Shown: positions 1 to 27,135 of the stretch, in pieces
Position numbering within the stretch: the first letter of the stretch is position 1
Layout: every line of letters begins with the position of its first letter
Origin: a virus
Taxonomy: Duplodnaviria; Caudoviricetes
Length of the DNA: 27,135 nucleotides
IMG/VR virus record: IMGVR_UViG_3300012041_000058
Location: 1 to 27,135 of that record
Direction: 5' to 3' (one strand)
The notes under the pieces: generated by a model
What the model saw: only the letters and a program-made list of their open reading frames with translations
Database searches by the model: none
Told to the model about the DNA's origin: nothing
Position numbers and translations under genes: made by a program

Positions 1-7
1 CTCGTCA

Positions 8-199
8 TTAATACGTGGTCCCTTCCCATTCGACAGGCCAGTTTGGCATCTCTCGCAGCATCCAGGGAAACACCTCCTGCACGCTGTAGAAGATTTGCAT
101 GGCCCCATCACGTCGGATCAGCTCTCTGGTATCATGACGGCGTAAGGCAAACGCCAAGCCAGTATTTGCTGACCAATACCGAACAAGTTCAAGCCGCAT
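8..199 (-). CDS. hypothetical protein (63 aa)
   Basis: ORF with AAGGA upstream of ATG; TAATG stop/start overlap at the window edge. Confidence 0.6.
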   Translation of the reverse strand: MRLELVRYWSANTGLAFALRRHDTRELIRRDGAMQIFYSVQEVFPWMLREMPNWPVEWEGTTY

Positions 200-220
200 A
201 CAAACAATTCCTTTCTAAAC

Positions 221-354
221 TGGTGGGGGAGACTGCCTGACAACAGTGACCTCCCAGATAATTCCAAGATCAGAGGCATGGCTCCCTTGCGGGAAGTCTG
301 TATTCTCCGGACGCCTTGAAAGCTGGACGCTCTTAACATCTGAGCTACTCCCCC
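221..354 (-). ncRNA. tRNA-like RNA with 58-nt structured insertion in the anticodon loop (nominal anticodon UUC)
   Basis: Acceptor GGGGGAG/CUCCCCC plus ACCA; U8A9; D arm GCUC/GAGC; anticodon stem UCCAG/CUGGG enclosing 65 nt that begins CUUUCAA; variable AGGUC; T stem ACUGU/GCAGU with non-canonical loop. Confidence 0.7.
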
Positions 355-360
355 GTATCC

Positions 361-493
361 GACCTCAAGCTGAGCTACTTTCGTTGAAACATCGTGTCCT
401 CAGCTCAAGGCCAACCGATGTCATCGATGCAGAGGGTAGGGACCACCCGCTCGGGGATAGCTCTGTGGTGCAATCCACAGCGTTTAACCTACC
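361..493 (-). ncRNA. candidate structured RNA(s): three-way junction (435-493) and 14-bp hairpin (361-412)
   Basis: GGUAGG/CCUACC closes CUGUGG/CCACAG and GCUAUCC/GGGUGGU; GGCCUUGAGCUGAG pairs with CUCAGCUUGAGGUC. Confidence 0.45.
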
Positions 494-499
494 GGGCAT

Positions 500-540
500 T
501 GGTGGAGGCGGCGGGAATCAAACCCGCATTCAACGCCCCC
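500..540 (-). ncRNA. 41-nt tRNA-Ala/tmRNA-type minihelix (acceptor stem plus T arm only)
   Basis: GGGGGCG-UUGAAU-GCGGG-UUUGAUU-CCCGC-CGCCUCC-ACCA: 7-bp acceptor with G3.U70, A73, encoded CCA, 5-bp T stem with 7-nt loop. Confidence 0.8.
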
Positions 541-560
541 GAAATCGTCACTACTGGTGT

Positions 561-719
561 GCTATTACGCCAAAGGAATATACCATCCAGGACACTCGCC
601 AGTCGAAACCAGCTACTCGCGGTGACGCCTTGCCGCGTTGCATCCTACGATTCCACTCATTATAGGTAGGGCTGGTTAGTGTTCCAGCCTGGACGCTTCT
701 AATCCCACCTGCCAATAGC
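561..719 (-). ncRNA. candidate ~160-nt rod-like structured RNA
   Basis: Nested stems GCUAUU/AAUAGC, GGGAU/AUUCC, CGUCCAGG/CCUGGAUG, ACACU/AGUGU, AACCAGC/GCUGGUU, capped by CCUAC/GUAGG and CGCGG/CCGCG hairpins. Confidence 0.5.
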
Positions 720-731
720 GAACCTCAAAAT

Positions 732-801
732 TGATGCCGAATGACTGACTTGAACCACCATCTCTGCGTCGATAGCAGCGTCTTAATTAGACGATTCCGG
801 C
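732..801 (-). tRNA. degenerate tRNA-like element (nominal anticodon UCG, Arg)
   Basis: GCCGGA/UUCGGC acceptor, GUCU/AGAC D arm, CUGC-UAUCGAC-GCAG anticodon arm, GGUUCAAGUC T loop; weak T stem, A instead of U33, ends A-UCA. Confidence 0.45.
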
Positions 802-807
802 GTTGTT

Positions 808-1083
808 GCCCATCCTTTCTGTTGCCAGGCGATGGGCCTTCCCCGTCTAATCAATGATTAGGCAGCAATGGGCAGCGCGTAGCTGTCTTTTGCTTGTTGT
901 GCTGTTTATCGCCTGTCACCGGCTACCCGATCCTCGCACGTCAGTCCAACGCCCGTCGAACCTAAGTCACCCCCATCAGGGGAACACCAGGAACTGCGAA
1001 CCAGTTCCCCGATGTCCCCTTGGTGGAGGTGGCGGGATCTGCCCCCGCGTCCGAACGCCATTCCTTCATGGTCATCAGATCAA
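808..1083 (-). ncRNA. ssrA: circularly permuted (two-piece) tmRNA
   Basis: Acceptor piece ends GGAC-GCGGG-GGCAGAU-CCCGC-CACCUCC-ACCA at 1021; 46-nt hairpin intervening segment 1020-975; coding piece starts GGGGGUGA..GGUUCGACGGG at 974 (G3.U70); tag frame (AQQ)AKDSYALPIAA-stop at 902/893-858; CCUGGCAACAGAA hairpin near the 3' end. Confidence 0.92.
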
Positions 1084-1187
1084 GCTCAAAATCTTTGGTT
1101 AATCTCGCTTACCCCACCAAAAGGTCTTTACCACAGCGAGCCTTTGGCCAGTCATTATGATGCCGTGCGTCAGACTGGCAATTGAGC
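1084..1187 (-). ncRNA. unrecognised pseudoknotted RNA motif, copy A
   Basis: GCUCAA/UUGAGC closes GCCAGUC/GACUGGC and CUCGCU/AGCGAG; loop UUUGGU pairs with downstream ACCAAA; second copy at 4408-4508. Confidence 0.75.
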
Positions 1188-1201
1188 ACGAGCATATCTC
1201 A

Positions 1202-1786
1202 CTAAAACCTGAAATCCACCGGCAATGCGATCCTCAGAAAGGTCCTCTGCGTGTCAACCGGCATCACCATCGACTCATGGACACAATCCGGACTCAGCAA
1301 CCAGCCGTAGTTAGCCTCTAGGGCCTCACCAGCGCCGATTACAGCCCCGATATGAGACAGGTCGCCGTCTGGGCCAGGCTGACCATCGAAGTCGCCCCTA
1401 AAGGCCTTACAGCCAGCTACAGAGGCAGCTACAATCACCGGCATCCGTCGGTAGGGCTCCCCCGTTGAGACATTGTTGCAGCCATGAAGCCATCCTCCGC
1501 TACCACCGTGGCCCCAATCCATCTGATCTGGTCGGAAGCACCCATCAACATGAGGATCAGGCTTCCGGTGTGACATCCCAGCCTTCACCAGCTTCTCATC
1601 AACGGTCATATGGACCCGTCCCTTGTAAAGGCCAGCACCGCTCACCAGATCCAGCACGACCTCCATGTAATCCTCGAATCCAGACGGCATGGTGGGCCGC
1701 TCGACATCAAAGGAATGCATGTAAATCTGTCGGTTCTGGAACGGCAGTTCAACGTGACCTAAACGACGATAATCACTATGCAACAT
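1202..1786 (-). CDS. 2OG-Fe(II) dioxygenase-like (DSBH) protein
   Basis: HxD motif (PHVDG), distal His (CVHES) and C-terminal RTFLR, a pattern typical of phage 2OG-Fe(II) oxygenases. Confidence 0.65.
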   Translation of the reverse strand: MLHSDYRRLGHVELPFQNRQIYMHSFDVERPTMPSGFEDYMEVVLDLVSGAGLYKGRVHMTVDEKLVKAGMSHRKPDPHVDGCFRPDQMDWGHGGSGGWLHGCNNVSTGEPYRRMPVIVAASVAGCKAFRGDFDGQPGPDGDLSHIGAVIGAGEALEANYGWLLSPDCVHESMVMPVDTQRTFLRIALPVDFRF

Positions 1787-1971
1787 CAGTTACCCCTTCC
1801 GATACGTTTCTCAGCCAATACTTCCCACCAATACACCGGCTTCCATTTGTAAGGTATGGGACTATGGACAATCCGTTGTAGCTCTCGTAGCTCCTCATCG
1901 GTGGGTGGCTCGTACGGAAACTCGATGAACTCCGCTCGGACACCTTGCCCGCAACGTCTACATAGCATCAC
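1786..1971 (-). CDS. hypothetical protein
   Basis: Stop/start coupling with both neighbours. Confidence 0.6.
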   Translation of the reverse strand: MMLCRRCGQGVRAEFIEFPYEPPTDEELRELQRIVHSPIPYKWKPVYWWEVLAEKRIGRGN

Positions 1972-2162
1972 AATTCCAGGAGTCTTTCGAGACCTTCCTC
2001 CAACGCAACATCCTCAACATAGAAGATGTCTGCCGAGGAACCGCTGCCAATTTCTTTGGCATTGTCCACAAGCTGACCTAAACGGAAATCTGGATATTTC
2101 GTCCAGATTTGTTCCACTAAGGCCAACATCCTTGGAATACGATTTGGATCTCGCATCAGCAT
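1968..2162 (-). CDS. YihD/DUF1040-like small phage protein
   Basis: MRDPNRI...W.KYPDFRLGQL motif; AAGGAG RBS. Confidence 0.65.
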   Translation of the reverse strand: MLMRDPNRIPRMLALVEQIWTKYPDFRLGQLVDNAKEIGSGSSADIFYVEDVALEEGLERLLEL

Positions 2163-2247
2163 TCATCTCCTTTGGAAGTCTCCTGTGAGAGCAACGATGT
2201 AATCACCTACCGCGCTGCTCTCCCAGAAATCTCCTAGCCTAGCGTGG

Positions 2248-2754
2248 CTAATTGGTTGGTAATGTAAATGGTGATACAATAACCCTAGGTTCTGAGTAAA
2301 CTGCCCTAGTGGTCTTCGTTGTGGGGTCCAAACACATCACCCAGCTTCCTTCAGCACTGCTTGGCATAAACAGGCCATTTGGCTCAGCCTGCGGAGTCTG
2401 AAATATGTCATAACCAGCCGCTGGCCCATCCACCAGCTTGGATGGATTGGAGAATTGTGTGGCGTAGGGCAATGCGTAGCCCACCGATGTACAGAGCAAT
2501 GTCAGTTTCCCGGTCTGCTCGCTGAACACATAGCTGTAGGTCGTCAGCCCGTCCTGATCCCGTAACTCGTAAATGTCCTTCAATAGGCGCATCTCCCGAA
2601 AGTTCTTGACTGCCGGAATACCGACACTAGATGCCGCCTCCGCCGCAAGCTGCTCCGTTCTTTGTGTTTGTACTTGATCGCTTGACTTTGGACTCTGTAC
2701 ACATCCAATCCCAGCGAGCGCAAACACCACACACGAAATCACAAGGTTTTTCAT
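2248..2754 (-). CDS. putative lipoprotein
   Basis: Signal peptide with lipobox-like GIG-C; QAEPNGLF.PSSAEG.WVMC motif familiar from phage lipoproteins. Confidence 0.75.
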   Translation of the reverse strand: MKNLVISCVVFALAGIGCVQSPKSSDQVQTQRTEQLAAEAASSVGIPAVKNFREMRLLKDIYELRDQDGLTTYSYVFSEQTGKLTLLCTSVGYALPYATQFSNPSKLVDGPAAGYDIFQTPQAEPNGLFMPSSAEGSWVMCLDPTTKTTRAVYSEPRVIVSPFTLPTN

Positions 2755-3074
2755 TAGTTTCTCCGTAATTGTGAAACGAATACCCGCAGGTCGGTGGTTA
2801 GGGCATCCTCTGGCATGTCCGTAGCCCTTCTCAGAATAATGGAACGTAGTGCGGCCTTGTGCTCTGGCGTGGCTTGCTCATATTGGAACTGCATATTTTG
2901 CAGCTCCTGAACCAAACCCTGTCGATACGCCTTGGATTGCTCGAAGGTTTCTCTTCGGACAGCCTCAGTCTTAGGCGCGAACACCTTGTAAAGAAAGAAT
3001 TGATTCCCCGTCGCTAGCCATCCAATGGCAAGTACGAAAACGATGGCGCCAATTACGCTTGACACGATCTTCAT
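2754..3074 (-). CDS. membrane-anchored protein coupled to the lipoprotein gene
   Basis: N-terminal TM helix; TAATG overlap with 2248..2754. Confidence 0.75.
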   Translation of the reverse strand: MKIVSSVIGAIVFVLAIGWLATGNQFFLYKVFAPKTEAVRRETFEQSKAYRQGLVQELQNMQFQYEQATPEHKAALRSIILRRATDMPEDALTTDLRVFVSQLRRN

Positions 3075-3308
3075 CTACGCTCCTTTGGGAAGGATTCCCA
3101 CATATTCCAACAACTTCACCACGATGCCCAGCAAGCTCAACGTGACACACAACGTCCACACCGTAATCGTTACCAACCCTCCTATGAACAAAGCTGTGGA
3201 GCCATAATTCAGCATCCACCCTACACCATCGGATACCCATATCGTGAGTCCGAAGAAAATCGCTACAGCAACCAACAAGATCGCCACAGCGTTAATCCAG
3301 CGTGTCAT
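3075..3308 (-). CDS. small integral membrane protein
   Basis: Two hydrophobic segments; abuts the next gene. Confidence 0.65.
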   Translation of the reverse strand: MTRWINAVAILLVAVAIFFGLTIWVSDGVGWMLNYGSTALFIGGLVTITVWTLCVTLSLLGIVVKLLEYVGILPKGA

Positions 3309-3344
3309 AGAGCCCTTTCACTATGTTTTAACATTAATGTTAAG

Positions 3345-3752
3345 CACGGCTCAAAAAACAAACGCGCAACTAAAGAACAGTTGGCGTTTTGAAAAACAAA
3401 CGGCCTCCGCACAGCAGCCATTAGGGCGAGAATAGACGTCAAAGGTTGTCTATTTCCAACATCTCTGCTGGAACCCCCTAGCCCTCTCGGGCCACAATGG
3501 CTTTTCATCAACTTATCAACTTTACCCTTATTCGCTTCTGCATTATTTCAGCTTGTCAGCTTCTTAACGCTTAGCTTCTGAGGGTTCAATTTGCAATAAG
3601 CAATGTAGAGCATTTCTGCTCAGTCCTATGCGCTTCTCCCACTTCGCTATCGAAGGCCCGATGTTGTCGAATTGGTGGAACCTACATTAAAGGATCATCG
3701 CGTTATTGCAACGATCTGGGGCGTGTAGGCCCCTAGTCTAAGTTGCCCCGTG
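3345..3752 (-). ncRNA. candidate ~400-nt structured RNA with single-stranded AAG-repeat tract
   Basis: Gap with no convincing ORF; CACGG/CCGUG closes the ends; UUGCAAUAA/UUAUUGCAA, AAUGUAG/CUACAUU, AGCCAUU/AAUGGCU, two GAGA-tetraloop hairpins; 10 AAG units in 3501-3580. Confidence 0.65.
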
Positions 3753-3757
3753 ACACG

Positions 3758-4006
3758 TTATTCCAAGAGACCCAACAGCGCCTGCACATCGTTCGTATAC
3801 GATTTCGTAAACGCATCGAGCGCAGCCTTGGTAGCTGGTGACGGTTCCAAAACTACTCCGTTGTAGCCACCAATGGTTTGTTTCGCAAGAACCTTATCAG
3901 CGGAGCTGATCAAGGCATACTCCGCAGACTTGATCTTGTGCCCACCGTCAGGATGTGGCTCAATTTGAATATCGTTGACGCGGATGCCTCGAATGGTGAT
4001 CGCCAT
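3758..4006 (-). CDS. hypothetical protein
   Basis: 82-aa ORF, TGATG-coupled to the upstream gene. Confidence 0.7.
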   Translation of the reverse strand: MAITIRGIRVNDIQIEPHPDGGHKIKSAEYALISSADKVLAKQTIGGYNGVVLEPSPATKAALDAFTKSYTNDVQALLGLLE

Positions 4007-4215
4007 CAGTCACCAAGCACAATCGATGGGTCCAGTTGCACCACTTCGAGCTGTGCCAGTTCCTTCCGAAGTTCAGCGATGTTTTCTTGACTAGCAAGGA
4101 TGTTGGCCTGTTGTCGAACGATAGCCTCGATGATCGTCTCGGCGGTGCGGAGCGCATCCTGCTCCTTCCGTTCGTTCTTGTCAGCGATGATCTTACGAAG
4201 TTTGTCTGTTTCCAC
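4006..4215 (-). CDS. hypothetical coiled-coil protein
   Basis: GGAGG RBS before GTG. Confidence 0.7.
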   Translation of the reverse strand: METDKLRKIIADKNERKEQDALRTAETIIEAIVRQQANILASQENIAELRKELAQLEVVQLDPSIVLGD

Positions 4216-4407
4216 GTTAATCCTCCATCAATTATCGAACAACGCGCGGCCAGATTGCCCTAAGCTAAGCCCGCTTGACATCCCCCTCAGGGATGTGCGC
4301 TGCATTAACATACAGGAGCAACCCAGCAAGTCTCCCGGACATCAAGGTAAGCCAAGGTGTTGAAACATCGCAGCTCCCTCAAAGTCCCTGCGATATCGTC
4401 ACCGTTT

Positions 4408-4508
4408 TCAAATTGTGTGGTTTGATCGCCTTTCATCACCACAAGTTTTCTATTGCAGGCGAACTTCAGCTAGTCATTAATACGATGGCCCGTCAGACTA
4501 GCAATTGA
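4408..4508 (-). ncRNA. unrecognised pseudoknotted RNA motif, copy B
   Basis: UCAA/UUGA closes GCUAGUC/GACUAGC and UCGCCU/AGGCGA; loop UGUGGU pairs with ACCACA; compensatory changes relative to copy A. Confidence 0.75.
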
Positions 4509-4608
4509 GAGCCAAATCGATGCTGCCACTCGCTACCCACCCATTAGACATGAACAGGCGATTGCACGCCAGCACTATCTAACAGCCTAAGCCTTGTCCG
4601 CAGCAATG

Positions 4609-4740
4609 TTACTTCCGCTTGATCAACGGAATCCCCGCCAACTGTTCCTTTCGTCGCAGCAACGCAGCGAAGTCAGCTTCAGCTTGATCGAGATGCCCCA
4701 CAACGAACATCCCGGTCTCCTTGTCGGTTTGCTTCAGCAC
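4609..4740 (-). CDS. small hypothetical protein (43 aa, MLKQTDKETG...), not in the ORF track
   Basis: GAGG RBS plus GTG immediately after the stop of 4742..5281. Confidence 0.5.
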   Translation of the reverse strand: MLKQTDKETGMFVVGHLDQAEADFAALLRRKEQLAGIPLIKRK

Positions 4741-4741
4741 A

Positions 4742-5281
4742 TCAAACCTCAATCAACGTGACAGCATTTACCAATGAAAGTTTGCCATCCAAAGCACCCT
4801 CCACCGCTTCCAATCCCTCGATGTTCTCCGATAGGGCCTTCTCATCGATGTTCACCGTCAAATCGATGGCCTTCGCCTCAGCGCCTGGCATAGCAACGGT
4901 TCCACCACGCTGCTGGGTCTCACGCCTCGCACGATCCAAGCCCGATCGAATGTTGACGAGGAACTGCCGATTCTCGGGAGCCTGTTCCTTCCGCCATGTC
5001 AGCCACTCGGCAACCGACATCTCCGTATCGCCGATCTTGATCCGGGTGGTGTGATTGGCTTGCTGGATGGCCATCCGGATCGCCAAATGCCGATTCTGCA
5101 AGTCGCGGAGAGCCTGAGTCTCTTCCTTGATGAACTTCGCGGAGCCGCCCTGCTTCTCCAGCGGATCAACAAGCCCCATCGGTCTCGACAGATAACTCAG
5201 GATGGACGTGCGCTTCTTTTCGCAGCGCTTGACGATGGTCTTCAGCTCTGCGAGTCCTTCGGTGATGGTGAATTGTGCCAT
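4742..5281 (-). CDS. DIP1984/DUF6847-like alpha-helical protein
   Basis: Pattern TITEGLAELK...I..AIQQAN..T.I....MSVAE...LD.KLS..NA.T.IEV resembles the DIP1984-like family (recognised by eye). Confidence 0.6.
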   Translation of the reverse strand: MAQFTITEGLAELKTIVKRCEKKRTSILSYLSRPMGLVDPLEKQGGSAKFIKEETQALRDLQNRHLAIRMAIQQANHTTRIKIGDTEMSVAEWLTWRKEQAPENRQFLVNIRSGLDRARRETQQRGGTVAMPGAEAKAIDLTVNIDEKALSENIEGLEAVEGALDGKLSLVNAVTLIEV

Positions 5282-5374
5282 GATGCCTCTTGAAAAGTAA
5301 GGGTTAAGTGTTGGGGTCAGAACCGTAGTAGACTTTGATGGGCGGTTCTCGTTACCGTCTTCACGACCCCCTTG

Positions 5375-5812
5375 TTACGCTGTCACATCGCTGGCTTCAA
5401 CGATGCCCGCACGCTTCAAATCCCCGATGGATCGCTGCGATGTGCCACCGGGCAGGCTACGGGCCTTCCGAATCTCCGGCTCAGTCAGCCAACGATCTTC
5501 CTGTCGAGCCTTCACCAGATCCATATAGATCAGGCCGGTGATGGTGTGCTCTCCGAAGCCAGCGAGATTCTGCTTGACGGTCTCGGCGATAACGATGGGA
5601 TCGCCATCCGGCAGCAACGCACGATACTGCACACGAGCATTCGACTTGCCAGCGCGTGTCACACGAATCTTGTGCTCAGCGAAGTCCACTTCGACCGTAA
5701 ACAGCTCTGGTGAGTCGGGATTGCCTTTATGAGACATCAACTGCAGGCTGTCCAATTGCTTCAGCACCGCCATACCGATGTCCTTGTCGTCGGTGTCGAT
5801 TACGATATGCAT
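5375..5812 (-). CDS. hypothetical protein, possible C-terminal winged helix
   Basis: AAGGAG RBS; C-terminus T.QRSI..LKRAGIVE is wHTH-like. Confidence 0.6.
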   Translation of the reverse strand: MHIVIDTDDKDIGMAVLKQLDSLQLMSHKGNPDSPELFTVEVDFAEHKIRVTRAGKSNARVQYRALLPDGDPIVIAETVKQNLAGFGEHTITGLIYMDLVKARQEDRWLTEPEIRKARSLPGGTSQRSIGDLKRAGIVEASDVTA

Positions 5813-5927
5813 TGCTTACTCCTTCACTAACGTTGCCGAAAAACTGGACGCTGAGCCACCGGGAGTCCATCTCCGTAGGCCCAGCCGTCCTTGTGAGCGT
5901 GCCTAGTTCTGCATGCCTCACCTCCAC

Positions 5928-6019
5928 TGGAGACAGGATGCTGGAGTTTCGCCAGCTCATCGGATCAGACCGATGTAGTGAGAGCGACTCACTGAGTTTT
6001 ACCATTCCCTAATCCTGTC
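5928..6019 (-). ncRNA. non-canonical tRNA-like RNA, 8-bp acceptor / 5-bp T stem, long variable arm
   Basis: GACAGGAU/AUCCUGUC plus UCCA; D arm GGG-AAUGGUAAAA-CUC; AGUGAG-UCGCU-CUCACU; variable arm CAUCGG/CCGAUG; T arm GCUGG-CGAAACU-CCAGC. Confidence 0.72.
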
Positions 6020-6042
6020 AAAACCGCGCTGATCGACCCCGA

Positions 6043-6071
6043 TTGACAATCAGCCCAAAATGTGCTAAACT
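6043..6071 (+). promoter_or_regulatory. sigma70-type promoter antisense to the NADAR gene
   Basis: TTGACA-17 nt-TAAACT with extended TGn; TTGACAATC shared with promoters at 13120 and 24390. Confidence 0.55.
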
Positions 6072-6523
6072 TGGGGTGTTACACCGCACAACGACTTGCG
6101 AATCTCCATCAACATCAGGCCCAATCGATTGGCGCCTTCGTTGACGTGTCCCTTCCGCTTACAAGTACACTTTCCCCATACCACGTCGTGCCACCAATTG
6201 CCCTCGACAAGCTCCCGGTTGCCAGTTTCTTGCAGCTTCCGTGAAAGATCGGGATCAAGGAACTTCTGTCGCAGCAGATCCAGCATCACCACGAACCGAA
6301 CAGCATTCCAATCCGGCCTCAGCTTTGCGGAATGTCCAATCCGCTTGGCCATCTTTGCAGCATCGCTCGGAAGTGCAGCGAGCTTGGCGCGGTAGATTGG
6401 ATCTAGCGATTTGGCAGCTTGATAGGCATGCTCCACAGAGCCATATCGGACTCCATCCAATTCGACCACGACAGGCCAGAAATTGGAGAGCCAACGATAT
6501 TCTCCGTCAAACTTGTTGATCAT
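6065..6523 (-). CDS. NADAR family (YbiA-like) N-glycosidase / ADP-ribosylhydrolase
   Basis: LSNFW, SVEHAYQAAK, RPDW, QKF, TG.RELVE, D..WG and G.NRLG..LM.IR motifs. Confidence 0.92.
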   Translation of the reverse strand: MINKFDGEYRWLSNFWPVVVELDGVRYGSVEHAYQAAKSLDPIYRAKLAALPSDAAKMAKRIGHSAKLRPDWNAVRFVVMLDLLRQKFLDPDLSRKLQETGNRELVEGNWWHDVVWGKCTCKRKGHVNEGANRLGLMLMEIRKSLCGVTPQV

Positions 6524-6719
6524 TAATAGCCTCAGTTAGATGCCCGAGATGCTTGCTGACTGCCCACGAATCGTAAGCCAAGGCCAAGCCATGCGCTACA
6601 ACATCGATCCAGTTCCGTTTACGCAGGTTATGCACCATCCCCAGCATGTGCAACGCAGCTAGTGAGCCATGCACGAAGATCGCTAGCTCTTCGATGTGTT
6701 GATCGTGATGTGCAGACAT
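6507..6719 (-). CDS. small membrane protein
   Basis: Hydrophobic, His-rich 70-aa ORF in operon orientation. Confidence 0.6.
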   Translation of the reverse strand: MSAHHDQHIEELAIFVHGSLAALHMLGMVHNLRKRNWIDVVAHGLALAYDSWAVSKHLGHLTEAINDQQV

Positions 6720-6740
6720 AGGTTAATCCGAATAGAAATC

Positions 6741-7445
6741 CTACCATCTGTTAATCAACAGCGGCCCTTCCACAAATCGAGGGGCATTGTTGGTGTAGAC
6801 GGCAATCGTTAGCTTCGCAGCACGTTCAAATTCAGCAAGATCGGAAAGCTCCTGCGTGATTGTTGGTGCGCAAGTGCAAGTGGCGTAGTGCCTACTCCAG
6901 ATGGAACCAGGCGCTTCTGAATGCGTACTGCAATGATCTTGATGCTTCAGAAATCCGCGCTTATGGTACTTCGGTGTGCCCTCGATCTTCAACGCTAGGC
7001 CCCTGGCACCCTTCATCCGTGGAAAGGTTTGTGTGCCGGGATCAGCTAAGAATGGGCTACCAGCACCGATCCCAATTCGTTGTGACGAGGCCATCTTGAA
7101 CTGTTGGGCCTTCAAGCCAATCGGAATCGAGCCAATAAAGCCAGTGTCAAATACAAAATGATTGCTGTAGTCCTCAGCAACATGCTTCACCGTAAGTCTG
7201 GAGATGTCTGGTCTGAACACCGTTGGAAAGTTCTCACGACGGGCCAACACCTCGAATATCCACACGTCTCGACCGGGAAGCAGTATAGGCTTCCCGTCGG
7301 CGGCAGCCTTAATCGACCGCCACAAATTCTTGATGATCGCAAATTCGTGTGGGGAGAACGAACTGCGATCGGAAGGGCTGCAACGCGGGATGCGTCCCAG
7401 CACTGGCCTTGCAAACGAATTCAAGTGATGATGCAACCAGTTCAT
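6741..7445 (-). CDS. hypothetical protein (probable start MNWLHH, 234 aa)
   Basis: Strong GGGAGG RBS precedes ATG at 7445 inside the 297-aa ORF; LPGRD and DTGF.GS motifs. Confidence 0.65.
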   Translation of the reverse strand: MNWLHHHLNSFARPVLGRIPRCSPSDRSSFSPHEFAIIKNLWRSIKAAADGKPILLPGRDVWIFEVLARRENFPTVFRPDISRLTVKHVAEDYSNHFVFDTGFIGSIPIGLKAQQFKMASSQRIGIGAGSPFLADPGTQTFPRMKGARGLALKIEGTPKYHKRGFLKHQDHCSTHSEAPGSIWSRHYATCTCAPTITQELSDLAEFERAAKLTIAVYTNNAPRFVEGPLLINRW

Positions 7446-7643
7446 AGATCCTCCCCTACTATGGACGCTTCGTTGGCGGTAACACGCCTCAGCGTTGCCA
7501 TTTCGGTTCGTGTCTCCCTGTTCCCCACTGCATGCGGTTAAGTATCGCTCGTAACCCAATGTGGCGCCAATGCAATGCTTCGCAAGGCTTCCACACGACA
7601 CCCAATCATTATAATTTATTGGTCTTGCCGTCATTTTACATAA

Positions 7644-7844
7644 CTAGCTGCATTCCTTCTTCATGGCATTCCTCCCTGTGTAAACGCCGGTTACATGCTT
7701 GACAGCGATCTTCCGTGGCGCATCCTCTCCCTTGAATCGAGCCACCAGATACCACCGCTTCAGGATCTTCTCGAAGGTAACTGTGGAACGCTGACGAGTT
7801 ACCAACGTCTCTTCAACGATGCCGTTGCCTGTTGTGACGATCAT
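7644..7844 (-). CDS. hypothetical protein
   Basis: GGAG RBS, operon orientation. Confidence 0.6.
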   Translation of the reverse strand: MIVTTGNGIVEETLVTRQRSTVTFEKILKRWYLVARFKGEDAPRKIAVKHVTGVYTGRNAMKKECS

Positions 7845-7855
7845 CGATTATCTCC

Positions 7856-8233
7856 CTAGTTGACGAACTCAAAATCAATGCCCACCAACAAGCCAAGCCG
7901 CGTCAGCTTCGCTTCTTTGTAGTTATCCTTGGTATTAAGATTGTCGTTGATCTCCATCATGACTGAGATCACCTTTGATCCACTGTCGGCCTGCGCCGTA
8001 AAGAAATCGGTAAACAGCGTGCGCAGTCCATGCCCTTTACCTCCTTCAAGGGATGTCTTTTCAAAGCTCCACGGAGATGGCTGTTCCTCGATTTGGAATG
8101 GCGTCATGCTTGCAGCCAAGCAGACGCTTCCCAAACAACACATCTTGCCATCCGATCGACGCAATAGCCTGGACGGCTCGGAACCTTCTCCACGCAGCCA
8201 TGTCGTCCGATCAACGATGATCTTACGCATCAT
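7856..8233 (-). CDS. hypothetical phage protein
   Basis: ATGA coupling; W.RG...L....GKMCCLG motif common in phage proteins. Confidence 0.7.
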   Translation of the reverse strand: MMRKIIVDRTTWLRGEGSEPSRLLRRSDGKMCCLGSVCLAASMTPFQIEEQPSPWSFEKTSLEGGKGHGLRTLFTDFFTAQADSGSKVISVMMEINDNLNTKDNYKEAKLTRLGLLVGIDFEFVN

Positions 8234-8451
8234 CGGTTCCTCTTACGGGAAGCCTCGGTAATCTCCGTTCTTCGACGCCTCAGAGCTACCATTCGATTGC
8301 GATGCTGTGAGCGTTGCCGAACGTGACGACCGATGGGAGTCCGTATCTCCGGCGCCAGATCCGATCCAGTATAAATCTTTTGCGCTGGCATCGAACGTGA
8401 CGTGCCAACCAATGCCGCGATGGTCGCAAGAATGCCGATTCGCTGTTGCAT
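8230..8451 (-). CDS. small basic hypothetical protein (start MQQRIG)
   Basis: GGAG RBS before ATG at 8451, just after the upstream stop. Confidence 0.55.
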   Translation of the reverse strand: MQQRIGILATIAALVGTSRSMPAQKIYTGSDLAPEIRTPIGRHVRQRSQHRNRMVALRRRRTEITEASRKRNR

Positions 8452-8455
8452 GAGT

Positions 8456-9238
8456 TTACTCCACTTCATCCATAATGTCCCGATCGAACACATCGATGAA
8501 CGGTGTGATATTCGACGGGAGTTTGATCTTCGGTGGCTCGATGTCTGGCTTGACAATGCGGAGACACGCTGCACACCAGTGCATACGATGCTTCTCACAA
8601 CGCTCGGTTGGAAGTGGCTGGGCCATCCTACGGGCCTTCGCATCGGTCGCTTCAGCAAGCATCTGACCGTATAGCTCTCGTTGGCTGTTGTTAAGCCTTG
8701 CCTCACGTTCCAACGCTGCGAACTTCTCACGGCATGCCTCGCAGCCGATCCCACTCATCGATACAGGCTTACGCTTCCAACGCTTCCAGATTTCCTTCGG
8801 TCCGCGCTCTTCGTCCTCTCGAAACTGAACGAAGCCACCAATGGTGATCTTGTGGAAGTCATTGAAAACAGTATACTTAGCGCGTGATACCTTGTATACC
8901 TTGCCATTTCGACGCAGCATCGGCTGGCTGATACGTATGGTGGCGCCGTGAACCTCTCCAGGCATCACAACACCGCATCCGATACAGATCAAGCCAACAC
9001 TATTGCCGTCAAGCAATACCGACCGTTGCGGGCATGTTTCGATGATCTTCTCGGTGCAACCGAAGACATGCTTGCCTAACTTGAAGCAGGCGCCGCACAT
9101 CGACTCAGCGTTGCAGGTGATCTCCGTCGCAGTGCCGCGAGACAGCAAGATTTCAAGCCAATTACTGTAGAACGGCACGCCTCGCAATGGAGACAATTCC
9201 AAGATCTTGGTGCCGTCGGCAAGCGTGGAGACTTTCAT
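8456..9238 (-). CDS. Cys-rich hypothetical protein
   Basis: 260-aa ORF with several CxxC motifs; ATGA coupling. Confidence 0.7.
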   Translation of the reverse strand: MKVSTLADGTKILELSPLRGVPFYSNWLEILLSRGTATEITCNAESMCGACFKLGKHVFGCTEKIIETCPQRSVLLDGNSVGLICIGCGVVMPGEVHGATIRISQPMLRRNGKVYKVSRAKYTVFNDFHKITIGGFVQFREDEERGPKEIWKRWKRKPVSMSGIGCEACREKFAALEREARLNNSQRELYGQMLAEATDAKARRMAQPLPTERCEKHRMHWCAACLRIVKPDIEPPKIKLPSNITPFIDVFDRDIMDEVE

Positions 9239-9702
9239 CGGAGTGCCTCGATGAGTGTGTCGTAAGTGAGCTTGTAAATGCCGGGATTCTTACGCTCTCG
9301 ATTCCCAGCCACGTTCAGCACCGCGATGTTGTTCGCTACGATCCACTTACGCAGATTCTTCGCTGTTTCCTTAGTGCCGTGTTTCTCGAACGTAGCGAGG
9401 ATAAACGGCTTGCCATGCTGTTTACAGAGCTTCCGTGTCAACGCGCTGCCCGGTGAAGACGGATTGCCAAAGATCACAGTGGCATCGCTATCGATTACGT
9501 TTTGTTCGGTCCGAGGTGGATACTCAGCCGACTCATGCTGTTTCAGCTTGTATAACACTCGATCACCGATGCAGAGCGGGCCTTCGTCTGTTCGCCAGCC
9601 ATATGGCACCCATCCGCCAGTCTCAATCCCTAGCTTGATCGCAGCGTCCAATCCAGCACGATCACTTCCCGTTTGCCCGCCGCTCACAACGCGTGTAATC
9701 AT
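9235..9702 (-). CDS. SLOG superfamily 'putative molybdenum carrier' (cpYpsA-like) protein
   Basis: VSGGQTG.DRAGL, GGW.P.G, Y..RT..NV.DSDAT, LNVAGNRE motifs. Confidence 0.88.
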   Translation of the reverse strand: MITRVVSGGQTGSDRAGLDAAIKLGIETGGWVPYGWRTDEGPLCIGDRVLYKLKQHESAEYPPRTEQNVIDSDATVIFGNPSSPGSALTRKLCKQHGKPFILATFEKHGTKETAKNLRKWIVANNIAVLNVAGNRERKNPGIYKLTYDTLIEALR

Positions 9703-9711
9703 GAAATCCTC

Positions 9712-9892
9712 TCGTTGGCAGGCAGGGAAGCAACTTGAAAGACCCTGTGGAGATCATCAAGCTGTTTGGCAGCGAAGCCAGTCGGCTCGGCCTTTGCTCG
9801 ATGCTCAGTGTGGTGTGTCTTTATCATTGCTTCCCTCTGTTGCTCACGCAACCGTTTCCCAACGACCTACCAGCCTTGTCACGACACAAGGC
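9712..9892 (-). ncRNA. candidate structured leader/ncRNA
   Basis: UCGUUGG/CCAACGA, GUUGC-GUGA-GCAAC, GGGAAGCAAU/GUUGCUUCCC, AAAGAC/GUCUUU, plus upstream GCCUUGU/ACAAGGC hairpin. Confidence 0.5.
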
Positions 9893-9903
9893 ACTCCGAC
9901 ATG

Positions 9904-10137
9904 TTACCGCAAACCAACCAGCGAAGCCGACGCCTCAGCCTCACAGAAAGCAATCCGTTCGTCGTAGATCGGAGCGAACGAACCATCGGGCTGCATCGAA
10001 GCCTTCTTCATGCTAGCCCAGTCCCTCGCGTTACCCTGCCACTCCGACGCCCATGCTTCGTTGCGCTGCGTGGCAGTGCGTTTGTGCATCGGTGTGTTGA
10101 AGTATTCCTGAAGCAGCGTTGACTTGATCAATGCCAT
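9904..10137 (-). CDS. hypothetical protein
   Basis: GGAGG RBS before ATG. Confidence 0.65.
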   Translation of the reverse strand: MALIKSTLLQEYFNTPMHKRTATQRNEAWASEWQGNARDWASMKKASMQPDGSFAPIYDERIAFCEAEASASLVGLR

Positions 10138-10305
10138 GTGGCCTCCGTATGGTGTGACAGCGTAGCGATATGGGCGGAGTTTTCCCGACCTCCCGAGTTT
10201 GCCGGATCGGCCTGCCGATTGTCAACGCGAAAAAAAGGCGAAAGTCGAGCACCATTGCCGACGCCTCGATCTGAGCATGATTTGCAGTGGACGGTAGCTT
10301 CCATG

Positions 10306-10464
10306 TTACTCCTGCGACTCCAACCAACGCTGCTCACGCTTACGTTGCTGCTCTTCGTAGCGATCAATGGTGCAACCATCGCACATATTGCGTTCGATCT
10401 CCTCTGGCGCTTCCAGTGAGCTAAGCGAGCAGTGTGGACACGGAAGATATGGCCATCTGGTCAT
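10306..10464 (-). CDS. small zinc-finger-like protein (52 aa), not in the ORF track
   Basis: GGAG RBS; CPHC...CDGC. Confidence 0.6.
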   Translation of the reverse strand: MTRWPYLPCPHCSLSSLEAPEEIERNMCDGCTIDRYEEQQRKREQRWLESQE

Positions 10465-10469
10465 AGTCT

Positions 10470-10649
10470 TTACTCCAGCGTAAAGAACGGTCGATGGAAA
10501 TACTCAGCCTGATCAGACAACGCAGCGAGCAACGACATCTGTTCGATGTCAGGCTGCCATGTTGAATCGGTGTTCCTGCGACCTTGCGCAACGGCCTCAG
10601 CCACGATTACACCAATCGGATAGTCCGAGGAAGTTTCAGATGGTCGCAT
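10470..10649 (-). CDS. hypothetical protein (59 aa)
   Basis: Fills the gap in operon orientation; start uncertain. Confidence 0.45.
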   Translation of the reverse strand: MRPSETSSDYPIGVIVAEAVAQGRRNTDSTWQPDIEQMSLLAALSDQAEYFHRPFFTLE

Positions 10650-10866
10650 GGCTAGCCTGTGTTGAACGCTCTGGAAGGGAAACGATACGCAATCGATACT
10701 CCCAATCCCCATCAAGCTCACCGAAGGCATTGGCCAGCAGTTCGGATTGGAAGATACGGATGGCCATCGGTTTGGGATATGCCTCAGCGTCGGAGACACG
10801 CTGCCATCGACCGCCTTTGTTACCACGAAGTCGCTTACAGAGCGAGTAGAGAGGCATCAGTGTCAC
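10636..10866 (-). CDS. hypothetical protein
   Basis: GGAGGT RBS before GTG; GTGA overlap. Confidence 0.65.
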   Translation of the reverse strand: MTLMPLYSLCKRLRGNKGGRWQRVSDAEAYPKPMAIRIFQSELLANAFGELDGDWEYRLRIVSLPERSTQASHATI

Positions 10867-11033
10867 TTACCTCCGAAATAGTCGGAGGGACGATTGGCAT
10901 ACTTCATATCGTCCCAGTGTGCCATACGCCGATCTGACTCAATACGATCCTTGTTCAACTCGATACGAGCGAACAGAACCAATCCACCAAATACGACCGT
11001 TAGAAGGCCTCCAACGAAAAGCATGGCAGTCAT
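10863..11033 (-). CDS. small membrane protein (56 aa), not in the ORF track
   Basis: MTAMLFVGGLLTVVFGGLVLF TM segment; coupled on both sides. Confidence 0.55.
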   Translation of the reverse strand: MTAMLFVGGLLTVVFGGLVLFARIELNKDRIESDRRMAHWDDMKYANRPSDYFGGK

Positions 11034-11131
11034 GATCGGTCATTCCCAAGCAACGACACAGCGAACAACACGATGCCAAATGGTATTCCTGCCATGAAAC
11101 ACAGGCCAAGCAACATGAGAAGGTGTCTCAT
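11030..11131 (-). CDS. small membrane protein (33 aa)
   Basis: GGAGG RBS, ATGA coupling, hydrophobic. Confidence 0.5.
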   Translation of the reverse strand: MRHLLMLLGLCFMAGIPFGIVLFAVSLLGNDRS

Positions 11132-11382
11132 GCTGGCCTCCGATCCACCGTGATACGAACGTGCTGTGCAATCTTGCCTCGTTGGATTTGGTCTGATACC
11201 AACGTAATCCATCGGTTAGCATCAGCCTGTGTAGCGAAGTCTTGCGCAAAGAATGCGTTGTTTTCGGCGTTGACCGTAGGCTTGTCGTGACCGTTGCCAT
11301 TGTGGGCAATCTTGCTTGCCTCAATAGCGTTGATAGCGTCAATATCAACGTATCCGCTGATCTGGAAACGATAGTAAGGCAT
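11128..11382 (-). CDS. hypothetical protein
   Basis: GGGAG RBS before ATG (MPYYRF). Confidence 0.6.
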   Translation of the reverse strand: MPYYRFQISGYVDIDAINAIEASKIAHNGNGHDKPTVNAENNAFFAQDFATQADANRWITLVSDQIQRGKIAQHVRITVDRRPA

Positions 11383-11383
11383 G

Positions 11384-11611
11384 TTATCTCCCAACTAACG
11401 AGCGTGTCTGGAACAAATGGGATGTAATCGCTTCGTTAGCCCTCAGTGCCTCAGGGACAGTAGGCATCGCAGCGATACGCACGATCCGACGGAAGCAGGC
11501 AGGCCTCAGCGTAGGTTGTAGCCTCAGGCATACGGACTGTGGCCAGCGTGTCCAGTCGTAACGGTCGATTTCAATGACCGCGACCTTGGGAGTGGTATCA
11601 ATGCGTTTCAC
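11384..11611 (-). CDS. hypothetical protein
   Basis: AAGGT RBS plus GTG, operon orientation. Confidence 0.5.
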   Translation of the reverse strand: MKRIDTTPKVAVIEIDRYDWTRWPQSVCLRLQPTLRPACFRRIVRIAAMPTVPEALRANEAITSHLFQTRSLVGR

Positions 11612-11622
11612 TTGGATTTACC

Positions 11623-11856
11623 TTAGTAGCGCTTGTCTAGCGCATCGCACGATGCCTTACACTTGGCGCTACCGCCGCAAATGTTGCACACTGGCGATTG
11701 CCATGCCATGAATGCTTGATACTCTGGCGTCAGTGAATAGCAGGAACATGCTTTTGGAACCAGCCTGCTACCGGGCTTAGCTGGCGGACAAGGATGGTAT
11801 GCACAAAGGGCCATCGCTCTATCCGACTCAGCTAGTAGTCGGTTGTATTCGGTCAC
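11623..11856 (-). CDS. Cys-rich hypothetical protein
   Basis: GGAGGT RBS plus GTG. Confidence 0.6.
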   Translation of the reverse strand: MTEYNRLLAESDRAMALCAYHPCPPAKPGSRLVPKACSCYSLTPEYQAFMAWQSPVCNICGGSAKCKASCDALDKRY

Positions 11857-11959
11857 TTGGAAACCTCCAACGTTTTCCTGCTATCTCGGTGGTATGCGAC
11901 TGTAACGAACATTGTGTCCTCTTTTCTGGACGATCCCGTTTTCCCGCTCTGGCGCCGCT

Positions 11960-12098
11960 CTGAGGCCTTTCCCGCCGCTGCCCGACCCGAACCCCGTCGC
12001 CGTCGCCGTTCCGGGCTGTAGCGGGCTCCTGAGGCCTTTCCCGGTCATTCTGGCCTGCCGCCGAACCGCCTCCCGGCGACCTTCCCGAACCCGTTCCG
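11960..12098. repeat. degenerate GC-rich direct repeats
   Basis: CTGAGGCCTTTCCCG at 11960 and 12029; CCCGAACCC and CCGTTCCGG each occur twice. Confidence 0.55.
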
Positions 12099-12208
12099 GC
12101 TTACCTGCCGCTATCCACGTTTCGCATGCGGGCTTTAGACCGCCAATGGCCGTGTTACGGTGTGGAGGTAGACCGCCTCCACTCGGTAGCCTTGTTACTT
12201 CGCTACGC

Positions 12209-12616
12209 TCAGGCCTTCGCTGCCTTCTCCGACTTCGGAAGATCCTGCCATCGAGCAACGACCGTTCCCTTGGCTGCTTCGTAACGTGCGACGATGCTCG
12301 GCCAGTGCGCGATGAGCAGATCCATTTGCTTGCCCGTCGCATTGATCAACGGATACGCTCCGCCGACATCGTCACCGCCGACGTTCCGACTGCCCCGGAC
12401 TTGGAACTGCTTACGGCCCGTGACCGAAATGCTCACTGGCGCTGAGGCCTCCGCTTCCGCCTGCGCAAGTGCCACTTCGATCGGAGTGTTGATCGTGTCG
12501 CATGCTGCCGCCGCGAGTTCCGCCGTCTCGAATGACTCAACCGTCCCGTCCGGTTTCGTCATGTTCCACTTCTTGCCTTCGCCCTTGCTGATCCGTGCAA
12601 ACTTGATTGCTGCCAT
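12209..12616 (-). CDS. hypothetical protein, first gene of the leftward arm
   Basis: AAGGTAGGT before ATG (MAAIKF); GC3-rich codon usage. Confidence 0.7.
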   Translation of the reverse strand: MAAIKFARISKGEGKKWNMTKPDGTVESFETAELAAAACDTINTPIEVALAQAEAEASAPVSISVTGRKQFQVRGSRNVGGDDVGGAYPLINATGKQMDLLIAHWPSIVARYEAAKGTVVARWQDLPKSEKAAKA

Positions 12617-12821
12617 TGTGTTACCTACCTTCATGCCACTCTACGGCTTGGTCCCGGTCCTCTGCGAACCGCTCTGCACTCACATGGTGCAAACGCGGCA
12701 ACGTGCGGACATAGGACACCCGAAGGTCGAGCCGAGCAAGCCGCCTGCCACCGGGCCGACCGGAACCCGGAGCGCCGCTAAAGCCTTGCGCGATAACGAC
12801 TTACCCGCCTACGTCAAGGCC

Positions 12822-12849
12822 TTGACACCTCCCCACTACACGGTAGAAT
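12822..12849 (+). promoter_or_regulatory. possible sigma70-type promoter
   Basis: TTGACA-16 nt-TAGAAT; -35 lies in the palindrome GTCAAGGCCTTGAC. Confidence 0.45.
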
Positions 12850-13119
12850 GTGCTCGCTGGTGTATAGGAGCTACACTGATGCCCGTAACCTGTTGACCTG
12901 TAACGACTTGACGTGCGCCAGATGTGGGTCAATTCCTTGACACGGCGTCAAAAATTTGGCGGGCGGGGGTAATCTCGGACCTAGTTTTAGCCAGTTTTCC
13001 CCAAGTTGATCATCTCAAAAGCCGGGTCAACTTCCTGTTTCCCGATGGGTCCCATCCGACATGTCACTAAATCAGAACTCACCAAAACATTAATGTTTAA
13101 TCATAATGTAAGAAAGGAC

Positions 13120-13148
13120 TTGACAATCTGGAAAAAGTATGCTATACT
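13120..13148 (+). promoter_or_regulatory. sigma70-type promoter of the Endo VII gene
   Basis: TTGACA-17 nt-TATACT with extended TGn. Confidence 0.8.
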
Positions 13149-13190
13149 TGTAGTGTACACGGAATTCAATGACAAGGTGTTTGTAGATGT

Positions 13191-13490
13191 ATGCCTAAAT
13201 CTAATCCTAGCCATAGTGTTACAAGTCTCCGAAAGAAGCAGCTTCGAGAACTATATAAATTAACGCCAGAAGCTTACACAGCAATGTTGGAAGCCCAGAA
13301 CTTTAGTTGTAAAATATGCCGAAAGCCCTACAAACAAGGGAAATACTGGTCTATGGATGTAGATCACGATCATAGGACAGGTCGTGTTAGAGGCCTCTTG
13401 TGTAGGCAATGCAACATTGTTATCGGTATGGCAGATGATAACCCAGTTATCCTTTTACGCGCTATACAGTATTTAAAGGGAAATCTATAG
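13191..13490 (+). CDS. endonuclease VII-like protein
   Basis: C.IC...VDHDH.TG.VRGLLC..CN..IG motif. Confidence 0.9.
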   Translation: MPKSNPSHSVTSLRKKQLRELYKLTPEAYTAMLEAQNFSCKICRKPYKQGKYWSMDVDHDHRTGRVRGLLCRQCNIVIGMADDNPVILLRAIQYLKGNL

Positions 13491-13548
13491 TATATGTTGT
13501 CACGAGGAGGCTGTAGCCAGATCATCTAACACGGATTAAAAATAACAC

Positions 13549-13578
13549 TTGACAAAGTGCTACCATCCGTGCTATACT
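13549..13578 (+). promoter_or_regulatory. sigma70-type promoter
   Basis: TTGACA-18 nt-TATACT with TGn; -35 centred in the inverted repeat CACTT-GACA-AAGTG. Confidence 0.75.
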
Positions 13579-13601
13579 AGGTTTCTACACTAGATTTACT
13601 T

Positions 13602-14372
13602 ATGGCACTAAAGCTTATACTTACCAATGTCTACGGCGAATTACTCAACATCCCTGTAGATGTGGCATTATTTGACAACAACAAGCAGCTTGTAAAAGTC
13701 ACAGTTCCAGCTGGCTCGGCCATCATTACAGAACTTCGCAGTGGAATCTACAGACTAAGGCTACAGTCTAAAACATACCACACAGTTGCTAGATTCGTAA
13801 CGGTTTCCGAGTCCGATCAGGAACTCACAATACCCCTACCAATGAAAGCCAGCAAGGTTCGTAGCATTATATTCCCAAACTACTGTGACCTCCCCGAAGC
13901 ATATCGGAAGCTTGTAGACCTAACCACTTACGTTGAGTTAACCGATTACGCCAAAGCGGGGTTATTAAACATTTTAGCTAAAACAGATGTTACAGTAGGG
14001 TTAGATAACATCTCTAGTGTAATACATATTCAAGGGGACCGACTCTTAGCCGTAGTCCCGGACACCACGCTTAGCACGATCGTGTCCAGCCAGACCTTTC
14101 ACGGAGCACCAAGCCGTCTCCACGAGCCTCCAGCGGGCTACAAACGGGCCTGTAGCTTCAAGACCAAAGATCTATATGGCAACCTCCAAATGACCTTCTT
14201 TCAAGGCGTAGACTGGCTAGCAGACATTGACATAGACGATGCTGCCGGGTTAGGCCACTTCTTCCAAGTTGCTAAGAATAGCATCACCGGCTCCCCCACA
14301 CATCCCTACAACATCCACGAGATACTCGTTGGCTACCAGAACTTAAATCCAGGCTATAGGCTGTATGTCTAG
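13602..14372 (+). CDS. hypothetical protein (256 aa)
   Basis: Long ORF after a promoter; beta-rich N-terminus. Confidence 0.75.
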   Translation: MALKLILTNVYGELLNIPVDVALFDNNKQLVKVTVPAGSAIITELRSGIYRLRLQSKTYHTVARFVTVSESDQELTIPLPMKASKVRSIIFPNYCDLPEAYRKLVDLTTYVELTDYAKAGLLNILAKTDVTVGLDNISSVIHIQGDRLLAVVPDTTLSTIVSSQTFHGAPSRLHEPPAGYKRACSFKTKDLYGNLQMTFFQGVDWLADIDIDDAAGLGHFFQVAKNSITGSPTHPYNIHEILVGYQNLNPGYRLYV

Positions 14373-14901
14373 TACTAATTTTATTACAAGAAACCCTAAT
14401 CCGTTAATTGACCTTTCTGAACAAACCTTTGGTCGTTTAACGGTAGTTACGCGCACCCCAAACAACAATAGGGGTGATGTAATGTGGTTATGTTTTTGCA
14501 AATGCGGTAATCAAAAAGTTATTAGAGGCGCTTGTTTAAGGGCCGGAACTACAAAATCGTGTGGATGTATATCACGAGAGTTAGCGTCTGCTAGAAATTG
14601 GAAGGGCGGTCGGTCTAAAACTGGCGATGGTTATATAAAAATTAAGAAATCGAACCATCTCAATGCGGATAAGAAAGGTTATATTTTAGAACACACCTTT
14701 GTTATGTCAGAGCATTTGGGAAGACCGTTGGAAAAAAATGAAAACATTCATCATAAAAATGGCATCCGTGCCGACAATAGACTGGAAAATTTGGAGTTGT
14801 GGTCTACATCCCAACCCTTTGGACAACGCGTAGAAGACAAAGTAGCTTGGGCTAAAGAGATCTTAAGACAGGCTGTTTTAGACAAGTATAGGAACAAGTA
14901 A
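14365..14901 (+). CDS. HNH homing endonuclease
   Basis: FGRLTV...W.C.C.CG N-terminal domain; EH..VM..HLGRPL...E.IHHKNG.R.DNR.ENL HNH motif. Confidence 0.9.
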   Translation: MSSTNFITRNPNPLIDLSEQTFGRLTVVTRTPNNNRGDVMWLCFCKCGNQKVIRGACLRAGTTKSCGCISRELASARNWKGGRSKTGDGYIKIKKSNHLNADKKGYILEHTFVMSEHLGRPLEKNENIHHKNGIRADNRLENLELWSTSQPFGQRVEDKVAWAKEILRQAVLDKYRNK

Positions 14902-15045
14902 ATGCCATTAACCATAATCGAGTTAGTGCTTCAGATAGTGTTAGAAGCGATGCGAGGTCAAAGTCCGGAACAAAAAGAAAAAATGTGGCAGTTCTATATT
15001 CAAGATATGACGTGGTGGCGCAAGGCCTTTAAGATCGATCAATAA
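14902..15045 (+). CDS. small hypothetical protein (47 aa), not in the ORF track
   Basis: ATG directly after the upstream stop; TAATG coupling downstream. Confidence 0.55.
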   Translation: MPLTIIELVLQIVLEAMRGQSPEQKEKMWQFYIQDMTWWRKAFKIDQ

Positions 15046-15218
15046 TGTCAGATAATCACACCCCACAACTAGAGTCTTTTTACGTATACTGCGCGCTTCA
15101 ATTAGCGCGGATTCATAGAGAACTGTACCCAGAATACACCAATCCCATTCATGTCCAGGGGCCTAAACGTCCAGATATGGCCTCTCAGGAGCTTCAGGCA
15201 TTCCGGAGTGACCAGTAA
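15045..15218 (+). CDS. small hypothetical protein (57 aa), not in the ORF track
   Basis: TAATG overlaps at both ends. Confidence 0.55.
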   Translation: MSDNHTPQLESFYVYCALQLARIHRELYPEYTNPIHVQGPKRPDMASQELQAFRSDQ

Positions 15219-15409
15219 TGGAATCCTACACAGCTTACTTTTCCTACGAGACTAGTGGCTTGGCAATAGACGCTACCTTAGACATTGTAACAGTTGATCC
15301 CAAACATTGGGGTCCAATCCTTGACGGTATGGAAAAGCTGGGATTTAGGTTTATTGGCTGGCACAAAACCGAGGAGCCCGTCGAGCGCCTCAATAAGAGC
15401 GTGTACTAA
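15218..15409 (+). CDS. hypothetical protein
   Basis: GGAG RBS, TAATG overlaps. Confidence 0.65.
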   Translation: MESYTAYFSYETSGLAIDATLDIVTVDPKHWGPILDGMEKLGFRFIGWHKTEEPVERLNKSVY

Positions 15410-15684
15410 TGCTGGTCTGTTTTCTGTGTGGATGCCGTATCGTGGAAGGTGACCAGCATCAGGTAGAAGGTCCTGTAGACGCACAAGGCAACGTGGCTAA
15501 GACGTGCTTCGTAAAAGATGCCGTGGAGCACCATACTCCCAAAGATCTAATCAAAAGTAGAAAGGCGATGCTTGCTCAAAAGGACGTCACCATACCAGCG
15601 CGGATGTTTGATCTCACGCATGTTGCTGGCGAAGACAGTCCCCGTGGTCGCTGGCAAGCTGTAATTCCAGAGGTCTCGGAATAA
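15409..15684 (+). CDS. hypothetical protein
   Basis: TAATG overlaps at both ends. Confidence 0.65.
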   Translation: MLVCFLCGCRIVEGDQHQVEGPVDAQGNVAKTCFVKDAVEHHTPKDLIKSRKAMLAQKDVTIPARMFDLTHVAGEDSPRGRWQAVIPEVSE

Positions 15685-16037
15685 TGCCAGTTGGTGGCCA
15701 ATCCTTCGGTTCCGTCCGCAAGGCACGCGAGGTTCTCAAGGAACGTGCCGAAGAAATCGTCAGAATGTACTTCGAGACCTGGAAACAGGCCTTGGCCTCC
15801 GGTGATTTCGAGACAGCCCAGAAGTGCGCCTCAGATCTAGCCAAACATATTCCAAAGGACGAAGACGGTCTTACCGTATTCGACATTGACGTCGATAAGC
15901 CAAAACAAGTTGAGTCCAAGCAATCTGGCCCAGGTATTGTCATCGGCGTCCAAATCGGAGGCCTTAACCAAAAGGCTCTCCCAGAAGTCACAGTCATAGA
16001 TGTCCCAGTTGATCAAGACCCCCCTACTGACAGTTAA
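15684..16037 (+). CDS. probable terminase small subunit
   Basis: Directly upstream of and overlapping TerL; helical N-terminus and beta-strand tail (positional inference). Confidence 0.5.
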   Translation: MPVGGQSFGSVRKAREVLKERAEEIVRMYFETWKQALASGDFETAQKCASDLAKHIPKDEDGLTVFDIDVDKPKQVESKQSGPGIVIGVQIGGLNQKALPEVTVIDVPVDQDPPTDS

Positions 16038-17472
16038 TTTGCCAGACGGTTCTCCACACATGATGTATGGTGCGTGGCCGAAGCAGTTGGAGTTCCACCG
16101 ATCCCCAGTTACTAACCTTCTGGCTGTTGGCTCTCGTGGTTCCGGTAAGTCGCTAATGCTCCGTATGGACGCACATATGCGAGCCCTGTCTGAACCCGGT
16201 TGCACCTTAATCCTCATCCGCAAGACCATGAAGCAGCTGGAGCAGTCCCATCTCCAGGATATCAATCAGGAAATGGTTATGCTCGGCGGATATTACCACG
16301 GAACTAGGCATTGCGCGTACTATCCAAACGGCTCTAAACTATTCTTCAGTTACGTAGGTCATTCTGGAGACGCCCTTAACCTGCTCTCCGCTCAATTTTT
16401 GGCGGCGTATTACGATGAGCTGTCGGTTATCCCGTGGGACTATTTCATCAAACTAAACGGTTCTGTTCGTGTAGCCGGTGCGCAAAAAGACAAGGGTCTT
16501 AACGCAGTCGTCCGTGCAGCTACAAACCCCCTCGGCGAGTCCGCCTCCGAGTGTCTTAGGTATTTCGTCTACAAGGAATTCGATAATTGGGAGGATGAAG
16601 AAGAGGGCTCAGATGGCTACGATCCAGAAGAATGGGGCCATGTCCGAATTGACATGGAAGACAATCCCGACCTAGACATCGAGAAATATCGCAAGCGGTT
16701 TGCCAATGCCCCACCTCACCTCAAAGCAGCGTGGCTTCGTGGAGAATACATGGAAGAGAACACTCTCTTCACATTTATGCCCTCCAAAGAAGGTAAACCT
16801 TACCACGTCATCCACGAACTGGACATTGCCACATTAGTCAGAAAGGCTCGTATCTTTCGAGTCTACGATCACGGTTACGCCCCAGATCCCGCATATTGCG
16901 CGTGGGTGGCTCATCTCGGCAATCGTTACATCGTCTTCCATGAGAAGAAGTGGCTTAAGACGGTAGTGTCTGACATCGCCCTGTCCATCAAAGAACAAGA
17001 CGAGATGTTGGGCATCGAGCGAGTAGTAGCCACGTACTGCGATCCCACGATCGACATCCACACAGGCCACGACGCTCGTACCATCAAAGACATCTTCGAA
17101 TATCACGGTGTTCCAATGGAATGCTCGGTCAACAATCGGGAGCAGTATGCCTCCGCAGTCCATACAGCCTTAGCAGAGGAAGCAGAACCAAACGTCCCCC
17201 GTCTCCAAATCTACAAGGGTACTGGTATATTCCCAGGCGCTCCCTACATGATTAGATCCATTCCACTTCAACACTTTGATCCCAAACATCCCCTAAAACT
17301 CGCCGACCAAGCGCACGATCATCCAGTAGTGGCAATTTCTTATTTCCTTTTCAGCCATTCTGCAGACCAATCAAAAGAGCTATACCAACGCAAAGCCCCC
17401 AAGTGGATGCAGCCAAAAGAATCCAATACACGCTTTGTCCTTGGTGATGAATCGTCCAGAACTCGAATTTAA
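16000..17472 (+). CDS. terL: terminase large subunit
   Basis: Walker A GSRGSGKS, Walker B YYDE, coupling motif ATNP, RNase H-like DHG..PDP and C-terminal DH. Confidence 0.93.
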   Translation: MSQLIKTPLLTVNLPDGSPHMMYGAWPKQLEFHRSPVTNLLAVGSRGSGKSLMLRMDAHMRALSEPGCTLILIRKTMKQLEQSHLQDINQEMVMLGGYYHGTRHCAYYPNGSKLFFSYVGHSGDALNLLSAQFLAAYYDELSVIPWDYFIKLNGSVRVAGAQKDKGLNAVVRAATNPLGESASECLRYFVYKEFDNWEDEEEGSDGYDPEEWGHVRIDMEDNPDLDIEKYRKRFANAPPHLKAAWLRGEYMEENTLFTFMPSKEGKPYHVIHELDIATLVRKARIFRVYDHGYAPDPAYCAWVAHLGNRYIVFHEKKWLKTVVSDIALSIKEQDEMLGIERVVATYCDPTIDIHTGHDARTIKDIFEYHGVPMECSVNNREQYASAVHTALAEEAEPNVPRLQIYKGTGIFPGAPYMIRSIPLQHFDPKHPLKLADQAHDHPVVAISYFLFSHSADQSKELYQRKAPKWMQPKESNTRFVLGDESSRTRI

Positions 17473-17484
17473 TAAAGGTATTTA

Positions 17485-19587
17485 ATGGCCACTCTCGACT
17501 CCCCCGACACACCAAAGACCGATAAGGTTTCTCCGGATAAAGCCACTACCAAGCGTAACAAGATGCTGCATAGCGCCATTTCAGCATGTCGTAACTATCG
17601 ACGTAAGCTTGTCATGGATTGGCAGACAAATGTTGATTACAGAAGGGGAAAACCTTTCGCTACGCAGTCCGACGAAAACAGAGTAGTCGTTAACGTAGAC
17701 TGGTCCTTTACAAAAGAGAAACAATCCAGCTTATTCTCCCAGGTCCCGGCCGTCAGAGTTAATCATCCCCCCCAGACCGCCGCTCCAGAAATGGCTCCGT
17801 GGCTTCATTCCTATGAACAGCGCATCAACGATACGCTTATTCAAGCGGGTATCGAAACTGCCATGGACGAAGTACTTCCGGATTGTATCAACGCGGCCGG
17901 TGTTGGAATTGTAGTCGTCTGCCACGAGGCTCTAACGGAAGATGTCACAGTCCCAGCCATAGATCTTGCCACGCTTCCGCCAGCAATTCAACAGCAGATC
18001 TTACTTACAGGGCTACTTCCAAATGGCAATCCTCTTCCAATGGAGACGGTACCGCGCGTAATCGACAAACGCTATCTTGTGAATCGCATCAGCCCCTCTA
18101 ATTTCCTATGGCCGCTATCCTTCACTGGATCTGACTTTGACAATTCCCCGTGGATTGGTCGCTCAGGGCATGTTACATGGGTTGAGGCTCAGCGTCGTTG
18201 GAAGCTAGACCCCAATAAGAAGCGGCAATATCTAGGCATAGATACTAACCCACAAGATGTTATCTCCTACGACATTGAACGAAAATTAGAAACCGAAAGT
18301 GACGAATTGGTCTCTTTTGAAGAAGTTTTCTACAAGAAGCATCTTTACGATGAGGACACCAAACTTTATAACGCTATTCAGCATGTGGTCTTTGTCCACG
18401 GCCAAGACGAACCAGTTATCGACGAACCTTGGAAAGGACAAGAGATAGACAATAATGGCAATCTACTTGGCGCTACCAAGTATCCCATTCGAGTCTTAAC
18501 CCTAAGTTACATCACTGACGAGGCCATCCCCCCATCGGACTCCGCTGTTGGTCGCCCACAGGTCAACGAGATCATCAAGGCCCGCACGCAGATGATCCTA
18601 CAACGAGAGCATAGCCTCCCAGTGCGAACAATAGATGTCAATCGCGTAGACCCTACCGTTGTCTACAATCTAATGCGTGGTAAATGGCAGGCCATGATTC
18701 CTGTGCAGGGCAATGGTCAGAACGTCATCACAGAAGTTGCTCGCAGTAACTTTCCGCAAGAGAACTTCTCCTTTGACATCATCGCTAACAGAGATCTCAG
18801 CCGCATCTGGAATCTATATCAAGATGCCACAGGCGCTCAGGTAGAAACTAAAGGCGAAGCACAGGAAATTGCGTCCAGCGCTCAGACTCGTATTGCGAGA
18901 GAACGGGCTAAGGTTGGGAAGTTTTTCTGCGGTATTGCAGAAGTCCTAGGTGGTCTTATCTGTCTTTACGAGGACCCCAATACTCTCGGACAGGGTTTTG
19001 ATCCCGTAGTCTCTAAAACCTTGGCGTATTCCATCCTAGCCGACTCCACAGTTCTACTCGATTCCAATCAGCGCCTCCAACGCATCCAGGAATTTGTGAA
19101 CATGTATGCGAAGTCCGGTTGGGTAAACTTGGAGCCAGTGTTGAAAGAAGCTGCTACACTTACCGGTCTAGACCCAGCAACAGTCATTCGAGCACCGCAA
19201 CCAGCGCCTCCGGCGGAGCCAAACATTTCTCTCCGGTTAACCGGTACAGAAGATCTCAGAGATCCTATGACCGTCGGTATTCTCATTGCGCGGGGACAAG
19301 CGCCAACTCCGGAACAAATTGAGCAGGGCAAGCAGCTCATCTTGCAGGCGGGGCCTCCTCCCATGCAACAGCTTCCTTCACCTGCAGGCAACACGGTTAG
19401 CGCAGATGGCACGGTAACACCGCCCGCACTTGTTGAGACCTTCGTACCACCAGTCCCAATGCCAATTGGCGGCAATACTGGTCCCATTCCACAACCACCT
19501 CCCGTCGGTGTGGGCGAAGACAACCCCAATTACAGCTCAATGCCCAAAGTGAATCAGAGGGTGTTAGATCGAGAGGGTGGCCTATAA
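17485..19587 (+). CDS. portal protein with Pro-rich C-terminal tail
   Basis: 700 aa directly after TerL; ETKGEA (TATE-like) segment; size and position. Confidence 0.8.
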   Translation: MATLDSPDTPKTDKVSPDKATTKRNKMLHSAISACRNYRRKLVMDWQTNVDYRRGKPFATQSDENRVVVNVDWSFTKEKQSSLFSQVPAVRVNHPPQTAAPEMAPWLHSYEQRINDTLIQAGIETAMDEVLPDCINAAGVGIVVVCHEALTEDVTVPAIDLATLPPAIQQQILLTGLLPNGNPLPMETVPRVIDKRYLVNRISPSNFLWPLSFTGSDFDNSPWIGRSGHVTWVEAQRRWKLDPNKKRQYLGIDTNPQDVISYDIERKLETESDELVSFEEVFYKKHLYDEDTKLYNAIQHVVFVHGQDEPVIDEPWKGQEIDNNGNLLGATKYPIRVLTLSYITDEAIPPSDSAVGRPQVNEIIKARTQMILQREHSLPVRTIDVNRVDPTVVYNLMRGKWQAMIPVQGNGQNVITEVARSNFPQENFSFDIIANRDLSRIWNLYQDATGAQVETKGEAQEIASSAQTRIARERAKVGKFFCGIAEVLGGLICLYEDPNTLGQGFDPVVSKTLAYSILADSTVLLDSNQRLQRIQEFVNMYAKSGWVNLEPVLKEAATLTGLDPATVIRAPQPAPPAEPNISLRLTGTEDLRDPMTVGILIARGQAPTPEQIEQGKQLILQAGPPPMQQLPSPAGNTVSADGTVTPPALVETFVPPVPMPIGGNTGPIPQPPPVGVGEDNPNYSSMPKVNQRVLDREGGL

Positions 19588-19901
19588 TGAGCGTCACAAC
19601 TTTCAAGGAACATATTCAATGGTGTGGTTATTGCAGCACTAAGCATAAGATCTTATGTTGGTCCTACGACCCTCCTACAGACTGCCCGGACTGCGGCTTA
19701 GAAATGTTCTTTCACGAAGACACTCTCGGACAGGCTCCCGGCGTTATAAGTGACGAACTACACGGCTATGCGGCTAAACACGGCGTCTGTAATCCAGATG
19801 GCACTGCCCGTAAATTCTATAGCAAGACAGACCTCAAACGCGCGTTAAACGAAGCCGGTTTGACAATTGATGGGGACACCCCCAAGCCGTATCGCGTCTA
19901 A
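19587..19901 (+). CDS. zinc-ribbon protein (FmdB-like) following portal
   Basis: CxxC...CPDCG; TAATG coupling. Confidence 0.65.
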   Translation: MSVTTFKEHIQWCGYCSTKHKILCWSYDPPTDCPDCGLEMFFHEDTLGQAPGVISDELHGYAAKHGVCNPDGTARKFYSKTDLKRALNEAGLTIDGDTPKPYRV

Positions 19902-19950
19902 TCGTCGTTCGTACAATTCTTAAATCGTTAACCTAGAAAGGAGTAGGCCA

Positions 19951-20250
19951 ATTATAAACACAATCGGTATACTCATAATCATCCTTTCACAATATATCAT
20001 CTATAGAAAGTTGGTAAGCATAATGGCAACATTAGCACAGTTCGAAGCAGCTCTAGCGGCTGTGGACGCAGAAACAACTCGTATCGCTACTGTAATCGAA
20101 GCGCTAATCGCACAGCTAAACAGCGACTCTCTAGATGCAGCGCAGGAAGAGGCAATTTTTGCAAATCTTCGGGCAGCTGCGGATAGGCTAAAGACTGTTG
20201 GCGCTAGTGTCGAGACGCCAGTACCACCGGTCGAACCGCCCGTAGCGTAA
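19951..20250 (+). CDS. hypothetical helical protein; start uncertain (ATT 19951, TTG 20011 or ATG 20023)
   Basis: AAGGAG lies 7 nt before an in-frame ATT; Ala-rich helical body. Confidence 0.6.
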   Translation: MINTIGILIIILSQYIIYRKLVSIMATLAQFEAALAAVDAETTRIATVIEALIAQLNSDSLDAAQEEAIFANLRAAADRLKTVGASVETPVPPVEPPVA

Positions 20251-20262
20251 AGTAAGAGGAAT

Positions 20263-20291
20263 GGGACGAGGCAGAAATGCCCCTCCCTTTC
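20263..20291 (+). terminator. possible intrinsic terminator
   Basis: GGGA..GGCA-GAAA-TGCC..TCCC followed by TTT. Confidence 0.4.
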
Positions 20292-20304
20292 AGACCCTTT
20301 CATC

Positions 20305-20703
20305 ATGTTAAAACAACGCCCAAAAGGACACTTCAGCCAAGTTGATTTAGCATTGGCTATCCACGAGTTGCTAGAAATCCCATTAGATAAAGTGAAGAGG
20401 TATCCCTCAGAAGGCCTCAAGCTAGTCGCTATCATCTTGAATACAATATCCGATGCACTACGACGCGGGGAGTCGGTAGAGATAGACGGCTTCGGTACTT
20501 TCAAAGTTTGGAAGCCTAGAAAGTCTTGGACACTTAAGACTCCAATCATCTATAGAGAAGGCCAAGTAACCCTTCTTTCGGACGAACCCCAGACCTTTCC
20601 CGGTAAAACAAAGATATTCTTTCGTCCATCTATCCACCTAAGGGCCATGCTTAATGTAGATAGCCCCACCTGGAAGGAAGCAAAAGCTATCTCTAAATGG
20701 TAA
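20305..20703 (+). CDS. HU/IHF-like DNA-binding protein
   Basis: I.DAL..GESVEIDGFGTFKV...F.PS..LR motif. Confidence 0.85.
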   Translation: MLKQRPKGHFSQVDLALAIHELLEIPLDKVKRYPSEGLKLVAIILNTISDALRRGESVEIDGFGTFKVWKPRKSWTLKTPIIYREGQVTLLSDEPQTFPGKTKIFFRPSIHLRAMLNVDSPTWKEAKAISKW

Positions 20704-20707
20704 TCAC

Positions 20708-21034
20708 ATGATTATACATCCAGTACTCGAACCTAAGATCGTCACAGATTATGACATAACATTCGACAACGGTCTATTCACGACAATTTCTGTCTGCGAA
20801 TCTGATGGTGATACTATAGACCAGGACACAACCCCCCTCGCAATCTTATTCTACCTGGCGCCCAAACCATCGGTAGCAGATCCAGCGGTGAAACTACCAG
20901 CAGAGAACGTGACCATTTTCCTGAGTCAGGTCGTCATGCTCTCGCATCGCCAACGTGAAGTCTTTCCAGCCAATCCCGATCAGCAACAGAACTTAAAAGG
21001 TCTCTTTAAGAACGCACATCCCACCGTTCAGTAA
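20708..21034 (+). CDS. hypothetical protein
   Basis: 108-aa ORF in operon orientation. Confidence 0.65.
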   Translation: MIIHPVLEPKIVTDYDITFDNGLFTTISVCESDGDTIDQDTTPLAILFYLAPKPSVADPAVKLPAENVTIFLSQVVMLSHRQREVFPANPDQQQNLKGLFKNAHPTVQ

Positions 21035-21054
21035 TTGCAATCACTTTCATAACC

Positions 21055-21141
21055 GTTCACCGCACGGCGTCAAATAGCGACGCCTATGCGCTATCGCGCA
21101 GACGTAAGCGGACGAACATTTCCATCGTATAAAGGAAGCTA
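21055..21141 (+). promoter_or_regulatory. structured 5' leader of the scaffold gene
   Basis: GUUC-CCGC/GCGG-GAAC closes GGCGUC/GACGCC and UGCGC/GCGCA hairpins; small hairpin over the RBS. Confidence 0.55.
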
Positions 21142-22257
21142 ATGGCATACCCAACCGAATCAAATGATCCCGTAACCGAAGCTATCGAGGACGCCGTAAA
21201 CGACGCTACGAATCCAGAAGTTGACGTAGAAACCCCCGCAGAAGAAACGGTCTCTGTTGATACCGCCGCTACTGAAATAGCGGAAGAAACCGCTTCAGAG
21301 GAGGTTACAACGCAGGTTGAGTCTCCCGCAGTTAAGGCCGCTACTGATGCTGGTGCGAAGGTTGAGGACGAATTTGCTAAGCGACATGGCCTCCAGCCCA
21401 ACTCCGTCACTGGCCGAGAGAACCGAATCCCCTACAGCCGTGTCAAGAAAATAGTTGAAAAGAATGAACGGGACGCTGTTGCAAGAGTTACCAAGGAGAT
21501 TGAGGGTAAGTTTACTCCGCAGGTCACTGAGCTTAGCACAAAGGTAACGGATTATGAAGGCCGTTTAGAAAAGGTTGCACAGTTCGAAGAGATCCTACAG
21601 AACGATCCCAAGACCTTCTTGGAAATGCTCAGTCAAGTGCCCGCTTACAAGGAGTTCTTCGCGTACATCGAGAAGGCCTCAGCCGCACTAGATGGAACAC
21701 AGGAGCCCGCCAAAGTTGTAGATCCTTTTGGTGACATGCCCCAACCGGATCAACCCTTACCGGACGGTTCTAAGGTCTACTCTGAGCAGGGTCTCAAAGC
21801 TCTCTTAACATGGCAGGACCAACAGACTCAGAAGCGCACCATCGAGCAGGTTGAGAAGCGTTATGCCCCCATCGAGCAGGCTTGGCAGGCTCAAGAGCAG
21901 ATGGCCAAGATAGTTCCAGTCGTAGAAAAACAGATTGCTGACGCCCGCACTTGGGATAAATTCAACGAACTAGAGCCCAAGATCTTGGACATTCTCAAGG
22001 CCGATAAGCAGATTTCTTTGGAAAAGGCCTATGTCAAGGCCTACCAGGAAGCCACCATCGCCGAACGGGCCAAGTTCACTACCGACCGGAATGCCATTCG
22101 AACCGAGGTTCTAGCCGAAATTAAGAAGAAGCCCATGTCCTCGGCAGCCACTGCTGCTGCTGTAAAGCCCAATCCTCAGCGCGAATCAACAGGCCCGGTA
22201 GACACCACGGAGGTCATCCGCAGAAGCCTGGAGGAAGCCGGATTGCTAGGCCAGTAA
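21142..22257 (+). CDS. capsid scaffolding protein
   Basis: Acidic disordered N-terminus, IPYSR..K motif, coiled coils; between portal and capsid. Confidence 0.78.
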   Translation: MAYPTESNDPVTEAIEDAVNDATNPEVDVETPAEETVSVDTAATEIAEETASEEVTTQVESPAVKAATDAGAKVEDEFAKRHGLQPNSVTGRENRIPYSRVKKIVEKNERDAVARVTKEIEGKFTPQVTELSTKVTDYEGRLEKVAQFEEILQNDPKTFLEMLSQVPAYKEFFAYIEKASAALDGTQEPAKVVDPFGDMPQPDQPLPDGSKVYSEQGLKALLTWQDQQTQKRTIEQVEKRYAPIEQAWQAQEQMAKIVPVVEKQIADARTWDKFNELEPKILDILKADKQISLEKAYVKAYQEATIAERAKFTTDRNAIRTEVLAEIKKKPMSSAATAAAVKPNPQRESTGPVDTTEVIRRSLEEAGLLGQ

Positions 22258-22265
22258 AATAAAGC

Positions 22266-22294
22266 TTGACAAATCTGATTTAATGTGGTATAAT
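22266..22294 (+). promoter_or_regulatory. consensus sigma70 promoter of the HNH gene
   Basis: TTGACA-17 nt-TATAAT with TGn. Confidence 0.85.
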
Positions 22295-22357
22295 GGTATT
22301 GATGATACAACTTAATCATTATAGGCCTGAGATTGATGATCTTGGGCTTACCACACT

Positions 22358-23182
22358 ATGAAGAGTTGTTCCAAGTGTAATGAAACTAAGCCTTTATCGG
22401 AGTTCTCTAAAAATAAGAACTCTGCAGACGGGCTTCAGAATTGGTGTAAGTTTTGTAGTAGGGCAGCAACTAAGGCCAACCGTATTAAACGTATAGCCAA
22501 TGCGGTTCCACCTGTAACACAAGGCACTAAGATCTGCTCTAAATGTAGGTTGTGCAAGACAGTATCTCAATTCTATTTGTGCATAGATGCTTCCGACGGG
22601 CTAACGTCTAGATGTAAAGAATGTTCGGATTTAGCTACTAAAGAGTCTAATGCAAGGCGAAATCCCTCAGATATAAAAGCTGTTAAACAAGCTTGGTATA
22701 CTAACAATCACGAATACATCTTAGCACACTACGCGACCAAGAAGTTAGAGCGTAGTGAAATATCTAGACGATGGGCAAAGAATAACCCAGAAAAGCGAAA
22801 AGCTGCAGATAGAAAACGTAAGCAGTCCCCGCAAGGCAGGTTATACAACCAGGTTTACACCGGTATTCGACGAGCTAGAAAGAAAGCCATTGAGATCAAC
22901 GACTTCACTCGTGGTGAGTGGTTAATTCTTAAAGACGAATTCGCTGGAATGTGTGCCTATTGTGGTATAGAACCAGCGTCATTAACACAAGATCATATAA
23001 TCCCAATAAAGAAAATGGGATCTCATACTTACGAGAATATCGTACCTGCTTGTAAGTCATGTAATTCGCGCAAAGGTGCCAAAGATCTACAAGATTTTCT
23101 CCCATTGAACTCCGGGTTAGAAGTTCGTTACGACAACTCCTCGTTAGAAGAGAGTATATCGAACAACAATCCAGCCATTTAA
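22358..23182 (+). CDS. free-standing HNH endonuclease with two N-terminal zinc-finger repeats
   Basis: Two K.CSKC...F......DGL...CK.C repeats; CAYCG...DHIIP...G....NIVPAC.SCN..KG. Confidence 0.9.
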   Translation: MKSCSKCNETKPLSEFSKNKNSADGLQNWCKFCSRAATKANRIKRIANAVPPVTQGTKICSKCRLCKTVSQFYLCIDASDGLTSRCKECSDLATKESNARRNPSDIKAVKQAWYTNNHEYILAHYATKKLERSEISRRWAKNNPEKRKAADRKRKQSPQGRLYNQVYTGIRRARKKAIEINDFTRGEWLILKDEFAGMCAYCGIEPASLTQDHIIPIKKMGSHTYENIVPACKSCNSRKGAKDLQDFLPLNSGLEVRYDNSSLEESISNNNPAI

Positions 23183-23197
23183 TAGGAGATAAGCTAT

Positions 23198-24381
23198 ATG
23201 GCACTTACCGTTCAATGTTCGGACGCCTCGTTAAGTAATTAACGAAGAGAAAACTTCTGGTAATGGGCTTGAACCCTGTGATGGGAACAAGGCGGAAGCA
23301 GGTTGAAAAACCGGGCACCGTGAGAGACTAAACCCAGAGGCTCCTAGTACTGGACTAGGAAGATGTGATAGTCCGTGCTTATGGGAATCGAACCATAAGA
23401 GGTTAGCAGAAATGACTAACCCGGCGTAAATCATTACGCTGTAACAACTTACAGGAACAGATAGCCGCAGTGAGCTACCCCGCAGTTCTAGCAGAAAACC
23501 GCAAGGCTGCAAATCAGTGGGTCGAAAATGCTGCCCTGCGTGTTCTAGAGTCAATGGGCTTCGTCCAGCGAATTTCGCTTGGTGAGAACATTGAGGCTCC
23601 TCTAGACTACCGCCCAAATCCAGATACCGCCGTTCTGGCCTCTGACCAGGATTCGGCTGCGCTTCTAAAGACCGAAGTCATCACCTCAGCGGTGTACGAC
23701 ATCGCACAGCTCAATGTTCCAGTAACCTGGACAAAGGGTGACGAAGCAAAGAATCCCGAAGAGAATCAGAAGATTGCTCTTGTCAAAGCACTGCTTGAGA
23801 ACGCCATCAATTCTCACGATGACCTCATCGAGCAGCGCATCTTCACAAGTTCAACAGTCGGCGGAGTTGAGCTAAATGGTCTGAATGACCTTGTTCCTAC
23901 TTCAGGACAGGGCACAGTCGGAGGTATCGACGCTTCAGTCGAGACTTTCTGGCGTAATCAGGCGGACACCTTCGTTGACGGTTCGGATATCGAAGCGGCA
24001 ATGACAGAGGTCTACAACAACTGCGCGAAGGGTACCGGCGGACTAGCTCCGAAGGTCCTCATCAGTGGTTCGGCCACACACGCACTATTCGAGAGTCAGC
24101 TTCAGTCGCTGCAGCGTTTTGTTGACAGCAACGAAGCGGATGCCGGTTACAAGATCCTGGCATTCAAGGGCGCGAAGTATGTGTTCTCCCACAAGGGTGG
24201 AACATCAATCTACTTCCTTAATCCGAAGAACTATCAGCTTGTTGTAAGTCGTCAGTACTTCCGAGACAAGGGCTCAACTTACGACGTTCCGGGTCAAAAC
24301 GCTTTCTATTTCCTCGTGTTTTCGGCTTTACAAATGATAACCAATAATAAGTCAAGACTAGGGGTTCTAAGCGCCGCATAA
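23198..24381 (+). CDS. major capsid protein, spliced: join(23198..23212,23455..24381), 313 aa, MALTV|EQIAAVSYPAV...
   Basis: AGGAG RBS plus ATG at 23198; removing the intron restores the frame; LNGL.DLV...GTVGGID.....FWRNQ capsid signature; follows scaffold. Confidence 0.88.
23213..23454 (+). mobile_element. group I self-splicing intron, ORF-less, 242 nt
   Basis: 5' exon ends in U, intron ends in G; IGS UGUUC-G-GACG pairs with 5' exon CGUU (P1, U.G) and 3' exon GAACA (P10); P3 CUUCUGG/CCAGAGG; P7 GACUA (23326)/UAGUC (23369); P2, P8 and P9 hairpins present. Confidence 0.94.
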
Positions 24382-24389
24382 TTAATCTC

Positions 24390-24444
24390 TTGACAATCTA
24401 GGGGGATCTGTGATATACTAGAAGTAGTATAAAGGAGATCTCCC
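24390..24444 (+). promoter_or_regulatory. sigma70-type promoter embedded in an RBS-sequestering hairpin
   Basis: TTGACA-18 nt-TATACT; GGGGGAUCU/AGAUCUCCC and UAUACUA-GAAG-UAGUAUA stems enclose AAGGAG up to the ATG. Confidence 0.78.
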
Positions 24445-24954
24445 ATGACTAAAACTTGTTCTAAATGTGGCATCGAAAAGGATGCTACAGAATTTTACAA
24501 GACTTCTGGAAAAAGATGTAAGGTGTGTTACAATGCGAGATGCATTGCATACGCCAAACAAAATCCGGAAAAGAATAGAGAAAACGCTAAGCGGTGGTAT
24601 TATAAAAGCGAAGCGAATAGGCAATATTCTATTCGCAACTCTACGGAATGGCAAAACAATAATCGCGAACGTCGTAGTCTCAATGCTTTCAAGCGGTCTA
24701 TCTTAAAAAACTATAGTCTTACTTACGAAGATTACTGCAAGATGGTTGAAGAGCAAAATGGTGAATGTGCAATTTGCAGTATAACACCGAAGCGTCGTTT
24801 AGATGTAGACCACAATCATATTACCAACATGGTTCGGCAATTATTATGTAGTAATTGCAACACGGCAATCGGATTATTAAAAGAAGACGCTACGTTGTTC
24901 GCTAAAGCGCTTTCCTATCTCGAAAGACACAACAACCTCCAACAGTCCGGATAA
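24445..24954 (+). CDS. free-standing Endo VII-type (homing) endonuclease
   Basis: N-terminal KTCSKCG..K...EF zinc finger; CAIC...LDVDHNH....VR.LLC..CN.AIG. Confidence 0.9.
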   Translation: MTKTCSKCGIEKDATEFYKTSGKRCKVCYNARCIAYAKQNPEKNRENAKRWYYKSEANRQYSIRNSTEWQNNNRERRSLNAFKRSILKNYSLTYEDYCKMVEEQNGECAICSITPKRRLDVDHNHITNMVRQLLCSNCNTAIGLLKEDATLFAKALSYLERHNNLQQSG

Positions 24955-25017
24955 AGTAATCGCTTTACGCCGGGATGCTTGGACTTAACATCACTGCGGT
25001 GATGAGGAGAATACAAT

Positions 25018-25470
25018 ATGGCAAATTGGTACGACGACGTTCACACGACAAAGAAATTTAGACTAGGCACTGAGAAGAAGTCCGTGGGTGGAAATACCTA
25101 CCGCTATCTCAAGGGTGTCACAAGCTGTGCTGATGGTAGCTGGGTTAGTATTGCTGCTAGTGATGTTGCCGTTTTGGCGGTGGCAGACGCACAGGGTAAG
25201 CTAGCAGTCGCTAACGGGGCGGTTGACGCTGCAACGAAGTATGGCTGGTTTACGGTAGACGGTGAGGAAACGGCACTATGCTTAGCCTCCTTCGATGGTA
25301 CGAATGGTGCTGGAGTCTATCTCACAGCAACAGCTGGCTCGGTTGACGACGCCGACGTTGCTGGTGACGCGGTTATTGGGGCCATTGGTCTCACTGATCG
25401 AGACACTACAACCGGTATGGCTAACTTCCAGTTGAATCGTCCGTGGGTCGGCGATCTAGCAGTTGACTAA
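25018..25470 (+). CDS. probable capsid decoration/cement protein
   Basis: GAGGAG RBS; G..YRY.K and YGWF..G motifs; position after capsid. Confidence 0.6.
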   Translation: MANWYDDVHTTKKFRLGTEKKSVGGNTYRYLKGVTSCADGSWVSIAASDVAVLAVADAQGKLAVANGAVDAATKYGWFTVDGEETALCLASFDGTNGAGVYLTATAGSVDDADVAGDAVIGAIGLTDRDTTTGMANFQLNRPWVGDLAVD

Positions 25471-25480
25471 CGTTTAACTC

Positions 25481-25516
25481 GTGGGAGTTGGAGTAATCTG
25501 ACTCCCACATCTTTCT
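25481..25516 (+). terminator. intrinsic terminator-like hairpin
   Basis: GTGGGAGTTGGA-GTAA-TCTGACTCCCAC then ATCTTTCT. Confidence 0.6.
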
Positions 25517-25564
25517 GACTGCCGCAAGCACTCGGCTTGACGGTTCAGCATACAGGAGCAACTA

Positions 25565-26419
25565 ATGAGCAATCCAAGTTATATTCCTTTCGGACAGCGC
25601 GTAATCAACGCGGGTGGTGTACTTACCAACAAGTACAAAATGAATGGCATCCACGTCATCAACAAGACTGGTTCAGCAATTGCTATCGATAAGGTCGTTG
25701 CTGTTGTCGGTTTTGACACGACTACAGAACTACCCAAGATCGTCTTGGCCGATGCCAACGAACCCACACATCGCGATATCTACGTCACACTAGCGGCCAT
25801 CGCTAATGGCGCGGAAGGGCAAGTTTTTAAGGGCGGGCTTTCAAGCGCAGTTCTAAACACAAACTCCGCAACGACCGTTGGTGACCCAGTTTATCTAAGT
25901 GAGACAGCTGGTGGTTTTGTGCATACAGCTCCTTCCGGTGCTGTTGTAATTCCAATCGGTTGGGTGGCAACCAAGTCAGCAACCATTGGTGAAATCCATT
26001 GGCATATCGGCGAGGTCGAGGCTACTGGCGGTTCTGGTGTAGCAGCTACAGTCGCTGCGACTAACACGCTTACTTCTGCCGATAATGGAAAGACAATCTT
26101 CCTGAATTCAGCGACGGAGTTTGCAACAACGCTTCCCGCCCCGGCACTCGGACTAAACTTCACCTTTATCGTCGCTGCGGCTCCCTCTGGAGCTTCGTAT
26201 ACGATTGTCACAGCTGGTGCGACTGAAACTCTAGTCGGTGGTCAGCATGACGCAGGCGGTGCAGCCGGTGACGTTGAAAGCACCCTTGGTGGCACAACCA
26301 TTACCTTCGTTGATGGTCAGGCCAAGATTGGTGATACTGCGATGCTTTGGAGTGATGGCACAAACTGGTATACACGCATATTCACGAACGTGGCTGCCGG
26401 TGCAACAATTACTGGTTAA
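25565..26419 (+). CDS. virion structural protein (head fibre/decoration-like)
   Basis: AGGAG RBS; Ala/Gly/Thr-rich; GDPVYLS and TLPA...GL.FTFIV...SDGTNWY motifs. Confidence 0.65.
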   Translation: MSNPSYIPFGQRVINAGGVLTNKYKMNGIHVINKTGSAIAIDKVVAVVGFDTTTELPKIVLADANEPTHRDIYVTLAAIANGAEGQVFKGGLSSAVLNTNSATTVGDPVYLSETAGGFVHTAPSGAVVIPIGWVATKSATIGEIHWHIGEVEATGGSGVAATVAATNTLTSADNGKTIFLNSATEFATTLPAPALGLNFTFIVAAAPSGASYTIVTAGATETLVGGQHDAGGAAGDVESTLGGTTITFVDGQAKIGDTAMLWSDGTNWYTRIFTNVAAGATITG

Positions 26420-26434
26420 TAGGTAACTAGCATG

Positions 26435-26479
26435 AATAGGGAACCTCTTTCATTTGAAGGTCGTTCCCTATTTTTGTTT
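26435..26479 (+). terminator. intrinsic terminator
   Basis: AATAGGGAAC...GTTCCCTATT stem followed by a T-rich run. Confidence 0.7.
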
Positions 26480-26492
26480 ACAAGGAATTTAG

Positions 26493-26828
26493 ATGGCCAG
26501 ATACGTTATTTCAAATTTTAATGCCGGTAACTTCGAGAAGATTACGGTCGCTGGCACCTCCATTGGTATTACTAGCACGCTTTACACTAAAGATGCGGGC
26601 GGTGGTAAAGTTACCCACGCTTCTTCGGTGTTTCTTTCCATAGAAACGGAATCGGTCCGAATCAGATGGGATGGTGGGGCACCTACTTCAACAGATGGAC
26701 ATCTGTTGGTAGCTGGAGACTCAATAGAAATCGAAGGACGCGGTAACGTTAGAAATTTGCGGATGATCCGCATCACCAACAGTGCAACGGCTCATGTGAC
26801 AGTTCACTATGATCCGACTATTCAGTAA
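26493..26828 (+). CDS. hypothetical virion-associated protein
   Basis: AAGGA RBS; IRWDG.APT...GH.L..GD motif. Confidence 0.7.
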   Translation: MARYVISNFNAGNFEKITVAGTSIGITSTLYTKDAGGGKVTHASSVFLSIETESVRIRWDGGAPTSTDGHLLVAGDSIEIEGRGNVRNLRMIRITNSATAHVTVHYDPTIQ

Positions 26829-26838
26829 GGTATAAGAT

Positions 26839-27135
26839 ATGTCAGATAACGTAGCCATAACTTCGGGGTCTGGAACCACCATTGCATCAGATGACGTTGC
26901 GGGTGTTCAATACCCTAGAGTTAAACTTGCAGTAGGTGCTGACGGCACGGCAGTTGACGCCATCCCAGTAGTTGCCGCTCTGGATACTACTGCCACAGGG
27001 GTGCAGGCTGTTGGCGTCGTTGGACAGTTAGACGATGTTGCCACAAGCGCGGTTACCGAGAATCAGTTCGCTCCTGTTCGCATCTCTACACGACGGGCAC
27101 TCCTTGTTGAAGGCGTAGCCTCGGGAACAGCACAA
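26839..27135 (+). CDS. partial structural protein (runs off the window)
   Basis: MSDNVAITSGSGTTIASDDVAGVQYPRVKL... open to the window end. Confidence 0.7.
   Translation, partial: MSDNVAITSGSGTTIASDDVAGVQYPRVKLAVGADGTAVDAIPVVAALDTTATGVQAVGVVGQLDDVATSAVTENQFAPVRISTRRALLVEGVASGTAQ

Follow-up and report, generated by a model that had tools for sequence, protein, structure and literature searches.

The window analysed here is the whole stretch of 27,135 nt of an IMG/VR virus record (IMGVR_UViG_3300012041_000058; Duplodnaviria, Caudoviricetes), which is about 30% complete and carries terminase, major head and HU-like genes. On its minus strand, between a 194-aa ORF (1786-1202) and a 63-aa ORF (199-8), lies a phage ncRNA array of about 1 kb (Table 1). 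As the original prediction had it, this array is densely packed: nine units, with borders set by ourselves, occupy 914 of the 967 nt of 221-1187 and are separated by gaps of 3, 9, 6, 5, 0, 6, 18 and 6 nt. Contigs from two DNA runs of different studies, one of which may be the source of the record, match most of the array without differences, and the array is hence not an assembly error. Three acceptor plus T-arm units end in an encoded CCA (at 1021, 500 and 221), as had also been noticed at the outset; among 2000 dinucleotide shuffles, one such unit was obtained in 20 and two in none. Promoter-like sites occur at chance level, and a blastn search with the array against cultured phages returned only short tmRNA and tRNA pieces. 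Regarding the 194-aa ORF, a 2OG-Fe(II)-oxygenase-like fold is a lead only (TM about 0.55, below the bar for family naming); structure comparison gave no PDB match, and no relatives were found through this ORF.

Table 1. Coordinates of the array units and of the ORF upstream of them, in the order of the minus strand.
Feature	Position	Strand	Basis and remarks
194-aa ORF	1202..1786	-	PHROG 8970, function unknown; array begins 12 nt past its stop codon
Candidate pseudoknot U0	1147..1190	-	7-bp hairpin 1179-1173/1153-1147; loop 1168-1164 could pair with 1190-1186
Candidate pseudoknot just upstream of tmRNA	1093..1140	-	1140-1135/1109-1104 and 1122-1116/1099-1093, by eye
Permuted (two-piece) tmRNA, alphaproteobacterial type	808..1085	-	Rfam
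Degenerate tRNA	732..801	-	RF00005 23.5 bits over 735-801, cut-off 29
Near-certain mimic of the 23S rRNA GTPase-associated centre (uL11 site)	541..726	-	186 nt; model score and rRNA mapping
Alanine-type minihelix, 41 nt	500..540	-	RF00023 36.6 bits, cut-off 47
Small three-way structure s1	435..493	-	By eye; z -1.4
Small structure s2	361..434	-	14-bp hairpin 416-361, possible loop pairing to 434-417; z -1.9
tRNA-bodied RNA, 134 nt	221..354	-	Cloverleaf-constrained -44.4 vs MFE -49.7 kcal/mol

ARAGORN and Rfam were run on the region, as had been suggested, and the permuted tmRNA read from the sequence was recovered, with 87.5 bits for RF04321 (cut-off 47) and 66.1 bits for alpha_tmRNA (cut-off 50). 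Its acceptor piece, with G3.U70 (pair probability 1.0) and A73-CCA ahead of the intervening segment, ends in CCA at 1021, the coding piece begins at G974, and the tag frame (893-858) is open, reading AKDSYALPIAA* and ending in AA. Judged by its sequence, this tmRNA is intact. It is an RNA of an established type, and the tRNA-like units vary on established types. That the clade model reported is the alphaproteobacterial one hints at the host, as a clue and not as proof. Permuted tmRNAs are matured by tRNA-processing enzymes, and 79 tmRNAs are attributed to phages, according to passages of one survey (PMC11915505). Like the permuted tmRNAs of RF04321/RF01849, the one described here combines scores above cut-offs, G3.U70, CCA and an open tag frame; unlike typical ones, it is phage-borne and its 46-nt intervening segment (1020-975) forms a long, near-perfect hairpin of about 18 bp (z -4.2). 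The intervening segments of the permuted tmRNAs of two relatives (G001 and G011) are short and unstructured, and hairpin insertions are recurrent in the RNAs of this phage lineage. A 17-mer from upstream of the tmRNA matched 7 loci, of which G001 is the only related one.

The pseudoknots (1093-1190) and the two small structures (361-493) of the original prediction fared less well: they are complementarities drawn by eye, and U0, the second pseudoknot, s1 and s2, as well as the long arm of the 134-nt RNA, have no homologue in 445 loci. The U0 hairpin has a z of -2.5, its pseudoknot pairing having been found by eye, and the nested fold of the second pseudoknot a z of -0.35. A pattern scan for U0 gave 14 matches, none like U0. 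In a 151-nt contig of run X3, positions 1142-1196 are matched with 7 differences before the sequences diverge, hinting that U0 may be present in another genome.

No normal decoding tRNA had been seen in the array, and this view holds. ARAGORN returned 0 tRNA genes, its low-threshold output being noise, and none of the three stand-alone tRNA-like units (732-801, 500-540 and 221-354) possesses the canonical cloverleaf, with its 7-nt anticodon loop with U33, D-loop GG and T-loop UUC. In all three the elbow, i.e., the T and D loops, is damaged, and the acceptor pairs amount to 7/7 in the minihelix, 7/7 in the 134-nt RNA and 6/7 in the degenerate tRNA. The latter, which stays under the RF00005 cut-off, has a D loop lacking GG, an A at position 33, a mismatched T stem and a 3' end AUCA; it begins 6 nt after the last tmRNA hairpin, the proximity pointed out originally, and ends 5 nt before the 5' end of the next unit. 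The minihelix combines G3.U70, A73-CCA and a 5-bp T stem closed by a T loop with C56U, and a 6-nt linker stands in for the D loop of a tRNA-like domain. Its pair probabilities reach 0.8 to 0.99 in the whole-array fold, in which the closing helix of the preceding unit and two acceptor stems have values of 0.05 or less. The minihelix starts at G540, directly after that closing helix (C541), with a gap of 0 nt. Finally, the 134-nt RNA has G3-C70, A73-CCA, a D arm, a 6-nt non-canonical T loop and, in agreement with the extended anticodon arm described before, a 5-bp anticodon stem around a 65-nt domain or loop able to pair into such an arm. Bodies of this type make up 45 of 105 distinct viral matches (among 120 of about 240 loci listed), some of them likely introns of eukaryotic viruses; a normal T-loop core, absent from the RNA described here, is present in 43 of the 45 other long-arm bodies among the matches listed. 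A Y RNA (YrlA) reading of the 134-nt RNA, suggested by a bulged-C helix seen by eye, was rejected: RF02553 gives 16.3 bits (E 2.7), the GNCGAAN0-1G motif is absent, and there is no TROVE gene in this record, 30% complete.

Between the degenerate tRNA and the minihelix, a 160-nt rod had been described. It is actually a 186-nt branched RNA of unremarkable folding energy (z -0.88), and the most informative element of the array was missed in the original prediction. Given its model score and its mapping on rRNA, this RNA is almost certainly a mimic of the GTPase-associated centre of 23S rRNA, where uL11 and thiostrepton bind. It maps onto the H42 tip, H43 and H44 (E. coli 1051-1108). Both halves (1051-1090 and 1091-1108) are in order and connected through an inserted helix with its UUUG linker; a 15-bp terminal helix closes the RNA, and the rRNA core is interrupted by a hairpin of 22 nt at 1077/1078 and by a domain of 84 nt at 1090/1091. 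A covariance model built from 30 other phage copies, this one being excluded, scores it at 65.4 bits (E 5.7e-17); the same model gives 48.7 bits to E. coli 23S rRNA and 86 to 98 bits to pf16, 4_4572 and BF, cultured phages that carry unannotated copies. The mimic is not an rRNA gene or fragment, the rRNA sequence being discontinuous and flanked by phage ncRNA units, and its internal ACCA at 555 belongs to the mimic fold and not to a tRNA end. Rfam holds no family for it, and no LSU family matches 541..726. Readings as a hairpin ribozyme, HDV-like or hammerhead RNA, RNase P, 6S or SRP RNA (for the mimic or s2) were dropped, as no such Rfam match was obtained and the conserved core of the family maps onto 23S rRNA. 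A group I intron, whether within the mimic or within the anticodon loop, was rejected too, the inserts measuring down to 29 nt in the family and about 58 nt in the tRNA body.

The mimic belongs to a widespread family. A 17-mer of it matched at least 119 viral loci, with about 170 estimated, and one family member matched E. coli 23S rRNA, at residues 1051-1108, in 5426 of 5426 genomes. Out of 121 loci, 108 map onto E. coli 23S 1047-1112 and yield 76 distinct cores besides the present copy, the 13 others having been dropped for missing one half or the anchor motif. None of 1000 shuffles reaches the values of pairs 1049-1110 to 1055-1104, 1057-1081 and 1058-1080 or of the tertiary pair 1082-1086. 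The inserted helix has its first four pairs complete in 58 of the 76 cores, vs at most 16 after shuffling. When 30 members are aligned on the rRNA fold, 95.5% of the cells are paired and covariation reaches 0.68, vs 0.17 for shuffled and at most 0.19 for slid alignments, controls which leave the kinship among copies uncorrected. The insert at 1090/1091 ranges from 29 to 304 nt, and the family conserves both apical loops together with the uL11 face (A1067 in 65 of 76 cores), its invariance at 1091-1103 being imposed by the search pattern. In GTDB genomes, 19 of 45 exact matches are full members, mostly on MAG contigs. As the copies of pf16 (L233 1492-1690) and 4_4572 (L235 1486-1779) vary in the H44 loop, with a G at 1096, the family must be larger than the exact 17-mer scan shows. 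No description of it was found in the literature searched (subscription papers lying outside the search). No match was present in the rRNA passages and six supplementary files of PMC10690425, whose other supplementary files (1, 2 and 4) may hold the family as an unnamed candidate.

Among 20 terminase relatives of the phage (3 complete), a permuted tmRNA is present in 2 (G001 and G011), an above-cut-off tRNA in 7 and the mimic only in G011, as a weak match of 24.2 bits. Arrays of the same style are found in G001, G005 and G011. In G011, 20 nt of the 3' end of the mimic recur in the stretch behind the tmRNA; the copy (L072 1787-1906, plus strand) lies right after the permuted tmRNA and is strongly degenerate, its 3' half being retained and H43 barely recognisable. 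In G001, a tRNA-Trp-like gene whose T loop contains a 13-nt hairpin (L031 1170-1262, minus strand) stands behind the permuted tmRNA; immediately upstream of this tmRNA is a divergently oriented HNH-like ORF, identified by eye. In the complete genome G005 (C1:65100-68500; L080, L445), a gene for a 537-aa Ro60 protein lies downstream of an ncRNA array containing a YrlA-like RNA (40 bits, cut-off 69), two further folded units and an 85-nt alanine TLD-only unit with G3.U70 and CCA. The lineage retains such arrays and exchanges their content; that every tRNA is non-canonical is a property of the array described here, not of the lineage.

The minihelix is tmRNA-derived. It might have arisen by capture of the 3' end of a one-piece tmRNA and be only an att-like remnant, in which the 7-bp stem is inherited and not selected. 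Such a capture is a plausible origin, since the minihelix pattern has 18 other matches in metagenomes, of which 14 lie at the 3' ends of ordinary tmRNA genes and form the same 7/7 stem (a contig end truncates 1 other, and 3 are stand-alone). As an account of the present unit it is nevertheless very improbable: no tyrosine or serine integrase (PF00589, PF07508) was detected in any of five records (the present one, G000, 30% complete; G001; and G005, G011 and G014, all three complete), the linker is reduced to 6 nt, the stem begins exactly at the end of the mimic, and the array of G005 has its own, independent alanine TLD-only unit. The stand-alone alanine-type minihelices of 40-45 nt lie on metagenome contigs (L269 801-840, minus strand; L251 801-843; L267 130-174), the first directly 3' of the stop codon of a gene judged by eye to be Asn-tRNA ligase-like. 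A viral scan for short-linker minihelices gave 29 loci, none clearly a 7/7 stand-alone unit.

The mimic of this phage is among the most divergent members of its family: it agrees with E. coli 23S rRNA (L232) at 37 of 50 core positions, against 36 to 47 (median 43) in the family. It retains every Watson-Crick pair, including the tertiary A1082-U1086, and the double change of C1064-G1074 to A1064-U1074 is found in 0 of the 76 other cores, which all have C or U with G. U1060, A1088, A1067 and A1095 are present, while C1056 (0/76), G1073 (2/76) and A1078 (3/76) are rare, and an insert of at least 21 nt at 1077/1078 is shared by 7 of the 76. The L11 interface comprises nt 1058-1060, 1062-1065, 1075-1083 and 1088, as given in passages of PMC1802607, and the 22-nt insert and A1078 thus fall within it. 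At this interface, 12 of 17 positions are identical to E. coli and four changes are paired swaps; apart from it, C1056 replaces a purine. The fold of this copy looks to be under selection, and there is an even chance that it would bind a uL11-type protein.

These rare substitutions, with the degenerate copy of G011, could also be those of a decaying relic, i.e., an ordinary tRNA/ncRNA cluster in which only the tmRNA works, the tRNA-like units being pseudogenes and the mimic drifting. The damaged elbows of all three tRNA-like units, set beside the normal cores of 43 of the 45 other long-arm bodies listed, and the two pseudoknots, the small structures and the long arm, all devoid of homologues in the 445 loci, would fit such decay. 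What makes it unlikely, if still worth keeping in view, is that two acceptor stems are complete (7/7 and 7/7) and carry CCA, that compensatory changes, one of them peculiar to this copy, preserve every pair of the mimic, and that the spacing of the units is tight and not eroded.

We rather propose that the array is made as one transcript, probably read through from the upstream genes, in which the non-decoding tRNA-shaped units would direct the host RNase P and 3'-trimming enzymes. Cuts may occur before G974, G801, G540 and G354, and would release the two-piece tmRNA, the small RNAs and the mimic, the latter from between about 731 and 541. Our prediction is that the freed mimic would associate, off the ribosome, with uL11 or with some other ligand of the GTPase-associated centre. 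For the joint claim of one transcript cut at non-decoding units and a mimic freed to bind uL11 or a partner of its site, we would give a probability of about 0.45. Against it stand the low pair probabilities of the mimic closing helix and of two acceptor stems in the whole-array fold, the chance level of promoter-like sites, the divergence of this copy and the presence of the mimic in only one, G011, of the 20 terminase relatives.

That the tRNA-like units act as processing punctuation, one of the two roles originally put forward for them, is by itself slightly favoured. RNase P cleaves minihelix substrates, and a cut before G540 would match the exact 3' end of the mimic closing helix. Among the major determinants for RNase P, passages of PMC4201824 count an acceptor stem of 7 bp. 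Over 60 family members (80 of the 119 loci have full flanks), a same-strand tRNA lies within 1.2 kb in 34 and within 10 nt in 16. The spacing and the intact acceptors thus speak for this part of the prediction; against it, 26 of the 60 have no tRNA within 1.2 kb, and such punctuation is hence not required by the family. Moreover, the spacing between mimic and tRNA is no tighter than tRNA packing itself, 17 of 83 tRNA-tRNA spacers being of 10 nt or less, and a minihelix 3' of the mimic is found in 0 of 96 other members.

The second role put forward was that of decoys: once released, the minihelix and the 134-nt RNA would absorb toxins attacking CCA ends, the minihelix also SmpB, and the mimic an enzyme that cuts or modifies the GTPase centre. 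In the family, conservation extends beyond the uL11 face to both apical loops, and in G005 a TLD-only alanine RNA and a YrlA-like RNA adjoin Ro60. In addition, passages of PMC4131195 describe a TLD-only tmRNA in mycobacteriophage DS6A and the inhibition of tmRNA by a similar molecule, which may act by titrating SmpB. For anticodon nucleases this idea is weaker, as the units offer them no normal anticodon loop; toxins attacking CCA are still conceivable targets. The D loop is part of the SmpB site and the minihelix lacks it, and a phage that sequestered SmpB would put its own tmRNA out of action. We know of no defence enzyme directed against H43-H44. Overall, a decoy function appears improbable; it is compatible with punctuation, which we favour because the mimic lies 5 nt from the degenerate tRNA and 0 nt from the minihelix.

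RelA requires uL11. The purpose that we prefer for the freed mimic is that uL11 would be diverted and RelA/GTPase signalling blunted, while the tmRNA would keep ribosomes cycling. Taken to its full extent, the array might be a self-punctuating toolkit of translation mimics: anticodon-less tRNA shapes would make the host RNase P free a copy of the GTPase centre, which would capture uL11 and mute RelA-dependent stringent or defence signalling, and the two-piece tmRNA, together with a chargeable 41-nt alanine minihelix, would assume ribosome rescue. This extended form is speculative and, as a whole, doubtful. If true, it would make a trans-acting mimic of an rRNA site a viral weapon and the minihelix one of the smallest natural aminoacylated RNAs.

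Ribosomal-protein mRNA leaders, such as the L10 leader, imitate rRNA sites and act in cis on their operon, and to our knowledge the rRNA look-alikes known outside the ribosome are cis-acting leaders controlling ribosomal-protein synthesis. The mimic resembles the L10 leader in being an extraribosomal RNA that copies a protein-binding site of rRNA; unlike these leaders, it stands among ncRNA genes, with no ribosomal-protein gene downstream and no leader match in Rfam. With the 23S centre itself it shares the core identities, Watson-Crick pairs and interface positions given above; it differs in being free-standing and phage-encoded, with its own closing helix and inserts and no other rRNA around. 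A widespread, covarying, phage-borne stand-alone GTPase centre would give viruses a new means of influencing translation. The idea can be put to a direct test, as cultured phages on laboratory hosts carry copies (pf16 on Pseudomonas putida), and the present locus provides a natural divergent variant able to separate uL11 binding from other roles.

The tRNA-like stable RNAs of phage tRNA clusters include rnaC and rnaD of T4 and RNA1-3 of T5. Polycistrons of irregular tRNAs occur in Acidobacteria, according to passages of PMC5389517. Like these clusters, the array groups non-decoding tRNA-shaped RNAs; it differs in having no canonical tRNA left, and it offers a clean test of anticodon-less tRNA shapes as phage cutting signals. 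Besides the TLD-only tmRNA of DS6A, CDS-less plastid tmRNAs of about 65 nt are described in passages of PMC4131195 and PMC11915505, both of which also cover DS6A. The minihelix shares with these RNAs, as described there, a tmRNA-type alanine acceptor and T arm and the absence of a tag frame; in contrast with them, it measures 41 nt, lacks the D loop and the P2 stub and has C56U.

Elsewhere in the window, two intergenic stretches of the minus strand, 3451-3600 and 2101-2250, are more stably folded than their shuffled versions (z -4.6 and -3.6, from 20 shuffles each). A Twister-P1-like ribozyme candidate (12107-12161, minus strand; 31.8 bits, E 0.0027, cut-off 67) lies just 3' of a 141-aa ORF (12634-12209). 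The minus strand also encodes a NADAR-domain protein (6065-6523) and a circularly permuted YpsA (SLOG) protein (9235-9702), two nucleotide-handling families that are frequent in conflict loci.

Follow-up and report, generated by a model that had tools for sequence, protein, structure and literature searches.

A 41-nt alanine-type minihelix in a phage genome fragment: anatomy, relatives and candidate roles

Minihelices are standard laboratory models of tRNA, and a synthetic minihelix-Ala was reportedly described by Francklyn and Schimmel in 1989. TRNA-like folds without arms are also familiar as t-elements, or tRNA punctuation signals, which RNase P and 3'-end enzymes could cut. SmpB binding needs a D loop and connector. 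A TLD-only (CDS-less) form of tmRNA has been described in mycobacteriophage DS6A and in Mallomonadaceae plastids, and the DS6A-like RNA is reported to inhibit tmRNA, perhaps by titrating SmpB (PMC4131195, PMC11915505). Within the TLD literature, SmpB is described as standing in for a tRNA's lower half when it binds the TLD (PMC3985003), and tmRNA 3' fragments are recorded at integration (att) sites (PMC4131195). Phage tRNAs have been linked to the countering of the tRNA-targeting defences PARIS, Septu and retrons (PMC13728456), and passages of two reviews of phage defence and counter-defence name only full phage tRNAs as countermeasures. A literature search, in which subscription journals were thinly covered, returned no report of a genome-encoded arm-less phage minihelix. 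Here we describe such a unit in a 27,135-base phage fragment (the window, meaning the whole stretch of DNA analysed), which is about 30% complete and has matches to terminase and the major head protein.

Anatomy and origin of the 41-nt unit

The minihelix runs from 540 to 500 on the minus strand and is 41 nt long. A 7-bp acceptor (540-534/510-504), whose sole wobble is G3.U70 at 538/506, is followed by a 6-nt linker, UUGAAU (533-528), a 5-bp T stem (527-523/515-511), a 7-nt T loop with U at position 56 (522-516), discriminator A73 (503) and an encoded CCA (502-500). Fold and pattern check both agree with this architecture, which had been noticed in a first-pass annotation of the sequence. All 12 stem pairs are intact, and the minimum-free-energy fold (-21.3 kcal/mol; z -2.58) makes up 99% of the ensemble. 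No other perfectly paired unit with a linker of 20 nt or less occurs in the 27,135 bases; 300 dinucleotide shuffles gave three perfect minihelices of any kind and none with both G3.U70 and A73, and, given the 3' 28 nt, a perfect acceptor strand would arise from random upstream sequence with a probability of 0.004. The Rfam tmRNA model RF00023 scores the unit at 36.6 bits (E 1.8e-11), under its gathering score of 47, and aligns to it at both model ends, and ARAGORN makes no call anywhere in the window. The short alanine-type minihelix is a confirmed, real feature, with this copy known from one genome. An assembly artefact was rejected: a contig from run X1, which may be the source sample, covers 442-1358 with zero differences and spans the minihelix unchanged. 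A second-study contig (X2) is identical over 380-530 and ends before the 5' acceptor strand. A coding role was also rejected, the overlapping ORFs at 246-665 (plus strand), 118-339 and 8-199 (both minus) being without a Pfam match.

The T loop holds U54, U55, G57 and A58, and departs from the canonical U54-U55-C56-R57-A58 at position 56, where U replaces C. C56 is present in 34 of the 35 distinct TLD-only RNAs among the matches listed; U56 would fit a unit that has no D loop partner. The acceptor pairs with probabilities of 0.36, 0.98, 0.96, 0.17 and 0.40 in five longer transcripts, a spread from 0.17 to 0.98 with transcript ends which indicates that folding of the minihelix depends on processing of its neighbours.

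The last 28 nt are identical to a tmRNA-type 3' end at L123 (28/28, U56 included) and match such ends at 27 of 28 positions in L098, L110, L115 and L124. These five loci are unrelated, and the neighbouring tmRNA matches at 21 of 28 positions. The contrast points to a bacterial-type tmRNA (or tRNA-Ala-like) end as the source, and, judging by these alignments, the probable ancestor of the minihelix is the top of a bacterial-type tmRNA or tRNA-Ala and not the adjacent permuted tmRNA. Derivation from that neighbour had been the earlier suggestion, with U6-A67 versus C6-G67 taken as a compensatory change. It loses its footing here, because the match is closer elsewhere and the T loop of the neighbour's acceptor piece is different, and C6-G67 is also present in other tmRNA-type units. 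Immediately 5' of its T stem the minihelix carries the hexamer GGCGUU, as do the neighbouring tmRNA and the Rfam permuted-tmRNA consensus; none of 44 other tmRNA-like ends has it. This match implies that part of the minihelix 5' strand could be remodelled P2 sequence.

Such resemblances raise the alternative that the unit is a relic with no selected function, either a bacterial-type tmRNA 3' end, acquired as an att fragment or remaining after a second tmRNA or tRNA gene decayed, whose upstream bases pair by chance, or the product of an internal deletion. The equality of its 3' 28 nt with tmRNA-type ends at att-like sites fits this account, as does a 5' strand that may be partly old P2, but chance pairing sits poorly with 12 of 12 intact pairs. 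On the whole evidence, including the relatives and wider searches below, we regard a relic as somewhat unlikely.

Other arrangements with the surrounding sequence were considered and set aside. As the acceptor piece of a second permuted tmRNA, the minihelix would find within 250 nt upstream only its own perfect partner; the downstream G run at 354 is already paired with its own partner. A one-piece 475-nt tmRNA spanning 974-500, left over from a duplication, is possible in sequence terms and is considered unlikely, with the intervening tRNA-like gene and the different T loop counting against it.

The RNA cluster and the related phages

Within the first 1.2 kb of the window, one strand carries a permuted tmRNA, a degenerate tRNA, the minihelix and a 134-nt tRNA-shaped RNA. 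The permuted (two-piece) tmRNA is matched by RF04321 at 858-1082 (87.5 bits). Its acceptor piece (1021..1082, minus strand) has an encoded CCA ending at 1021, and its coding piece (807..974, minus strand; RF01849 at 807-1126, 66.1 bits) has an acceptor 5' strand from 974, a tag frame at 893-858 (AKDSYALPIAA*) and an alpha-type 3' motif at 825-817. The degenerate tRNA-shaped RNA (735..801, minus strand; RF00005 23.5 bits, under gathering, with no ARAGORN call) retains a paired acceptor and D arm alongside an odd anticodon loop, a weak T stem and no encoded CCA. The minihelix lies between a 194-nt spacer without clear structure (541..734, minus strand; z -0.90) and a 145-nt spacer with a 15-16-bp hairpin (355..499, minus strand; z -1.91). 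Neither spacer has an Rfam match at E<=1 or a convincing match among the loci compared (best E 0.44). The stretch 499-355 was also inspected by eye for HDV-like and twister motifs of a self-cleaving ribozyme; Rfam lends no support, and none is claimed. The 134-nt RNA (221..354, minus strand; no Rfam match) has a perfect 7-bp acceptor with the non-alanine pair G3-C70, a D arm, a 6-nt T loop and an ACCA end, and about 65 nt stand where the anticodon loop would be. Its constrained fold reaches -44.4 kcal/mol against a minimum of -49.7 kcal/mol, and apart from the minihelix it has the sole NCCA with a perfect partner in 1-1400. A weak sigma-70-like promoter match (10/12) lies upstream of the cluster at 1154..1181 (minus strand); three such sites were found in 1-2400 against a chance expectation of 1.9, so that the match does not stand out from chance.

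The alternation of non-decoding tRNA-shaped units with 145-194-nt spacers suggests that the minihelix may instead serve as a punctuation mark. Host RNase P and 3' trimming at the unit would free the RNAs on either side of it (734-541 and 499-355) from each other or set transcript ends, the cut at 540 would give the spacer 541..734 its 3' end, and neither the minihelix so released nor its alanine identity would be more than a by-product. RNase P is reported to contact the acceptor and T stems together with RCCA and to cleave minihelices (PMC11221534), and non-alanine mini-tRNAs of related phages (G001-G003, below) adjoin tRNAs ahead of the capsid gene. The spacers nevertheless speak against this function through their weak z scores and their lack of an Rfam or good locus match, and at L268 the tRNA immediately ahead of a comparable minihelix already supplies a cut site. 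We regard punctuation as rather unlikely.

Several other features of the window were recorded. A noncoding stretch upstream of the tmRNA (about 1098-1185, minus strand) is 74% identical over 91 nt to G005:20723-20813 (E 9e-8), which lies near a pistol ribozyme; the shared stretch is possibly a conserved RNA motif. The neighbouring protein at 1202-1786 has no viral relative that we could find. A Twister-P1-like match under gathering (31.8 bits) lies at 12107-12161 (minus strand), with a similar one at L075:1103-1154. On the plus strand at 23200-23470, the capsid gene appears to start at about 23198 and to be broken by about 230 nt until the ORF at 23470, a break that looks intron-like by eye. 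NADAR and circularly permuted YpsA SLOG genes at 6065-6523 and 9235-9702 (minus strand) may possibly serve counter-defence, and a NADAR gene is also present in G011, the phage that carries the L268 minihelix.

Twelve related loci were found with the head protein. In G004, the nearest relative that covers the region (its terminase is 76% identical), a permuted tmRNA lies in synteny, with no minihelix behind it. ARAGORN found no tmRNA in the complete genomes G001 and G005, both scanned whole; Rfam coverage extended to the whole of G001 and the first 60 kb of G005. Three relatives have perfectly paired, anticodon-less mini-tRNAs of 49-51 nt without G3.U70, beside tRNAs and ahead of the capsid gene (G001:96293-96341, G002:241-291 and G003:22667-22717); comparison of the G002 and G003 units shows swapped pairs at 1-72 and within the T stem. 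The tRNAs beside these units carry odd anticodon loops, and the same slot in L041:6832-6895 holds a 64-nt tRNA-like unit. The absence of the minihelix from G004 is in keeping with a relic, as is the degenerate look of both tRNA-shaped neighbours, but no integrase or recombinase was found in this clade's complete genomes. Tyrosine integrase was found in none of five records (G000, G001, G004, G005 and G008) and serine recombinase in none of five (G000, G001, G004, G005 and G011), and smpB was likewise found in none of the five records checked. Neither kind of enzyme was found in the window or in two complete relatives, the window being about 30% of a genome with the minihelix 500 nt from a contig end.

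Short alanine-type RNAs in wider collections

All patterns used to search the collections required G3.U70, A73 and CCA, so selection for alanine identity cannot be read from the matches. A pattern search of phage databases had been proposed as a check, and its outcome was divided: the architecture recurs, in L268 and in hairpin-bearing forms of 53-60 nt, and no homolog of the window copy was found. This holds for five viral pattern scans whose design could recover an arm-less unit or its linker, for GTDB and for cultured phages; in a metagenome scan the only match to this copy was the window's own record. Selection on this copy, as earlier suggested, is not supported because no homolog was found.

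Short-gap patterns returned 14, 20 and 26 loci from viral contigs, the first pattern (14 loci) yielding only tRNA and tmRNA 3' ends. Three short-gap matches belong to the 3' portion of a 68-nt TLD-only RNA, two are a 47-nt unit with a 6-bp acceptor that precedes a tRNA array, and three are att-like near-minihelices beside ORFs that we take, from their motifs, to be integrases. The metagenome scan gave 31 loci, the window's own record and 30 others, many of them att-like fragments, and GTDB gave two matches in 185,579 genomes. ORFs were scanned at 26 of the metagenome loci (65 of 94 ORFs listed), and four of these loci have a recombinase domain alongside, a setting that suits a relic. Against this stand the single fully paired unit among the 30 other metagenome matches, which has U6.G67, and the GTDB count of two. 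Att-like tmRNA 3' fragments at L261, L267, L273, L290, L020, L024 and L027 have an upstream arm that pairs over 6-8 bp with the acceptor strand; this pairing is seen in several distinct sequences, and minihelices may originate at att sites.

A GGGGC-type scan returned 42 loci. About 15 of them are 38-39-nt att-like near-minihelices, again as expected of relics, and one, L268, is a perfect arm-less unit, an alanine-type minihelix of 44 nt with a 9-nt linker (L268:501-544 = G011:19044-19087). It lies 7 nt behind a tRNA-Lys in the 12-tRNA array of an unrelated phage, an array that includes Lys, Arg, Leu, Ile and Val tRNA genes, and it differs from the window minihelix at pairs 5-68, 6-67 and 49-65. 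Its presence in an unrelated phage means that the arm-less design recurs independently at least once, and the same design in a clean gene slot weighs against a relic.

Longer forms are more common. A longer-gap pattern gave at least 120 loci, at least 90 of them perfectly paired and some of these short full tRNAs. DS6A-like TLD-only RNAs, with D loop and P2 stub, account for at least 65 loci and at least 35 distinct sequences (L129-L241, alignment A2), and distinct viral members among the matches listed measure 62-71 nt. Paired bases fill 98.4% of the cells of the alignment, in which perfect acceptor and T stems, though not the P2 stub, were a selection criterion; covariation is 0.561 against 0.149 in shuffles. 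All 35 distinct TLD-only RNAs listed have a P2 hairpin of at least 4 bp, and 6 of 6 of its pairs covary; their D loop follows from the rule by which they were selected. Viral contigs carry this family widely, and its P2 stub and T stem covary strongly.

A second group, 53-60 nt long, is built of an acceptor, a small hairpin, a linker and a T arm (L101, L106, L146, L159, L179, L212, L228, L258 and L291), and its stems are kept through pair swaps. The minihelix is without the hairpin of this group; the common feature is the linker tetramer YUGA, found in 6 of the 10 units listed. A free-5'-strand pattern gave five loci, four with a perfect upstream acceptor strand. The cultured Salmonella phages SE131 (MG873442, L309:471-529) and pSal-SNUABM-01 (L319:309-367) carry an unannotated 59-nt member with an alanine-type acceptor, small hairpin, T arm and CCA. 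Alanine-type short RNAs form a size series from 83 nt (DS6A) down to the 41 nt of the window minihelix, the smallest seen of the 41-60-nt series. BLAST of the 41-mer against cultured phages matched 127 records, of which the five examined were four permuted tmRNAs and one tRNA; among 12 further cultured-phage matches examined, a short paired unit was found only in SE131 and pSal-SNUABM-01. No partner gene recurs near five analogous units (51 of 59 ORFs scanned). ARAGORN misses the short alanine units, and most score under the Rfam threshold.

These searches also returned unannotated permuted tmRNA genes in cultured phages (L253-L256, L308 and L310, in Tunturi_4, CcrPW, CcrRogue, RcSimone-Hastad, QDWS595 and BUCT628), a 95-nt tRNA-like RNA of alanine type in Phass-1 (L314; OQ749652), unannotated and bearing three inner hairpins, and a weak YrlA (Y RNA-like) match at L159:656-765, directly 5' of a 60-nt alanine mini-RNA.

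Candidate function and comparison with known systems

The reading we prefer, at a probability of about 0.35, is that the minihelix is cut out, charged with alanine and acts as a decoy, itself unable to decode, for host enzymes directed against tRNA acceptor ends. The minihelix would be co-transcribed with the neighbouring tRNA-shaped RNA genes, host RNase P would cut at 540, trimming to CCA would follow at the 3' end, host AlaRS would charge the product with alanine, and the charged minihelix could then divert host defences that attack tRNA acceptor ends. The fold, the alanine identity set, the clustering on one strand and the recurrence of the design in other phages are observed, and minihelices are established substrates of AlaRS, RNase P, EF-Tu and at least one CCA-pyrophosphorylating toxin; co-transcription, maturation, charging in vivo and the decoy role are inferred. 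G3.U70 is described as governing alanylation in a source that cites minihelix work, and by these identity rules alanylation of the window minihelix by AlaRS is predicted (PMC9976931); EF-Tu, too, is reportedly served by minihelices (PMC11221534). The T-stem combination GC/CG/GC is assigned -10.7 kcal/mol for EF-Tu binding (PMC3239215), and ordinary tmRNA ends share this combination with the minihelix. FaRel2, a CCA-pyrophosphorylating toxin of anti-phage type, is reported to modify a synthetic minihelix efficiently, reading the first five acceptor pairs and needing C2-G71 (bioRxiv 10.1101/2024.07.05.602228). The earlier proposal of a chargeable type of unit gains from this literature, in which minihelices appear as substrates of AlaRS, RNase P and a CCA-modifying toxin.

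A decoy is favoured by the position of the minihelix on the same strand as the tmRNA and two other tRNA-shaped RNAs, and by L268 (one of 42 loci) as an independent arm-less alanine minihelix. Against it, the minihelix carries G2-C71 and not the C2-G71 required by FaRel2, acceptor pairing is as low as 0.17-0.40 in three of the five longer transcripts, G004 is without the unit, the 49-51-nt mini-tRNAs of three relatives are without G3.U70, and att-type tmRNA fragments form near-minihelices, with L123 sharing the 3' 28 nt exactly. A broader proposal, which we regard as less likely than not, is that phages encode a natural class of minihelix genes, anticodon-less and SmpB-independent alanyl-tRNA tops of 41-60 nt that would be matured by host RNase P, charged by host AlaRS and act in trans as decoys against defences aimed at tRNA acceptor ends.

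Other roles in trans for a charged product are conceivable: it could be a sink for EF-Tu or AlaRS, act on stalled ribosomes as an acceptor in the manner of puromycin, donate alanine to a transferase or titrate SmpB. Full alanine identity and a tight-binding T stem would suit them, and the inhibition of tmRNA by the DS6A-like RNA offers a precedent (PMC4131195, PMC11915505). Yet the phage has its own tagging tmRNA, a drain on EF-Tu would presumably harm the phage too, and neither an aminoacyl-transferase nor an smpB gene turned up in the genomes checked or in the window, which covers about 30% of its genome. With no partner enzyme found, the alanine donor put forward earlier loses ground, and the SmpB ligand put forward with it is rejected on structural grounds: the minihelix has neither the D loop nor the P2 stub that DS6A and 35 of 35 distinct TLD-only RNAs listed retain. 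Taken together, such roles are improbable. The minihelix cannot decode and is predicted not to bind SmpB.

If a charged 41-nt product is real, the top half of a tRNA works alone in vivo, and a decoy route of phage counter-defence based on RNA comes into view. Should the phage class be real, the laboratory minihelix would have a natural counterpart in the form of a working gene. In SE131, a cultured phage, the 59-nt relative offers the best bench model for the class and makes the question approachable now.

Set against the systems described so far, the minihelix resembles each in part. It shares with the DS6A TLD-only tmRNA the character of a short phage RNA with a tmRNA-type alanine acceptor (7 bp, G3.U70, A73, CCA) and T arm and no tag frame. 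Unlike DS6A (83 nt) and the 35 of 35 distinct viral TLD-only RNAs listed, which keep the D loop and P2 stub, it has a 6-nt linker where they have a D loop (about 12 nt, unpaired, with CGAY at its end), has no P2 stub helix with 3-nt connector before the T stem, and is at least 21 nt shorter than the TLD-only RNAs listed. It is not a canonical tRNA-Ala, having no D or anticodon arm and, at 500-540, no RF00005 match or ARAGORN call. Att-site tmRNA fragments (L020, L099, L108, L123 and L124) have the same T arm, acceptor 3' strand and CCA, and some a partly pairing upstream G run; the minihelix shares their identity to a bacterial tmRNA 3' end but differs in its perfect pairing and its tRNA-shaped RNA neighbours, and no recombinase was found in the window (about 30% of its genome) or in two complete relatives. 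It is arm-less like the t-elements, but belongs to a bacteriophage, encodes CCA and has full alanine identity, with processing only putative. The phage tRNAs that counter PARIS, Septu and retrons are likewise tRNA-type RNAs supplied by the phage, and the minihelix is proposed to blunt a host attack on tRNA as well; the known ones are complete, can decode and take the place of cleaved host tRNA, whereas the minihelix, which cannot decode, could act as a competitor only. With synthetic minihelix-Ala it has in common the 12-bp helix of acceptor and T stems, G3.U70, A73 and the NCCA end, with no D or anticodon arm, and it differs in being genome-encoded, in the 6-nt linker between the acceptor 5' strand and the T stem, and in U56.

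Follow-up and report, generated by a model that had tools for sequence, protein, structure and literature searches.

The locus

The window analysed here is a 27,135-nt stretch of DNA, positions 1-27,135 of IMG/VR record IMGVR_UViG_3300012041_000058 (Duplodnaviria; Caudoviricetes). Its rightward genes include those for a terminase, a major head protein and a minor capsid protein, with four HNH/endonuclease VII genes among them. The leftward genes are small and mostly without known function, and their region terminates in a non-coding cluster that contains a permuted tmRNA and tRNA-like pieces. A structured RNA motif occurs twice on the minus strand: copy A is placed between a stop codon (1202) and the permuted tmRNA, and copy B lies within a 527-nt gap (4215-4742).

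1202..1786, minus strand: gene without known function (phrog_8970), upstream of copy A, its stop codon 7 nt before P1
1095..1195, minus strand: copy A, the whole conserved element (domain 1 plus domain 2a), 101 nt, from the covariance model and family alignment
1147..1195, minus strand: domain 1 of copy A, an H-type pseudoknot, from pair counts
1195-1186 with 1168-1160, minus strand: P1 of copy A, U1191 bulged, from pair counts
1185-1180, minus strand: L1 of copy A, UCAAUU
1179-1173 with 1153-1147, minus strand: P2 of copy A, from pair counts
1172-1169, minus strand: L2 of copy A, UGAC
1157-1154, minus strand: UAAU of copy A
1095..1146, minus strand: domain 2a of copy A, a double pseudoknot after a 3-nt junction
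1143-1141 with 1124-1122, minus strand: S0 of copy A
1140-1136 with 1108-1104, minus strand: P3 of copy A
1120-1116 with 1099-1095, minus strand: PK of copy A
858..1082, minus strand: permuted (two-piece) tmRNA (Rfam RF04321, 87.5 bits against a cut-off of 47), directly downstream of copy A, a neighbour outside the motif
4417..4519, minus strand: copy B, with the same two domains (domain 1, 4519-4469; domain 2a, 4468-4417)

The permuted tmRNA was missed by ARAGORN at default settings. Its tag reading frame ends LPIAA, and its intervening segment carries a long hairpin. Just downstream of it, on the same strand, lies a degenerate tRNA-like gene at 735-801 (23.5 bits, sub-cut-off, with a poor T-arm), and the other non-coding sequence at 240-730 (minus strand) also looks structured; near 320-350 it resembles the 5' half of a tRNA, for which no 3' half was recognised. 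Positions 500-540 (minus strand) form a tRNA/tmRNA-like minihelix with a 7-bp acceptor stem, a G-U at the third pair, a T-arm and CCA, and without D or anticodon arms. Directly upstream of copy B, positions 4520-4660 (minus strand) are structured and non-coding (z -2.5, 3/200 shuffles), with no Rfam match. The leftward region also encodes NADAR and circularly permuted YpsA SLOG genes (6065-6523 and 9235-9702, both minus strand). Further along the minus strand, a probable type-P1 twister ribozyme lies at 12107-12161 (31.8 bits, E 0.0027, under the Rfam cut-off); its pseudoknot strands, CUA and UAG, are able to pair.

The two copies in the window

An earlier note, made from the sequence alone, had proposed a pseudoknotted RNA present twice with compensatory substitutions. 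The shared core that it quoted is present in both copies, both on the minus strand, and its three compensatory helices are confirmed in A and B. None of 300 first-order Markov copies of the window contained the core pattern, and a covariance model run on the window matched exactly copies A and B, both of which belong to its training set. The limits given for copy A (1084..1187) had to be revised: the element spans 1195-1095 in A and 4519-4417 in B, so the start proposed earlier omits the 5' strand of helix P1. What had been called hairpin 1 does contain the stem described, but this is one stem of an H-type pseudoknot, in which the leader 1190-1186 pairs with 1168-1164. The helices quoted for the second domain are likewise correct, but an additional covarying 3-bp helix, AG[G/U]:[C/A]CU, had been overlooked; of 53 members, 32 have G-C and 19 have U-A as its third pair.

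Other features ascribed to copy A do not extend to the family. A proposed closing stem would require a 5-nt complement in the 20 nt downstream, which 1 of 68 members has (1.7% in the background); UUGA was present in 11 of 68 members, against 9.8% in the background. Copy A had been said to end exactly where the predicted inter-piece helix of the tmRNA begins (1083), but its conserved part stops 13 nt short of the Rfam permuted-tmRNA match starting at 1082. An alpha_tmRNA match at 807-1126 touches the last third of copy A only via poorly aligned, unpaired 5' columns. A special link to the tmRNA is not supported either: the usual neighbours of the motif are tRNAs, and a tmRNA was called in 1 of 14 20-kb regions around members.

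The nested folding energies of the two copies do not stand out (z -1.1 and -0.7), which is what a pseudoknot would give, and the evidence for the fold is therefore covariation. In an ungapped repeat search, A and B were absent as a pair from the top 20 repeat families, and in a similarity ranking the other window copy came 32nd and 47th of 50. Copy B is a divergent family member and not a recent duplicate of A; neither copy resembles the other more than it resembles foreign members, which suggests separate acquisition. A candidate third copy at window positions 1-25 proved to be an ORF stop/start overlap, and the covariance model is silent there.

A family of phage RNAs supported by covariation

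Pattern scans of viral contigs, GTDB genomes and metagenomes (38 of 64 parts of the last, with about 210 stretches estimated) returned 208 descriptor hits, 130 of them distinct and 112 remaining after clustering at 88%. Dropping four with weak pairing left 108 non-redundant members, on viral and metagenomic contigs; the cultured phages RP13, Xoo-sp13, phiHQ and Psa21 also carry the motif. In the GTDB genome scan, nine matches included four true members by pairing, all on MAG contigs, with no sign of a cellular family for the pattern used.

Because the weak-pairing filter itself used pairing, unfiltered hits were counted as well. The nine helix positions that the pattern leaves free all pair in 37 of 51 distinct unfiltered viral hits and in 73 of 95 unfiltered metagenome hits. 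Pairing extends to positions that the filter did not use: the two outer pairs of P2 form in 100/104 and 101/104, and the first P1 pair past the bulge in 93/104. When 38 of the 53 domain-2a members were aligned with MAFFT, namely those free of insertions and long loops, 93% of helix cells paired. The covariation score was 0.578, compared with 0.170 for shuffled controls (0/500) and at most 0.104 with slid partners, controls that ignore kinship among members whose mean column identity is only 69%. The last helix pairs in 76% of cells, which inspection of the alignment by eye traces to a one-column misregister of some 3' ends. Five helices are supported by covariation: P1, P2, S0, P3 and PK.

No Rfam 15 family covers the motif in the window (E ≤ 1) or in 44 other loci (scanned as sets of 4, of 20 at E ≤ 5, of 18 at E ≤ 0.001 and of 2). 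With about 100 covarying homologues and no Rfam family, the RNA deserves the description ‘unrecognised’ that it had been given, and at E ≤ 1 no family fits the motif in the window itself. No description of the motif was found in the literature, where literal core strings gave only unrelated matches; the alignments of Fremin et al. 2023 lie outside this comparison, and the motif may be an unnamed candidate among the 8,495 IMG/VR RNA candidates of that study (PMC10690425). The motif is a real RNA family, apparently uncatalogued, of a general kind that is known, the orphan structured RNAs of phage tRNA islands. Its modular architecture is new.

A conserved pseudoknot joined to exchangeable second domains

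The motif is a two-domain, multiply pseudoknotted phage RNA of about 100 nt. Domain 1 runs in the order P1, UCAAYU, P2 (7 bp), UGAC, the P1 3' strand, a linker, UAAU and the P2 3' strand, with P1 comprising 5 bp, a bulge and a variable extension. In its ~50 nt, some 20 near-invariant bases are grouped at one helix junction (UCAAYU / UCUGACG / UAAUGA). When the pattern left the loops free, L1 was UCAAYU in 13/13 and 15/15 true hits, L2 was UGAC in 14/15 and UAAU was retained in 12/13, several of these hits being close relatives; the rare variants were UUAU, UAUU, UGAU, UUAAUU and UAAAUU. By carrier, UUAU occurs in loci L104 and L359 and UAUU in phiHQ. The base preceding UAAU is A in 47 members, U in 42, G in 15 and C in none (n = 104), and in 86 of 104 members 11-12 nt separate UAAU from the 3' strand of P1. 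P2 tolerates inserted hairpins on either strand, between its second pair and its third. A lengthening of P1 by UCA:UGA is possible from the sequences; both sides are near-invariant, with a compatible C-to-U change in two members and an incompatible change in one (L381).

Domain 2a is a double pseudoknot of three helices ordered a-b-a'-c-b'-c'. It follows domain 1 after 3 nt in 51 of 53 members, and this fixed junction suggests that the two domains form one folded unit. Other members carry an alternative, domain 2b (13 parsed strictly, 22 by a looser test), and 28 have other sequence in place of 2a or 2b. A possible third type, starting GUGUA, lies downstream of domain 1 in L028, L245, L083 and L242. 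Searched alone, domain 2a gave 25 loci, five of them chance matches by eye and the rest about 14 distinct, of which eight have a canonical domain 1. In the six non-canonical loci, domain 2a follows a plain H-type pseudoknot without the core in L363 and L375 (2/200 shuffles each); the pseudoknot ahead of it in L360 is not significant (67/200 shuffles), and none was found in L369, L378 or L380. Domain 2b searched alone gave nine loci, two of them true and both behind a canonical domain 1.

Genomic neighbourhood

A same-strand tRNA lies within 300 nt of the motif in 45 of 93 members, an opposite-strand tRNA in none, and control chance loci had a tRNA in 0/70; for the other 48 of the 93, no tRNA is that close. 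P1 begins -1 to 12 nt past a tRNA end in 13/93 members (within 1 nt in five), and domain 2 ends 2-12 nt ahead of a tRNA in 13 of the 56 members with a parsed end. In two members (L267 and L007/L438), a twister ribozyme ends at P1. On a larger scale, the 20-kb regions of 14 carriers contain same-strand tRNAs in 13 cases, with the motif placed at either end of the cluster or in its middle, and several carriers hold 10-36 tRNAs within 10 kb of a single motif. More tRNAs lie downstream than upstream in nine of the 14 regions, four of which have none upstream; two of the 14 are without a downstream tRNA for about 10 kb.

All 35 carrier records examined, 14 of them near-complete, have one match each. 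The model used for this count was built on domains 1 and 2a, so highly divergent extra copies could escape it, and because the records were chosen as carriers the figure counts copies, not prevalence. No neighbouring protein family is shared, the largest cluster among 737 ORFs spanning three loci, and only 17 of 96 members have a start codon in the 60 nt that follow. TTTT occurs within 15 nt after domain 2 in 15 of 65 members, compared with 6.3% of 1982 background windows, whereas upstream promoter sequences are not enriched (TTGACW in 5/65 against 4.2% in the background). A TROVE/Ro60 gene is present in 7 of 38 carrier records and 3 of 13 near-complete ones (only carrier records being counted), and is missing in RP13 and Xoo-sp13; the nearest lies 2.7 kb from the motif and the rest about 7 kb or more. 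RtcB was found in 0 of 29 records.

Among the cultured carriers, Ralstonia phage RP13 and Xanthomonas phage Xoo-sp13 each have the motif 4-8 nt before a tRNA-Leu. In the jumbo phages phiHQ (a Phikzvirus) and Psa21, it sits between a large gene and the next gene, which in Psa21 encodes an RNA polymerase subunit, and has a stop codon on one side and, on the other, a terminator-like hairpin that carries a U tract. The PA1C counterpart of the upstream gene is annotated as similar to PHIKZ054, which we take to be the nuclear shell protein chimallin. Between the same flanks, PA1C has no copy of the motif but an unrelated segment of 164 nt (L465 737-900); across the rest of the gap, it is 98.7% identical to phiHQ. 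The other 38 phiKZ-like records among the matches listed likewise match only the downstream part. The hosts of all four cultured carriers are beta- and gamma-proteobacteria, and in all, hosts span at least three proteobacterial genera.

Comparison with known RNA classes

Several phage RNAs resemble the motif in part. GOLLD (RF02032) and ROOL are likewise phage-encoded, have multiple pseudoknots and no assigned function, and often lie near tRNAs, an association with phage tRNA islands described in parts of two reports (10.1101/2024.12.08.627333; PMC5737381). They are 400-800 nt long, however, whereas the motif has about 100 nt, small exchangeable domains and no Rfam match. One carrier phage has a GOLLD RNA about 9 kb from the motif. 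The species 1 and 2 RNAs of phage T4 (rnaC and rnaD; NC_000866) are alike in size (119-139 nt), in their packing within a tRNA cluster and in lying on the tRNA strand, but lack the core and end in a tRNA-like T-arm; with no shared core motifs and no covariance-model match in T4, homology to them was rejected.

HDV-like ribozymes are built as a nested double pseudoknot with P3/L3 and P1.1. Theta ribozymes, their minimal form, share with the motif a small, pseudoknotted fold beside phage tRNAs, crossing P1 and P2 helices and an A-rich linker before the last strand. The catalytic C of this class occupies the first position of J4/2, as set out in sections of PMC10879173; in the motif, 0 of 104 members have C at this position, and where P3/L3 would be, between P2 and the P1 3' strand, there are only the 4 nt UGAC. 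Theta ribozymes also cleave flush with the tRNA 3' end, 77% of tRNA-associated ribozymes lying within 1 nt of it according to the same sections (PMC10879173), whereas P1 of the motif starts within 1 nt of a tRNA end in five of 93 members.

Twister ribozymes have stems P1, P2 and P4 and a loop L4 that forms pseudoknots T1 and T2, as outlined in portions of PMC6154101. Domain 1 has no P4/L4 and a single pseudoknot, and the twister-P1 model hits neighbours of the motif but not the motif. When the twister U-A site (with A7 as general acid) and G45 were sought, UAA and GA were found opposed across P2, and UUAU and UAUU variants exist. Hammerheads, including non-circular permutations, were rejected because CUGACG is followed by a variable paired base and GAAA is not conserved, where the class has an uninterrupted CUGAnGA block and a GAAA block (in the part of PMC10085705 that describes it). 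Y RNAs and YrlA carry a Ro60-binding motif, GGUCCGA or GNCGAAN0-1G, and a tRNA-like domain (in extracts of PMC4201824). The motif has AGUCUGA and no D or T arms, the YrlA model gave no match, and TROVE genes are infrequent.

Type III antitoxins (ToxI, CptI and pseudo-ToxI) are H-type pseudoknot RNAs like the motif. They are toxin-specific, consisting of tandem 34-36-nt repeats followed by a terminator and a toxin gene, and a phage pseudo-ToxI mimics the pseudoknot antitoxin to neutralise a host nuclease, as told in passages of PMC5086642. The motif is single-copy, longer and multi-domain, with no repeat array, no shared neighbour gene and no Rfam match, and does not fit this class. Flavivirus xrRNAs combine a short 5' pairing with a loop-to-tail pseudoknot and block RNase J1 in vitro, in the portion of PMC5760640 that deals with them. 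Domain 2a has both elements; the motif differs in lacking a three-way junction, in its strand order and in its DNA phage context.

Possible functions

We consider it possible, at a probability of roughly 40%, that the motif is an accessory small RNA that would be released from abundant phage transcripts and serve as a trans-acting decoy that binds through the invariant junction. Its single copy, the lack of a cis partner, the tight packing with RNA genes, the knots at both ends and the exchange between relatives favour a free, trans-acting small RNA and are the marks of an accessory RNA gene in highly transcribed regions. The RNA would be transcribed within abundant phage transcripts and could be freed by the processing of its neighbours, by RNase P acting on a tRNA that follows it, by 3' trimming of a tRNA that precedes it, or by a twister on its 5' side. 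Knots at both ends may then stabilise it, and the invariant P1/P2 junction could bind a partner, the putative target being a host protein, for instance a nuclease of defence or of RNA decay. The phage-borne ToxI mimic that neutralises a nuclease offers a working analogy, and, among the three functions put forward in the earlier note, a protein-binding RNA is the best contextual fit.

Several observations stand against the decoy. No candidate partner co-occurs with the motif, neither TROVE nor RtcB, and with hosts in several genera it is hard to see one protein as the target, given the toxin specificity of type III antitoxins. About half of the members have no tRNA nearby, so tRNA processing cannot be the general route of release. 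The two copies in the window run against the one-per-record pattern, and one copy per genome with patchy presence would fit a ribozyme too. We advance only tentatively the broader proposal that domain 1 is a new functional module, either an H-type-pseudoknot self-cleaving ribozyme or an RNA-only counter-defence pocket, carried with exchangeable second domains by phages from small ones to nucleus-forming jumbo phages.

In another reading, domain 1 would be a small self-cleaving ribozyme of a new class that punctuates phage tRNA and late transcripts, with domain 2 as a cargo whose 5' end is made by the cut; this seems to us rather unlikely, though of the rival readings it lends itself best to a test. 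A compact core with near-invariant bases at one junction, tolerance of hairpin insertions at a single peripheral P2 point and a position adjoining tRNAs, like that of theta ribozymes, or adjoining twisters would all suit a catalyst. The register to tRNA ends is nevertheless loose compared with theta ribozymes, C never precedes UAAU, and either A of UAAU can be replaced by U, as in L104, L359 and phiHQ. Domain 2a also occurs behind plain H-type pseudoknots without the core, and in two members a twister directly upstream would make a second cut redundant. RtcB is absent from the records searched, and the known classes tested all fail.

A mechanical role in cis is less probable still. Here the knots would hold up exonucleases, chiefly those that enter domain 2 in the 3'-to-5' direction, and shield adjoining RNA much as an xrRNA does, an analogy that draws on the short 5' pairing (AG with CU) and loop-to-tail pseudoknot of domain 2a. 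The enrichment of TTTT after domain 2 and the placement between stop codon and terminator-like hairpin in phiHQ and Psa21 are consistent with such a block. However, each record has a single copy although many RNAs are in need of protection, the strand order is unlike that of the xrRNA three-way junction, and beta- and gamma-proteobacteria have almost exclusively RNase E/G rather than RNase J, by the account in part of PMC3997798. Nor would a purely mechanical role obviously need 20 invariant bases.

The H-type pseudoknot of domain 1, with its invariant loop bases at a helix junction, recalls ligand-binding aptamers. The preQ1 and SAM-II aptamers are H-type pseudoknots with loop bases at the helix junction, and a riboswitch-like pocket at the P1/P2 junction could make the motif a small-molecule sponge or sensor. 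We regard this as improbable: there is no expression platform or consistent downstream gene, as the scarcity of nearby start codons indicates, and no Rfam riboswitch matched in the window or the 44 loci.

Transcription of phiKZ is independent of the host RNA polymerase. The phage encodes its own RNA polymerases, as stated in part of PMC8244752. An RNA-only antiterminator that loads onto RNA polymerase and carries it through long untranslated tRNA clusters would suit a once-per-operon signal and tRNAs lying mostly downstream, but this option of the earlier note is weakened to the point of being very improbable by the motif's presence in phiKZ-like phages with their own RNA polymerases, in phiHQ and Psa21 upstream of a terminator-like hairpin, by its having no fixed place in tRNA clusters, with none downstream in some regions, and by the lack of upstream promoter enrichment.

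It is seldom that a new class of self-cleaving ribozyme or an RNA-based counter-defence is found, and both readings are cheaply testable with an RNA of about 100 nt, five helices that dictate compensatory mutants, and cultured carriers. Even as an orphan, the motif is a widespread, modular RNA family to be counted among the non-coding elements of phage tRNA islands that await explanation. Among the cultured phages, phiHQ and PA1C form a natural pair with and without it. The 164-nt segment in the PA1C slot may be another exchangeable RNA. Between a PHIKZ054-like gene and an RNA polymerase subunit gene, L463 carries a non-coding, apparently structured segment of about 205 nt (1312-1517) that has no Rfam match and is common to about 55 phiKZ-like records at 84-100%.
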